Assembly: GCA_951813565.1 (NCBI GenBank)
Contig: OX638351.1
Span: 4,416,001 to 4,480,000, forward strand
DNA from: an uncultured Poribacteria bacterium
GTDB lineage: Bacteria > Poribacteria > WGA-4E > WGA-3G
DNA length: 64,000 bases
Direction of reading: 5' to 3'
Shown: piece after piece, positions 1-64,000 of the stretch
How positions within the stretch are numbered: position 1 is the first letter of the stretch
Layout of the letters: every line of letters starts with the position of its first letter
Notes under the pieces: model-generated
Database searches by the model: none
Told to the model about the DNA's origin: nothing
The model's input: only the letters and a program-made list of their open reading frames with translations
Translations under genes and position numbers: made by a program

Positions 1-2942
1 ACAGTAATGTCTTTAGGTGTGATAGGTGCATCGCCTTCCACTTCTGAGTCTACAAACGTATCAACACGCGTAATGAGGGGAAAGATACCGTTAGCGATAC
101 TGTCAACATACTGTTGGATATAACCGTTGACTCGCTCAAGCCGCCTGTCAAAAAGTTCATCGTCTAATAACTGCCCGCTTTTATTCGCCATTTTCCATTC
201 GTTACCGTTGAAAGTTCTATAAGCAATGTCATTGAAGGATTCGGTGCCGATGCCGAGTTCAACTTTGCATTCGTCCAGTCTGATTTTGTGATAAAGTCCA
301 GACGCAGGTTTTAATCCTGTCAGTCCATGTTCGCCTAACAAATCCTCCGCAATTTGGAGGTAGATCGGGAGTTGCAGACTCCGACCTTCAAGAATATCTC
401 GAATTCTAATCGTTGAACTTCCTGTCTTATAATCAATTATATTAAAAACCCCTTCACCTATATCAATACGATCGATTTTGCCTTTCATAAACACGTCGCC
501 AATGGTAATCGGTTTAGAGCAACTGAGTTTCGGATCACCATGTTCATCCAATGATCCGATAGTAGCCTCAAAGAAGCGTGGCACAACATGTAGATTGTAG
601 GCGCGTTCAGCTTCAAGCCATTTATGTAGTGCGGTCTGGAGTTTTTCCATTTCTATTTTCCAAAAAAGATTGTTTTCACTGATTTCCTTGCGTCCATTAC
701 GTTTTTCTTCAGATATGGAGTATAGCAGTTCATCTAATTGTTGTTTTGCTTGTTCAAAGATTTCATCGGAACATAGTCCAATTGACGGGTCTTCGTTGTC
801 ACGACGGTTCTTGTAAAATTCGCAGAGAACTTCATGAATCAACGATCCTTTTTCAAGGCTGGATGGTTCCTCTTCAACGTCTTCCTCTTTCACTTTAGAT
901 ACTAAGACTTTAGCAACAAAATACTGAAAAGGACACTTTGCATAAGTCTCCAAATCTGTGACAGAATATACCTGATTACGGAGTGTTACCAAATTATCTT
1001 GACTGTCCGGCGTTAATTCTTTTGCATTTAAGATTCCATCATACATCTGTTTATCGTGCGTTTGCTCACGACTCTTTTCAACCGAAACAACATGTTTTAT
1101 TCGAGGACGCATGTCCACCATTTCAGCAGGGAAATCCGTGTCGGAAGGTGTATCTGCTGCCCATACATGATTGCCGTAAGCACTTAGGAAACCAGGGACG
1201 CTTCTTCGCGTAGGATTAGCAATTTCTTTTGTTCCAATGCTCGCGACTGCTGCTAATTGTGTTAGGAACAGGGAGGGTATTAACTCTGATACATTTTCGC
1301 GTTTCGGCACAAGAAGATATAATCGTTCGCGAAAGGATTTAAGTATCCGATAGAATAGGAATCGATTGTCGTATAGTTGTTCATCCTCAGTACGATACGG
1401 GGTGTCTGGGAGCAGTGGATCGGGGCGATATGTCGGTGGGAATCCACCCTCTACAAAATCGCCTAAAAAGACAGTCTCAAACTCTAAACTTCTAAGTTCA
1501 CCGAGTGTGGCAATTTTGACCGTTTCAATCTTTGTCGATGCCCTGTTTTGATAGTGTGTGTGCTTTGCGATATAGTGGAGTTTTTTTGTATAATGTTCAA
1601 GAGGGTATGACTTCTTGCCTTCCGATTGTAATACAGTACAAAGTTCTTTAACGATTTTTTTGAATTGCTGGAGTGCGTTTACCTCACCTTCAACGATTTC
1701 ACGATTTACTAATAGCATCGGGTTTAGAATATGTTGGAGGACTTCGCCATTATTCAGTAAATTGTTAACATATTCCTGAAATTCATTGGGTGGAAATGTG
1801 CGTGTATCTGATACTGGTTTGACATCAGAAAAATAGGTGTTGCCTATAGACACTCGTTTTGCTGTAAGTCGAGAAAAAATTTCTTTAACAACTTCTGATT
1901 TCGTCAACGGAATGCTTTCTGAAAGCGAATATGGAATTCCGAAAGCGGGAAAAGTCTCAGCAATCCGCTGTTGATATTGGCTCACATTATAGTAGGCAAC
2001 ACAGATGTCTCCGAGTTTACAGTCGCCATCTGATACATGTTTTTGAATAAGATAAGCGATCTGATCTACCTCTTCTGATCGGTCAGTAGGTTTCAAAACG
2101 GTAATCTGATTTTTTAGATCAATTTTGTGATTTGAGGTAGTGTTCGTTTGAAACAAATTCTTTGCGAAATGCTTGTGTCGGTCATGATCGCGTTCATACT
2201 CGGAATCAATATAAACATTTGCATCTTTAAATTCTTGCACAAGATAAGTAATATTTTTATTGAGGTTTTCATTTTCTGAAAAACAGTCAGTGCGAAACCA
2301 CATCTCAATATCAGGTATTCCGGCGATGCGTTTTAAGATTTTAATGTCTGCTTTAGAAAGCACGGTAAAACCTTCAACAACAATAAGGTCGACAAATGGG
2401 AACGCACGCTTGATAAAATCATCTTCAAAATTGTTCGCCAAATAAAGGTGTTTGCCTTTCTCATCTATCCAATGATCCGTGAGTTTCTTCTCATACTTGT
2501 TGTAAATTTCGGCAAGGTCCGCTTTAGTTAGGTTGTCTATGGCAATGTTTTGGACAGTCTCGTCGCGTTCTTTGAGGTTATTTATCGTATTTGTGATGAG
2601 GGAGAGTGTGCTGTCAGGAACGGAAATATTTTGGTTGGGTCGGAATGCATTAAAACTGTAAGGAACAGCATTATCTGGTTCAGGGTTAGCTATTTCGTGA
2701 AGCCAGAGGTTTTGAAGTCCTGATGAGATAGGTTTTCTTGGGGAACGAACTTGGTTGTACAACCGTTGGACAATATTTTCAATACCATACACATGCAAAT
2801 TGGCAACTGCCCGGTTTGGGTCATATCCGATTAGCTCGCGTTGGCGTTTCAGGCGCGCAGTATCAGTCGGGACAATGACAACAAAGGTGTCTGCCTCGTT
2901 ATTTTGGATACGGGCTTTAAGGATGTCTTCTATATTTTGCAT
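1..2942 (-). CDS. AddB/RexB-like PD-(D/E)XK nuclease subunit (3' end runs off the window)
   Basis: Absent from the ORF track because it has no stop inside the window. Manual translation from ATG at 2942 gives MQNIEDILKARIQ..., and later segments read YSVTDLETYAKCPFQYF and KGKIDRID...IIDYKTG...SLQLPIY, typical of the AddB nuclease domain. Confidence 0.8.
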   Translation of the reverse strand, partial: MQNIEDILKARIQNNEADTFVVIVPTDTARLKRQRELIGYDPNRAVANLHVYGIENIVQRLYNQVRSPRKPISSGLQNLWLHEIANPEPDNAVPYSFNAFRPNQNISVPDSTLSLITNTINNLKERDETVQNIAIDNLTKADLAEIYNKYEKKLTDHWIDEKGKHLYLANNFEDDFIKRAFPFVDLIVVEGFTVLSKADIKILKRIAGIPDIEMWFRTDCFSENENLNKNITYLVQEFKDANVYIDSEYERDHDRHKHFAKNLFQTNTTSNHKIDLKNQITVLKPTDRSEEVDQIAYLIQKHVSDGDCKLGDICVAYYNVSQYQQRIAETFPAFGIPYSLSESIPLTKSEVVKEIFSRLTAKRVSIGNTYFSDVKPVSDTRTFPPNEFQEYVNNLLNNGEVLQHILNPMLLVNREIVEGEVNALQQFKKIVKELCTVLQSEGKKSYPLEHYTKKLHYIAKHTHYQNRASTKIETVKIATLGELRSLEFETVFLGDFVEGGFPPTYRPDPLLPDTPYRTEDEQLYDNRFLFYRILKSFRERLYLLVPKRENVSELIPSLFLTQLAAVASIGTKEIANPTRRSVPGFLSAYGNHVWAADTPSDTDFPAEMVDMRPRIKHVVSVEKSREQTHDKQMYDGILNAKELTPDSQDNLVTLRNQVYSVTDLETYAKCPFQYFVAKVLVSKVKEEDVEEEPSSLEKGSLIHEVLCEFYKNRRDNEDPSIGLCSDEIFEQAKQQLDELLYSISEEKRNGRKEISENNLFWKIEMEKLQTALHKWLEAERAYNLHVVPRFFEATIGSLDEHGDPKLSCSKPITIGDVFMKGKIDRIDIGEGVFNIIDYKTGSSTIRIRDILEGRSLQLPIYLQIAEDLLGEHGLTGLKPASGLYHKIRLDECKVELGIGTESFNDIAYRTFNGNEWKMANKSGQLLDDELFDRRLERVNGYIQQYVDSIANGIFPLITRVDTFVDSEVEGDAPITPKDIT

Positions 2943-2974
2943 TTTGTGGGAGTTTGGTAAGTGGAACGTGTTTA

Positions 2975-4867
2975 CTATCTAACTTGTGTACCAAGAGGAA
3001 CTTCTGTTTCAGGACTTGCTAACACCACCGCATCACCGCTCGCCGCGAGAATCATGCCGTGCGATTCAACATTGCGGATTGTCGCGGGTTCTAAATTTAC
3101 GACTACAATTACTTGTCTGCCTACCAATGTATCTGGCTGATAGTGTTCTGCTATTCCTGCGACTACTTGCCGTTTTTCTGTGCCGAGGTCTACCTGTAGT
3201 TTGAGGAGACGATCCGCGCCTTCAATTGGCTCAGCGGAGGTGACACACCCAACCCGTAAATCCAGTTTTTGAAAGTCGGCAAACGAGATAAGGTTGCTCT
3301 TTTTCTCTTGCGACTTTTGTTTGGGTTTAGCTGCTTTCGGTTGTGTTGCTTTTTCTTTTTTGAGATCAATACGCGGGAAGATAGGTTCACCTTTGCTGAC
3401 CTTTAGGTCTACAGGTAAACGTCCCCATTCTGCAGTGATATCAAATTCTGCTAAACCGATCTGTTTCTGAATTTTCTCAGCGGTGTCTGGAATAAAAGGT
3501 GAAATTAAGACTGAAACGAACCGCAGTGCCTCTAAGCTATTGTAAAGGATAGTTCCCATCCTCGGCTTTGTCTCTGGCTTCGCGAGCGTCCAGACTTCTG
3601 TCTGTTGCACATAACGGTTGACGCGCCGCACAAATTCCCAAATAGTTTCCAATGCGCTGTCAAATGCATAAGTTTCTATGTGCGCGTCTAATCCATCAAG
3701 CGTCTTTTGTGCCATCTCTTTGATTTCATTGTCAAACTCTCCCGGTGTTGTCGGTGCGGGAATACCCTCAAAATTTTTATTGAGCAAACCGAGGACGCGA
3801 TTCAGCAGATTGCCTAAATCGTTTGCAAGATCAGCATTATAGCGTTCATGCAAACGAGTAGGACGGTAGTCACCATCATTGCCAAAACTAAATTCACGGA
3901 GGAGATAATAACGGAATGTATCTAATCCGTAAGTTTCGATGTCCTTGTCCATATCAATGACAATACCGCGCGTTTTGCTCAGAGCTTCGCCATCCTTTGT
4001 CAGCCAACCGTGTGCGACTACCTGCTTTGGAAGTGGCAAGTTAACAGCCATCAACATTGCGGGCCAGATCAGTGCATGAAAACGGGTAATGTCCTTTGCC
4101 ATCATGTGGACATTGGCGGGCCAAAAGGTGTGGTACCGCTCATTGTCGGTCTCATAACCGAGTGCTGTCATATAGTTCATCAACGCTTCGATCCAGACAT
4201 AGACGATATGCTCAGGATCAAACGGTAAAGAGATACCCCATGAGACGGAGGAACGAGATATGCTTATATCCTCTAATCCAGAATCGAGTACGCTCAAGAG
4301 TTCATTGCGCCTACTTTCGGGATAGATAAATAGTGGGTTTTCGTGGATGTGCTTGAGTAAACGGTCTTGATATTTTGATAGTCTAAAGAAGTAATTCTCT
4401 TCCTCAATCCATTCTAAAGGCAACTTGTGGATAGGACAGATTTTTTCGTCTGTTAACTCCTTTTCAGGAACGAATCGCTCACACGGTCGGCAATAGTAGC
4501 CCTCATAGGGACCTTTGTAAATATCTCCGCTGTCGTAGAGGGCAGTAAGAAATTTCTTAGCACCGCGCTTATGCATGTCGCTTGTGGTGCGTAGAAAGAT
4601 GTCGTGCGAGATGTTCAGTCGTCTCCAAAGTTTGGTAAATATGGGTGTCATCTTATCGCAATACACTTGCGGGTCAAGACCTGCGTTCTCAGCGGCTTTA
4701 TGGACGTTTGCGCCGTGCTCATCAACACCAGTGAGGAAGAAGACCTCATCTCCTTTGATGCGGTGATAGCGTGCCAAGACATCAGAAACGATGGTGGTAT
4801 AGGCGTGCCCTGCGTGTGGTTCACCGTTAACGTAGTAGATGGGTGTAGTAATGTAAAATGTGCTCAT
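2975..4867 (-). CDS. metG: Methionyl-tRNA synthetase with C-terminal tRNA-binding domain
   Basis: FYITTPIYYVNGEPHAGH (HIGH variant), TGVDEHG, KDITRFH, YNADLANDLGNLLNR, C-terminal DFQKLDLRVG domain; KMSKS appears as ALSKT. Confidence 0.97.
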   Translation of the reverse strand: MSTFYITTPIYYVNGEPHAGHAYTTIVSDVLARYHRIKGDEVFFLTGVDEHGANVHKAAENAGLDPQVYCDKMTPIFTKLWRRLNISHDIFLRTTSDMHKRGAKKFLTALYDSGDIYKGPYEGYYCRPCERFVPEKELTDEKICPIHKLPLEWIEEENYFFRLSKYQDRLLKHIHENPLFIYPESRRNELLSVLDSGLEDISISRSSVSWGISLPFDPEHIVYVWIEALMNYMTALGYETDNERYHTFWPANVHMMAKDITRFHALIWPAMLMAVNLPLPKQVVAHGWLTKDGEALSKTRGIVIDMDKDIETYGLDTFRYYLLREFSFGNDGDYRPTRLHERYNADLANDLGNLLNRVLGLLNKNFEGIPAPTTPGEFDNEIKEMAQKTLDGLDAHIETYAFDSALETIWEFVRRVNRYVQQTEVWTLAKPETKPRMGTILYNSLEALRFVSVLISPFIPDTAEKIQKQIGLAEFDITAEWGRLPVDLKVSKGEPIFPRIDLKKEKATQPKAAKPKQKSQEKKSNLISFADFQKLDLRVGCVTSAEPIEGADRLLKLQVDLGTEKRQVVAGIAEHYQPDTLVGRQVIVVVNLEPATIRNVESHGMILAASGDAVVLASPETEVPLGTQVR

Positions 4868-5074
4868 TAGTATTTCTTTTGTTGAATCCCGTTTAGGTTC
4901 GGATCGCTGTTTGTAGTATGAGTTGGACTATTTGGGGACGCAATCAGCTTGTCATCAAACAATTCAAATTCTATCCTAACGGGGCTTGTTTGTCAAGGGC
5001 TTTTGAACGAGGAACAGGGTTATTTAGTTTTCGGTTTTTCTGCTATATTTTTTCACATTTCTATAAACTATCTG

Positions 5075-5540
5075 TCCGTCGGGTAGAGTTTGCGAAACCC
5101 ATAAATCAACGCTATGAATGCCTTTTGGCGGAATACGCTTTTGGTATTCCGCATGATTCAGCCAAATCAACGCTGAATACGCGTCCGGTATTCAGCGGAT
5201 GTCAATTTAAGGAATATTATCCGTTTTTTGGATATGTATAGCCCCAGAGGGGCGAAAGGTGTCCAGAACAATCGGAACACCCATTCACAAAGCCCCAGGA
5301 ATCAACGCCAAATGCGCTTGGCAGAATGCGCTTTTGGCATTCTGCATGATTTGTCGGGGGCGACAGGTGTCCATTAGATGTGGTTGTCGGACACCTTTCG
5401 CACCGCTGGGGCTGTGCACCCATTACAAATAAACACCGTTTGCTCATACTGTGCACTAAATTGACACCTATGGGTAGAGCGTGCTACACCTGACAGGATA
5501 TAAACGTGTCGGGTGTAGCACGCTCTACCCGACCTACGAA
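5075..5540. repeat. Intergenic mosaic of palindromic (REP-like) units with AATCAAC-hairpin inserts
   Basis: AATCAACG plus hairpin units near 5104, 5164 and 5300; TAAATTGACACCTATGG end near 5457-5473; GTAG-hairpins. Confidence 0.7.
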
Positions 5541-5617
5541 ATAAACTATACCACGCCATCTCAGTAATTCGGAGAGTTTAGCGGTAATTCTATTCTGGAA
5601 CAACTGAACACAGATTT

Positions 5618-5830
5618 CTACACACCATTTTCCGGAACCCAATCCGCTGTGGCTTCAGCAAATTCCTTAGAAAGCTCCTCAGAAATAGTCTGTTCAAGTA
5701 GTTCAATCAGGTCCTCTCGGAATTTTACCCAGTCATCACCGCGGCGAGTAAAACGGTGCATATCCTCAATTTCAACAAACATTGTGTCCTGCGGTTCAGA
5801 CATTGATTCTAAATATCGTTTGACTTGCAT
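5618..5830 (-). CDS. Small acidic hypothetical protein
   Basis: 70-aa ORF with GAGGTG RBS, co-oriented with neighbours. Confidence 0.65.
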   Translation of the reverse strand: MQVKRYLESMSEPQDTMFVEIEDMHRFTRRGDDWVKFREDLIELLEQTISEELSKEFAEATADWVPENGV

Positions 5831-5844
5831 TTTTCACCTCATTA

Positions 5845-6148
5845 ATAATTTCCGTTAACTCATACCAGATTAACTTGATTCCAATCTATCGGTGCGGTGA
5901 ATCAACGCCAAATAAGCGTTTGGCGGGAACGACATAGCACTATACACATTTCGCCCCGCTGGGGCTCAAAAAAGCTTCTTAACCGTTTTCTATACACATT
6001 TCGCCCCGCTGGGGCTCAACACAACTACAAGCGCGGACTCATTTCCTTAAATTGACTTCTATGGTGTGGTGAATCAACGCCAAATAAGTGTTTGGTATTT
6101 GTTGGGAAACCGCACCTACCACCCGAAAAATAAGATAATTTCCGTTAA
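5845..6148. repeat. Nested repeat element flanked by a 14-bp direct repeat ATAATTTCCGTTAA
   Basis: Direct repeat at 5845-5858 and 6135-6148; interior has two copies of TATACACATTTCGCCCCGCTGGGGCTCAA and two GAATCAACGCCAAATAAG units. Confidence 0.7.
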
Positions 6149-6169
6149 TTTGATATTACTTATCAATTT

Positions 6170-6856
6170 TTATGATGCTTGCATCCATTCGTGAATTTCC
6201 CAATCTGTTTCAAGTGCTTTCTTGCGTAGTGCTTTGCTTGGATTGACAGCAATTGGATTCCCCACGGCATCCAACATAGGCAGATCAGATTGGCTATCAC
6301 TATAAGCATAGCAATCATCAAGTGGAACATTAGCTTGCTCAGCAAACTTTTTCAACGCAATTGCTTTTTGCTCTCCGATAAGCGGTTCAGTTGTCAGTTC
6401 ACCTATAAACTTTCCGCTCTGTTCTGCAAGTTCAGCGGCTAAAACAGAATCCACACCGAAATATGCTGCAATCGGCTGGACAATAAAGTCAAGCGAACCC
6501 GTCAGTAGGACAACATGGTGTCCTTGTTCTTTATGCGCCTCTATTTGCGAAATAGCTTCAGGAAATATCTTCTGACGAAGGTAATTCTCAAACATATCAG
6601 TTGCTGACGCCTTTACCGCTGTAGCATCCATGCCACGATAATTCCGATAGAAAACCTGATTAAATCTTTCCCTGCTAATCCGATCAAGAATTAGGTAGTA
6701 TATAATTTTTGGAAGAAAACCGATAGTCCAGAAGAATTTTTGAATAGAAGACAGCGAGGCGGTCCGCAGCCAGATGTAGCAATGTGCAATAGTCGAACTC
6801 AGCAACGTGCCATCTACATCAAAAAAGGCGATAGCTTTTTTCTGCATCGATTCCAT
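6170..6856 (-). CDS. HAD-IB family hydrolase (SerB-like), ElbB-like partner of the upstream lipid enzyme
   Basis: FFDVDGTLL (DxD), LLTGS, AYSDSQSD; start more likely at 6856 or 6847 than 6907; lies directly after the FAR multidomain gene. Confidence 0.85.
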   Translation of the reverse strand: MESMQKKAIAFFDVDGTLLSSTIAHCYIWLRTASLSSIQKFFWTIGFLPKIIYYLILDRISRERFNQVFYRNYRGMDATAVKASATDMFENYLRQKIFPEAISQIEAHKEQGHHVVLLTGSLDFIVQPIAAYFGVDSVLAAELAEQSGKFIGELTTEPLIGEQKAIALKKFAEQANVPLDDCYAYSDSQSDLPMLDAVGNPIAVNPSKALRKKALETDWEIHEWMQAS

Positions 6857-6866
6857 TCTAAATATC

Positions 6867-9800
6867 CTAACCGAGTGTTTCTCTGAGTTCGGCAACACGG
6901 TTTTCAAGTTCAGTCAAAAATTCCTGATATATTTCTGAATTCTCCGTGATGTCCGCTGGTTTTTGTGAAACGTCAAAGAGAAGCGGTTTTCCAAAAACAA
7001 TCTGAATCGGATGTTTTTTCGGCAAGTTTTGTCCTTTCGGCAGTGCTTCAAAAGTTCCTTTAATGTAAGTTGGTATAATCGGCACCTGCTGTCCATAAAT
7101 CAGAAGACTGAGGAACCCAGGTTTGAAAGGCTGGAGTTTTCCATCAAGTGATCGTGTTCCTTCTGGAAAAATTAGCAATCCGTTGTTTTGTTCTGTTACT
7201 TCGTTAGCCATCCGCAAATCCTGCATAAACCGCGTAAAATTACCGTCGCGTTCTATCGGCAGTGCATTGAGGCAATTGTGCGCGAACCATCCTTGGATAC
7301 GGCTACCGAACCAATAATCCCTTGCAGCGAGCGTCCACAATCGGTGTGATTCCTGTCCTAAAGCCGTAATAACTGTTAGGGTATCTAAATGACTGGTGTG
7401 GTTCGGTGTAATAATGTATGGTTTTCCTTGTGGGATATTTTCTAAGCCGAAACACTGGAACGAGAAATAATGTCGGTATAGGGTACTGATACCCGCTCGG
7501 AAAGCACGCGCATACCAGTGCGGTTTTTCGCGCAGCTTCATCGGTTTTGCTGTTGCTTCGTTTGATTGTCCAGATTCTGTTTTCTCAAAAACCTGCGTTA
7601 ATTCAACAACATCTTTGACGGTCTCCAAATTGATGAGCATTGCATCAGGAATTGTTTGACCTAATTGAGACTCAAGAAGCATTAGCAGATCAAGCCGCGT
7701 AAGCGAGTCAAGCCCAAGGTCCACAGCTAAATGGCTATGAAGATGAATCTTGTTAGCAGGCATACGCGCCAATTGTGCAAGTGGTGATAAAATTTCTTCT
7801 GGGATATTCTCTGATGGATGTGAATCTCGTTGGTCAAATTCATCTACCACAGCGGCATGTTCGTCTGCCAGATACTCTACTAACTGTTCTTTAACGCGCG
7901 GACGATCAATTGTACCATTCTCAGTTTTTGGTAAAGTATCCTGAAACAGATGTGTTTTGTGAAATTGCTGGTAACTCGGTAGCTGCTTTGCGGTTTTCTG
8001 CAGATGGTTGTGAATTTCTACCTCAGTCGTCTCATTGCTATCTGTAGGGACAATCACCGCATGAATAGCCGTATCAGAACCGTCTTCATAAGGAATGCCA
8101 ACGACACAAATCTCAGAAATAGTAGGAATGTTCTGATAAAGCACCTCCAATTCAATAGGGTAAATGTTCTTGCCAGAGGCGGGAACGATAATATCCTTAC
8201 AATGCCCAGTGATATAAAGGTAACCGTCTTCATCAATATACCCAAGATCGCCCGTGTAGAGCCAGCCGTCACGGATTGCTTTCTCTGTGGCTTGTGTGTT
8301 TTGATAGTAACCTTTCATCGTGCTGGGACCTTTAGCAATAATCTCGCCGATACCATCGCTATTCGGGTTTGCAATATCGAATTCCACACCTTCCACTGCT
8401 GGTCCAACAGACCCACGTTTGCTATTTAGGTAGGGATTGACGCTCAGAACAGGAGCAGTTTCGGTCATCCCGTAACCTTGATAAAGCGTCAGACCAAATT
8501 TTTGGAAACCATCATAAACTGCGTTAGAAAGCGCAGCACCGCCGCTAACAAGGACGCGAACGTGCCCCCCCATAACTGCTTGTGCTTTTTCAGCTAAAGT
8601 CTCTCCGGATGTATCTTCTCGCAATGCCTGCCGTTCAATAGTACTTTGAAGCATCTGAAAGAGTCGTGGCACACTGATAAATGCGGTGGTCTTATCCTCG
8701 CGCATTGTTTTCAGAAGCGTTGTTGGTCGAAAGGCATTGACATAAGTAGCAGTGGTTCCGCTATACAGCGCCATTAGCAGGCTACATGAAAAACTCAATG
8801 CATGATACAACGGTAGTGCTGATAGAATCCGTTCCTCATCTGTCGGAGGCAGTGCCTTCGCTACTGCTTTGACGTTAGAGATAAAACCGCCATGCGTTAG
8901 CATTGCGCCTTTTGCATCTACGGTCGTCCCCATCGTGAAAATAATAGAGGCGACGGTATCTGGGTCAATTTTTACGTCAGGAAAATCTTTTGGGATATCT
9001 GCATCTGAATTAGCGGCATCATTAAATTTGTTGATATTTTTCAGGAGAATATTAGCATCTGCCAACTGTGTGCCTGAATTGGCTAAAACAGCATCGGACA
9101 CAAGGATTGCTTTCGCGGTGGTGAACTCAGCAATGGCAGCTATTTCTCCTGTAGGTGTCTGCGCGTCAAGTGGCACAACTGCACAGCCAATTTGCGATGC
9201 GGCAAGGTAAGCAATACACCATTCCGGTTGGTTTTCCGAAACTAAAACAACGCGATCGCCTTTACGTAAACCGCTATTCCATAATTGGAACGCTGCTCGG
9301 CGTGAACGTGTGTAAGTTTCTGCGTAGGTATACCGCTCCCAATCTTCATCATTTACCATCTGAAGCGCAATTTTATCGGGGATACGTTTTGCCTGAATTT
9401 CAATTAAATCCACGATTGTCTGTGGAGAGATACTGTCAATAGGGTTTGGAGCGGGAGCAGGATACTCGTCTGTTTCTTCTTGGGAAGATGCTTCTTTCCG
9501 CTTTGATATACCCGATGTTTCATCCTCAAGTTTAAGCACATGCCGTTTGATGCCTGGGATGTGAATCTCCTGAAAATACTGCTGCCAACGAATTTGCGTT
9601 ACATCAAAGATAAAACGTTCCTGTTCAATGGGTGAAAGTGCGTCGTAAAGTGCCTGCATCTTTTCTGTTTCAAATTCAAAGTTTGTTCGGGTATAAGGCG
9701 CGTAAATTCGGATGTAATGTAGTAGTGCTTTAATGCCGCTTTGCTTCACAATTAGTTTTCGGCGTTTTCGTTTTGCTGATCGCGTTGGTAATAGTGTAAG

Positions 9801-11123
9801 TACTCGAATAATGTGCTCAAGCAGACGCATTTTACCTGCCACTTTCTTTTCGAATAGTTCTAAACTGGGAAATCGCCATACCGGAACTGGAATAGGTTTG
9901 CCATTTTCCATCATCGGATTTTGAGTAAAATACCCAGATGTCGCGTCAACAATACCGCGAAAATATAACGGATTCTGCGTGCCTGTTGCAACGTGGTACA
10001 CTTCAATCCCACCATTTTTTGAGATGGCTTCGGCAGCAGCTAACATTGCATTCACTACGAAATCAACAGGTATAATATCTAAAATTATATCTGGGTCGGC
10101 GGGAAAATCGGGGATACGCCCCTTGGCGAAACCGACTATCAACGGTTCAGACATCCGATATTTACCGAGCCATCCGGGACGCGGTTCAGCAATGCTACTT
10201 TCAATAATTGATGGGCGAATGATGGCAGTAGGGAGATCACCGCGCAATTCCATGATTACCTGTTCAGCAAGGAACTTCATATAGGTATAAGTGTCGTTCC
10301 ATCCGCGGAAGCGAGCGTGTTTTAGGCCTGCTTCAACAAGACGCGCTTCAAGCCAATCTGCTTTAGCTTCCTCAGTAAGTGCTTCAAGATTTTTCCGACT
10401 CCTGCGTTTATCTGCTTTCAATTGTCGTTGTGCGGTCTGTTGAAACTGAGATACTTTTTCTGGTGTTTCTGCTTCATCTCGGATTGTTTGGTTTAGCGTG
10501 AGCAGATAGTCGATTTCTTCTGAGAGTGTTGGGGGAATTGTGTTTTCATTTTTATCGTTATGTTGTTGTGCGAGCTGTTCGTAAGGTAGATGGAGTTCTT
10601 CTGGAACGCGTCCCGGTTTATCACCACAGACATAAGCAGTTGAAACATGTAAAAAAACCGCGTTGGAACAACCTTTAGCAAACGTCACCACATGTTTTGC
10701 AGCAAGTGCATTACCTTTTAGTGACGCATCAAATGGAGGATCAAAATCAACGAGTCCTGCGATATTAATAAAAACGTCTACTTCATTTTGGAGGCGTTCA
10801 TAGTCAGCATCGCTAAAGCCGAGGCGTTCATCTGTTAGTTCGCCTTCAATAGGCGTAATTCTTTCTGTAACCCACGCCTCAAAATTGGCGCCGTGCAGCC
10901 GACGCAACGCATCAAATACATCAGAAGTTAATAGTTCTTTTTTAAAACGATCTTGTGCAGAAGTGACTTTACCATTCGACTCAACCCGGCTTCGGATAAG
11001 AAGGTAGATTTTTTGAACATCTGGCAGAGAAGTTAGAATTTTGGCAACCATCGGTTGCCCAAGGAAGGCAGTGCCGCCTGTAATCAGTAATACCTTCCCA
11101 CGAAAAAAATCGGTTATTGACAT
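6867..11123 (-). CDS. Multidomain fatty acyl reductase / AMP-binding / ACP / acyltransferase (ElbD-like ether-lipid enzyme)
   Basis: N-terminal FAR (ITGGTAFLG, YTYMK, IIRPSII), AMP-binding domain (GYGMTE, TGDLG), ACP (LGLDSL), PlsC acyltransferase (NHTSHLD, FPEGTRS). Confidence 0.88.
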   Translation of the reverse strand: MSITDFFRGKVLLITGGTAFLGQPMVAKILTSLPDVQKIYLLIRSRVESNGKVTSAQDRFKKELLTSDVFDALRRLHGANFEAWVTERITPIEGELTDERLGFSDADYERLQNEVDVFINIAGLVDFDPPFDASLKGNALAAKHVVTFAKGCSNAVFLHVSTAYVCGDKPGRVPEELHLPYEQLAQQHNDKNENTIPPTLSEEIDYLLTLNQTIRDEAETPEKVSQFQQTAQRQLKADKRRSRKNLEALTEEAKADWLEARLVEAGLKHARFRGWNDTYTYMKFLAEQVIMELRGDLPTAIIRPSIIESSIAEPRPGWLGKYRMSEPLIVGFAKGRIPDFPADPDIILDIIPVDFVVNAMLAAAEAISKNGGIEVYHVATGTQNPLYFRGIVDATSGYFTQNPMMENGKPIPVPVWRFPSLELFEKKVAGKMRLLEHIIRVLTLLPTRSAKRKRRKLIVKQSGIKALLHYIRIYAPYTRTNFEFETEKMQALYDALSPIEQERFIFDVTQIRWQQYFQEIHIPGIKRHVLKLEDETSGISKRKEASSQEETDEYPAPAPNPIDSISPQTIVDLIEIQAKRIPDKIALQMVNDEDWERYTYAETYTRSRRAAFQLWNSGLRKGDRVVLVSENQPEWCIAYLAASQIGCAVVPLDAQTPTGEIAAIAEFTTAKAILVSDAVLANSGTQLADANILLKNINKFNDAANSDADIPKDFPDVKIDPDTVASIIFTMGTTVDAKGAMLTHGGFISNVKAVAKALPPTDEERILSALPLYHALSFSCSLLMALYSGTTATYVNAFRPTTLLKTMREDKTTAFISVPRLFQMLQSTIERQALREDTSGETLAEKAQAVMGGHVRVLVSGGAALSNAVYDGFQKFGLTLYQGYGMTETAPVLSVNPYLNSKRGSVGPAVEGVEFDIANPNSDGIGEIIAKGPSTMKGYYQNTQATEKAIRDGWLYTGDLGYIDEDGYLYITGHCKDIIVPASGKNIYPIELEVLYQNIPTISEICVVGIPYEDGSDTAIHAVIVPTDSNETTEVEIHNHLQKTAKQLPSYQQFHKTHLFQDTLPKTENGTIDRPRVKEQLVEYLADEHAAVVDEFDQRDSHPSENIPEEILSPLAQLARMPANKIHLHSHLAVDLGLDSLTRLDLLMLLESQLGQTIPDAMLINLETVKDVVELTQVFEKTESGQSNEATAKPMKLREKPHWYARAFRAGISTLYRHYFSFQCFGLENIPQGKPYIITPNHTSHLDTLTVITALGQESHRLWTLAARDYWFGSRIQGWFAHNCLNALPIERDGNFTRFMQDLRMANEVTEQNNGLLIFPEGTRSLDGKLQPFKPGFLSLLIYGQQVPIIPTYIKGTFEALPKGQNLPKKHPIQIVFGKPLLFDVSQKPADITENSEIYQEFLTELENRVAELRETLG

Positions 11124-11298
11124 AATTTCCTTTGCCTAATTCAGTATATAGTTCTCACCGATAGGACACTACAACGAGCCTGCCGGATTTACGTAAGTCT
11201 TGGTCAGTCACATCAAATAATTATTTGAAGGGTATCAAATTCAGATAAGTTGTACTTTAACATATACGACAATAAAAGTCAAGAGTATTGTACCCAGA

Positions 11299-11997
11299 GG
11301 GTGTGTAAAGTTTTTGTAGAAATCCGCACAACTCCTATTGTAGGGGCGAGTCTCCGGGGAATGCCAAAAGGCATTCGGACCCGGTGAATGACTAAAGACG
11401 AATGCGCCAAATCAACGGTATGAATGCCTGCTGGCATTCCCCGTATGGCATTCGCCATGGTTCATACCGTTGATTTCTTGATTTGGTGCCTGCCCGTTGC
11501 ATGGCACGTCCTGCGCAGTGGCGGGGCACCAAATCAACGGCATGAATGCCTTATGGCATTCCCCGGGACCCCGCCCATAGGCGTCAATTTAAGAACACAA
11601 TTACCAGATTGCCTCTTGTGGGAGGGCTTTATAAGCCCGATTTATATGTATTTATCGGGGTTGAAAACCCGCCAAATGCCAAAAAGCGCATTTGGCGTTG
11701 ATTTGGCAGCATGCCACACGCGCATGCTGCGTTGATTTGGACAAATGCCAAAAGCAGAATCAACGCCGAGCGCGCGTATGGCACTCGTCGCATTTGGCGT
11801 TGATTTGGCAGCATGCCGGACGCGCATGCTGCGTTGATTCGCTCCCACAAGAGGGTATATCCTTAAATTGACGGCTATGGGGCACCAAATCAACGGTATG
11901 AATGCCTTATGGCATTCCCCGGGACCCCGCTCTACAGTGGAAAACGCCGCGTAATCATTGCAAATTGAACCTATGTAACCCAAATATTTACACACGG
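11299..11997. mobile_element. GGGTGTGTAAA-ended MITE, large nested copy (about 699 bp)
   Basis: Inverted homologue of 59241-59905 and 39610-39858; right end degenerate (TTTACACACGG); no target duplication seen. Confidence 0.85.
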
Positions 11998-12139
11998 TTT
12001 AGTGAAAAGAGATTTGACAAATACTTCGCAGGTGATTATAATAGCACGATATATTTTAGAAATCTGTCTTGTAAAATGCATCTTGGTAGCGATATTTAAC
12101 CAATTCAAACACATAGCAATCTCAAGGACATGTGCGTTT

Positions 12140-13321
12140 ATGTTAGCAGAACAAAAATTAGAGTTTCTAAAGAAAACTGAACTTTTTGCAGAACTCTCGA
12201 AAGCGGATTTAAAATCAATTAGTGATATCGTACAAGAGGTGGTTTACCCAGCAGATCATACCCTTTTTGAGGAAGGGGATGAGGGCGATTCACTTTATCT
12301 GCTTGTTGACGGAGAAATTAGCATCATAAAAGCAGAGACTGAAGTCTTATCTTTTAATGAGGAGGGGTATTGTTTTGGTGAAGTTGCCCTGATTGACGAT
12401 AAACCGAGAAGTGCAACGATTAAAACGACTACCTCAACCTGTCTCCTGCGAATCACACGGAACGATTTTTATCAAGCAATGGCGCGAGAACCGCTGATTG
12501 GCAGAGGTATGTTTCGGGTACTGAATAATAAAATTCGCCATGATCTTGAAATTCAGATGAGTGCGATTCGAAAGGAGATCGCACAAGAGGAGTCGATGCG
12601 TCTTGCCGCTGAAGTCCAACAATCAATCTTGCCAAACGAAGAGGTTGCGCATCCCTGTTTAACCTCCGCTGGATATTGCCAACCGACAAACAGTGTTGGT
12701 GGTGATTATTATGATTATCTTTATCTGCCAGACAATCGAGTTGGGATATTTATCGGTGATGTAATGGGGCATGGGTTTCATTCCGCGATGGTCGCTGCGA
12801 TGACAAAAAGCGGCATACAAACGCAAATCCGTTTTGACGCTTCAGTGCCTGAGGTGATGATGGCTGTGAAACGGGTTACTGAGGAAGATGCACAAACTTT
12901 TATCTATATGACATGCTGTTATGTCATTATCCATCAGGATAATCGGCTTGAGTTTGCTAATGCGGGGCATCCAGCAATGCTTCTTTTTCGGACGCACAGT
13001 GGAGCGTGTATTGAATTAGAATCACAATTTTCGCCAGTAGGTATTGCGCTGCCACATGATAAACCGGGAACGCAATACCATAGTACTGAAGCGAGATGGG
13101 AGCCCGGCGATTTACTTGTGCTTTATTCAGACGGTATCACCGAAGCCTTTAATGCAGATACTGAAATGTATGGAATTGAACGACTCAAAAATCTTTTGTC
13201 TCAGAAGCAGCATCTGCCTGCTGCTGAAATCAGGAAGGAGATTCTGTCTGACCTTGAGACACATCAACAAGGTGAAAACCCACATGATGACATTACGTTG
13301 GTAGTCGCGAAATTTCTTTAG
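12140..13321 (+). CDS. Cyclic-nucleotide-binding domain plus SpoIIE/PP2C phosphatase
   Basis: FEEGDEGDSLY, FGEVALIDDKPRSAT; GGDYYD, GDVMGHG, NAGHP, YSDGITE, DDITLV; start set at MLAEQ (12140). Confidence 0.9.
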   Translation: MLAEQKLEFLKKTELFAELSKADLKSISDIVQEVVYPADHTLFEEGDEGDSLYLLVDGEISIIKAETEVLSFNEEGYCFGEVALIDDKPRSATIKTTTSTCLLRITRNDFYQAMAREPLIGRGMFRVLNNKIRHDLEIQMSAIRKEIAQEESMRLAAEVQQSILPNEEVAHPCLTSAGYCQPTNSVGGDYYDYLYLPDNRVGIFIGDVMGHGFHSAMVAAMTKSGIQTQIRFDASVPEVMMAVKRVTEEDAQTFIYMTCCYVIIHQDNRLEFANAGHPAMLLFRTHSGACIELESQFSPVGIALPHDKPGTQYHSTEARWEPGDLLVLYSDGITEAFNADTEMYGIERLKNLLSQKQHLPAAEIRKEILSDLETHQQGENPHDDITLVVAKFL

Positions 13322-13350
13322 GTGTAAGTATACTGATTGGATTACCGATT

Positions 13351-14550
13351 CTACCGCTCAATTTTATTTGCAGCGTAATGCATTATGTTTTCCATAAGTT
13401 CCTTGTTCATAGAAACCGTATATTGATTATCATTTCGAAGACTGGTAATGATGTAAAGCCCTTTTCCATATCGTCGTGCGCCGATAACGAGTTCGTCGCG
13501 TTCTTGGGTAGTCGCAAAAACTTCATCGCTCTTATCCCAACCTACCCAAGCGTCGTCAACATAAATTTTTCCTGACTGAATTTTATTGGGTGTTGAGAAA
13601 AGAGTAGTTTCTTTGTTGGTAACTTTAAAAAACCTATCTGGTGGACTTTCAACGCCTGTTAATTTGCCCTGTAACCATCCAACACTACAAGGTTTTTGCA
13701 TAGTACTGTCTTGTCCCGAAACGACAACAATACCACCATTTTTGACGAAGTTTTTAATTTCTTTCTCTGTTTTTTGAGAAAGGAGGTGGCGACCAAAACT
13801 TGAAATCTCTTCGTACCCGATCCATAACATATCGGCATCTTGTAAGTTCGGTAGCGTGCGTATTTTGGTAGCTTCATAAGCCAATTGGCGCTTTCCAATC
13901 TTTCTAATGTTTCGCAAAGCTTGGTATTCATACGTCATGGAGTTGGTATAAACATGCGTCTGCCCCCAAGTTGGAGAAGTGCTATTACCTGTCAAAACCA
14001 GTATTTTTAATGCGTCCTTGGTAGCGGTAACCCACATTTTGCCATCTAACATGTCGCGAACAGCTTTTTGAAAAGTTTTTGTTTTACCTTCAAACGTTCG
14101 GTTCATCATCGGATCAATGTGTGTAAAACTCCACCATGAACTGCCGCTTCTGCCTCGATATGCACGCATTTGAAACCATGTGTCATCAATAAAACACATA
14201 CTATCAATACCGTAATGGTCTCGATAAAAAACAATGATTGGCATGCCCTGTTTAAGTAGTCGTACCATCTTTTGTGGTGAGGTGCCTTGTTTATATTGTC
14301 CGGTTTGAAAATTCATTTTAATTTCTCGTAGATTACTTTTTCCCTTTACGTCTTCATTGACTTTAATAGTTGCTTGTAATCTCCGAGTGTTGACAGTTTT
14401 AACTTCACCAAAAACGATATTTGTGCAAGCATCAAGAACTTCACGAATTGTATATTCACGTTCAATAAACCCAAGCGCGGGTGATGAAGCAAGGAAACCG
14501 ATAAGAAATAGGGAAATAATCAATGTTGTTAGGACACGTGTAAAACGCAT
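13351..14550 (-). CDS. Secreted hypothetical protein
   Basis: GGAGG RBS before MRFTRV; signal peptide; C-terminal half resembles a class I GATase-like fold (FVKNGGIVVV). Confidence 0.7.
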   Translation of the reverse strand: MRFTRVLTTLIISLFLIGFLASSPALGFIEREYTIREVLDACTNIVFGEVKTVNTRRLQATIKVNEDVKGKSNLREIKMNFQTGQYKQGTSPQKMVRLLKQGMPIIVFYRDHYGIDSMCFIDDTWFQMRAYRGRSGSSWWSFTHIDPMMNRTFEGKTKTFQKAVRDMLDGKMWVTATKDALKILVLTGNSTSPTWGQTHVYTNSMTYEYQALRNIRKIGKRQLAYEATKIRTLPNLQDADMLWIGYEEISSFGRHLLSQKTEKEIKNFVKNGGIVVVSGQDSTMQKPCSVGWLQGKLTGVESPPDRFFKVTNKETTLFSTPNKIQSGKIYVDDAWVGWDKSDEVFATTQERDELVIGARRYGKGLYIITSLRNDNQYTVSMNKELMENIMHYAANKIER

Positions 14551-14630
14551 TTTCAGACCTCCATCAGTAACAGGTATTTTATAAAAGTTTATCATATTTT
14601 ATGCAAATTGACAATGATTTTGTTAATTTG

Positions 14631-14878
14631 GGGTGTGTAAAGTTTTGTCACTAATCACCTTTAGAAATTTTAATTTGACAAACATACTTATTTGTGTTAA
14701 TATAATTATCACATAACAATAATTGGAGATGCCCATAGAACAAAGAGAGAAAATAAAAAAACTAAAAATCACGTCACATTCCTTGTACCACTTGACATTA
14801 GCACGTCACTAGGACGTGCAAAACGTCCTAATTACAACCTACAAATGTCCTACGGACAATGACAAAAACTTTACACCC
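14631..14878. mobile_element. Degenerate GGGTGTGTAAAG-ended MITE upstream of the defence island
   Basis: Left end GGGTGTGTAAAGTTTTGTCA, right end TGACAAAAACTTTACACCC (2 nt short); interior unrelated to the other copies. Confidence 0.6.
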
Positions 14879-14936
14879 AAATAATACGACATTTTTTTGC
14901 CTGATGTGGTATAATTAAAGGAGGTGGAATATATTT

Positions 14937-16202
14937 ATGTGCAACAAACTTAATTACCTTGATCTCTTTGCTGGAGCTGGAGGACTTTCTGAAGGATTTA
15001 TCCGCGCTGGGTTTAATCCCATAGCACACGTTGAGATGGATCCAGCCGCTTGCTTTACGCTTAAGACCCGGATGGCATACCATTCGCTAAAAGAAAATGA
15101 TGATTTAGATCAATATGCCGATTATCTGAAAGGTGATATTAAAAGGAAAGAATTTTATAATTCGGTATCAGATACAGTGATCAATTCTGTTATTGACGCT
15201 GAGATTGGGGAGAAAACTCTGCCAGACATTTTCCACAAAATTGATAATTTATTGGGGAGTCAAAAAGTTGATTTGATTATCGGGGGACCACCTTGTCAGG
15301 CATATTCGGTTGTAGGACGAGCGCGTTCTCCGAATGGAATGAAGGGAGACAAACGGAATGATTTATATGTCTTCTATGCGGAATTTTTAGAAAAATACGA
15401 GCCTAAATATTTTGTGTTTGAAAATGTCCCTGGTCTGCTGTCTGCCACAGATGAAAAAGGTGAATCCTATTTAGATCTTATGCTAGATCTGTTCCACGAG
15501 TATAGGTATGAAACAAAACCCAAAACACTGTTAGCAAGTGATTATGGAGTTCCGCAAAACAGAAAAAGAGTATTCCTTGTTGGAAAGAGAGATTCAACCA
15601 TAGACATCTACCCTGAACCAGATAGATGTGCTTCAGATATTCTTGTAGAAGATATTCTCGCCGATTTACCTGCTCTCAAATCTGGTGAGGGTAATATAAA
15701 ATCCTGCAATCTAAATTCAGAGTATCATCCTTGGCTGCATGACGTAGGTATACGGAATAATACACTTCCGGTAACATTTCATCAAGCACGTCCCAACAAC
15801 GAACAAGATCTTGAGATTTACAAAATTGCAGTTATGCTTTGGGAAGAACAAAAGATACCTCTTAAGTATAATGAACTTCGTGACGAATTAAAAACGCACA
15901 AGAACAAGGAATCTTTTTTGAACAGATTCAAGGTTGTTGAAGCGGATTCTCCCTATTCACATACTGTAGTTGCTCACATTGCAATGGACGGTCATTATTA
16001 TATTCATCCAGATATTGAGCAGAATCGTTCTCTTACACCGAGAGAAGCGGCAAGGCTACAGACATTTCCGGATGACTATTACTTTGAAAGCCGTAATGGA
16101 AGAGCTTACCGGACCACTGCTTACCGTCAAATTGGGAATGCGGTTCCTGTGCTTCTTGCACAAAAAATTGCGGGAAAGTTAAAGGAGAATTGGGAATCAT
16201 GA
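14937..16202 (+). CDS. DNA (cytosine-5)-methyltransferase
   Basis: DLFAGAGG, GGPPCQ, ENVPG, QNRKRVF, REAARLQTFPD, QIGNAVP. Confidence 0.96.
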   Translation: MCNKLNYLDLFAGAGGLSEGFIRAGFNPIAHVEMDPAACFTLKTRMAYHSLKENDDLDQYADYLKGDIKRKEFYNSVSDTVINSVIDAEIGEKTLPDIFHKIDNLLGSQKVDLIIGGPPCQAYSVVGRARSPNGMKGDKRNDLYVFYAEFLEKYEPKYFVFENVPGLLSATDEKGESYLDLMLDLFHEYRYETKPKTLLASDYGVPQNRKRVFLVGKRDSTIDIYPEPDRCASDILVEDILADLPALKSGEGNIKSCNLNSEYHPWLHDVGIRNNTLPVTFHQARPNNEQDLEIYKIAVMLWEEQKIPLKYNELRDELKTHKNKESFLNRFKVVEADSPYSHTVVAHIAMDGHYYIHPDIEQNRSLTPREAARLQTFPDDYYFESRNGRAYRTTAYRQIGNAVPVLLAQKIAGKLKENWES

Positions 16203-18358
16203 ACAACGACATAACCTATAAGATCAGACCTGCGGGACGGCATATTCTGACTATTGGTCGAGATCTCATTCAGGATAATTATGCGGCTGTTATTGAATTA
16301 GTAAAAAACGCTTATGATGCAGATTCTCCGTATGTCAACATAGAATTTAGAGCAGCTTCTAATCTTAGTAGATATACTATCATCATCTCTGATCATGGGC
16401 ACGGTATGTCCAGAAATGATGTCATAAACAAGTGGCTTGTTCCATCAACGCAAGATAAACGTGTAAATAATAGAAGCCTTTCAGGAAGAATCATGCAGGG
16501 AAGCAAAGGAGTAGGACGTTATGCGGCTTCTATTCTTGGTGACGATCTACTGCTTGAAACTGTGACCAATAATGGTGAAAAAACAACAGTTTATGTTAAA
16601 TGGTCTGATTTTGCGAAAGCGAAATACCTAAATGATGTGGATATATTAGTTGAAACAGTGGAGACATCTGAACCTACAAGTACTGTCATAACTATCAACG
16701 GAGATGTAGAGTTACTATCGGAATGGAATAAGGATCGATTTGAAAAACTTCGATTTGAACTGAAAAAATTGACATCCCCAATGAGTAATATTCTTTCTAA
16801 TGAAGATAGCGTTGATAAATTCAGTATCAGCTTGACAGTTGAGGGATTTCCCGGTGTGGAAAATGTCAATGAAACTATTGAGCCGTACCCACTTTTTGAA
16901 CTTTTTGACTACAAAATTTCAGGCACCGTAGATGCAAACGGTGAAGTAGTGCTGACGTACTCTTCACAGAAAGCTCGAAACACTACTGAGGAAAAAATCG
17001 CTTTCAATTTAGGGAAAAAAACTGGGTGCGGCAAACTTGATATTGATATTCGCGTGTTTGACCGTGAGAAGGAAGCTATCGCTGCTTTGACTGAACGAGG
17101 ACTCAAAGAGGAATCCGAAAGTCCTTTTGGAAAGCTTACAGCAAGACAACTTCTAAATTACTACAATGGGGTTGGTGTTTATCGGAATGGATTTCGCATT
17201 CGACCACTCGGCGATGCGGGTTACGATTGGTTAAAACTGAACGCAAGGCGTGTAAATAACCCTACCCTTCGGATTGGCAATAATCAAGTAATCGGTTTTG
17301 TCCAAATTCAGTCGGCGGATGAATCCGGTTTAATTGAAAAAAGTGCAAGGGATGGACTCAAGGAAAATGCAGCTTTCAATCGGCTTCAAGAAATTACAAA
17401 GGAAGTTATATCAGAACTTGAAACAAGACGTTTCAGATACAGAAAAGACGCGGGACTGAGTCGCACCAAATTCAAAATAGAGCAGAATCTACAAGGTCTT
17501 TTTTCGTATGATGACTTAAAACAAAATGTTAAGAATCGGCTTAGTAATAAAGCCATAAGTCAGACAACCACTGAAGAAATTATTGATCTTATTGATAAAG
17601 ATGCGCAAGAAAAAAATAAGGTAGCAGAGGAAGTTCGTCAAGCTGTTGCTGTTTATCAAGGACAAGCTACCTTGGGAAAAATCATCAATGTTATTCTACA
17701 TGAAGGCAGACACCCTCTGAACTACTTCCGAAACCGAATACCTTTTCTCAAACGTAGATATGAATTATATCAAAAATATCAGAATTCGGTAGACCTTGAA
17801 AAAATCATGGATATTGTGAATGGGATTGCTTATAATTCAGAATTATTGGGAAATCTTTTTAGTAGACTTGATCCTTTGGCGGCTGCTAGACGCTCACGAA
17901 GAAAATCTTTTAAATTGAAACAGACAATTGAAAAGTGTCTTTCTGTCTTTGAAAATGAAATGAATATTCACAATATATTTCTAGAAATAATAGGGCCTGA
18001 CGACTTCAAATTTTCAGGATGGTCCCAGGACCTCTACGCGATCTTCACTAATCTGGTTGATAATAGCATTTATTGGATCTGCGAGAAAAATGTTGCCGTG
18101 CGAAAGATTAAAATTCTACTCAAAATGAAGAATAATACCCTGGATTATATTGACTACCATGACACAGGTCCTGGGATTGAACCTGATCTAATTGAAAGCG
18201 AAGTTATCTTTGAACCACACTTTTCTACTAAACCTGATGGAATAGGGCTAGGATTAGCGATCGCAGGTGAAGCAGCGGAAAGAAATGGTTTTAAATTGAA
18301 AGCTATTGAATCTGAAGAAGGAGCCCATTTTATACTTCAACCAAAAATGGAGATTTAA
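16199..18358 (+). CDS. MORC/MutL-type GHKL ATPase fused to a C-terminal histidine kinase
   Basis: N-terminal ELVKNAYDAD, DHGHGMS, GSKGVGR; C-terminal H-box (ILHEGRHPL), N-box (NLVDNS), DTGPGI, FSTK, GIGLGL; ATGA overlap with the methyltransferase stop. Confidence 0.88.
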   Translation: MNNDITYKIRPAGRHILTIGRDLIQDNYAAVIELVKNAYDADSPYVNIEFRAASNLSRYTIIISDHGHGMSRNDVINKWLVPSTQDKRVNNRSLSGRIMQGSKGVGRYAASILGDDLLLETVTNNGEKTTVYVKWSDFAKAKYLNDVDILVETVETSEPTSTVITINGDVELLSEWNKDRFEKLRFELKKLTSPMSNILSNEDSVDKFSISLTVEGFPGVENVNETIEPYPLFELFDYKISGTVDANGEVVLTYSSQKARNTTEEKIAFNLGKKTGCGKLDIDIRVFDREKEAIAALTERGLKEESESPFGKLTARQLLNYYNGVGVYRNGFRIRPLGDAGYDWLKLNARRVNNPTLRIGNNQVIGFVQIQSADESGLIEKSARDGLKENAAFNRLQEITKEVISELETRRFRYRKDAGLSRTKFKIEQNLQGLFSYDDLKQNVKNRLSNKAISQTTTEEIIDLIDKDAQEKNKVAEEVRQAVAVYQGQATLGKIINVILHEGRHPLNYFRNRIPFLKRRYELYQKYQNSVDLEKIMDIVNGIAYNSELLGNLFSRLDPLAAARRSRRKSFKLKQTIEKCLSVFENEMNIHNIFLEIIGPDDFKFSGWSQDLYAIFTNLVDNSIYWICEKNVAVRKIKILLKMKNNTLDYIDYHDTGPGIEPDLIESEVIFEPHFSTKPDGIGLGLAIAGEAAERNGFKLKAIESEEGAHFILQPKMEI

Positions 18359-18360
18359 AG

Positions 18361-19416
18361 GTGAGCACATTAAGGTTACTTTTAGTAGAAGATTCAGAAC
18401 AAGAGCTTGAAATCCTTAGAGATATTTCTGAAGAATACATTCACGAGAAGAAGCGAAAAATAGATATAGTCGAATGTAAAACGTTGGAGGAAGCATTAAA
18501 CACATTAGATAATTCCTTTGATGGTGCAATTATTGACTTGAAACTTGCTGACCAAGGTGATGAAGGAAATAAGATTGTAAAAAAGATTGTAGAGTCTTTT
18601 TTTCGGATTCCAATTGCTATCCTTACAGCAATCCCAGGTAATTGGGATGAAAGCTTAAATGAAGAGATTATGCTTATGGATGTTTTCGTAAAAGGTGAAG
18701 TAGAATATGTTGAAATTTTAGACAGATTTTGGGAAATTTACAATACAGGGCTCACACGTATCATGGGGGGCAGAGGCAAAATTGAGATTGCTCTCAATAA
18801 GGTTTTCCTCAAAAATCTGAAGCCACAGATAAAGACATGGATATCTTATGGTGAAGAAAATTCTGAACGAACCGAAAGATCTCTCCTCCGTTACACCCTG
18901 AATCATTTATTTCAACTTCTTGAAGAAGATGGAGAAAGTTGTTTTGTGGAGGAATTTTATTTGTCCCCACCTGCCACAGATAAGATTACCACAGGCAGTA
19001 TTGTAAAAGAAAAGACTACCGATCAACCTTTTTTAGTTCTGAGTCCGGCGTGCGATCTTGTCATTAGAAAAAATGGTAAAAGCAACACAAATTTTATTCT
19101 TTTGGCTAGTATTGAAAGTATGGACGATGTGCTCAATGGTAAAAAGAGTAAAGGTAGCGTTAAGGAACTATGTACTAATAGGCGAGCATATTACCATTGG
19201 CTACCAGAAACTAAATTTTTTGATGGTGGAATCATAAATTTCAGGAAATTAATAACTTTCCAAAAAGATGTTTTTGACGAAAATTTTGGAAAACCTACTA
19301 TTCAAATATCTCCCTTCTTCATAAAGGATATTGTATCGCGCTTTTCTTCATACTATGCACGGCAAGGTCAACCCGAAATAGATAGTGAGGATTTTATTAC
19401 CCGCTACACGTCCTGA
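18361..19416 (+). CDS. Response-regulator receiver domain fused to an uncharacterised C-terminal domain
   Basis: LLLVEDSE, AIIDLKL, IAILT, FVKG; C-terminal VLSPACDL and RFSSYYARQG; no recognisable HTH; 2 bp after the kinase gene. Confidence 0.8.
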   Translation: MSTLRLLLVEDSEQELEILRDISEEYIHEKKRKIDIVECKTLEEALNTLDNSFDGAIIDLKLADQGDEGNKIVKKIVESFFRIPIAILTAIPGNWDESLNEEIMLMDVFVKGEVEYVEILDRFWEIYNTGLTRIMGGRGKIEIALNKVFLKNLKPQIKTWISYGEENSERTERSLLRYTLNHLFQLLEEDGESCFVEEFYLSPPATDKITTGSIVKEKTTDQPFLVLSPACDLVIRKNGKSNTNFILLASIESMDDVLNGKKSKGSVKELCTNRRAYYHWLPETKFFDGGIINFRKLITFQKDVFDENFGKPTIQISPFFIKDIVSRFSSYYARQGQPEIDSEDFITRYTS

Positions 19417-19826
19417 ACCCTACGCGTACCAAAGGAACGCCCATGCCCACACTTGACTTCAAAGGCAAACAATTCATATACGCACACCACCTCACCGTCC
19501 CCTTCCGCACACTGGATATAGACGACGACAAATCCCTCACAAGCGAAATCCCTCCATCATTAGACGACAACTTTATCATTCACGGTGACAACCTACACGC
19601 CTTAAAAGCACTCCTCCCGAAATACGCTGGCAAAATCAAGTGTATCTATATTGACCCGCCGTATAACACTGGTAACGAAAATTGGGTTTACAACGACAAC
19701 GTCAACAGTCCGATGATGCAAACGTGGCTTGAGAAAAATAGCCCTATAGACATTGAAGATTTAGAACGGCACGATAAGTGGTTGTGTATGATGTGGCCTC
19801 GGTTACACCTATTGCGTGAGTTGTTA

Positions 19827-20979
19827 TACCATATTAATATGATTGTTCTTGCATTTATTTTTTGGATGTGTTATTGTGATCAGATGAAAAATAAAAAACA
19901 TGGGGTTTCCCCTCACTTTTCAGTAGAAGTTCTGAAACAAAGGTATCTTGAATGTGAATGTCCTATTGAACGGACGCACTGGCATATTATTTGGCTTCTT
20001 GCTGATACCACACATCCGCGAACACCTCGCGAAGTTGCTGAGATTGTAGGATGCACGCCGGACTGGGTTCGGAAGTTGCTCAAACGCTACAACGCTGAAG
20101 GCGAAGCAGCTATGCGAGACAAACGCAAAAACAATGGACGCAAGCGTATTTTGGATGAAACACAGCAAGCAGCCCTTGAAGCTGCACTTTCTTCGCCTCC
20201 TGCTGATGGCGGTCTGTGGACAGGTCCGAAGGTGGCTGCGTGGATATCCGAGACACTCAAGCGTCCTGTCAGTAATGTGTCAGGTTGGAAATATCTCAAG
20301 CGTCTCGGTTATACTTTACAAACACCTCGTCCTCAACATCAGTCAGCTGCAACACCAGATGAGCAGCAAGCATTAAAAAAAAACTTAGGGAGCGGGTAGC
20401 TGAGCTTGAAGGTCAGCACCCGGAGAAATCGGTAGAAGTCTGGGCAGAAGACGAGGCACGCGTGGGATTATTGCCGGTTCATCGGCGTGTCTGGGCGAAG
20501 CAAGGTGAAAGACCGACAGCCTCGGTGTGTCCGTCATATAAATGGCTTTATGGTTTCGGTTTTGTCCGTCCACAGACGGGTGAGACTTATTGGCTTCTGA
20601 TGCCGAGTGTGAGTGTTGAAGTGATGAACCTTGCGTTGGCAGAGTTTGCTCGGGATGTAAACCCGGAAGGCAAGAAACAGATAATCCTCTTATTAGATCG
20701 TGCCGGTTTTCACACGGGTAAGGATTTAGATGTCCCACAAGGTATTGAGTTATTTTTTTTACCGCCGTATACACCGGAACTTCAACCTGCCGAACGGCTA
20801 TGGCCTCTGTTGCGAGAGGTGGTTGCCAATAAAGTTTTTAGAACGCTATCAGACCTTGAAGAAGTGCTTGTGAAAAGGTGTCAGTGGTTCTCCAAAAACA
20901 GAAAGAAGGTGCAAGAACATGTCGGTTTTCAGTGGATTTGCAAAATGGAAAACACAATATGACTTACGTTAATTTGGTA
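19827..20979 (+). mobile_element. IS630-family insertion sequence
   Basis: Ends TACCATATTAA / TTAATTTGGTA; flanking TTA (or TA) duplication at 19824-19826 and 20980-20982. Confidence 0.92.
19884..20962 (+). CDS. IS630 transposase (HTH ORF plus DDE ORF, joined by a probable -1 frameshift)
   Basis: OrfA 19884-20399 is HTH-like; A9 run at 20375-20383; the -1 frame gives WAEDEAR, LLDRAGFH, LPPYTPELQPAERLW. Confidence 0.88.
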
Positions 20980-22184
20980 TTATCCGATGATGGCGTCATT
21001 TTTATCTCTATTGATGATAATGAGCAGCACCGTTTGCGGATGCTCATGGATGAGATTTTTGGAGTGAGTAACTTTGTTGCTAATATTGTGTGGCATCACA
21101 GAAAATCAAGTCAAAACGATATAGATGTTTCGCTTTCTCATAATCACATACTTTGCTATGCCCTTGAAAAGTCTATATTTTCTTTCAACGCTGGAGATGT
21201 TGATGAAAGTAAATTCTCGAATCCCGATAAAGACTCTCGTGGTCCGTGGGTGGCAGATCCAATGGACGCCCCTCACATCAGGAAAAATTTGACGTACGAA
21301 ATTATCAACCCCAACACTGGCAAAATCTATCTACCTCCAGCCGGTAGACATTGGAGATTTTCTAAAGATAAGTACGAAGCCGCACTGAAAGAAAAACGAA
21401 TTATCTTTGGAAAAAGAGGAACTTCCAAGCCACAATATAAAAGGTTTCTCAGCGAAGCGCGTGAAAAAGGAGTCAATATCTTCACAATATGGAGTGATGT
21501 AGGAACTGCTACCGATGGGACTAAAGAACTTATTAACATTTTTGGTCGTGGACAAACTTTTCCAACTCCAAAGCCAACAGATTTAATTGCAAAAATAATC
21601 AGAGTATCTACAGATAAAAACGACATTATCCTTGACTCATTCGCAGGCAGCGGCACTACTGCTCACGCTGTCCTTGCCCTCAACAAAGCGGATGGCGGCA
21701 ACCGAAAGTTTATCCTTGTTGAATGTGAAGACTATGCTGACAATATCACAGCCGAACGCGTCCGTCGCGTCATAAACGGCGTTGAAAATGCCAAAGATGA
21801 AAACTTGCAGAAAGGACTCGGTGGATCCTTCACCTATTGCACACTCGGTGAAACAATTGACACTGAGGGGATGCTCACAGGTGACTCACTTCCCACATAC
21901 CAAACCTTAGCGAACTATGTCGCTTATGCGGCTACCGGCAGTAAATTGGAGATCAAAGCAAAGCAGAAAAATTACTGCTTCGGTGAAACAAAGGATATCC
22001 GATTCTATCTCATCTATGAACCGACACTTGAATTTTTAGAGAGCAATGAGTCCGCTTTAGATGCGAAACGTGCTGAGCAGATAGCTGAGGAATGTAAAGC
22101 GGCAGGCAAAAAAGCCTACGTTTATGCGTCTCATAAGTTTATGAGTCAAAAAGAACTTACGCCTATGGGTATTACCTTCTGCCA

Positions 22185-22790
22185 ACTCCCCTATAGCATC
22201 TATCAAATCACATAACACGTATTCTTGCCTTGAATTTTATTGTTTTTTGTCCTATAATTTAGTCAAGTGTTTACTGAAGGAGTACACAAATGAAGAAGGT
22301 TTTACTCTTGGCTCTCTGTTTTCTTATCTCAACGACTTGTGCGTTTGCAGAACTCACACAATCCGATTTTGAGAAGATTCAATCAATTGTTGAAAAGACT
22401 GTTGAAAAATCTGAAAAACAGATTAAGGAATATATTGATCTCAAAATTGATGCCGTTAATGCAAGAATTGATGCCGTTAATACGAACATTGATACGAAAA
22501 TTGATGCCGTTAACACAAGAATTGATGCCGTTAATGAATCTGTTGGTCGTAATTTCTACCTAATTATAGCCACGTTCATTCTAATTGTGGTTGCTGTTGG
22601 CATTCCGCAGGTAATCATAGCAATACAAAGTAAGAAATATGATAAATTGGTAGACGATGTTGAGATGTTAAAACAGCAACGTATCGCAAGTCCGTGAAAT
22701 TTACGCTTGTCTTGCGGGTTGAAGCAAAACCCCGTACAAAACTGCTTATTGCATCACTTTGCACTCCCCTATAGTATCTATCAAATCACA
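22185..22790 (+). repeat. 28-bp direct repeat of the mod 3' end flanking a small gene cassette
   Basis: ACTCCCCTATAG(C/T)ATCTATCAAATCACA at 22185-22212 and 22763-22790, one mismatch. Confidence 0.85.
22290..22697 (+). CDS. Small membrane-anchored coiled-coil protein with IDAVN repeats
   Basis: AAGGAG RBS, signal peptide, four IDAVN repeats, C-terminal transmembrane helix. Confidence 0.8.
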   Translation: MKKVLLLALCFLISTTCAFAELTQSDFEKIQSIVEKTVEKSEKQIKEYIDLKIDAVNARIDAVNTNIDTKIDAVNTRIDAVNESVGRNFYLIIATFILIVVAVGIPQVIIAIQSKKYDKLVDDVEMLKQQRIASP

Positions 22791-22801
22791 AACAGATAAA
22801 A

Positions 22802-25417
22802 ATGGAACTAAAAGAGTACCAACAACAAGCATTAGAGACTTTAGACCGCTACCTTGATGCACTGAAAGAGGCGTATCTGCAATTGGACAAAGTCGCCAAG
22901 ATTCTCTCATCAGATGAAGTCCCTGATAGTTTGAGAAATTATCCCTTTCAAGCATGGGAAAGTTTACGCAAAAAATCAGGGTTGCCGGGCGTACCAGACA
23001 AAAACGGTGAGAACCATATTCCAGAATATATTTCACGTGAGGCGGCCTCTGGCGAACTGATCCCGCATGTCTGCTTGAAAGTGCCAACAGGTGGTGGAAA
23101 GACGTTGTTAGGTGTAGGGGCGGTAAGGCGACTCAAAATCGGCACAGGATTTCTGCTCTGGATTGTGCCAACCAAAGCCATCTATTCACAAACACGAGAT
23201 GCATTTCGCAATCAAGAACATCCGTATCGACAGATTTTGGATCGCGCTTCTGGTGACCGTGTCAAGCTACTGGAAAAAGATGACAGATTTACAAAGCAAG
23301 ATGTTGAGAATCACCTCTGCGTAATGCTTTTGATGTTACCCTCCGCAAACCGAGAAAAAAACAAAGAATTTCTGAAAATATTTCGTGATAGTAGTGGTTA
23401 TGACTCCTTCTTCCCTATTGAAGACAATATTAGGAAACATCAAGCATTATCGGAGGAGCACCCAGACCTTGAAACTATAAAACTCGATGAACCAGGCCAG
23501 ATGCGTGGCATGTTCGCCGCAAATCCTGCAGATAGACTGATTAAGCAGAGCCTTATTAATGTGCTAAAATTGATACGACCGACGGTAATTTTAGACGAAG
23601 CGCACAAGGCTTACGGGAGCCAAAAAGTGGAAAATAATCGAGAGTTCGTAAAAGCAGTGAACCGCCTGAATCCTCGCTTTGTATTGGAGTTATCTGCTAC
23701 GCCGCAGCTCGGAATTAGCAACATCCTTGTCAATATCTCTGGCACAGCACTGAAAGAAGAGGAGATGATTAAAATCCCGATTCAACTCCGCAATTTTCCA
23801 AATTCCACCTGGAAATATACACTTGCTAAAGCAAAAGCAGAACGGGATAAACTGGAAGAAGCAGCAAAGCAATTTCAGCAAGCAGAAAATCGCTACATCC
23901 GTCCTATTGCAGTGATTCGTGTTGATCGTACCGGTAAAAAGCAGCGTGCCGGTGTTAAAGTGCACGCTCAAGATGCCCGCGACGAACTTATCAAGGTACT
24001 CGGTGTGCCAGAGGAACACATCAAGGTTAAATCTTCTGAACAGGATGAACTCGCTGGTGTGGATCTACTCAGTCCTTTCTGTTCTGTGCGCTACATCATC
24101 ACAAAAGATGCATTAAAGGAAGGATGGGATTGTCCGTTTGCCTACCAATTGGCACTGCTTGATAACACCACTGCACAGACCGCTATGACGCAGCTTATCG
24201 GCAGAGTCATGCGGCAACCGCATGCACGCGCAACGAATTGCTCGGAATTAGATACTTGTTATATCTACTGCTTCAATCAGAAAGTAGGAGATGCTGTTGA
24301 CAACGTCAAAAAAGGGTTAGAGGCGGAAGGGTTAACAGGGCTTGCGGAATACGTTGAAAGCATGGATGTGGAGCGTGAAAAGAAAAGTATTCAGCGCAGG
24401 AAGAAATACCGTGAGATAGATATTTTTCTGCCACAAGTAATGCACAAACATGGACGTAGTTGGGACATGCTCAATTATGAGCGTGACATTCTCAGTGCGA
24501 TTGATTGGCGTCAACTCGGAGCAGTGGAACCTGTAAATTTAGATGACCAAGAACTTTTACAAGAAATCCGCGCTACTATCCATTTGCAAGACCATGACGA
24601 ACCAGAAAAAATCATATTAGAAAATACATCGGAAAAATTGGAAATATCGTTTTTTGTTAGGCGTTTGAACGATGTTATTCCGAATCCTTGGCAAGCAGCG
24701 CGTATCGTTAAAGCCACCCTTCAAGCCTATCGGGAACAAGGCGATGATGAGGATAAGTTATTTACAAATCGGGTATATCTTTCCGAAGTCTTGAAAAACA
24801 AACTCCGTACACAGATAGATACTCTTGCAGAAACTATTTTTAGAGAGAAACTGGACGATAACAAAATTCGGTTTAGTCTTGAAACAGATGTCGCGTTGAA
24901 TTTTGAGTTGGAAAAAACGATTGAAGTTATTATCTCAAAAGACGCAAAACGTCTAACCCATTCAGATGCAAGTCCCGTGCAGCTCAACCTCTTTAACCCT
25001 GTGTATGAAGCAGAATTCAACAATTTGGAGAAAGATTTCGCGCTTTATCTGGATAAAAAAGATGCAATTCAGTGGTGGCATCGTATCGCCGCGAGACAAG
25101 GCTATTTTTTACAAGGTTGGCGGCGGGACCGTGTTTATCCTGACTTTATCGCTTGTGTGCAAGGAGACAAGAAGGGACAGCAACGTCTACTCATTTTTGA
25201 AACCAAGGGGCAACACCTTGAAGGCAACAGCGACACCACCTACAAACAAGAACTTATCAAGACATTAGAGTCAGCGTATAAAAACGCTACAGAATACGGG
25301 ACAATGGAAGCTGCCGGCCCTAATGACAAACCTATGTCTTTTCGCATGTTGCTTGAGGACACTTGGTGTGAGACTGTTAATGAGACGATAGATGACTACT
25401 CTGCATCGTCACAATAA
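22802..25417 (+). CDS. res: Type III restriction (Res) subunit, SF2 helicase plus PD-(D/E)XK nuclease
   Basis: VPTGGGKT, ILDEAH, LKEGWD, QLIGRVMR, YPDFI...FETKG. Confidence 0.93.
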   Translation: MELKEYQQQALETLDRYLDALKEAYLQLDKVAKILSSDEVPDSLRNYPFQAWESLRKKSGLPGVPDKNGENHIPEYISREAASGELIPHVCLKVPTGGGKTLLGVGAVRRLKIGTGFLLWIVPTKAIYSQTRDAFRNQEHPYRQILDRASGDRVKLLEKDDRFTKQDVENHLCVMLLMLPSANREKNKEFLKIFRDSSGYDSFFPIEDNIRKHQALSEEHPDLETIKLDEPGQMRGMFAANPADRLIKQSLINVLKLIRPTVILDEAHKAYGSQKVENNREFVKAVNRLNPRFVLELSATPQLGISNILVNISGTALKEEEMIKIPIQLRNFPNSTWKYTLAKAKAERDKLEEAAKQFQQAENRYIRPIAVIRVDRTGKKQRAGVKVHAQDARDELIKVLGVPEEHIKVKSSEQDELAGVDLLSPFCSVRYIITKDALKEGWDCPFAYQLALLDNTTAQTAMTQLIGRVMRQPHARATNCSELDTCYIYCFNQKVGDAVDNVKKGLEAEGLTGLAEYVESMDVEREKKSIQRRKKYREIDIFLPQVMHKHGRSWDMLNYERDILSAIDWRQLGAVEPVNLDDQELLQEIRATIHLQDHDEPEKIILENTSEKLEISFFVRRLNDVIPNPWQAARIVKATLQAYREQGDDEDKLFTNRVYLSEVLKNKLRTQIDTLAETIFREKLDDNKIRFSLETDVALNFELEKTIEVIISKDAKRLTHSDASPVQLNLFNPVYEAEFNNLEKDFALYLDKKDAIQWWHRIAARQGYFLQGWRRDRVYPDFIACVQGDKKGQQRLLIFETKGQHLEGNSDTTYKQELIKTLESAYKNATEYGTMEAAGPNDKPMSFRMLLEDTWCETVNETIDDYSASSQ

Positions 25418-25685
25418 CGGATCAGTCGCATGAGTAAATCTCTCTTCCAACCTACAATTCCTTATAGAATGGACAAGTTTTTCCTGCTTCTGCTTTCCTT
25501 GACGTAAGGAAGTCCCTTCTTTATGTCTAACCCTCCTATTTCTTTAAGCATTTGCCTTTTTCAAGCGTTACAACGTTCAATCACAATTCATTGTGTTGTC
25601 TTAGCAATTAGTCTTAAATTATGTTGCGTCCTTATTATTTGCATAAGTCCTGAAGTTTTTAGAAGTAATACACAGAACAACATTT

Positions 25686-27224
25686 ATGTTAAAATTAAAG
25701 TCTTCTCTTGCATTAAATTATACATCAACAAAAATTTTAGATTTCGCGACTTATATCGGATTTTTAATTTTTGTCCTATCGCTTCCATTCGGTTATTCAA
25801 CCGTATTTCTAAATATAGGGATGTCGCTTGTTCTGCTTGGATGGGTGGGACGTATGATCTCAGAGCGGAAACTCAATTGGCATCGGACACCGCTTGACGT
25901 TCCCATCGCACTATTCTTAGGGTTAGCATTAGTTGCCTCACTATTTGCCCCGCATTTTGCAAGCAGTAGTTTCGGCTATTTTTGGAAGCTGCTTCGAGCG
26001 ATACTACTCTTTTATGCTGTAATTCATAGCCGCTTAGGTATACGATGGCGTCATATTATCATAGCGTTTTTTGTTGCAGCGGCGATCTGTTCTACATTTG
26101 GAATCTGGTACTACGCCAACGATACACGTTTAGCGCTCGATTTTATGGGACGAGTCGGGTTAGAATTTCAGGAAGAGTTCTCCGCTGGCAAGGGGTTCTC
26201 AGACGATTTGCGCGCTGAATTGCGACGAATCAATGTTCCACTTTCCCAGAGTGCCTTGATTTCTTCAGCAAATACCCAAAGTGAATGGCGCGTTGATGAT
26301 TCAGTAAGGGACAGACGTTATGTAGTCCGTAAGGACGAAAAACATCTCATGGTTTACATGATTGAACAGCGACTCGCAGGTACTTTCAAGATGCCGAATG
26401 ACCTTGGTGCCTACCTTGCATTAAGCCTTCCGTTTGTGATAGGATACTTTGTGGTAAGTTGGCAATCTCTGCGAAAACAGAAGCGAACAATGTGGATAAT
26501 TGCTGCACTCAGTGCTGTTGTTTTCGTAATGACAGTGAATTTGATGCTAACCCTTACACGCGCTGCTTGGGTGAGTGTTGCAATAGCGGCAATTTGCATC
26601 GGTTTCTACGTCGTTGTGAAGATGCTATCGGCACTTAAATCTGTAGGCAATATGTGGAAGTTTGTGTCGATAGGGACGGTTTTAATAATCTTGGTACTTG
26701 GTGTATCACTATTTCTGATGCCGCAGCATATCAAATCGCGCTTCCAAACGATAATAGAACAGCCAGTGGGTTTTATGGGAGAACGTCCGCAGTGGTGGCA
26801 AACCTCACTTGAACTCATTCAGAAATACCCATTTACAGGCATTGGGTTAGGTAGGTTTCGTTATGAGTACCAGTTAAACGGACCTGCTGAACAGTATAAT
26901 ATCCCTTTTCACGCGCATAACATCTATCTTCATATAGCCGTTGAACACGGCATTCCTTCCCTATTCCTGTTTTTGTGGATAATTGTAATCATCTGGAGAC
27001 AGATTTGGGCACTCCGTTCCACGATGGGGGTTGAAGAATATTTTTGGAACATGGGAGCATTTCTCGGTGGAAGTGGATTTCTAATCTCAGCACTAATTTA
27101 CGGATTAGCAGATAACATCCTACATCAGCGAACAGTTTTGCTTTTTTGGTTTATCATCGGCATAATATATTATATCCAACTACATAAGGACGAAATACAT
27201 GAAAAAAGACTTGAAACCGATTGA
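25686..27224 (+). CDS. O-antigen ligase family membrane protein
   Basis: Multiple TM helices, PNDLGAYL, TLTRAAW, GIGLGRF, HAHNIYL. Confidence 0.88.
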   Translation: MLKLKSSLALNYTSTKILDFATYIGFLIFVLSLPFGYSTVFLNIGMSLVLLGWVGRMISERKLNWHRTPLDVPIALFLGLALVASLFAPHFASSSFGYFWKLLRAILLFYAVIHSRLGIRWRHIIIAFFVAAAICSTFGIWYYANDTRLALDFMGRVGLEFQEEFSAGKGFSDDLRAELRRINVPLSQSALISSANTQSEWRVDDSVRDRRYVVRKDEKHLMVYMIEQRLAGTFKMPNDLGAYLALSLPFVIGYFVVSWQSLRKQKRTMWIIAALSAVVFVMTVNLMLTLTRAAWVSVAIAAICIGFYVVVKMLSALKSVGNMWKFVSIGTVLIILVLGVSLFLMPQHIKSRFQTIIEQPVGFMGERPQWWQTSLELIQKYPFTGIGLGRFRYEYQLNGPAEQYNIPFHAHNIYLHIAVEHGIPSLFLFLWIIVIIWRQIWALRSTMGVEEYFWNMGAFLGGSGFLISALIYGLADNILHQRTVLLFWFIIGIIYYIQLHKDEIHEKRLETD

Positions 27225-28146
27225 CATGTCTTCCGTGACAACTTATCCGCTACAGGATCGTATCAACAAAGTATCTGTCAACGATTTTGCGACACTGGCA
27301 GACTCAGAGATGGATATATCCCCCTTTTTGCAATCTCTCCCTAAGATTCTTAAGGGACAAGATTTTTTAGAACTCATTGATAAAATCGTTACTGCATATC
27401 GACGTAAAAAGGCAGTTATTGTCATGATGGGAGGACATGTCATCAAATGTGGTTTATCGCCACTTTTAATTGCACTTGCGAAACAGGGGATAATCACCGG
27501 TTTCGTCTTTAATGGCGCAAGTAGTATTCACGATTTTGAGATCGCCCTCATCGGTGAAACCTCTGAAGATGTCTCTGCATATCTACAAACAGGGCAATTC
27601 GGGATGTGGGAAGAAACAGGAAGATTAATGAATAATGCGATACAAAATGCTGCTAATACAGGCATCGGTATGGGCGAAGCATTGGGCAAACTATTGATAG
27701 AAATGGACGCACCGCACAACGCGTATAGCCTCCTTGCTGCAGGAATTCAACATGATATTCCGATTACTGTTCATGTCGCTATCGGTACGGACATCATTCA
27801 CCAGCATCCATCAGCGAACGGTGCTGCCATTGGAGAGGCGAGTTTTACAGATTTTCGTTTGCTGACACAACTTGTGACGCAGTTAGAAGATGGGGGTGTT
27901 GTTCTAAACTTCGGCTCGGCAGTAATTTTGCCAGAAGTGTTTCTGAAAGCGTTGACGATCGCTCGGAATTTGGGGCATACGGTATCTCATTTCACTGCTG
28001 CCGACTTTGACATGAATCAACAATATCGTCCCTTAGAAAATGTTGTCAAACGTCCGACTGAAATGGGGGGAAAAGGTTGGACTTTTACGGGACATCATGA
28101 ATTGATGATTCCGCTTTTGGTGCAGGGGATTAAGTCACGCTTGTAA
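27199..28146 (+). CDS. Conserved protein, deoxyhypusine-synthase-like fold
   Basis: MGGHVIKCG, HDFEIAL, GSAVILPEVFLKA, GHHELMIP; overlaps the ligase gene. Confidence 0.7.
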   Translation: MKKDLKPIDMSSVTTYPLQDRINKVSVNDFATLADSEMDISPFLQSLPKILKGQDFLELIDKIVTAYRRKKAVIVMMGGHVIKCGLSPLLIALAKQGIITGFVFNGASSIHDFEIALIGETSEDVSAYLQTGQFGMWEETGRLMNNAIQNAANTGIGMGEALGKLLIEMDAPHNAYSLLAAGIQHDIPITVHVAIGTDIIHQHPSANGAAIGEASFTDFRLLTQLVTQLEDGGVVLNFGSAVILPEVFLKALTIARNLGHTVSHFTAADFDMNQQYRPLENVVKRPTEMGGKGWTFTGHHELMIPLLVQGIKSRL

Positions 28147-28578
28147 TTTGTTAGGCGCGATATATAAGAAAATACTGTCTCGCCTATTGTGTCACGTATG
28201 GCATTCACCGCCTACCGGTCAATGTCCGAGGCGCAATGAATTGCGCGACTACAAACGCCGCAAACGGTAATAAATGTCCACTTAATTTTATAATTCACTA
28301 TAATATGCTAAGATTTAATCTCAACTTGTCTCATTAATTGATATTTCTGTACTTCTACAATTTGATTTGTATTTTGAAGGTTCATCATAGTGAATCAACT
28401 TAGAATACATGTATGGTATTCAGTGTAGCGCGCCAATTCGTGACTTTTCCTGCAAACATCTAAATTACTGAAAACTAAATAATTTAATGATATTCTACCG
28501 TAGCGCATTTTCAATTAATTTTTGGTTTAACACTTGCATTTTGTTCTGTTTTATCATATAATTTGTGTAAGAGTGCCA

Positions 28579-29496
28579 ATGAAGATAGATAAATTCACGA
28601 ATCAACGTCAAATGTGCATACGGCATTTGTCGGATTTTAACCTGAAATATACCTTAGAATCTGGACAGTCGTTCCGATGGAACCGGGTGGACGATTCGTA
28701 TTATGGTGTCGTTGAGGGACGGATACTCAAAATCCTGCAAAGGGGCAATACCTTAATTATAGATAGTTCGCAATACGAAGACGAGGCAATTTTCACATCG
28801 CACTTGTCTCATTATCTTGACTTACACCGGGAGTTGGCATCAATATTAGCAGTTGTGAACGTTGATGCTTACATTGATCGTGCAATTAATCAGTTCTGGG
28901 GCATGCGTATTCTAAATCAGGAATTATGGGAAACCATAGCATCGTTTATCTTATCACAAAACAACAACATGGGGCGAATCCGCAGCATTATCCGATCACT
29001 ATCAGAACGTTTCGGCCAGAGGTTGGAGTTTGAGGGGTACGTGGATTACACTTTTCCATTGCCGCAAACACTTGCGGATGTTGGTGTTGATGAAATTTTT
29101 GCTTGTGGTACCGGATACCGTGCAAATTACCTCTGGAATGCCGCGAATAACATTGCCAATGGCGAACTTGTACTTGATGCGTTAAAACAGGTGGACTACC
29201 CTGACGCAAAACACGAATTGATGAAATTGGAAGGTATTGGCGAAAAGGTCGCTGATTGTATCTGCCTTTTTTCTCTTGGTCACCTTGCAGCATTGCCTGT
29301 TGATGTTTGGATAAAGCGGATTTTTGAGACAATATATCTTCGCAGGCGCGCGACACTACGCGAAATTCAAGAATTTGCCAAAAGCTATTTTGGGGAATTC
29401 GTAGGATATGCCCAACAGTATTTATTTCACTACGCGCAAAACCATCCAAAGTGGGCGGATGCTGAACATCTGGCATTGCGCGACAAGAAAAAGTAA
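28579..29496 (+). CDS. 8-oxoguanine DNA glycosylase (Ogg1-like, HhH-GPD)
   Basis: TLESGQSFRW, ILSQNNN, GIGEKVADC, PVDVWI, GYAQQYLF; start position uncertain. Confidence 0.9.
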   Translation: MKIDKFTNQRQMCIRHLSDFNLKYTLESGQSFRWNRVDDSYYGVVEGRILKILQRGNTLIIDSSQYEDEAIFTSHLSHYLDLHRELASILAVVNVDAYIDRAINQFWGMRILNQELWETIASFILSQNNNMGRIRSIIRSLSERFGQRLEFEGYVDYTFPLPQTLADVGVDEIFACGTGYRANYLWNAANNIANGELVLDALKQVDYPDAKHELMKLEGIGEKVADCICLFSLGHLAALPVDVWIKRIFETIYLRRRATLREIQEFAKSYFGEFVGYAQQYLFHYAQNHPKWADAEHLALRDKKK

Positions 29497-29637
29497 TATT
29501 AATTTTGTATTTTGCAGTAAAGTTATCTCATCAATCACCATAGTCAACAATTCATTGATGTAACTCCGATGTAAGTTGGCTTGAACGGGTGAAACTCAAC
29601 AAATCGTTTTTTGCGAACGCTGTAAATAGCGGAATTT

Positions 29638-29795
29638 ATAGTGAACTTTGAAATTATTGGGACACTTTGATAAACTTGTCTTGGAAAGATAATGGACAAT
29701 AGAAGTTGTAGCACAACCTTTTAGTTTGTGCCTTATGAGACGCAAACTAAAAGGTTGCGCTACAGAAGTGTCCCATTAATTATAGGTTTTACTAT
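29638..29795. mobile_element. TATAGT(G/A)AA-ended miniature inverted-repeat element carrying a GTAG REP doublet
   Basis: TATAGTGAA...GGGACACTT / AAGTGTCCC...TTTACTATA; internal GTAGCACAACCTTTTAGTTTG and its inverse; related copies at 32461-32605 and 56868-56969. Confidence 0.65.
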
Positions 29796-29820
29796 AGTAA
29801 AATATCTTTAGGAGGATTGT

Positions 29821-30183
29821 ATGACTGAAGCAACAGGGAAAAACGTGGTATCTCTTTTAGAAGAACATGTGGACCTTGCTATATCGACTGTTAAAAAATT
29901 AAGAGATGAAAAACTTGAACTTGAAGCAGAAATTGCGCGGCTTAACAGTGATGTGTTGCAACGTAACGCAAAAATTCAAGAGTTGGAAAATCTTAATAGT
30001 GACTTACGAGAAGCATCTGAACTTGCACGGTTAGCCACTGAAGAGGAACGTGCTGGAATCCGACAGCAGCTTGAAGGACTAATGGCGGGCCTCGTTGAAC
30101 CAGATGTAACATCAGAAGCTACTGATGCAACAGCAAGCAATTCTGAAGATGAGGTGCTGTTTAAAGCTCAAAGTAAAGAATAA
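29821..30183 (+). CDS. Coiled-coil protein, possibly ZapB-like
   Basis: AGGAGG RBS; heptad pattern LEEHVDLAISTVKKLRDEKLELEAE. Confidence 0.55.
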   Translation: MTEATGKNVVSLLEEHVDLAISTVKKLRDEKLELEAEIARLNSDVLQRNAKIQELENLNSDLREASELARLATEEERAGIRQQLEGLMAGLVEPDVTSEATDATASNSEDEVLFKAQSKE

Positions 30184-30201
30184 TATTCTGAAGTCAAACC
30201 G

Positions 30202-31332
30202 TTGCATGTCTTAGTTCTTTCGCATTCTTATATAATGAAACCTTACCGGAGGAAGTTCAATCTCATTGCAGCAAATCCGGATGTCACAATGCGTGTTCTC
30301 ACGCCTGACCGTTGGCACGAAAGTTTTCAGGAGATAAGTTTTGCCCCTGATTCTGACGTTCACTGTGAAGAGATACCTTGTCCCATAAGGTTTTCTGGTT
30401 ATGGCAGCCGTTTTTTTTATCGTCGAGGCATAACACAACACTTTAAGGGCTTTCAACCTGATATTATCCATCTTGAAGAAGAAGCGTGGAGTCTTAATGC
30501 GTTGCAGACGGTGCGGCTGAAACGGAAGTTTTGTCCAAATAGCCGCTTCATTTTTCGTACTTCACTTAGCATACCGTCTAAGCAGCGTTTTGGTCCCTTA
30601 CCTGTTTGGATTGAAAAACAAGTTTTCCGTGAAACTGACATTGCTTTTCCGCTCAGTGAAAATGCTGGCAAAATATTAAAGCAACGGGGATATGGTGGCA
30701 CACAGATTCCGTTTCCAAACGGTGTAGACATTTCGCTATTTAAAAAACGGAACGTGAGTCAATTAAAAACATCTCTTGGACTTACTGACAACTTTGTTAT
30801 TGGTTATGTCGGTAGGTTGATTCAAATGAAGGGTGTTGATGCGCTCATTGAAGCGGCAGCGATGCTTAACTTTCCGTTCAAACTTTTAATTGTTGGACGT
30901 GGTGAGGATAAGTCAAAATTCCAAGAAATCGCCGCAACGCATCAAATCACAGACAAAATTGTTTGGATAGATGCTGTTCCCCCTGAAGAAGTTCCCGACT
31001 ATCTCAACTGTATGGACACACTGGTTTTACCTTCCCGTACCACAGCGGATTGGGTAGAATTTTTCGGTAGAGTGCTTATTGAAGGAATGGCATGCGAGGT
31101 GCCGGTTATCGGGTCAGATTCGGGGGAAATCCCTCAGGTGATTGAAGATGCTGGTTTGGTCTTTCCAGAAGGAGATGCCGCAGCTTTAGCAGAAAAGATA
31201 AACCAGATTGCATCTGATCCAACACTTTGTCAAACCCTCCAAAAACGTGGTCTGGTAAGGGTGCAAAACTTCACGTGGGAGACTATCGCCCAACGCACTT
31301 ATGGGGTATATCAGCAACTGTTAGCAGAGTAG
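30202..31332 (+). CDS. Glycosyltransferase family 4
   Basis: PNGVD, GYVGRL...KG, EFFGRVLIEGMACEVPVIGS. Confidence 0.92.
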   Translation: MHVLVLSHSYIMKPYRRKFNLIAANPDVTMRVLTPDRWHESFQEISFAPDSDVHCEEIPCPIRFSGYGSRFFYRRGITQHFKGFQPDIIHLEEEAWSLNALQTVRLKRKFCPNSRFIFRTSLSIPSKQRFGPLPVWIEKQVFRETDIAFPLSENAGKILKQRGYGGTQIPFPNGVDISLFKKRNVSQLKTSLGLTDNFVIGYVGRLIQMKGVDALIEAAAMLNFPFKLLIVGRGEDKSKFQEIAATHQITDKIVWIDAVPPEEVPDYLNCMDTLVLPSRTTADWVEFFGRVLIEGMACEVPVIGSDSGEIPQVIEDAGLVFPEGDAAALAEKINQIASDPTLCQTLQKRGLVRVQNFTWETIAQRTYGVYQQLLAE

Positions 31333-31380
31333 ATTTAAGAATTGCCTGAACACTTTACACCAGCGAGGTTAGGAAACCTC

Positions 31381-31416
31381 CAAATCAACGGTATGAATGC
31401 CATTTAGGCATTCCCC
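31381..31416 (+). mobile_element. 36-bp AATCAAC-hairpin mini-insert inside a REP-like hairpin
   Basis: CAAATCAACGGTATGAATGCCATTTAGGCATTCCCC interrupts CAGCGAGGTTAGGAAACCTC|GCCTACC; the uninterrupted form is present (reverse strand) at 56909-56935. Confidence 0.8.
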
Positions 31417-31562
31417 GCCTACCGGTGAATGTCCGAGGCGCGATGAATTGCGCGACTACAAACGCTGTAAACCCAGATGGCGGATGTGTAAAGTATGGCA
31501 CTATCTATGATGTCATACAAAATAATTATTAACCACATCAGATAATTACCTGCGGAGGAAAA

Positions 31563-32141
31563 ATGGAATTAAATCAAACAACCCTTAAGAATGAAATCGC
31601 TCACTTGGAAGCAGAAGTTATGGACAAACAAAAAAGACTAAGGGATCTTAGAAGGCAGCTTTCACCAGAAGAAGTACCTGACTACGTTTTAAAGGGAGTA
31701 AATGGAAAAAAGGTAAAACTTTCTGAGATGTTTGATGACAAAGAAGATTTGATTATCATTCATAATATGGGTAACAGTTGTTCTTACTGTACCCTGTGGG
31801 CAGATGGCTTTAATGGTATGCTTCAACATCTGGAAAACCTTGCAGCATTTGTTGTAGTATCGCCAGATCCGCCTGATATACAGGCCGCATTTGCTCAGAA
31901 AAGAGGGTGGCAATTTATGATGTATTCCAGTGAGGAGTCAACTTTTACTGAAGATATGGGTTTCAAGGATGAAGAAGGTTGCCTACCGGGTGTTTCAACT
32001 TTCTTCAAAAAGGCTGACGACAAAATTGTCCATATTTCAAAAGCAGATTTTGGTCCGGGTGACCCTTTCTGCGCAGCTTGGCATCTTTTTGATTTGCTCG
32101 CAAATGGTGCTAATGACTGGGAGCCAGCACTCAAGTATTAG
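31563..32141 (+). CDS. DUF899 family thioredoxin-like protein
   Basis: LRRQL, HNMGNSCSYCTLWADGFNG, PGVSTF, WHLFDLL. Confidence 0.85.
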   Translation: MELNQTTLKNEIAHLEAEVMDKQKRLRDLRRQLSPEEVPDYVLKGVNGKKVKLSEMFDDKEDLIIIHNMGNSCSYCTLWADGFNGMLQHLENLAAFVVVSPDPPDIQAAFAQKRGWQFMMYSSEESTFTEDMGFKDEEGCLPGVSTFFKKADDKIVHISKADFGPGDPFCAAWHLFDLLANGANDWEPALKY

Positions 32142-32219
32142 CAGACGGTTCTGGTTTGATTTAGAAACGCTTGGAACTTATCTGTGTGGTTATTATTTGA
32201 TGGATAATTTTGGAAAGAA

Positions 32220-32302
32220 TGCCTCCGACTTGACTCGAACCAGCACGCCAATTAAGGCACAGGCCCTCAACCTGCCGTGTATACCAATTCCACCACAGAG
32301 GC
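32220..32302 (-). tRNA. tRNA-Leu (anticodon GAG)
   Basis: Reverse strand GCCTCTGTGGTGGAATTGGTATACACGGCAGGTTGAGGGCCTGTGCCTTAATTGGCGTGCTGGTTCGAGTCAAGTCGGAGGCA: 7-bp acceptor stem, long variable arm, TTCGA loop; CCA not encoded. Confidence 0.92.
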
Positions 32303-32658
32303 ATTTTAAATTATTATACTTCTGAACGCGGAGAAAGTCAAATTTTTCGTAGTAGTCCTACATTTTAGAGAAAAACTTGTTTTTCTACTGGGATTTCTCA
32401 TAACCTCTGGTTTCACGAAATAGCTAACCCTGAACCAGATAATGCTGTCCCCTACAGTTTTATAGTGAAACCCATAATTATTGATACATTTTGTCCCAGT
32501 GGCAACTTCAAATGGACACTGTGAATGTCCGAGGCGCAATGAATTGCGCGACTACAAACGCCGCTAACCTAAAGAAAATGTCCAGGTATTTTTAGATTTT
32601 ACTATAATGCATTCCGACCAAACAAAACACCTATACAGGCATGAAAATGCGTTCTATT

Positions 32659-32788
32659 GGAGTGTCTACACTAAAATTGCGATTCGTGTCAGTAGTCGGG
32701 ATTCGGAGTTCCCTCCTACAAAGAGGGTGTTCTGTAGGAGCGATCTCCGAATCGCGACCTTTACCCGCAAAATTTCGGTAGACACTCC
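32659..32788. mobile_element. Small MITE-like element with GGAGTGTCTAC ends containing GTAG-hairpins
   Basis: GGAGTGTCTACACTAAAATTGCG / CGCAAAATTTCGGTAGACACTCC inverted ends. Confidence 0.6.
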
Positions 32789-32946
32789 ACTAGTGCAGTT
32801 GCCATTCCGAATTACAGAGCTGCGGTACTTCCGAGTTTATCGATTGAAGTCGGTAAAGGCATTAACGAAAATCTAATCGGATTACTTACATACACAACTA
32901 ATAGTTTGAAGTGCCAACGCTAATTAGGGCCAAAAAATCAGTAAAG

Positions 32947-33798
32947 TTAAGACAAGTTTTGTTGTTCAAATTCAAAAGGTGTCAAATACCCTAACGCAGA
33001 GTGAGGACGTTTGTGATGATACACCTGTGTGATAAAATGCCCGATGCGTGTTCTGACATCGGTTATATCCTCATAATCATTGAGATGAACTTCTTCTTCT
33101 TTGAGAGTTCGGATGAACCTTTCAACATACCCGTTCTCCCACGGACACCCTCTACGCGCTAAGGAAATCTCAATGCCGTGCTGTTTCAGCGTTGAGATAT
33201 AGGCACTTGAAAGATACTGCACCCCTTGATCGCTATGGTGGATCTCTGGGATACTTTGGCGTAATGCCTGTTCTAAGGCTTTCAGGGTCAGAGATGCGTT
33301 CAAATGTTGGCTGACCTGCCAGCCTCTTATCATGCGAGTGAAGACATCCATGAGCACCGAAACATAGACGAAGTATCTGTGGAGGCGGACATACGTTATA
33401 TCGCCAACCCAGACCTGATCACATCTACAGATGTCAAGTGCTTCAAGGCGATTCACCCAAGGCTGCACACCTTCAAGCGACCTCGTGGTTTGACTGGAAA
33501 CCCTTTTGACCGAAACCGACAAGTTCTGGGATTTCATAAATCGTGCGACGCGTCTATACCCAATGGTGTATCCCATACCCAACAGCATCTGCGTGATACG
33601 CCTATATCCATATTTCGGATAACGCGCACATAACTTCTCTATTTCCTCTCCAAGCACCTCTTCAAAAGGATCGCTTTTCGGGTGATAATAGAGAAGACTC
33701 CGGTTGAAATCCAGCGTCTCACAAATCTGGTGAACTGAATAATCGTCCCGCAACGCCTCAACGAGGTTTCGCTTATCAGACGAGGTCAACTCAACCAA
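32947..33798 (-). CDS. IS3 transposase OrfB (rve/DDE)
   Basis: YGYRRI, WVGDITY, HHSDQGVQY, ENGYVERFIRTLKEE, RPHSALGY. Confidence 0.93.
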   Translation of the reverse strand: MVELTSSDKRNLVEALRDDYSVHQICETLDFNRSLLYYHPKSDPFEEVLGEEIEKLCARYPKYGYRRITQMLLGMGYTIGYRRVARFMKSQNLSVSVKRVSSQTTRSLEGVQPWVNRLEALDICRCDQVWVGDITYVRLHRYFVYVSVLMDVFTRMIRGWQVSQHLNASLTLKALEQALRQSIPEIHHSDQGVQYLSSAYISTLKQHGIEISLARRGCPWENGYVERFIRTLKEEEVHLNDYEDITDVRTRIGHFITQVYHHKRPHSALGYLTPFEFEQQNLS

Positions 33799-34076
33799 GT
33801 CAAGGCTTTTTTTTGGATGTCAAGTGCCACGGTCAACCGCCCAACGAGTTGTTCAAGGTGTGCGATCCGTTCCATATTGGCATCAGACTGCTTATCAGCG
33901 GGTTCAAAGAGGGTCGCCGCATTTTCAAGAAGTTGTCGCTTCCACTTTGAGAGTTGTTCATCGCTGAGGTTATGTCGCCGACACACTTCTGCTTGGGAAC
34001 TTTGACCGCTGAGAGCCTCAAGTACAACTTCCGCTTTAAACTCAGGCGTGAAGTTTCTTCGTTTTCGTTTTGCCAT
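33786..34076 (-). CDS. IS3 transposase OrfA (HTH), with an A8G slippery site for OrfAB fusion
   Basis: RRNFTPEFKAEVV...LSKWKRQ; T8 run at 33807-33814 on the plus strand. Confidence 0.9.
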   Translation of the reverse strand: MAKRKRRNFTPEFKAEVVLEALSGQSSQAEVCRRHNLSDEQLSKWKRQLLENAATLFEPADKQSDANMERIAHLEQLVGRLTVALDIQKKALTWLS

Positions 34077-34155
34077 CGGATACTCCTTATAATTAGATTG
34101 TTATTATACCACAATCTTGGTTTAGACAGTGGCCCTAATTTCCGATGGCAGTACA

Positions 34156-34374
34156 AAGCCAACCCGAAAATTGCTTAGGATTTCTTAGAGTGGAGAGTTT
34201 TTTGTATACTTGAAGGAAAACGTCTTGCGTAATTTCTTCAGCAAAGTGAAAATCGCCAATCTCACGCCAAGCAAGCGCGTGAACCCCTTTTTGATATTTT
34301 TCAACTAAAGAACTAAACGCCTCATCGTCCCCTGATAAAATTTTGTGAATTAGTTGGACATCATCTTTTTCCAT
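34156..34374 (-). pseudogene. ECF sigma-70 factor 5' fragment truncated by IS3
   Basis: DVQLIHKILSGDDEAFSSLVEKYQK...AEEITQDVFLQVYKKL...FSGWL (region 2), then the IS3 left end. Confidence 0.85.
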
Positions 34375-34725
34375 TATAATTCTCCAAGATTGACCAATAG
34401 ATTAAATGTGCTTTCGCTCTTTTAACACCCTCAGTTAAATATAGACTTTATATCTCAAGTTTAAACTCTTAAGAGTATACCAAACACACACATAATCTGA
34501 AATTGTTAAATTAGAGCTATCTTATTAATTATAAGACACAGTTTTGAGGCTGAAAATGTGCATAATTTGAGAAAAATCAGATTTTTTCTCAAAACTCTAA
34601 TTTTTTTTAATAATTTCTGCTGTCCGCAGCGTAATTGACAACTAATATACAATATGCTAAACTATTCATAGTTTTCAATCGTGGCAATTATCTTTATGTA
34701 ACACTTTCCCAAAAACGGAGAAAAC

Positions 34726-35832
34726 TTGAACCAGAATAAGGCAGATGTTGCTATTATCGGCGGTGGTATTATTGGGTGTGCGATTGCCTATGAACTTGCC
34801 AAAAGGCAGGTAGATGTCCTCTTAATTGAAAAAGCATCACGTATTGGAACGGAAGCATCTTGGGCAGGCGCAGGTATTTTAACATCTCACGCATCAACGC
34901 ACGAACCGTATCCAGAATTATGCCGTGCAAGTCTTGCCATGTATCCATCATTAGCCACAGAACTGAAATCCGAAACAGAAATAGACATCGAATTTATCTG
35001 TTCTGGCACACTCTCAGTCTTTTTTGATGATTCGGAGGCAGCAGGTTTGATCGGTTTAGCGGAACGGCGGATAGACCGAGGTTTTACTGCTGAAGTTTTA
35101 TCTCCCGAACAGACATGGAAATTAGAGCCCGCTGTTTCAAAATCCATTGCAGGAGCAGTGTTGTTTCCTGAAGATGGACATGTACGTAACCCCAAGATGG
35201 TGGCTGCGTTAGCAAAAGGTGCAGCAAATTACGGTGCTAAACTCCTATTAGGAAATCCAGTTACTGGATTTGTCAGAGAGAATGGACGAGTTGTCGGGGC
35301 GATAGTCAACGGTGAAACTATCTATGCAGATTCATTTGTCATCGCTGCAGGGTGCTGGGCAGGCAACTTAACAGCCTTACTTGACTTTCATATCTCAATT
35401 TCTCCTGCGAAAGGGCAAATTGTTCTGCTTGAAACGATGCCACCACTGATTCAGCGTACAATTGATGGTCTCGGTATCTATATTGTTCCGCGTGCAGACG
35501 GCAAGATTTTGCTCGGTGCTACGGTGGAGTTTGTTGGCTACGATAAAACGCCATCTGTTGATGGTGTAAAGCAGATGATTGACGCTGCGGTTGTTATCGC
35601 ACCCGAACTCGCGCAAAGCACATTTGTGCAAACATGGGCAGGTCTGCGTCCATATTATAAAAACGGGCCGTGTCTCGGATATCTTCCTGGATATGACAAC
35701 GTAGTCATAGCATCTGGGCACTTCAAAAACGGCATTCTGCTTGCCCCGATTACAGGACAACTCATTGCGGAATTACTTACAACAGGACAGACTTCGCAAT
35801 CACTGAAGCCTTTTGCTCCCACTGCGATATAA
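34726..35832 (+). CDS. thiO: Glycine oxidase ThiO / DAO-family FAD oxidoreductase
   Basis: IIGGGIIG, ASWAGAGIL, PAKGQ, WAGLRP, GHFKNGILLAP. Confidence 0.85.
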   Translation: MNQNKADVAIIGGGIIGCAIAYELAKRQVDVLLIEKASRIGTEASWAGAGILTSHASTHEPYPELCRASLAMYPSLATELKSETEIDIEFICSGTLSVFFDDSEAAGLIGLAERRIDRGFTAEVLSPEQTWKLEPAVSKSIAGAVLFPEDGHVRNPKMVAALAKGAANYGAKLLLGNPVTGFVRENGRVVGAIVNGETIYADSFVIAAGCWAGNLTALLDFHISISPAKGQIVLLETMPPLIQRTIDGLGIYIVPRADGKILLGATVEFVGYDKTPSVDGVKQMIDAAVVIAPELAQSTFVQTWAGLRPYYKNGPCLGYLPGYDNVVIASGHFKNGILLAPITGQLIAELLTTGQTSQSLKPFAPTAI

Positions 35833-36012
35833 GGAATCTCCAGTAAACAGCAAAAACCCTCCTTCGCTCATTCTTAATACCACTGATTTTTGATATATTT
35901 GTTTACACCATCGCGCACGGCTTGTTTTCAAGTTTTTCTGGACATAAATAAAGTTATCATATATCTTAATATCCTGAAGACAATCTTTACTATACTCATA
36001 AACGGAGGAAAC

Positions 36013-36198
36013 ATGCTTGGTAACTTTGAAGGTCTCGCAATGCTTACGATTTTGTGGACAGTGTTTACCGCAATTTTTTGGATGGTTATCGGTTGGCGCG
36101 CAATGCGTGCACATGAAAAAATCGCAGATTCTGTTGAATGGTTAACACGACAGAATTTTAGACGAGAACAAGAATCCAACACGCCAAATGAAGATTAA
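36013..36198 (+). CDS. Small single-pass membrane protein
   Basis: GGAGG RBS before ATG 36013; TM segment followed by WRAMRAHEKIAD. Confidence 0.65.
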   Translation: MLGNFEGLAMLTILWTVFTAIFWMVIGWRAMRAHEKIADSVEWLTRQNFRREQESNTPNED

Positions 36199-36285
36199 GG
36201 ATTTCAAACATTATGAAATGACCCGCATAGACATGGGTAGGTGTAGGGTCATATTTTATTTTCAAATACACTACTAAGGAGATAA

Positions 36286-36675
36286 ATGAAACCGCATATC
36301 ACTATCGTTACACTTGGTGTTGAAGACCTACAACGTTCCGTTGATTTCTATCAAAATGGGTTAGGTTTTCCCTTAATGGGTGACTCGGATAGTATCGCAT
36401 TTTTTAAGATGGAAGGTATAATATTTGGACTCTATCCAAGGGACAAACTGGCTGAAGATATTACTGTTTCTCCGGAAGGATCAGGTTTTCAAGGATTTAC
36501 GCTTGCTCACAATGTTGATTCACCAGAAGAGGTAGACAACACCTTAGCAGAAGCGGTTGCAGCGGGCGCTGAACTTGTGAAACCCGGACAGAAGGTGTTT
36601 TGGGGTGGTTATTCAGGTTACTTCAAAGACCCTGACGGTTTTTATTGGGAAGTTGCACACAACCCCTTTCTATAA
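36286..36675 (+). CDS. VOC/glyoxalase family protein
   Basis: ITIVTLGVEDL, FWGGYSGYFKDPDGFYWEVAHNP. Confidence 0.92.
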   Translation: MKPHITIVTLGVEDLQRSVDFYQNGLGFPLMGDSDSIAFFKMEGIIFGLYPRDKLAEDITVSPEGSGFQGFTLAHNVDSPEEVDNTLAEAVAAGAELVKPGQKVFWGGYSGYFKDPDGFYWEVAHNPFL

Positions 36676-36730
36676 TGTTTCAGCCGATCCCGTCTAATAA
36701 TTACGCAAAAAATGATTTGGAGGCTTATTT

Positions 36731-37750
36731 ATGGATAAAATTAGAGTTGCTTTTATTGGTTGTGGTGGGATGTCATCAATTTTACAACAGTGCATCCCGA
36801 TGGTCCCTGAGTTTGAATTTGTTGCTACATGTGACCTTGTAGAAGACAAGGCGAAATCGAATGCTCGGAGGTTTGGTGCACTGCGTCATTACACCGATTA
36901 CAATGAGATGTTCAAAAATGAAGACCTCTATGCAGTAGCAGTAGTTGGCAGACCAGAGGATAAACTACATCGAGACATTGGTATTGAATGTCTCCAGCAA
37001 GGTTATCACATATATACGGAAAAGCCTCCTGCCACTACAGCAGAGGGGGCGAAAATGCTGGTAGATGCGTCTGTTGAGACAGGTAAGACAGGTATGGTAG
37101 GCACAATGTGGCGGCATGCCCCTGCACATCAGATTGCAAAAAAGTTGATAGACGAAGACGATTTTGGAACAGCGTGCCAATACCATACGCGATACCTCGC
37201 GCCAGGTCCACGCCTTAATCAGGCAGGGTCACCTTTTGCTTGGCCCTTCATGCTTGATCAGGTAATCCATCCCACCGATTGCATGCGTTTTTTTATGGGA
37301 CAGGTCAGCGAAGTGTTTGCGATGGGTGAGATTGATTCTGCATCATCTACCGTTTCAATGTCCGTGAATCTACGATACGAGAACGGTGGCATCGGCACTA
37401 TGACACTCGGTACTGGTCCTGTCTTAGAGGCGATGGTTTTCATCAAAGGCACAAACAATCAGGCAATTCAGGTGTTTGAGACACGTAAGTTGCGCCGTTA
37501 CCGTGTCCCGACATGGCTCGGTACTGGTGGTGGTTATGCTGACACACCTACCGAAGAATGGAATCTTAATACTGCATATCATGGTATCAGCAGACCCGGT
37601 TATCTGGAAGAGATGCGGCATTGGGCACAATCATTACAAGCAGGAACACAACCACATTCAAGTCTTGAAGATGCGTATCAGAACATGCGTGTTTTAGAGG
37701 CAATTAGTCGTAGCATTGAAAGTGAAGAAGTTGTTAAAATTTCCGATTAA
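36731..37750 (+). CDS. Gfo/Idh/MocA family oxidoreductase
   Basis: FIGCGGM, TEKPP, DQVIHPTD. Confidence 0.9.
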   Translation: MDKIRVAFIGCGGMSSILQQCIPMVPEFEFVATCDLVEDKAKSNARRFGALRHYTDYNEMFKNEDLYAVAVVGRPEDKLHRDIGIECLQQGYHIYTEKPPATTAEGAKMLVDASVETGKTGMVGTMWRHAPAHQIAKKLIDEDDFGTACQYHTRYLAPGPRLNQAGSPFAWPFMLDQVIHPTDCMRFFMGQVSEVFAMGEIDSASSTVSMSVNLRYENGGIGTMTLGTGPVLEAMVFIKGTNNQAIQVFETRKLRRYRVPTWLGTGGGYADTPTEEWNLNTAYHGISRPGYLEEMRHWAQSLQAGTQPHSSLEDAYQNMRVLEAISRSIESEEVVKISD

Positions 37751-37770
37751 TTTGTCGAAAATTAATTGTT

Positions 37771-38667
37771 ATGGAATGGTCACCCCGAGTAAAACCTATC
37801 AAAATTCGTCGTTTATACCGATTTGCACGGCTTGGTATCTATGATGATATGTTGCTACATGATGTAGGGTGGGAACTATATGCTCGCTGTGCTGATATCG
37901 CGACGGTTGCCGATGTTTATCGTGAGGGACGTGTGCCTTGTCCACAATGCAGCACAAAGATAGCGCGGCAGATTGACCCGCTTTTTAGTAAAGTTGAAGG
38001 TGGGACTCGCGAGAATTGGTTTCGCTGCTTGCACTGTGGAGAAAGACTTCTTTGGCGCGATTGTCGTCAAGCACTGCGTGATACGCCGCGATGTTTTACG
38101 TGTCGTTCTGTCCTAAAGCAAAATGATGACTTGCAGTGTGCTTGTGGGAAAACCTGGGCCCAAGTAGCCTACAATCAGTCGGTGAGAACCCGTGTTCGTT
38201 TACCGTGTCCTCATTGTCATAATCTTGTCCGTAGACCAGATAAACCTCCGAAAACGCAAACCGCCAAACATCAGCAATCTAAACCCGAATTACAGTGTCC
38301 GAAGTGTCAAGAGACGGCACTGCATGTTTCTGGTAACATTCAGTGCACAGTGTGTGATTATAAACGTAGGTGGCGAGATTATCGTAAAAGTTTAAAAAAG
38401 AAAGATGAAAAACTTACTTGCACAGACTGTGGATATTCGTTTAGATGGCAAGCATGGCGAAAAAGCACGCAGACACTCAGAACCGGCAATCCCAGACCAG
38501 CGCGTGAATTTATCCAAAAATGGCTTAGGTGCTACACACCACAACAACGTATGATTCAGATAGATACCTTACTGCAGACGTTGCACGGTAGAGGCCCCTT
38601 AGCACCGCTGTTTATTGATAGTGGCGAGCATAATATCCGCCAGATGCTTGATGATTTGGCATCGTAG
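37771..38667 (+). CDS. Cys-rich multi-zinc-ribbon hypothetical protein
   Basis: Seven CxxC motifs and one CxC; basic composition. Confidence 0.75.
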   Translation: MEWSPRVKPIKIRRLYRFARLGIYDDMLLHDVGWELYARCADIATVADVYREGRVPCPQCSTKIARQIDPLFSKVEGGTRENWFRCLHCGERLLWRDCRQALRDTPRCFTCRSVLKQNDDLQCACGKTWAQVAYNQSVRTRVRLPCPHCHNLVRRPDKPPKTQTAKHQQSKPELQCPKCQETALHVSGNIQCTVCDYKRRWRDYRKSLKKKDEKLTCTDCGYSFRWQAWRKSTQTLRTGNPRPAREFIQKWLRCYTPQQRMIQIDTLLQTLHGRGPLAPLFIDSGEHNIRQMLDDLAS

Positions 38668-38760
38668 GTTAAAATGTTGCAAAACGTGGGATCTTTTCTT
38701 ATAATTTTTTAATTAGATATGGTACGACTATCCATAAATCAATGCGGCAGGAAACATTGT

Positions 38761-39591
38761 TTATTGATTAAATAGATATTCAATGAGTTGTCTCCCTTCC
38801 CGAAAATCTGGGATGATGATGTCTGCCCCAACCCGAATAAGTCGTTCCCGTTTATCTGCGTTCATATTATAAACATTATCTTCAACAGACGCTACACCCA
38901 CAGCGATAGCACCCACCGCTTTGGCATTTTCAATTTCCACGTAGCCGTCTCCAACAATAAGAAGTTCACTCGCTTTCAACTTGAAATCTGTTAGGATTTT
39001 CTGAATGACCATGGCTTTGGAGAATTTTTTATATTCCCTTAAGGCACCAAAAATTCCACCACTAAAATACTGCGCAACATCGAGAAGTTTTGCTTCGTTT
39101 TTGACAAATTCAACATCTGTCCCACTGGCGAGATAGCATTTTACACCCATTTCATGCAGACTTTGGAGAAATTCAAGTGCCATTGGAACGCGTAGTGTTT
39201 CTGGTGATTTTGTTCCTACCGCGAGTTCTGAGATTCGTTGTTCAACAATAGGCAGTAGACGTTGGTTATACGCATCTTTATATGCGAGCGGATCCTTCGG
39301 TTGCCCACCACGTTCCTCAATCTCTTTACTGAGTTGAATCATCTGATAGATCGTCTGTTTACCCGTCAATTTATCAACAAATTCAACAACAATTGCTTCC
39401 AATTGTTCTTGGGTTTCGGTGGTATCGGTTTCTGTTTGGAGGAACTCAATCATCATCGGTACCATGACGTTCTGCCATCCGTCCCGAATGAGAGAAATCG
39501 TTCCGTCAAAATCAAAAACAACATGACGGATGTTTCCAGTTTGGATTTTGCGGTGAATTTCAATGGCGGTTCCATCTAAAACATACTGCAT
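38761..39591 (-). CDS. HAD-family hydrolase
   Basis: VFDFDGTIS, LASGT, VGDGYVE. Confidence 0.88.
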   Translation of the reverse strand: MQYVLDGTAIEIHRKIQTGNIRHVVFDFDGTISLIRDGWQNVMVPMMIEFLQTETDTTETQEQLEAIVVEFVDKLTGKQTIYQMIQLSKEIEERGGQPKDPLAYKDAYNQRLLPIVEQRISELAVGTKSPETLRVPMALEFLQSLHEMGVKCYLASGTDVEFVKNEAKLLDVAQYFSGGIFGALREYKKFSKAMVIQKILTDFKLKASELLIVGDGYVEIENAKAVGAIAVGVASVEDNVYNMNADKRERLIRVGADIIIPDFREGRQLIEYLFNQ

Positions 39592-39609
39592 AAGGCGTCC
39601 TCGCTCTGA

Positions 39610-39858
39610 GGGTGTGTAAATATTTGGTTACATAGGTTCAATTTGCAATGATTACGCGGCGTTTTCCACTGTAGGGCGGGGTCCCTGTGCCCCGCCACTG
39701 TGCAGGACGTGCCATGCAACGGGCAGGCACCAAATCAAGAAATCAACGGTATGAACGACATTTAGTCATTCACCGGGTCCGAATACCTTTTGGCATTCCC
39801 CGGAGACCCGCCTCTACAATAGGAGTTGTGCGGATTTCTACAAAAACTTTACACACCC
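39610..39858. mobile_element. GGGTGTGTAAA-ended MITE, short copy (249 bp) with 9-bp TSD
   Basis: TSD TCGCTCTGA at 39601-39609 and 39859-39867; ends match the IR of the IS at 59915-61373. Confidence 0.92.
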
Positions 39859-39955
39859 TCGCTCTGATAAAGATGTTGATTTCTCAATGCTTTTCTGATA
39901 ATATAATGGGATATAGATAATTAAGCAACCAAAATCTGTCCTCACTTGAAATGAT

Positions 39956-40831
39956 ATGGATGAAAAAGAAATTCTTAAAAAGATTCGACGTATTGACATT
40001 TTCACAAATCGGTTGGTGAATACCGTCTTTGCAGGTGAATATAAGAGCATTTTCAAGGGGCAGGGAATCACATTTGATGAAGTAAGAGAATATCAAGATG
40101 GTGATGAAATTAGGACGATCGATTGGAATGTCACAGCACGCATGGGGCATGCCTATGTCAAGAAGTACGTTGAGGAACGCGAGTTAATAATGATGTTGCT
40201 TGTAGATATGAGTGCTTCAACGGCATTCGGCAGTATTCCTGAAACGAAAGCTGAGATTGCAGCAGAAGTTGCAGCACTTCTGGCTTTTTCCGCTATCAAA
40301 AACAATGATAAAGTCGGGTTAATCTGTTTTACTGATACGGTTGAACATTTTGTCGCGCCGCGCAAAGGTAAAAGACACGTTTTGCGTGTTGTTCGCGATA
40401 TTCTCCGTTTTCAGCCGAGTCATTCTGGTACAGATATTGCTGAAGCATTAATATTTGCTGATCAAGTTTTAAAACCGCATAGTGTTGTATTTCTAATCTC
40501 GGATTTTATGGATACTGACTATCAGAGGCAGCTACGTATCACAAGCAAGCGGCATTCACTTATCGCCATTACACTACAAGATCAACGGGAAGTAGAGATG
40601 CCGAACGTCGGTTTAATAGAGTTTGAGGATGCTGAGACTGGTGAGCGAATGGTAGTAGATACACGGTCTGAACAAGCAAGGCAACTATATGCAGAACTCA
40701 ATCAAGAAGCAGATGCAGCACGGCTACAAGCTTTTCGGGCAAGCCAGACTGATTTTATCAATATCCGCACGGATGAGTCTTATGTAACACCACTTATGCG
40801 TTTTTTTCGTCAGCGCGCTGCGCGTGGTTAG
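39956..40831 (+). CDS. DUF58 (vWA-like, MoxR-associated) protein
   Basis: FDEVREYQDGDEIRTIDWNVTAR, YVEERE, VDMSAS, LISDF. Confidence 0.9.
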   Translation: MDEKEILKKIRRIDIFTNRLVNTVFAGEYKSIFKGQGITFDEVREYQDGDEIRTIDWNVTARMGHAYVKKYVEERELIMMLLVDMSASTAFGSIPETKAEIAAEVAALLAFSAIKNNDKVGLICFTDTVEHFVAPRKGKRHVLRVVRDILRFQPSHSGTDIAEALIFADQVLKPHSVVFLISDFMDTDYQRQLRITSKRHSLIAITLQDQREVEMPNVGLIEFEDAETGERMVVDTRSEQARQLYAELNQEADAARLQAFRASQTDFINIRTDESYVTPLMRFFRQRAARG

Positions 40832-40893
40832 GTATTACTTTAATACACCATAGACGATGATTTGGTGCTACGTAGAGGAGAGAATATAGAGTG

Positions 40894-41076
40894 TATCTCA
40901 TAAATCAGATTTTGTTAGGTTCGCTATGTTTTATCTAACGCTTCCTCATATTGTAGGGGCGGGTCCCTGTGCCCGCCCATTGTTCCATCTTCAAGACATG
41001 GCGAGGCACCAAATCAACGGTCCGAATGCCTGATGGCATTCCCCGGGACCTCGCCCTACAAATGATTTATGAGATA
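40894..41076. mobile_element. TATCTCATAAATC-ended element with GTAG REP doublet and a 35-bp mini-insert (41010-41044)
   Basis: Inverted TATCTCATAAATC / GATTTATGAGATA; GTAGGGGCGGGTCCC and GGGACCTCGCCCTAC REPs. Confidence 0.6.
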
Positions 41077-41088
41077 GGTTGTAGTATT

Positions 41089-41859
41089 ATGACTAAACTT
41101 GAGGTCAAGAATTTAACGCATACCTTCATTCAGAAGAACGTGCCACTACCGGTGCTAGACAAGTTAAACTTTTCAGTCGATACAGGGCAATTTGTTGCTT
41201 TGCTCGGTCCTTCTGGGTGTGGTAAGAGTACGTTGTTCAATATCATCTCTGGACTCTTCAAGCCACAAACCGGTGAAATTTATCTCAATGGCAAACGTAT
41301 TCATGGCAATACTGGAGCGTTTGGATATATGCAACAAAAAGACCTTCTTTTACAGTGGCGAACAGTATTAAGAAACGTACTTATCGGACCAGAAATTCAG
41401 AAAGAATCGCTTGTTCAGGTAAAAAAGGAGGCACGCAAACTATTAGCACAGCTTGGTTTGCAAGGGTTTGCAAATAGTTACCCCATGCAACTTTCAGGCG
41501 GCATGCGTCAACGTGTAGCATTAGTCCGTACGCTCCTTTTTCGTAAAAATGTTCTGCTATTGGATGAACCTTTTGGCGCGTTAGACGCAATGACGCGAAC
41601 TGTGATGCAATCGATTCTGTTAGATATTTGGCACAAAGGTGGACAAACGGTATTGCTGATAACTCATGATATAGAGGAAGCACTTCTCCTTGCGGATAGG
41701 ATTTATGTCTTAACTGCAAGACCCGCATCAATAAAAGCGGAAGTAGAAGTCCCATTACCACGCCCCAGAAGCATCACTGATAAAGATTTAATAAACTTGA
41801 AAAGCGAATTATTTGAGATGATGCAAGTAGAAATGCAACAGGTGTTCAATACGAACTAA
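41089..41859 (+). CDS. ABC transporter ATP-binding protein (nitrate/sulfonate/thiamine-precursor type)
   Basis: GPSGCGKST, LSGGMRQR, LLDEPFGALD, ITHD; start set at MTKLEV. Confidence 0.92.
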   Translation: MTKLEVKNLTHTFIQKNVPLPVLDKLNFSVDTGQFVALLGPSGCGKSTLFNIISGLFKPQTGEIYLNGKRIHGNTGAFGYMQQKDLLLQWRTVLRNVLIGPEIQKESLVQVKKEARKLLAQLGLQGFANSYPMQLSGGMRQRVALVRTLLFRKNVLLLDEPFGALDAMTRTVMQSILLDIWHKGGQTVLLITHDIEEALLLADRIYVLTARPASIKAEVEVPLPRPRSITDKDLINLKSELFEMMQVEMQQVFNTN

Positions 41860-41941
41860 CATCATCTACATTCCCTTTTCATGTGGGATGGCTTTGTCCG
41901 TCCAATTGCTCTACTTTTTCACATTTGAAAGGAGACGACTT

Positions 41942-43042
41942 TTGAAACAGAAGTTATATTCTATAGCAATAATTCTTGTATATTTATTTGTCATTTCTAT
42001 GGTTGGATGTGGGGAAGACGATTCCGTCGAATTCCAATCTGTGAATCCAGCTGATGGAAGTACTATTCCTACAGACGCAACTATCACTGTTAATTTTAGC
42101 GGTACACCTCAAAATCTTTCGGTTTCCAAAGGAGAAGTAGTTACTTCTGATAATACCGCCACTATCTCAGGTCCGTTTCCATTAGGAATGCTTGAAATAG
42201 AACTCACTTGGGAAGGTGGAAATCGGAGACTCACTTATACCGTAGATGACCAAGTAGGCGAACCCGTAGTCCCTGAAGGGATGGTTCTAATTCCTGAAGG
42301 AGAATTTCAGTTAGGCAGTGTTAGCGGAGAAGAAGGGAACGTAGAACAATCTGGACATACGGTCTACCTTGATGCATTCTATATGGACAAGTATGAGGTA
42401 ACAAATGCTGAATACAAAAAGTTTGTTGATGCTAACTCGGAATGGCAAAAGGATCGTATTGATAGCAAATTCCATGATGGAAATTACCTTGCAAATTGGG
42501 ATGGAAATACATATCCAAGTGATAAAGCAGATCACCCTGTTGTTTCGGTGAGTTGGTATGGTGCGGCTGCCTATGCAAAATGGGTAGAAAAACGGCTTCC
42601 GACTGAGGCGGAATGGGAAAAAGCTGCACGCGGTGGTGTTGAAGGACAAAAGTATCCATGGGGAAATTCAATTGATGATAGTAAGGCAAACTACAGTCTG
42701 AATGTTGGACATACCGGAAACACGAAGCCTGTAGGTGATTACCCCTCTAACGGATATGATTTATATGATATAGTGGGAAACGTGTTAGAATGGTGTCTTG
42801 ATGCGTATGACAAAGATTTTCATGAAAATCCACCAGATAACAATCCGATTGCTGGCGGCGATAGTATTGCGGAGGTAGTAGATAATTTTGAGAATATTAA
42901 ATCTTCACGCTCAATACGGGGTGGTTCATGGGTCGAGAGCGGGCAACCTCGCGTGTGGATCACTTACCGCCGCGGTAATGAACCCGCGCGGACAAGTCGT
43001 TTGATCGGTTTTCGCTGTGTCAAGCCGGTAACACTTGAGTAG
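41942..43042 (+). CDS. Lipoprotein with Ig-like domain and FGE-sulfatase (SUMF1) domain
   Basis: GGAG RBS with TTG start, lipobox MVGC, YEVTNAEY, RLPTEAEWEKAARGG, GNVLEWC, IGFRC. Confidence 0.88.
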   Translation: MKQKLYSIAIILVYLFVISMVGCGEDDSVEFQSVNPADGSTIPTDATITVNFSGTPQNLSVSKGEVVTSDNTATISGPFPLGMLEIELTWEGGNRRLTYTVDDQVGEPVVPEGMVLIPEGEFQLGSVSGEEGNVEQSGHTVYLDAFYMDKYEVTNAEYKKFVDANSEWQKDRIDSKFHDGNYLANWDGNTYPSDKADHPVVSVSWYGAAAYAKWVEKRLPTEAEWEKAARGGVEGQKYPWGNSIDDSKANYSLNVGHTGNTKPVGDYPSNGYDLYDIVGNVLEWCLDAYDKDFHENPPDNNPIAGGDSIAEVVDNFENIKSSRSIRGGSWVESGQPRVWITYRRGNEPARTSRLIGFRCVKPVTLE

Positions 43043-43062
43043 GTCAGATTGAATACGGATAC

Positions 43063-43953
43063 CTATTCTGCATCAGAATCTTTAATCAATTCAGGCCAAA
43101 AAGAACGTGATTGTCGGTTCATGTTGTCTAACATCTCATAACTTCCCTTCTTACAAAATTCATAGAGTGCTTTTGTAAGCGGTATCTCAAATCCTGATGC
43201 TTCTGCCTCAGCCAGAAAATAGGGTAATTCAGGATATTTAACAATGAGCCTTTTTCCTGCGCCATCTATAATACGTTTGGCAATTTTGTCAAACTCACCG
43301 CGCCAACCATCTCCCACGCCAACAGCATTCCGAATTGCCATCGGCTCCACACCTGCACAGACTCCAAACGCCATGGCTTCCATGTAAGCTGCAGCACCCA
43401 GTCCCATCGCTAATTGATTCACGCCTTTGACGATCTGTCCAGATCCGCTCGGACCACAATATACTACAAATTCTGGTTCACCGAGAACTTCTAAAATCGG
43501 ACAACATTTTTCAACAACCGCTGCATCTCCACCGACAAAAATACGAAGTGTTCCCGTTTCGGAACCTTGGGGCCCGCCGCTTACCGGCGCGTCTATCAAT
43601 GTGGAACCGCTTTTTGATAAAGCTTTTGCTAATTCGCGAGTTCTACCTACTTCAGAAGTGCCTAAGTCTATGAAAATCTGACCATCTTCGGCATTCGGCA
43701 GGAAATACTGCTCAGCTACCTTGAAAAACACATCTGAAGAACGCAAACTGGTGATAACAACATCGCATTCTCTAACGACTTGGGTGGTATCAAGCGTCGT
43801 TTTCGCGCCTATTGCAATCAGTGCTGTACATTTTGCTTCATCAATATCGTTCCCAATGAGTGGATATCCTGCGTAATGGAGGTTTTTAGCCATCCGACTC
43901 CCCATGTTTCCTAATCCAATAAAACCGATAGTTGGGTGTTGTTGTGATTTCAT
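43063..43953 (-). CDS. NAD(P)-dependent beta-hydroxyacid dehydrogenase (3-hydroxyisobutyrate dehydrogenase family)
   Basis: GFIGLGNMG, DAPVSGG, GSGQIVKGVNQ. Confidence 0.9.
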   Translation of the reverse strand: MKSQQHPTIGFIGLGNMGSRMAKNLHYAGYPLIGNDIDEAKCTALIAIGAKTTLDTTQVVRECDVVITSLRSSDVFFKVAEQYFLPNAEDGQIFIDLGTSEVGRTRELAKALSKSGSTLIDAPVSGGPQGSETGTLRIFVGGDAAVVEKCCPILEVLGEPEFVVYCGPSGSGQIVKGVNQLAMGLGAAAYMEAMAFGVCAGVEPMAIRNAVGVGDGWRGEFDKIAKRIIDGAGKRLIVKYPELPYFLAEAEASGFEIPLTKALYEFCKKGSYEMLDNMNRQSRSFWPELIKDSDAE

Positions 43954-44295
43954 AGTATCCTCTTCTGATTCATTCTAAAAAAGTTGTGTTATATACAATC
44001 TGGAGGGTTGTTTTCAAACAAAGAATGCAAGGCAGATTATAGCACCTTAGACAGTGTATAGCAAGAAATTCTGGGTTCACGAAAAACCGTCAACTGCTTC
44101 TATAAGTACTTTTTTCTTGAGTTTTTTATCGTGTGTGCTATACTGCAGAAAATCAGTTTTAAGACAATTTGCATGCGTGAACTTATCCACGTTTCTGCTA
44201 ATCAGTAAGCGTGCTTTGTAAGCATGCTATCAGTAATGTTCAATAATTCAAGCTTACTGTGAATTTGAAAACCCAATAAATGAAAGGCATTAATT

Positions 44296-45276
44296 ATGAT
44301 AGAATGTGCACTAATCAGTGGTAGAGGGATGGGTATGATGCACGGTGGGAATTTCCACAACCATCCAGATGCTAAAGTTGTCGCTGTATGCGAAATGGAC
44401 CCCGATCTTCTTGAAAAAGCGAAAGAACACTTCGGTGTTCCAGGGTATTTATCTATTCAAGAGTTGTTGGCAAACTGTGATCCCGATCTCGTACTCCTAA
44501 TTGTCAATGAAACACGCCGTATCCCGCCATTACGCGAATTGATTGCTGGTGGACAGAATGTGTTCACTGAAAAACCTTTATGTGGACTACAGGGTCAGGC
44601 TACAGTTCGAGAAGCAGACCTTGCCATCGCAGCACATGCTATTTCTGCGTGGCGCGACTCCAACCTCAAATTTGGTATCGACTTCAACTACCGTTTTATG
44701 GAACATTTCAGAAAACTTCACGAAGATGTTGTGGAAGGCAGGTTGGGGGAAATTAAGATGCTCCATGCCCGCGCACACTTCAACTGTTGGTCACACATTA
44801 TAGACCAGATTCTTTGGAGTATGGGTACACCTGAGTGGGTGAGTGTTGTTGGCGATCCAAATGAAGGTGGTGGTTGGAAACGTCTAATTCATATCGGTTG
44901 GGAAAATGGAGTCGTCGGTTCACTTGCCGGTACAAACTTGTGGGGATATGATGACCATCCGCTCCGAGTCAAAATACTTGGTGATAAATCTTACGCGGAA
45001 GCGCGTGGTTTGGACGGATCATACCTACGCCGTAAAGCGAATAATTCAGAAATAGAGGAAAAATGGGAAAACGAACCCGGTAAGCCGGAAATGCCTGAGT
45101 CCTTCAAGAGAATGGCTGACGGCGTAATTAAATCGATGCACGCCGACCAACCGTTTCCCGCAGATGGAGAAGCAGCATGGGCAGAACTTCTGTTTGAAGC
45201 AGCAGTCCATCGCTCCGCTTTGCAGAATGGGGCTCGTGTATATCTTGCAGATGTTGACAAAGCCGCATTTGTATAA
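44296..45276 (+). CDS. Gfo/Idh/MocA family oxidoreductase
   Basis: FTEKPL, FNYRF, HIIDQI. Confidence 0.85.
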   Translation: MIECALISGRGMGMMHGGNFHNHPDAKVVAVCEMDPDLLEKAKEHFGVPGYLSIQELLANCDPDLVLLIVNETRRIPPLRELIAGGQNVFTEKPLCGLQGQATVREADLAIAAHAISAWRDSNLKFGIDFNYRFMEHFRKLHEDVVEGRLGEIKMLHARAHFNCWSHIIDQILWSMGTPEWVSVVGDPNEGGGWKRLIHIGWENGVVGSLAGTNLWGYDDHPLRVKILGDKSYAEARGLDGSYLRRKANNSEIEEKWENEPGKPEMPESFKRMADGVIKSMHADQPFPADGEAAWAELLFEAAVHRSALQNGARVYLADVDKAAFV

Positions 45277-45285
45277 AGGTTTCTG

Positions 45286-45870
45286 GTAGGTTTGGTTTCT
45301 AATCACACCATAGATGTCATTTAGTGTAATATCTCTCTTGTGGGAGGGTTTTGTCCGCCCGATTTTGTGAGACTCAAACTGTAAAATCCAAATCAACGCT
45401 GAATACGCCAAATCAAGAAATCAACGGTATGAATCATGGCGAATGCCATGCGCGCATTCGTCTTTAGTCATTCACCGGGTATGAATGCCTATTGGCATTC
45501 CCCGTATGGTATTCATCCAAATCAACGCAGCATGCGCCAAATCAACGGTATGAATGCCATTTGGCATTCCCCGTATGGCATGCTGCGAGGTTGAAAACCC
45601 GACAAATGCCAAAAAGCGCATTTGGCGTTGATTCACTCCCACAAGAAGGTGTATCCTAAAGTTTACACCTATGGGTAGAGCGAAGCGAAACCCAACAATT
45701 CAACCGTCTTGAGAGTCCTAAAGAGTTGGGTTTCACTTATTTTTTCGGAAATATCGACCTAAAATAGGTCAACAACTTCTCTTTAGGGCCTGTTTTTATT
45801 GTCCATTTCCGTTCTACCCCACCGAATGCCATAGGCGCATTCGGTGTTGATTCCCTACGGGATTTATCAA
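45286..45870. repeat. Intergenic nested palindrome mosaic with many AATCAAC-hairpin units
   Basis: AATCAAC/GTTGATT units near 45390, 45419, 45519, 45538, 45627 and 45846; CATAG...CTATG frame at about 45309-45673. Confidence 0.8.
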
Positions 45871-45905
45871 ACTCACGTTGGTTTTAAGATAAGACATATT
45901 AGCAT

Positions 45906-45940
45906 AAAAAGAAACCTCATGAGCTTTGTAGCGCATGAGG
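45906..45940 (-). terminator. Intrinsic terminator downstream of the HMA genes
   Basis: Reverse strand CCTCATG-CGCTACAAAGCT-CATGAGG followed by TTTCTTTTT. Confidence 0.6.
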
Positions 45941-46020
45941 AAAACAATATCGAAACAAAATTGAAATGAGAACTTTATTGTAAGTGGAGGTATAAAAATA
46001 CCTCCATATTCAAACCAAAA

Positions 46021-46419
46021 TTATTCAATAACTTGTGCAGTAAAGCGGGGATCCGCTTGAACTGCTTGAACCAGAGCTTCAGTATTAACTTTGTCCTTCT
46101 GTACCTTCACAACTGCTTTATTATCGGCTTGAGAAACACTGACAACCTCTGTGACACCTGTAACCTTGGCGAGTGCAGACTGCACTGCGGCGACACAGTT
46201 GCCTCACGTCATACCATTAACTGTCAAACTGATTTCTTCAACAGCAACAGCAACCTTAGCTTCTTCCGTCTGTTCAGTTGCCTCAGTTTCTTGTGCTTGT
46301 TCAGTTGTTTCAGTTTCTTGCGTCTGTTCCGCTGCTTCTTCTGCTGTGTCTTTTTGCTGGTTAGCACATCCGAAGACAACTACCAGCATAACTATGCAGA
46401 TTAATGCTTTTTTTAACAT
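46021..46419 (-). CDS. Predicted selenoprotein: HMA (CopZ/MerP-like) domain lipoprotein 2, GMT-U-GNC
   Basis: Lipobox VVFGC, acidic linker, SLTVNGMT-TGA(46206-46204)-GNCVAAVQSALAKVTGV...DPRFTAQVIE-stop; open frame for 60 codons past the TGA; hairpin at 46172-46186. Confidence 0.85.
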
Positions 46420-46590
46420 TTGATTGATTCCCCTTAATAAGTAGATTTTGCACAATCATCAATAAAATTCCCACGTCTTGTGGGTTATCTTTTCACTGTT
46501 TACCAAATTTATATTGCAAGTTGGGTAAAACCACAAAACATATCAGACGAAGGGATGAAGGGCGAAGGAAACCTCGCCCTTGTCCAATCG

Positions 46591-46974
46591 TTAGTTAGCG
46601 ACTGTTGCCGTAAAGCGTGGATCTGCTTCAACAGCTTTTATCAGAGCAGCGTTTGTAACTTTGCCCTTTTCAACTTTAACGATAGCCTTCTTGGTGGATC
46701 TTTCAACACTGACAACCTCTTTAACACCCGTGACCTTGCTGAGTGCATCCTGCACTGCGGCGGGACACGAACCTCATGTCATGCCCTCCACCTGAAGTGT
46801 CACTTCCTGATAGGCAGCCGGAGTTGGAACCTTTAATGCATCCGCATCCATCGGTTTTTCTTCCGCAGCCATTGTGGTTTCTTCAGCCATTTCAGCTTGT
46901 TGACCGACCATACCACAACCCATCAGAAATACAAAGGTAACGAGAGAAATCAGCGTAAATCTCGCTATATACAT
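46591..46974 (-). CDS. Predicted selenoprotein: HMA (CopZ/MerP-like) domain lipoprotein 1, GMT-U-GSC
   Basis: GGAGG RBS, lipobox FLMGC, TLQVEGMT-TGA(46776-46774)-GSCPAAVQDALSKVTGV...DPRFTATVAN-stop; hairpin at 46742-46756. Confidence 0.85.
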
Positions 46975-47100
46975 CGTTTTACCTCCTTTGTTATTTACAT
47001 AAACCATAATATCATATTTTTAATATTTGTGTCAAGCCTTTTTTCAGCAAATATGTGATTTGTCTAACCATCTACACAAGACTATTATCTTAATTGGACT

Positions 47101-47850
47101 TTATTGCGGCTTTTCTCTGTGGGCATCAAGAAATGGAAATACCTTTTGAATACGTTGAAGCTGCTTGTGAATAGCTGCTGCCCGTTCAAATTGAAGCATC
47201 GCAGATGCACTATTCCGCTTTGCTACGAGATTTGCTTGTACTTTTTCATATTCCCCGTCAAGCAAATTAACGATATTCATTATCATTTCTCTATAGAGTT
47301 CACGCGTAATGAGTGCAGCACAAGGCGCATAACAACGTTTCATGTCGTATTGTAGGCAAGCACGGTAACCGACAAGGGGTGTAATAATTTCTTGGCAAGT
47401 GCGAACCATAAAAATTCGCTGTAAAACATCAATCGCCTCATCGGTCCATCTACGACTTGATAAAGGACCGAAATATCTCGCGTTATCTGCTTGAGGTTCT
47501 GGAACTCTTTCAAGTCGTGGAAAATCTTCATCTACATTGATACGAATATACCATGTTTGAGTGCCATATTTCAGGGCAGAATTATAGGACGGCTGATGTT
47601 GTTTGATTAAACGTGATTCCAAGAAGAGTGCTTCTTGTTCAGATTGGCAAATATGATATCGAACAGAAGTTGTCCATCTAATAAGACGTTTGATTTTAGA
47701 ACGGCGATTTTTAACCTTATGAATGTATGAACGTACACGCTTGCGCAAACATTTCGCCTTACCGATGTACAAGATTTTACCAGAGGCACCGTGAAAAAAG
47801 TAGACACCCGGTTCTGACGGAACGTTTTCTACCATTTCTTTCGTTAACAT
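47101..47850 (-). CDS. GIY-YIG nuclease, UvrC N-terminal-like (Cho-like) with UVR domain
   Basis: PGVYFF, LYIGKAKCLRKRVRSY, QPSYN, CLQYDMKRCYAPC, LQFERAA. Confidence 0.88.
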   Translation of the reverse strand: MLTKEMVENVPSEPGVYFFHGASGKILYIGKAKCLRKRVRSYIHKVKNRRSKIKRLIRWTTSVRYHICQSEQEALFLESRLIKQHQPSYNSALKYGTQTWYIRINVDEDFPRLERVPEPQADNARYFGPLSSRRWTDEAIDVLQRIFMVRTCQEIITPLVGYRACLQYDMKRCYAPCAALITRELYREMIMNIVNLLDGEYEKVQANLVAKRNSASAMLQFERAAAIHKQLQRIQKVFPFLDAHREKPQ

Positions 47851-48209
47851 TTTTTTCCTAACTGTGTTTACGAATGTTTGAATAAATCGTATACTTGATT
47901 AAACATGGTGGGGTGGAAACCTGAAGATGTGAATCTTCTAAAGACAACTTGACACTGTATTTAGTTTCTGCTAAATTACTTTTCAAGAACTATAAAGTTA
48001 ATAGAAGAATTTTTTGTTAATACAGATTTTTGTATTGTCAACTCCAAAAATTCCTTACAACGCCTTTAGCAGCATAGTTTCCTTACGATTCCATAATACA
48101 CCTTTTAATAATGACTACGTTTATAAATTAGAAGTGGTTACAAATTTTCTACATTTTTTGTAAAAAATCCTAATTTTTTTTGTTTTTAACAAATTTTCTG
48201 TATAATTTA

Positions 48210-48590
48210 CTATACTTTGGACAATTTTAGTTGTTTTCGTGAGGTTGGGTTAGACAGAAACATCTTAGAAATAGATATAGTTTTCATATTATGCACCTGT
48301 CGCCCCGCTGGGGCTGAAGCGGGTTGTTTACCGCGTTTCTATACACCTGTCGCTCCACTGGGGCTGCCCAAAAGGTATTTTTGGACGAGTTCTTTCAGCC
48401 AGCAAAATCGCAGAAAATATAAATACTATAAGATGACACCTTAGCCCCAGCGGGGCGATAGGTGTATAGAAGAAGGTAATTGCCGCTGTCTAAAGCCCCC
48501 GCGGGGCGACAGGTGTCCAATATTTTGCTTTGGACACCTAACAGTTTCTCAGCAAGTCCTCGAACAGTATGTAAATTGTCCAAACTATAG
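48210..48590. mobile_element. 381-bp MITE copy 1 (CTATA(C/G)TTTGGACAATTT ends), 9-bp TSD
   Basis: TSD TATAATTTA at 48201-48209 and 48591-48599; four internal CGCCCCGCTGGGGCT-type hairpins. Confidence 0.92.
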
Positions 48591-48619
48591 TATAATTTAG
48601 ACAGAAAGGATAACATTCA

Positions 48620-49474
48620 ATGATGCAATGGAAGCCTACCGCTGAACAGAAAACACAATATGAAACTGAAGGTTATTTTATCCTACGTAACGTTATTACA
48701 GCGGACCTTGCTGCAGAGATGCGTGGTGTAATTCGTAATGTAATTATGTCACCAGAACCTGGAACAAAAGCAGACATTGACCCGATGAATCCTATGGAGG
48801 ATACACCACAAGGGAGGATAGCACGTTACCGTAAATTAGCAAACTTCTGCGTTCAATCACCCCTAATCTGGCACAATGTTCACGCAGGTGAAAAATTGCT
48901 CAACATCGCACGTTATTTTCTCGGTGATGACATCATTGTGAAGTTCAATAGTTGTTTTCTGAAACCCGCTCGCACAGGGAGTGCGACACCGTGGCACCAA
49001 GATAATGGACTCTGGCGCGATGGTGAGACAGAACCATTCAACTTCTGGATGCCGCTTGAACCTGCTACACGAGAGAATGGTTGTATGCAGTTTATTCCCG
49101 GAAGCCACAAGACAGAGATTATTGAACATGTCTTGTATCCTGATAGCATCCACGGAGAATTACCGCGAGAACAGGTCAAGGAGATGGTATCAAAACACGG
49201 CGCACACCATATTGAATTAGATACTGGTGATGTTGTTTTTTGGCATAGCAATATGTGGCACTATAGTCCACCGAATCTGAGTGAGAAAAGTCGTATTGCA
49301 GTTGCTGGTGTCTGGACAAATCCTGAGATCGTCAAAACGAGCAAACGTTTTTGGCAGAACTTCCGCTGGGCAATGAAAAAAGGTGAGGTATGCACCCAAT
49401 TTCCACCAGAACCTATTGTGATGGAAAACGACAATGCAGAAAAACCGAACCCTTTTCTTTCTCTTAAGGAATAA
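48620..49474 (+). CDS. Phytanoyl-CoA dioxygenase (PhyH) family Fe/2OG enzyme
   Basis: TPWHQD, ENGCMQFIPGSH, WHYSPPN...SR. Confidence 0.92.
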   Translation: MMQWKPTAEQKTQYETEGYFILRNVITADLAAEMRGVIRNVIMSPEPGTKADIDPMNPMEDTPQGRIARYRKLANFCVQSPLIWHNVHAGEKLLNIARYFLGDDIIVKFNSCFLKPARTGSATPWHQDNGLWRDGETEPFNFWMPLEPATRENGCMQFIPGSHKTEIIEHVLYPDSIHGELPREQVKEMVSKHGAHHIELDTGDVVFWHSNMWHYSPPNLSEKSRIAVAGVWTNPEIVKTSKRFWQNFRWAMKKGEVCTQFPPEPIVMENDNAEKPNPFLSLKE

Positions 49475-49477
49475 CAG

Positions 49478-50791
49478 ATGCAAAAACCGAACATCGTTGT
49501 TTACCTATCCGATGACCATGGATGGGAATATCTCGGTTGCTACGGAAACGCACACATCCAAACTCCACACTTAGATCGTATTGCAAAGGAAGGAATGCGT
49601 TTTACGCATGCCTTCACACCAACGCCAACCTGCGCACCCTCTCGTTCTACACTTTACACAGGACTCTATCCGGCACGACACGGTGCTATGGGAAATCATA
49701 CGGAATGCCACGCAACACTTGAAACATTACCGAAAGTGCTCAGAAAACTCGGTTATCGTGTAGCGATCGCTGGAAAAACGCATGTAAAACCCGATAAACT
49801 CTTTGATTTTGAATATATCGGTGGATTTTTGCCAAAAAGTGCCGAACATGATCGGAAATACCGAAGAGAAGGGCTTGATACGGCACCAGTTGAACGTTTT
49901 CTCTTAACCCATCAGCAAGAAAATCCAGATCAACCGATCTGTCTGATTCTTGCTGATAGCAATCCGCATGTAACATGGGAGCCGAACAAAATTTATAACC
50001 CTGATGCATTACCCTTACCACCCTATATTGCAGATACGCCTATTGCACGCAAAGCACTTGCCAACTATTATCAGGACATCACGACGATGGATAAACACAT
50101 CGGTGAAGTGGAAAAAATGTTGGAAACACACGGATATGCTGACAACACACTTTTTATTTACACAACCGATCACGGTTCGGAGTGGCCGCATTGTAAATGG
50201 ACTTTATATGATACTGGCATTCGTCTGCCATTCATCGCAAAGTGGCCTGGTGAGATTCCTGCTGCGACCGTCTCCAATGCAATGATTTCGCATGTTGACC
50301 TTTTACCAACCCTTGTAGACGTAGCAGGTGGTGAACCGTCAGGTGATTTAGATGGTAGAAGTTTTAAGGATGTTTTGTGTGGACAACAAACAACTTTTCG
50401 TGATAAAATTTACGGCACGCATACGCGCGATGGAAACATGAATGTCTTCCCGCAACGGTGCGTTCGGGATAGCCAATACAAATATATTTTGAACCTAATG
50501 CCCGAAAATGTCTGGACGACCCATTTTACGCAAGTAGAAGGAATTTCAGAAAGCCATGCCGAAGTTTGGAACAGTTGGGTAGAAAAGGCGAAAAACGACC
50601 CTAAAACTGCTGAACTTGTTTATTTAACTCAGCATCATCCTATTGAGGAACTGTATGATGTAAATGTAGATCCTTACGAATTCAACAATTTAGCATTTGA
50701 AGCAGCGTCGCGCCCGATACTTGAAAGGATGCGCGGCGATGTTTGTCAATGGATGCAATTACAAAATGATGAAGGGAGACGTGAGATATGA
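49478..50791 (+). CDS. Sulfatase (Cys-type)
   Basis: [29 protein letters not shown]. Confidence 0.93.
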
Positions 50792-51432
50792 GAATTAAAT
50801 TTATTAACCAACTCGTTTACATCGCACTAATTTTCTCGGTGTTGATGTGTTTTGGTTGTTTAGAAACAGACGAAATCGCTGATGTTTTAACACCAGATCC
50901 GCAAGACACCAACGTTATGACACCTGAACCACCAATGGAGACGACACCTGAACCAGAACCGTTGGATCCAGGAGAAGGATTGGCAATCGGTGCAACAGCA
51001 CCAGCATTTTCGCTTCCAGACGCTGATGGCAATACCGTTATGCTCTCCGATTATGCTGGTCAAAAGGTCGTAATTCAGTTTTATTCAACTGGGTTGTGAC
51101 CGGTCTGTCAAGGGCAACTCAGGGAGTTGCGAGATGGATATCAAGGTATTAAAGATGCGGGTGCTGCAGAACTAATTACAATTAGTGGGGATACGCAGTT
51201 TGGAGCGTCTAACACGCGTAATGATTTGGGATTAACTTTCCCAGTGCTTTCAGACTCAGATTTTGAAGCTATTGAGGCATACAACGTACTTGATCAAGGA
51301 AGTATGAATTGGGCAAATCCTTCAGCATTTATTATAAATGAAGAGGGAATAATTGTGTGGACAGATATTGGACGCAGGTTCGGTCATCGTACTACTTCAA
51401 CGCAGATTATCACAGCATTGCAAGGATTGTAG
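50788..51432 (+). CDS. Predicted selenoprotein: AhpC/TSA peroxiredoxin-like lipoprotein, U-P-V-C
   Basis: Two track ORFs (50788-51099 and 51127-51432) are in one frame across TGA 51097-51099: APAFSLPD...[17 protein letters not shown]...FPVLSD...PSAFII; hairpin GCAACTC-AGG-GAGTTGC at 51114-51130. Confidence 0.87.
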
Positions 51433-51820
51433 ATGTTCTGATATAAAAGTACAATCTACCTTTGATTTATATTCTGCACAGGAAACTTGTACAAATTCTG
51501 TTAGTCCCGATTCCAGTTTTTGGCGACGCGGATGGACATAAACTGAAAATAAACAGTATTTACGGGCGATTCGGTGCGGTTAGGAAACCGCACCAAGGGT
51601 ACTTAGTGGTAACGACTTTTCATTTATAACCTAAGTTGCTACGGACAAGATTTCAAGCTTGTAGACATTGCTTTTTACTGAAAAACAAGGATTTCCAGCT
51701 AATTCTTATGCTTTCTTTTTTAAATCGGGGTTAGAAACCCCTCCTACAAGAGCATTCGCGATATAGGTAGCAACTTGGGTATTTATAGTAAAATCTAAAA
51801 ACACCTTTACATTTTCTTAA

Positions 51821-52201
51821 CTATACTTTGGACAATTTTAGCTGTTTTCGTGAGGTTGGGTTAGACAGAAACATCTTAGAAATAGATATAGTTTTCATAT
51901 TGGACACCTGTCACCCCGCTGGGGCTGAAGAGGGTTGTTTACCGCGTTTCTATACACCTATCGCCCCGCTGGGGCTGCCCAAAAGGTGTTTTTGGACGAG
52001 TTCTTTCAGCCAGCAAAATCGCAGAAAATATAAATACTATAAGATGACACCTTAGCCCCAGCGGGGCGACAGGTGTATAGAAGAAGGTAATTGCCGCTGT
52101 CTAAAGCCCCAGCGGGGCGACAGGTGTCCAATATTTTGCTTTGGACACCTAACAGTTTCTCAGCAAGTCCTCAAACAGTATGTAAATTGTCCAAACTATA
52201 G
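51821..52201. mobile_element. 381-bp MITE copy 2, 8-bp TSD
   Basis: Near-identical to 48210-48590 in the same orientation; TSD TTTCTTAA at 51813-51820 and 52202-52209. Confidence 0.92.
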
Positions 52202-52352
52202 TTTCTTAAGGTTAGCGGCGTTTAATGTGAATGCCATACGGGGAATGCCAAAAGGCATTCGGACCGTTGATTTGGCGCATTCACCAAGCGCAATTCATTG
52301 CGCCTCTTCCTGTAGGAGCGACCTCCAGGTCGCGACTTTAAATAGGATAAAC

Positions 52353-53126
52353 TCAAGAAGCATCAACTGCCGCAAAGAAATCAGCATTTGACGCACTAAA
52401 CCCATACTGCTGTTCTACTTCCCTAATTGCGATCTCTGTTGTAAAGAAGTTATCGTAAGTATCAGGAAACTCCACGCCTGTGGTGGCATCGCGCAGTAAA
52501 ATGATATTATATCCATACCGCGCCATAGAACGGATACCGTAATCCCTCCCCAAAACACACCAATTCGTTGCAAAACCAGCAAAGATGAGATGTAGGATAC
52601 GCTTTTCTTCAAGCAACTCGTGCAATTGCTGTCCTGTGGCAATGACAAATTCTTCGTCTCGGACATCAATTGCAGGGGACATAGAGAGTTGCGATGCAAG
52701 TTTATCCCAATGGACGCCGATACCCGGTGGTTGACTACGAGGACCGCGATAAACGTCATAGTCACCTTCTCTGCCTCGGAAATTAGCAGGCGGCCACGTG
52801 GAAGGCGCGGAGGGTTCGGGTGGTTTGTGCCGTTCAAGTTGTGGATACTGCGCTGCCACTGAGGGGGAAGGAGCATGAACGATTGTCAAACCCGCTTTCC
52901 TCGCAGCATCTATGACAGGCACAACACAATCAACTGTTACCTGTTTTGCGCGTTCTATCCAAGTTTCAATGAAATGCACGTTCCATAAATCAACGAGAAC
53001 CAATGCAGTCTCATCGACTGGCAACGGCATTTCAAATTCACGACGGATAAAGGCAGTTTCACGGCACGGTACATCTGCTGGTGTGCTATCTTGAAAATAT
53101 CGGACTCGCAGATTTAGCGTTTTCAT
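52353..53126 (-). CDS. Isochorismatase/cysteine hydrolase family protein
   Basis: TALVLVDLWN, FAGFATNWCV, LLRDAT. Confidence 0.85.
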   Translation of the reverse strand: MKTLNLRVRYFQDSTPADVPCRETAFIRREFEMPLPVDETALVLVDLWNVHFIETWIERAKQVTVDCVVPVIDAARKAGLTIVHAPSPSVAAQYPQLERHKPPEPSAPSTWPPANFRGREGDYDVYRGPRSQPPGIGVHWDKLASQLSMSPAIDVRDEEFVIATGQQLHELLEEKRILHLIFAGFATNWCVLGRDYGIRSMARYGYNIILLRDATTGVEFPDTYDNFFTTEIAIREVEQQYGFSASNADFFAAVDAS

Positions 53127-55270
53127 TCTGGCACCTCAAACAGCGAATCGTCAAGTTCAGCGTTCAACTTGACACTGTTGAAACGATTATCGGTATATAG
53201 TTCACCATTCACGTTTTGCACAACGTGGAAAGCGAATTTAACGCCCTCAACGTCTCGAAAATCGGAAAACATAGTTTCTATGTCCATCGTCACACCTTGT
53301 TCTGTCTCGCGAAAGGCTAACTTAACCACATAATGGGTATCCTCACTGATGAAAACCTTAACCATTTCGCCTGAAGGCTGCTTGACAAGTAAAACAGAAG
53401 TTGGTTTTCCGTCTACTTCTCCTGTTCCTGCGTATTGAATTGGAACATCGTTCTCTGTAAGGTGTACCAGGAGTGGAACTGTGTCTCTGAAAATAGCATT
53501 TTTCAAGGACGTCACCATTTCAGGTGGTAAAGGTTGCGTGCCCGTTGGTGACATGGCAAAGGCAGCTTCACCATCAAACACGATACTGATTTCGCCCTGA
53601 GGTGTAACGATATTTTGCCGCATTTTATCCGGATAGACCTGATATAGGACAACTTTTAAATCCATTTGTCCCATTGGCGTATATCTGATAGTTTGCGAAT
53701 CCGCAACAACATTTTTCACCGCATTCAACTTTTCAAGTCCGCCGTGTGCTTCAACAGATGCCGCAAGAATTTTTCTAGCTTTTGCAACGTCCATCTCACT
53801 TGCTTCAGGCATCGGTTCAGCAGGTGGGGGTTCAGGTTGTTTTATCTTAATCTCATTGACTTCTCCGAATTCGCTCAACGGTCGGTCAAAGTTATCCTGA
53901 TTTCCGACAGTGACAATCGTAAGTGCATCAGGATGTAAATATTTTTGAGCAACAGCCTGTACATCTTCCGCTGTGACCTTCGCGATGTTGTCTGTATAGG
54001 TTTCAAGGAAGTCTGGTGCGAATCCACGATAAGCAAGCATCATCTGCTGAAATGCGATTTGAGAACTGCTCTCAAATCCAAATACAAACGAATTGATGAG
54101 CGAATCCTTAGTAAGCTGTAGTTCTTCCGCTGATACAGGATTTTCACCCAGGTCACGAACTATACTGATGATAAGTGAAATTGCTTCGGCAGTTTTTTCT
54201 GAGCGTGTTTGGGAATATGCAAACCATTCACCCGGGTTGGTGTAGAAGCTTGTTTGCATTAAACTTCCGACCATATAGGCGAGGCCGTGTTTTTCGCGCA
54301 CCTCCTTCATCAAACGAGAGGTAAAGCCACCTTCTCCCAAAATGTCGTTCATGACACGAAGGGCAAAGAAATCAGGGAAATCTGGAGTTCGTTTAATGCC
54401 AAAATGTCCAATCAACATTGTTGTCTGTGGTAAATCCTTCAGAATATAGTTGACTGAAGGTTTTGGGGCGTTTTCAACGGCAGCAATGTGCGGAAATTCT
54501 ATCTCACTGTTTTCCCATCCTTCAAACACTTTCTCAATTTGTGCAATCAACGTGTCTGTCTCAAAATCGCCAGTAATTGCAAGCATGATATTATTTGGCT
54601 GATAGTATTTGGCATGGAATGCTTTGAGATTGTCTACTGCAATGCTCTCTACGTCCTCAATTTCAGAGTACCATCCGAATGGGTGATCTGTACCGTAAAG
54701 TATGGCTGAGAAGTTACGCCATGCCAATTGGATAGGGTTGTCGTTTCTTCTACGAATACCTTCAATTGCTTGCTGTTTGCGGAGTTCAAGTTTGTCTTCT
54801 CTGAACGCGGGGTTTCGTAACACATCAGCGAAGATTTCTAATCCTTTTTCAATATCCTCCGCCATCGTTGAAAGACTCACCGAACCGTATTCAGGAGACA
54901 TGCCGACCTCAACAGAAGCCGCCATAGATTCCAATTCTTCGTTCAATGCATCCGGTTCTCGCGATATAGTGCCGCCGGTTCGCATGACACTTGCACAAAT
55001 TGATGCTAACCCAATTTTATCTGCAGGGTCATAGATCGTGCCTGTTTTGACTAATCCGCTGATGTCAAACACTGGTAATTCGTGGTCCTCAAGTAGATAT
55101 AGGACCATTCCATTGGAAAGTTCATGTCTTTGTGGTACAGGCGGTTTGAACTGAATAGGTTCAAATGTTAGTTCTTCATGCGGTTTAGCACACAATGGCA
55201 GGCTGCCCGAAACGATAAGACAGGTAATAAAGACGGCTATGAAAAGTCCATTCGTAATCTGTTTCTGCAT
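53123..55270 (-). CDS. M16 peptidase-like subunit (lacks HxxEH) with a C-terminal LolA-like extension
   Basis: LSNGMVLYLLEDHELP, GFTSRLMKEVREKHGLAY; no zinc-binding motif; extra beta-rich C-terminal region. Confidence 0.85.
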   Translation of the reverse strand: MQKQITNGLFIAVFITCLIVSGSLPLCAKPHEELTFEPIQFKPPVPQRHELSNGMVLYLLEDHELPVFDISGLVKTGTIYDPADKIGLASICASVMRTGGTISREPDALNEELESMAASVEVGMSPEYGSVSLSTMAEDIEKGLEIFADVLRNPAFREDKLELRKQQAIEGIRRRNDNPIQLAWRNFSAILYGTDHPFGWYSEIEDVESIAVDNLKAFHAKYYQPNNIMLAITGDFETDTLIAQIEKVFEGWENSEIEFPHIAAVENAPKPSVNYILKDLPQTTMLIGHFGIKRTPDFPDFFALRVMNDILGEGGFTSRLMKEVREKHGLAYMVGSLMQTSFYTNPGEWFAYSQTRSEKTAEAISLIISIVRDLGENPVSAEELQLTKDSLINSFVFGFESSSQIAFQQMMLAYRGFAPDFLETYTDNIAKVTAEDVQAVAQKYLHPDALTIVTVGNQDNFDRPLSEFGEVNEIKIKQPEPPPAEPMPEASEMDVAKARKILAASVEAHGGLEKLNAVKNVVADSQTIRYTPMGQMDLKVVLYQVYPDKMRQNIVTPQGEISIVFDGEAAFAMSPTGTQPLPPEMVTSLKNAIFRDTVPLLVHLTENDVPIQYAGTGEVDGKPTSVLLVKQPSGEMVKVFISEDTHYVVKLAFRETEQGVTMDIETMFSDFRDVEGVKFAFHVVQNVNGELYTDNRFNSVKLNAELDDSLFEVPE

Positions 55271-56787
55271 TATTCACTATCCTCCTCGTCGGTACTTTCA
55301 GATGCAATAGGTTCCTTCTTAACAAGTGTAGCGACAGTACGGTTGCTCTTCTTAAAATAGGTTTGTGCTACTCTCATGATGTCATCAGGTGTGATTTCAT
55401 ACATCTTTTTTCGCCAGTTGAGTATATACCGCCAGTCGCCAGCAATGCCTTCATAGAAAGCGAGTTGGTTTGCCATTCCGGCGTTTGAACTCAGTGCACG
55501 GATGAAGCTTGCATCAATCTGTTTAAGGATACGTTTAAATTCCTTTTCTGCAACAGGTTCCGTTTTCAGTTTTTCCAGTTGGGCATAAATTGCTTCCTCC
55601 ACGTCAGCGGTCGTGTTCGGTGAGCGAGGGGTAGCACTAACCACAAAGAGATTATCGTAACGAGCACCGGGGTATCCGTTTATGGAATTAGCAGAAACGG
55701 CGATGCTTTCCTCAACAATATTTTTGTAAAAACGAGATGTGCGTCCATCCGAGAGAATTGCACTGATCATGTCCAGAACGTAATCGTCAAAATGCGGGAT
55801 TGTCGGTTTATGGAATCCGATCATCATTTGTGGTTCAGCGTCAAATTCTACTTCAATCCGCCGTTCACCTTCTTGTGCGGGTTCACGAACAGTGACCTCA
55901 TCAGGAAGCGGTTGCGATGGAATATCACCAAAATATTTTTCGATGAGTTTGATGGTGTTTTCGATGTTAATATCTCCGACAATAACCATCACGGAGTTAT
56001 TCGGTGCGTAGTGGATACGGAAAAATTCCTCTGCTTTATTACGGTTTAACATCGCGATGTCGGAGGGCCATCCAATAATCGGCATTCCGTAGGGGTGGGC
56101 AGTAAAGGACGCAGCAATAAACTGTTCATATAGTTTGCCACCGGGGCGCGTATCTACAGCCATGCGGCGCTCCTCTTTAACTGCTTCACGTTCGACATAA
56201 AATTCGCGTAGCACAGCGTTTTTAAGCCGGTCAGATTCAAGCATTGCCCACAATTCTAATTTGTTAGATGGTAGTTCCACTGTGTAAATCGTATAGTCTA
56301 CAGAGGTGCCTGCATTGAATCCGGTGCTACCGTGTTGCGTATAGATTTCGGTGTATTCGCCAGAAACAACCCATTCTTTCGCAGCTTTTTGTTGTGTTTT
56401 AAGTGCCGCTTCCAGCTCGGCAATTTTTTCTGCGTCTGCCCTCACACCTTTTGCACGTTCCATGTCTAATGCGTCACCTATATTATCAATTTCGGCAAGC
56501 ACGACTTTTTCTTTTTCATAGTCAGTCGTACCGATTGTTTTTGTGCCTTTGAACAACATGTGTTCAAGCATGTGTGCGATACCGCGTGCATCGTCTGATT
56601 CATCTACGGAACCTGCTTTAAAGAGTATGTATGGCGCGACAGTAGGCGAAGTGTGACGTTCAATCATCAATAGTTTTAAACCGTTTGGGAAAGTGTGTTC
56701 CACCACCCGGTCTGCAAGGTTTTGCGCTGATGCTATTCCGTGTAATGCGACAAGGAACAGAATCAGTAGATAACGTATCTGTTTCAT
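55270..56787 (-). CDS. M16 family zinc peptidase, catalytic subunit
   Basis: GIAHMLEHMLFKGT, FNAGTS, VKEERR, HPYGMPIIGW; signal peptide from MKQIRY. Confidence 0.93.
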   Translation of the reverse strand: MKQIRYLLILFLVALHGIASAQNLADRVVEHTFPNGLKLLMIERHTSPTVAPYILFKAGSVDESDDARGIAHMLEHMLFKGTKTIGTTDYEKEKVVLAEIDNIGDALDMERAKGVRADAEKIAELEAALKTQQKAAKEWVVSGEYTEIYTQHGSTGFNAGTSVDYTIYTVELPSNKLELWAMLESDRLKNAVLREFYVEREAVKEERRMAVDTRPGGKLYEQFIAASFTAHPYGMPIIGWPSDIAMLNRNKAEEFFRIHYAPNNSVMVIVGDINIENTIKLIEKYFGDIPSQPLPDEVTVREPAQEGERRIEVEFDAEPQMMIGFHKPTIPHFDDYVLDMISAILSDGRTSRFYKNIVEESIAVSANSINGYPGARYDNLFVVSATPRSPNTTADVEEAIYAQLEKLKTEPVAEKEFKRILKQIDASFIRALSSNAGMANQLAFYEGIAGDWRYILNWRKKMYEITPDDIMRVAQTYFKKSNRTVATLVKKEPIASESTDEEDSE

Positions 56788-57019
56788 TTTTATATCACGG
56801 CATATTTCATTAATCAGTACAGAAACCGACAATGCCGTTCCTTTCTAATTGTAAAGTCTTCAGTATTTATAGTGAATTATGAAAAATCAATAGACATTTT
56901 CTCTTTCTGGTAGGCGAGGTTTCCTAACCTCGCTGATTGACAGTGCCAAGTAATTCAAAGTCTACCATAAAACTGGGCAATCAGTATTGTCAAATAAAAA
57001 AATGAAGACTATGAAAAAC

Positions 57020-57051
57020 AAAAAGAAGCCCCGATGGAAAATCGGAGCTTC
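57020..57051 (-). terminator. Intrinsic terminator after the rubredoxin-like gene
   Basis: Reverse strand GAAGCTCCGAT-TTTCC-ATCGGGGCTTC-TTTTT. Confidence 0.75.
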
Positions 57052-57058
57052 CAATTTC

Positions 57059-57316
57059 TTATTTTTTCTGAAGGTCGCCGAGTAACCCTACCAAGGCGAA
57101 TCTGATGTGTGAGGAGAGAGCAGAATTCTCTGCCCGAAGGTCAGCACCTTCTTCGTCAGGATACATCACATGTGCCGCGACAGCACGTTTGACCCATCGT
57201 TCCGCTCTGTCATCGTAAGGGATATATTTCTCTTTGGGGGCAGTGCAAGCTGGGCACTCATCTGGCGGCTCATCGGCTTCTTTCCACAAATAACCACAAG
57301 CTGTACAAACAAACAT
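57059..57316 (-). CDS. Rubredoxin-like domain protein
   Basis: FVCTACGY...PPDECPACTAPKEKY; AAGGAA RBS. Confidence 0.8.
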   Translation of the reverse strand: MFVCTACGYLWKEADEPPDECPACTAPKEKYIPYDDRAERWVKRAVAAHVMYPDEEGADLRAENSALSSHIRFALVGLLGDLQKK

Positions 57317-57500
57317 TGCAAATTCCTTTCTTTTTTAGCACTACGAAAGTGCATCTACAATACATAAGGAGATCAAAATCATAAATAATGTCATTGTAGC
57401 AAATTTTGCTTTGAAATGCAACGTTTAAATTATATGAAGATGTGCATAAAAAATCCAATGTTAAAAATTTGGCGTAGGTCGGGTAGAACGCAGTCAAACC

Positions 57501-57735
57501 CATAGGCGTCAATTTAAGGATAGATTTTCTTGTAGGAGTGAATCAACGCAGCATGCGCGTGTGGCATGCTGCGGGTTTGTAACCCCGATTTAATTAGTTT
57601 AGGTTCACAAAATCGGGGTTACAAACCCGACAAATCATGTAGAATGCCATGCGCGCATTCTACCAAGCGTATTTGGCGTTGATTCACTCCCACAAGAGAC
57701 AATCTGGTAATTATGTGCTTAAATTGACGCCTATG
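57501..57735. mobile_element. CATAGGCGTCAATTTAAG-ended MITE with a 19-bp duplicated target hairpin
   Basis: Perfect terminal IR; GGTAGAACG(C/T)AGTCAAACC at 57482-57500 and 57736-57754. Confidence 0.85.
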
Positions 57736-57904
57736 GGTAGAACGTAGTCAAACCTCATAACCCTCAATTTAAGAATAACGCGTTTGTAGTCGCGCAATTC
57801 ATTGCCAAAAGCGTATTCCGCCAAAAGGCATTCATAGCGTTGATTTGGGTGTCACTTACGCTCTACCCAACCACAGACTGATTAAGTTGACCTCCACCTA
57901 CGGT

Positions 57905-59071
57905 TTAGGAAGGTTTTTCAGCTTCGCTCTCTGCTGCAGCCTGACGTTCCAACTCTCCACGCCAACCTAAAACCATTCCAGACTTGATATGGTTAATATC
58001 GAAACCTGTGTATCGGTCTTCAAGGGTATCGCCAAGTTTTTGGGTTTCTTTCCAGCGATCCCATGCGGTTTTCATCCATTCGTGTGGTAATGCTTCTCTC
58101 ACTGCAGGATCAAGCTGCCAAGCGTGCCGCACATCCGCCACTGACGGTTCCTCGGTAGATTCACCGGACCACTTTGACCATCCGATTGACAATGTATTCC
58201 GTTCTCTCTCTGGAACGGTATGTCCTGTATGGATCGTGGCACCATTCCGGATAAGTGCTTCCCCTGCTTTCAACCGAATTGCTACTTGTCCTGGCAATGG
58301 ATCGGAACCGTTCCAACTGGGTGTATGTGGGACACCTTGATCCTTCATCGATTTTGGCAGGAGCACATCATGCTCAAAAGGGGTTCGCCAACGATCATGG
58401 CTACCGGGAACAAGTTCATGGCATTCATCGTCTGCGAGTGCCAAAAACATGCCCACACCGTTGCGTTCCTTGAGATTTTTTGCGTTGTTTTCGCGAATTT
58501 CTTTCCAGCGAATCCTTTCTACCTCCTCGGAATACGCTTCAGGTCCATCGCCTCGGACTTCACGTTGGGCAAAGTAACTTTTTCCTGTCCCCCACCACGT
58601 TACATCTCTGTGCCAACCGAGTTTATTTTCATGCGTGCGTGGATTCGCCCACAGAAGAATTCCTCTAAATGTCAGGTCTTCAGGTTGAAGTCCATCACAC
58701 CATGAAGCAACGAAGTCTAAGAAATCTGTTGAACCGTGGAATTCAGCAAAACAAGATTCTCCAAAAGCTGGATGAATAATTCCGCGAATTGCCCACGGTT
58801 GTTCTTGTCCTGTCCGATGGACATACCCCTTTGAACAGTCAACTACATCATACTTGTTTTCAGGAGCACATGCCTCTGTAACACGTCGTCCTGCCTCTCT
58901 AAGAATGGGAATCCAAGGATTATCAACAAAGTCGTTAATTATGACAAAACCGTGTTCCTTCAAGTGAGCTAAACGTTCTGGTGTGGCGCCGGGTGCTGAA
59001 TGTTCAGGGTTGAAATCAGCAAAAGCAGGCGCGCGATACGTTTCCGTGCCTGGTGATTCATTAGCGTTCAT
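57905..59071 (-). CDS. PhyH-like Fe/2OG dioxygenase family protein
   Basis: LKEHGFVII, GWHRD, LVPGSH, LKAGEAL...IHTG. Confidence 0.8.
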   Translation of the reverse strand: MNANESPGTETYRAPAFADFNPEHSAPGATPERLAHLKEHGFVIINDFVDNPWIPILREAGRRVTEACAPENKYDVVDCSKGYVHRTGQEQPWAIRGIIHPAFGESCFAEFHGSTDFLDFVASWCDGLQPEDLTFRGILLWANPRTHENKLGWHRDVTWWGTGKSYFAQREVRGDGPEAYSEEVERIRWKEIRENNAKNLKERNGVGMFLALADDECHELVPGSHDRWRTPFEHDVLLPKSMKDQGVPHTPSWNGSDPLPGQVAIRLKAGEALIRNGATIHTGHTVPERERNTLSIGWSKWSGESTEEPSVADVRHAWQLDPAVREALPHEWMKTAWDRWKETQKLGDTLEDRYTGFDINHIKSGMVLGWRGELERQAAAESEAEKPS

Positions 59072-59240
59072 TTACATTTCCTCCTTTCGGTGTGTGCCGA
59101 GAATGTGTTGCACCGAAGTCAGTTTTAAATGTATAAGTGATAAACCAAATCTCATTCTTTGTTACCAAGGTGTCAGAATTATGACATTAAATTGTAACTT
59201 TGTCAAATTTACCGTATCAATTGTCCCAAAATGTATCTGG

Positions 59241-59905
59241 GGGTGTGTAAATATTTGGTTACATAGGTTCAATTTGCAATGATTACGCGGCGTTTTCCAC
59301 TGTAGAGCGGGGTCCCGGGGAATGCCATAAGGCATTCATACCGTTGATTTGGTGCCCCATAGCCGTCAATTTAAGGATATACCCTCTTGTGGGAGTGAAT
59401 CAACGCAGCATGCGCCAAATCAACGGTATGAATGCCTGTTGGCATTCCCCGTATGGCATGCTGCCAAATCAACGCCAAATGCGCTTTTTGGCATTTGTCC
59501 AAATCAACGCAGCATGCGCGTTTGGCATGCTGCGGGTTTTCAACCCCGATAAATACATATAAATCGGGCTTATAAAGCCCTCCCACAAGAGGCAATCTGG
59601 TAATTGTGTGCTTAAATTGATGCCTATGGGCGGGGTCCCGGGGAATGCCATAAGGCATTCATACCGTTGATTTGGTGCCCCGCCACTGCGCAGGACGTGC
59701 CATGCAACGGGCAGGCACCAAATCAAGAAATCAACGGTATGAACCATGGCGAATGCCATACGGGGAATGCCAACAGGCATTCATACCGTTGATTTGGCGC
59801 ATTCGTCTTTAGTCATTCACCGGGTCCGAATGCCTTTTGGCATTCCCCGGAGACCCGCCCCTACAACAGGAGTTGTGCGGATTTCTACAAAAACTTTACA
59901 CACCC
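59241..59905. mobile_element. GGGTGTGTAAA-ended MITE, nested copy (665 bp) with 9-bp TSD
   Basis: TSD TGTATCTGG at 59232-59240 and 59906-59914; contains a CATAG-MITE (59358-59628) and several mini-inserts. Confidence 0.92.
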
Positions 59906-59914
59906 TGTATCTGG

Positions 59915-61373
59915 GGGTGTGTAAAGTTTTTGGCATGAAATTGAAATGAATGGAGTTCTTGTAGAAAATGTATATAAATGGTATCCTACCCTAATAATTA
60001 TCACACTATTATAGGAGAGGATACCAATGCCAAGTATATCATTAAGTCCTTGTGAAGGCAACGATTACAAAGCAGATTTTAACGAGTTTGTAAAAGAGAT
60101 CAACGATCTTTATGTAGACATCAATTCTGACGAGGGTTTATCTTTAGGTGATGTTGAAGTCCGTGTTTCCGAAGCATTTTGTTCTTTTAAACAAAAGTTT
60201 TTAGAAATGTGTGTTTCTAAAAAGTCAAATAAGAAAGAGCGTGAACCAGTTGAATGTCCAGCGTGTCAAGAACTTTGTCGTCCATTGCGTATGCGTGCGC
60301 GTTATTTCACAACACTTTGTGGAAAAACAAGCGTAAATCGTTGGGTGTATTGTTGTGAACAAGGACATCGTCACGCGCCGTGGGAGGTCAAACAGAAGTT
60401 ATTGGGTCAATACACGCGTCGTGTTGCTGAAGCGATGTGTCGTCTGTCTGCCCTTCTTGACTATAGAGAAGCGGCATCGGAGTTGTCGCATCAAGGTATA
60501 GAAGTCAGCCACACGACGCTCCAACACAAAGTGAGTGAATGGTCAGAAGATTTGAGCGTCTGTGAACAAGTGGCACCTCAAAAACTCGCAGAAAATCAGC
60601 GTTGGTATGTAAGTTGTGATGGATGCTACACCAACTCTACTGATGGATGGCAAGAGACAAAAGTCGGTTGTGTTTACAGAGATTATCCACAATGTGGTTC
60701 TGATGCGGTGTCAAGTGCGAGAGAGACAAGTATCCGTTATGTTGCAACGCGTAATGATGCAGCACATTTTGGTAAGGAGTTATATGCGTTAGCAACCAAT
60801 AGTGGCATCTACCAAGAAGCGATAGATACGCAAGAGATTGTGTTTCTTGGTGATGGTGCAGCGTGGATATGGAACTTAGCAGATGAATACTTCCCCAATG
60901 CTGTAGAGATTGTGGATTACAAGCACGCGAAATCTCATCTGTCCGATGTTGCTAAAGTTGCTTTCGGAGAGACTGAAACAGAGGCGATACAAGACTGGGT
61001 AAAAAGGACAGAACCTATCCTTTATGATGGCAACATTACAGAAGTAGCCGCACGCATTCGTGGCTTAGACACACAGCACCCGGAAGTATCGGATATTTTA
61101 GAAAGAGAAGCGCGGTATTTCGAAAAACACGCGAAGCGAATGCAGTATAAAAAGTTTAGAGAAAAAAGGTATCAGATTGGCAGTGGTGTGATTGAAAGTG
61201 CGTGTAAACATGTTGTCGGACAAAGATGCAAACAAGCTGCTATGAGATGGGAGAAACCGGGTATCAATGCTGTGCTGAAGTGGAGGTGTTTGTTGAAAAA
61301 TGAAGCATGGAATAATTATTGGTATACAAACACAAAAGCAGCGTGATATTCATGCCAAAAACTTTACACACCC
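59915..61373 (+). mobile_element. ISKra4/ISLre2-like (Mutator-type) insertion sequence
   Basis: Perfect 25-bp IR GGGTGTGTAAAGTTTTTGGCATGAA at 59915-59939 and 61349-61373. Confidence 0.92.
60027..61346 (+). CDS. ISKra4-family DDE transposase
   Basis: YVSCDG, FLGDGAAWIW, VDYKHAKSHL, IGSGVIESACKHVVGQRCKQAAMRW. Confidence 0.9.
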   Translation: MPSISLSPCEGNDYKADFNEFVKEINDLYVDINSDEGLSLGDVEVRVSEAFCSFKQKFLEMCVSKKSNKKEREPVECPACQELCRPLRMRARYFTTLCGKTSVNRWVYCCEQGHRHAPWEVKQKLLGQYTRRVAEAMCRLSALLDYREAASELSHQGIEVSHTTLQHKVSEWSEDLSVCEQVAPQKLAENQRWYVSCDGCYTNSTDGWQETKVGCVYRDYPQCGSDAVSSARETSIRYVATRNDAAHFGKELYALATNSGIYQEAIDTQEIVFLGDGAAWIWNLADEYFPNAVEIVDYKHAKSHLSDVAKVAFGETETEAIQDWVKRTEPILYDGNITEVAARIRGLDTQHPEVSDILEREARYFEKHAKRMQYKKFREKRYQIGSGVIESACKHVVGQRCKQAAMRWEKPGINAVLKWRCLLKNEAWNNYWYTNTKAA

Positions 61374-61499
61374 GCGAAATAGTTTCCTCTTTGACTTAAG
61401 AACGTTTATCTGATATATTATGATATAAACTTGACTATTTGTCAAGAATCAATTTTCACTGTCAACCCACGCATTCAATTTTCATAACGAGGCTACATA

Positions 61500-64000
61500 A
61501 TGGCAACAAAAAAACGCACCACCCAAAAAAAAGAGGTCCAAGACTACCGACACGACAACGCGAAACGAAAGAACAACCCACCCGCAGGCATCGCAGCACA
61601 AGGAAAAATACACGATCCACCGAAGCAGGAATACGCATACAACCCGCACCTCCCGCCAAACCTCCGATTTGATCCAAACGGTGATGCCGATAAACTCCCC
61701 GAACTACTCCAAAAAGTACAGCGCGAAGTCCTCTCTGCCGAAGAAGCGAAAACAATTGCAGACGCGCTCAGACACCATGAACCGTGGCTGGAATGGGCAG
61801 GTAAACAGGAGAAAAAATCCTTTGCAGTTGACCCAGTTGCGTTGCATATACACGAACGCGTGAGTGCAAAAGCGATTTTGAAGGTGGCAGCACGCGAAAA
61901 CGTCCAACGCAGCCTCTTTGCGGACCCGCAGCAAGATTATGCTGAAGCAGTCGATTTTTACCAGCACGACGTAGATTGGGCAAACCGACTTATCTTGGGC
62001 GATAGTCTGACCGTGATGAGTTCCCTTGCGCACCGAGAAGACCTTGCTGGCAAGGTACAGATGATTTACATTGATCCGCCCTACGGTATTAAGTTTGCTT
62101 CTAACTTTCAACCCACCGTCTTTCAGCGCGATGTGAAGGATAGAGACCAAGATTTAACACGTGAACGTGAGCAGATTAAAGCATACCGTGACACTTGGAC
62201 GCTCGGTATCCATACCTACCTTGCCTACCTACGCGACCGACTGGTTGTGGCAAAAGACTTGTTGACAGATAGTGGAAGTATCTTTGTGCAGATTAGTGAT
62301 GAAAATGTGCATCGTGTGCGAACTGTAATGGACGAGGTGTTTGGATCAGAAAATTGTGTGGCTAATATTGTTCTAAGAACTCGAAGTACATCTACAAGTA
62401 AATATCTATCGACTTTGAATGATTTTATTCTATGGTATGCAAGAAATACAAAACTATTGAAATTTCATCGTCTGTTTTTGGACAAAAAAACTGAAGGAAG
62501 GTTCACTAAAGCTGAATTACCAACAGGTGAAGTTGTTTCTGAATCTTCAGAGAAAAACCTCCTTAAAAATGCAAGGTTCTTTTCAAGTGGTAGTTTATTC
62601 TCTACTTCAGGAAATGATGAAACTGCTAAACCCTTTGTATTTCGTAATAGGACATATAAACCTAAATCTAGTAGAGGTTGGCGGTGCAGTATTGAAGGTT
62701 TAGAGAAACTAGTAAAAGCAGAGAGGATAATTCCTCATAATACTAACCTCGGTTATAAGTACTACTTTTCTGATTATCCTTTCATTGAAATCACAAATTT
62801 TTGGAGTGAACAACTATCTGAAATAAGTAAGGTTTATGTAGTACAAACTAACAAAACTGCTATTCAACGTTGTATGTTGATGAGCACAGATCCAGGTGAT
62901 CTTGTCCTCGACCCAACATGTGGTAGTGGCACAACCGCCAATGTTGCTGAGCAGTGGGGTAGACGGTGGATTACGATTGATACGAGTCGTGTGGCTATTG
63001 CCTTAGCAAGGCAGCGTCTATTGACAAGTACCTTCGAATATTACAAATTCAAGGATGAATCTAAAGGTATCACTGGCGGTTTTCAAAATAAAACAGTGCC
63101 CCACATTACCCTTAAAAGTATTGCCAATAACACTGCACTTGACCCCATCTTTGAAAAGCATGAACCGATTCTCAAAGAAAAGCTGGAAACACTAAACAAC
63201 ACTTTAGCAGAAGTTACACAAGAAATTCGCACCAAACTCCTTGCCAAACTGACAGAGAAGGAAACACGCGAAAGAAAAAGATCTGTCACGGATGCAGATA
63301 GACGACGTTGGCAGCTTCCCGAAACAGCATGGCAGGAGTGGGAAGTGCCTTTTGATACCGACCCCGATTGGCCTGAAACCTTACAAGATGCGTTAACAGA
63401 TTATCGCAAGGCATGGCGTGCAAAGATGGACGAGGTAAATGAATGCATCGCTGCATCCTCCGAAGGTGAGGAGTTAGTCGATCAACCTGAGGTGGACAGA
63501 AAGCGGGTCCGGGTAAGCGGTCCTTTCACAGTGGAGGCGGTGCAACCTGCCGAAGAGTCGCTTGATGCCGATTCACCTATTGGCGGTGAACCTGAAGAAG
63601 CAACTGACACTTTTGAAGATGGAGAAGAAGGACACGAGGCAGTAAATGCCGAGGCGTACCTTGATAAAATAATCCGCCTGCTTAAGAATGATGGTGTGAA
63701 GTTTCCAGATAACAAAACGATGAAATTCGCCACGCTTGATCCGCTTGAGGGCGATGTCCTCCACGCCGAAGGAAGTTGGGAAGATGATGACACGGAGCGC
63801 CGCGTTGCAGTAGCATTTGGTCCACAACACGGTCCGGTGACGGCAATACAAGTTGAACAGTGTTTACGTGCAGCATATCGGTATGGATATGATGATCTCG
63901 TTTTTGCAGGATTCAGTTTTGATGGTGCAGCACAAACCACTATCTCAAAAGACCCAAATCCAGATGTCCGCATCCACATGGCACACATCAACCCCGACGT
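61500..64000 (+). CDS. Large type III-like Mod N6-adenine DNA methyltransferase (3' end runs off the window)
   Basis: Absent from the ORF track. ATG 61500 gives MATKKRTTQKK..., then NRLILGDSL, MIYIDPPYGIKF (62061) and DLVLDPTCGSGTT (62898) in the same frame. Confidence 0.9.
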   Translation, partial: MATKKRTTQKKEVQDYRHDNAKRKNNPPAGIAAQGKIHDPPKQEYAYNPHLPPNLRFDPNGDADKLPELLQKVQREVLSAEEAKTIADALRHHEPWLEWAGKQEKKSFAVDPVALHIHERVSAKAILKVAARENVQRSLFADPQQDYAEAVDFYQHDVDWANRLILGDSLTVMSSLAHREDLAGKVQMIYIDPPYGIKFASNFQPTVFQRDVKDRDQDLTREREQIKAYRDTWTLGIHTYLAYLRDRLVVAKDLLTDSGSIFVQISDENVHRVRTVMDEVFGSENCVANIVLRTRSTSTSKYLSTLNDFILWYARNTKLLKFHRLFLDKKTEGRFTKAELPTGEVVSESSEKNLLKNARFFSSGSLFSTSGNDETAKPFVFRNRTYKPKSSRGWRCSIEGLEKLVKAERIIPHNTNLGYKYYFSDYPFIEITNFWSEQLSEISKVYVVQTNKTAIQRCMLMSTDPGDLVLDPTCGSGTTANVAEQWGRRWITIDTSRVAIALARQRLLTSTFEYYKFKDESKGITGGFQNKTVPHITLKSIANNTALDPIFEKHEPILKEKLETLNNTLAEVTQEIRTKLLAKLTEKETRERKRSVTDADRRRWQLPETAWQEWEVPFDTDPDWPETLQDALTDYRKAWRAKMDEVNECIAASSEGEELVDQPEVDRKRVRVSGPFTVEAVQPAEESLDADSPIGGEPEEATDTFEDGEEGHEAVNAEAYLDKIIRLLKNDGVKFPDNKTMKFATLDPLEGDVLHAEGSWEDDDTERRVAVAFGPQHGPVTAIQVEQCLRAAYRYGYDDLVFAGFSFDGAAQTTISKDPNPDVRIHMAHINPD

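Follow-up and report, generated by a model that had tools for sequence, protein, structure and literature searches.

A 34-36-nt tagged hairpin is a recently mobile element of sponge-symbiont Poribacteria and may be moved in trans by an HUH-type enzyme

Very short, lineage-restricted repeats that insert precisely are known from the Nostocaceae as small dispersed repeats (SDR1-8), and by description these appear to be the closest kind to the unit reported here. In 2008, Elhai et al. reportedly characterized SDRs as 21-27-nt sequences with covarying stems that nest into themselves and other repeats and whose mover was unknown, and a route through RNA is said to have once been proposed for those of Nostoc. 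SDR5 inserts precisely between bases 3 and 4 of HIP1, according to the accessible text of PMC4390886. For REPs, the available portion of PMC8266576 calls the mechanism of dissemination unresolved and describes group-3 RAYT enzymes as picking dinucleotide cuts by pairing with a tetranucleotide 5' of the stem, such that an altered tetranucleotide moves the cut; a GTAG guide yields C|T and C|A junctions and altered guides retarget. Single REPs are treated as dead remnants in the accessible part of PMC3116915. The spread of REP-sized repeats is still an open question, and the lone hairpin described here has clean empty sites.

The unit comprises two variable 5' bases, an invariant AATCAAC tag and one hairpin, 34-36 nt in all, and the last C of the tag is the first C of the hairpin and able to pair with the terminal G. 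Type I units possess a near-perfect stem of 9-10 bp, while type II units possess two or three outer pairs, a short bulge and a 7-bp stem with a 3-nt spacer ahead of it, resembling a group-3 REP, in which a short perfect stem is set off from the tetranucleotide (accessible part of PMC8266576). We call the window the whole stretch of DNA analyzed (64,000 nt), which belongs to a source genome of 5.43 Mb in one contig (G000). Its features, with strand in parentheses, are:

31381..31416 (+): type II unit, a 36-nt net insert of two variable bases, AATCAAC and hairpin, from the excision comparison
31381..31382 (+): variable 5' bases of this unit (CA), whose identity tracks the upstream host base
31383..31389 (+): invariant AATCAAC tag, ending in the C that can pair with the terminal G
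31388..31391 (+): ACGG, candidate guide tetranucleotide, proposed from the association test and the rule in the accessible part of PMC8266576
31395..31413 (+): inner 7-bp stem (31395-31401 with 31407-31413) and 5-nt loop, from stem covariation across subfamilies
31417..31417 (+): terminal G at the right junction, the same as the host base at this site
31361..31380 (+): REP-like host hairpin, left part, from the excision comparison
31417..31423 (+): REP-like host hairpin, right part, from the excision comparison
56909..56935 (-): empty paralog of the 31361-31423 host, exact match
11408..11442 (+): unit within the loop of another unit-family hairpin, with the empty pair on the next line
45438..45470 (-): paralogous copy of the 11408 host without a unit, one mismatch
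57539..57572 (+): type I unit with 5' bases TG in a GTAG-type REP, G|G junction
51722..51750 (-): paralogous copy of the 57539 host without a unit, one mismatch
41010..41044 (+): unit of the GGTCC variant expanded in the source genome, in a REP loop
45389..45635 (no strand assigned): nested/tandem cluster of five units, by subfamily pattern
59315..59796 (no strand assigned): nested/tandem cluster of eight units, by subfamily pattern
11408..11925 (no strand assigned): eight or nine units, nested, nearly the same mosaic as 59315-59796 in inverted orientation

Excising 31381-31416 from 31361-31423 leaves the exact reverse complement of 56909-56935. The initial annotation, made from the letters of the window, had counted about 30 tag-hairpin units by eye, always in intergenic palindromes and inserting into each other, and had named the four filled sites above. 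Its count held up (35 units by subfamily pattern), as did the nesting, since units are seen inserted into the loop, foot and leader of other units, giving tandem arrays and runs of leader fragments. The filled and empty pairs stood for 31381 (exact) and for 11408 and 57539 (one mismatch each), while for 41010-41044 we found no empty copy of the host within 2 mismatches in the window, and its commonest genome-wide empty form is different at the junction. Intergenic placement proved the strong rule and not a universal one: 2.2% of 947 units in the source genome fall within ORFs, though ORFs make up 81% of it, and coding DNA also contains units. The host repeat of 31361-31423 additionally flanks a RAYT-like gene at G000:5070893; no empty orthologous host of this site was found in the six closest relatives with both genes adjacent, which lack the entire REP cluster.

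Genome-wide counts extend this picture. AATCAACG occurs 1270 times, a four- to eightfold excess over the 153-296 occurrences of each of five one-mismatch controls. A stem of at least 6 bp follows AATCAAC at 633 of 2358 genome sites (2-5% for five control 7-mers), and an empty paralog that matches exactly over 11+11 nt exists for 352 of the 2358 sites, where inserts are most often 34-35 nt long. By subfamily pattern, the source genome holds its 947 units in 546 clusters, 328 of them singlets. Repeated DNA makes up 84% of the units' right flanks and 76% of their left flanks (22% of the non-coding background), and 30 site classes contain two or more unit subfamilies; the proposal of a parasite of REP-like DNA survives in the sense that units lie mostly in repeats, and fails in that they are not confined to REP-like DNA.

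Clusters also carry structures of their own. Runs of leader fragments with 8-nt and 6-nt periods lie upstream of units at five loci (L113, L117, L125, L143 and L155) and are the footprint of repeated leader self-insertion. Palindromic derivatives with a tag at each end (AATCAAC...GTTGATT) occur in G023 (L257, L399-L418), at L204:2202-2240 and in G000 near 1460150, and look like a 39-nt element with terminal inverted repeats. In G023 (C1, 2.0-2.4 Mb), about six identical type II units stand head-to-tail within a REP, which suggests slippage or rolling amplification.

Evidence of mobility comes from genes. Homologous empty sites in three genes, encoding a lipoate-ligase-like protein and the transposases of IS982 and ISAs1, reveal clean inserts without target duplication. 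In one relative (G056), the IS982 transposase gene is present in three identical filled copies and one empty copy that is identical across the aligned stretch; the 34-nt insert lies at T|G, lacks a target duplication and frameshifts the gene, and its CA follows T such that no base is shared. The lipoate-ligase-like gene (G000:4511528-4512346) holds a 36-nt unit at 4511663, in frame and equal to 12 codons, and its 24 orthologous loci comprise 2 filled, 21 empty and 1 unalignable. For the ISAs1 transposase, the source genome has three filled copies, and of the 19 loci in relatives, 15 are empty, 3 carry units of differing variants and one could not be aligned. In a tree built from 180 flank columns and 20 rows (6 filled, 14 empty; the G052 row is missing and G014 is a long branch), the filled state requires four changes and a single filled clade is rejected (p-AU 0.0007); the filled copy of G048 differs from the empty copy of G012 at 1 of 180 bases. 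One ISAs1 base was hit by independent insertions several separate times, about four in all, and a single old insertion with multiple later exact losses plus conversion could also account for this, though less simply. A flank BLAST of 721 units against retrieved DNA returned 99 orthologous pairs, with IS982 as the single two-flank empty site, and an empty copy of the L163 site was absent from the 5 genomes searched. The unit is mobile, and its insertion recent and recurrent; the initial annotation's minimal one-hairpin mobile unit, inserting without target duplication, is upheld by clean empty sites in all three genes, and the result it named as contrary, a lack of related empty sites with precise junctions, did not materialize. 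As a separate observation, the 12-codon in-frame unit of the lipoate-ligase-like gene is kept in three species (orthologs L312 and L313).

These coding sites also bear on whether the unit is an assembly artefact, or a passive sequence borne only by larger repeats, a reading we regard as scarcely credible. The predominance of repeated DNA in both flanks means that many copies did spread with their hosts, and short-read contigs (4 of the 8 runs containing the window; 20 kb with eight clusters) break at repeats and gave no filled or empty call within the species. Against this stand the recovery of the unit from all 24 independent assemblies, single genes that hold a clean insert and have empty orthologs, and filled and empty IS982 copies that are identical within one genome, such that the IS982, lipoate-ligase-like and ISAs1 evidence has already refuted this reading as a full account.

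Distribution among genomes is narrow. All 24 same-genus genomes searched have the type II pattern, and none of 16 genomes drawn from three further families of the order does. Scanning 185,579 species genomes gave at least 116 matching stretches, and among the 80 matches listed all are Ca. Poribacteria. A viral collection yielded 0 full-pattern matches and 8 half-pattern matches, none with a hairpin, and two of the sequencing runs containing the window are labelled sponge metagenome. The unit is a real, recently mobile element of a sponge-symbiont bacterium. Copies of the type II unit number 105 in G023 and 105 in the source genome, and reading 600 kb of G023 and 400 kb of G001 found units mostly in a few repeat hosts. 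The GGTCC variant has 55 copies in the source genome and at most 2 in 4 of 39 relatives, and being nearly private to that genome has therefore spread recently. A literature search, with most subscription journals outside it and sequence not searchable, found no description of this Poribacteria unit family.

Junctions distinguish the two ends of the unit. The right end is fixed, with G in 603 of 618 intact non-tandem units, and in tandem units the next unit takes the place of the terminal G (C in 125 of 127). The main class has C-G-G or C-G-C as its empty site and a clean insert, with G after the CG in 30 of 36 families against a mixed background. The terminal G is present even in hosts whose empty site offers none. 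In a table covering 149 of the 418 contexts with an empty form, read for rows with two or more empties, at least eight of the repeat hosts have it in place of an A, C or T of the empty host and lack 0-5 host bases; in one such host the empty copies have A in 47 of 48 and never G. Either the unit brings its own G, which usually takes the place of a target base, or short tails shared between repeats allowed later conversion to produce these cases; in all three coding targets the closest empty relatives have G at the site, which suits both readings. The variable 5' bases, by comparison, track the upstream host base (CA after C in 35 of 43 and TG after G in 13 of 16 non-self families; 0 of 5000 permutations as extreme), with the match limited to one base and the left-side bias to the last host base. 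Observed junctions include C|C, C|G, G|T and G|G among others, so that the initial annotation's precise insertion, usually at C|G, describes the main class, while a minority of repeat hosts lose bases and other junctions exist. Target sites fold at -7.2 kcal/mol (36 sites) as compared with -5.0 kcal/mol for background (300 sites). The unit prefers C-G-G targets in folded DNA, its right end fixed and its left end variable. Two further ideas about target choice were dropped: the insertion site may be loop, stem or foot, which leaves no fixed structural position, and pairing of the unit's 3' arm with the target shows the opposite trend (12 of 43 type II cases are followed by CC, as compared with 3 of 53 for type I).

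Such junctions could arise if host replication or repair copied the unit through template switching or gene conversion, using 1-3 shared bases per end and no dedicated transposase. The tracking of the upstream base fits this, as do short target deletions, which often start with a base shared with the unit, the site classes with two or more subfamilies, and the unit-rich genomes G023 and G001, which are without Y1 or RT; it also accounts for the imprecise junctions of repeat hosts. We nevertheless consider host copying unlikely, because shared sequence on the left ends after one base and the IS982 insertion (CA after T) shares none, and because ends fixed within two bases over hundreds of sites, like four insertions at one ISAs1 base, are hard to obtain without an enzyme that reads the unit.

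One exact end, one variable end and short deletions would also result if the unit were a small RNA whose reverse transcript enters the DNA at a nick. Fixed and variable ends with small target loss resemble target-primed reverse transcription, repeat hosts show this combination (1-5 nt of target lost), and the source genome encodes two RTs. Stem composition points elsewhere: unit subfamilies are distinguished by compensatory changes in outer and inner pairs alike, and of 676 shared stem variants (pairs seen at least twice) 660 are Watson-Crick, 10 C.T and 3 G.T on the tag strand, a covariation almost without G.T that is more like DNA than RNA pairing. The window DNA has no Rfam match, and unit sense in co-directional gaps shows no clear bias (127 sense, 158 antisense). 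As for the enzyme, RT has no match in 22 of 40 genus genomes, including the closed unit-bearing G017, G023, G005 and G021 as well as G048, which has a recent insertion, and the two RTs of the source genome are a Drt4 and a CRISPR-linked RT. An RNA route thus looks quite improbable. The absence of RT where insertion is recent (G048), together with the DNA-like stems, is why we put an HUH-type single-strand reading first. The two RT loci deserve description in themselves: the Drt4 antiviral reverse transcriptase lies at G000:811749-813284 (L233:1066-2601; NF041749 above cut-off), and at G000:3989000-3994500 (L232, L234) a CRISPR array precedes a stand-alone RT and a cas1-like gene, and a unit has inserted in the gap between these two. 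CRISPR spacers are similar in length to the unit; spacer acquisition was rejected as a source, as inserts show no repeat duplication.

Our preferred reading, to which we assign a probability of roughly 45%, is that the unit is non-autonomous and moved as single-stranded DNA in trans by an HUH enzyme of RAYT/IS200 type encoded elsewhere. Such an enzyme would bind the tag and stem; the four bases after AATCA (ACGG or ACGC) would act as the guide, choosing cuts by base pairing, and strand transfer would join unit to target. Most repeat-borne copies may later have spread along with their host REP or IS, and imprecise junctions could come from relaxed cutting or later conversion between repeats. 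Applied to the unit, the rule in the accessible part of PMC8266576 predicts C|C and C|G for ACGG, which are the main-class left and right junctions, and G|C and G|G for ACGC. Across the 176 non-self families of left hosts, guide-G units follow C in 37 and G in 9, while guide-C units follow C in 40 and G in 47, which associates guide and host bases as complements (odds ratio 4.8, p 0.0002), a post hoc result drawn from host families that are not independent. Contrary to the rule are the GCAGC subfamily (C 8, G 1) and about half of type I families, which still follow C. We take the guide covariation as a lead, not proof.

Also in favor of an HUH enzyme are the tagged-REP architecture, the lack of duplication in three coding targets, and the three RAYT-like genes of the source genome alongside its expanded, nearly private variant. 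Weighing against it, copy number does not follow RAYT (median 51 units in genomes with RAYT and 61 in those without, by hand count), and plain strand transfer loses no target bases, whereas the repeat hosts with a non-host G have lost up to 5. The argument in the accessible text of PMC3116915 that single REPs are immobile likewise counts against movement of a lone hairpin. Enzymatic clean insertion, followed by REP- or IS-borne spread and inter-repeat conversion, would let these readings coexist.

The search for a mover covered several enzyme families. The source genome has 10 Y1 (PF01797) matches, being five IS605 TnpA, three RAYT-like and two IS200-like (one at G000:3097971-3098468), in addition to one IscB and 51 TnpB-domain matches. 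None of the Y1, IscB or RT matches lies inside the window, in keeping with the initial annotation's idea of an enzyme encoded outside it. A Y1/RAYT gene flanked by the same AATCAAC hairpin, which that annotation suggested looking for, was not found: the unit is the own flanking repeat of none of the 58 Y1 loci read from relatives and none of the 10 of the source genome (part of the genus's Y1 loci). A loose unit match lies near 6 of the 58, nested in other REPs, palindromic or degenerate, and RAYT and IS200-like genes of the genus are flanked by ordinary REP families, which are hosts of the unit. Across 40 genus genomes, queries matched RAYT in 31, IS200-like in 22 and RT in 18; PF01797 found nothing in G023 (unit-rich), G001 and G010, three of five unit-bearing genomes tested with positive controls, which also tells against an HUH mover, and G048 retains RAYT remains. 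A home-made Y1 profile run over all six frames of the source genome recovered known loci only, IS110 (PF02371) was absent from it with the control positive, and an IS91 search of it was blank with the control equally silent. No enzyme family tested occurs wherever the unit does; past activity and then loss of the mover gene would fit the unit-rich genomes. IS605 TnpA of the source genome was rejected as mover, as neither end geometry nor guide rule fits. The IS605 TnpA-TnpB copies of that genome (G000:228440, 2158799, 3745735 and 4320373; L001-L004) have ends that obey the IS608 guide rule (AAAC to a TTAG target, CAAG to a TGAC end). Replichore placement of the unit clusters shows no bias (242 of 465) of the lagging-strand-template kind expected of IS200/IS605 elements, a weak test in that the tnpB control was likewise not significant (31 of 51; GC skew weak). 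Separately, a GIY-YIG domain protein at 47101-47850 (-) is the sole nuclease among the 12 of 74 window ORFs that were Pfam-scanned.

A mover from another enzyme family, specific to the genus or its mobile elements, might instead recognize tag plus hairpin and insert the unit. The unit is in every same-genus genome searched and in no other family searched, neither Y1 clades nor RT are universal, and recurrent use of one ISAs1 base points to strong site choice. With no candidate found, and with only known loci returned by the Y1 profile and IS110 absent in the source genome, we judge this rather unlikely.

Comparison with described systems returns us to the SDRs. Like them, the unit is very short and restricted to a narrow lineage and inserts precisely, and it has the further traits of SDRs, namely a length of less than 50 nt, a hairpin with a covarying stem, and nesting; it differs in phylum, in its greater length and fixed 7-nt tag outside the stem, in two variable bases linked to the site, and in a terminal G that is present whether or not the host supplies it. 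With REP/REPIN-RAYT systems it shares a tag 5' of the hairpin, strand specificity, extragenic location, hundreds of copies and no target duplication. The tag, however, is AATCAAC and not GTAG (or GGAG), junctions are C|C, C|G or variable and not C|T, no adjacent cognate RAYT was found, the unit inserts into REPs and into itself, and it moves as a single hairpin whereas a REPIN is an inverted REP doublet. IS200/IS605 elements offer a similar HUH logic, with a guide beside a hairpin and no duplication, but possess separate left and right end hairpins where the unit has one, a right junction about 10 nt from the hairpin where the unit's is at the hairpin foot, and a fixed 4-5 nt target 5' of the left end that the unit lacks; their tetranucleotide rule does not predict the unit's junctions. 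PATEs are non-autonomous IS200/IS605 derivatives. REP-targeting IS110/IS1111 elements have core bases at both junctions while the unit's two junctions differ, MITEs have terminal inverted repeats and target duplication that the unit does not (a few fully palindromic derivatives exist), and a target-primed RT retroelement needs RT at a recent insertion, where G048 has no RT match. The unit works like a lone-moving tagged REP, yet fails membership in REP-RAYT, REPIN, IS200/IS605 derivatives, MITEs and IS110. A TGTCA-tagged REP class was set aside as a comparison, the term being absent from the accessible text of PMC6006769.

The broadest version of our reading, that a lone 34-36-nt hairpin is a complete, recently active transposable unit whose own four bases guide its ends and target, differently in two subfamilies, with a borrowed HUH or host enzyme, is one we hold as doubtful. 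If true, no earlier SDR-sized element would have had an enzymatic logic that can be read, and the unit would be a case of a lone REP-like hairpin that moves unaided. With its recurrent target (about four hits) and the different cuts predicted for its two subfamilies, the unit offers short oligonucleotide substrates and a yes/no in vitro prediction. The unit also shapes symbiont genes, having added 12 codons to a housekeeping-type gene in three species and frameshifted an IS982 transposase.

Several minor observations concern the window. Its largest two mosaics, 11408-11925 and 59315-59796, hold different nested units, and it seems that a composite of about 500 bp was duplicated whole, with units then gained or lost. 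A decayed old unit at 28598-28635 keeps its orthologous position in five relatives (L069, L072, L076, L081 and L085) at about 85% identity; most copies are not kept that way. A second short repeat with a GTCAAY-TTAA core often adjoins REPs and units in the window (e.g., 6050-6070, 11865-11885 and 59355-59375).
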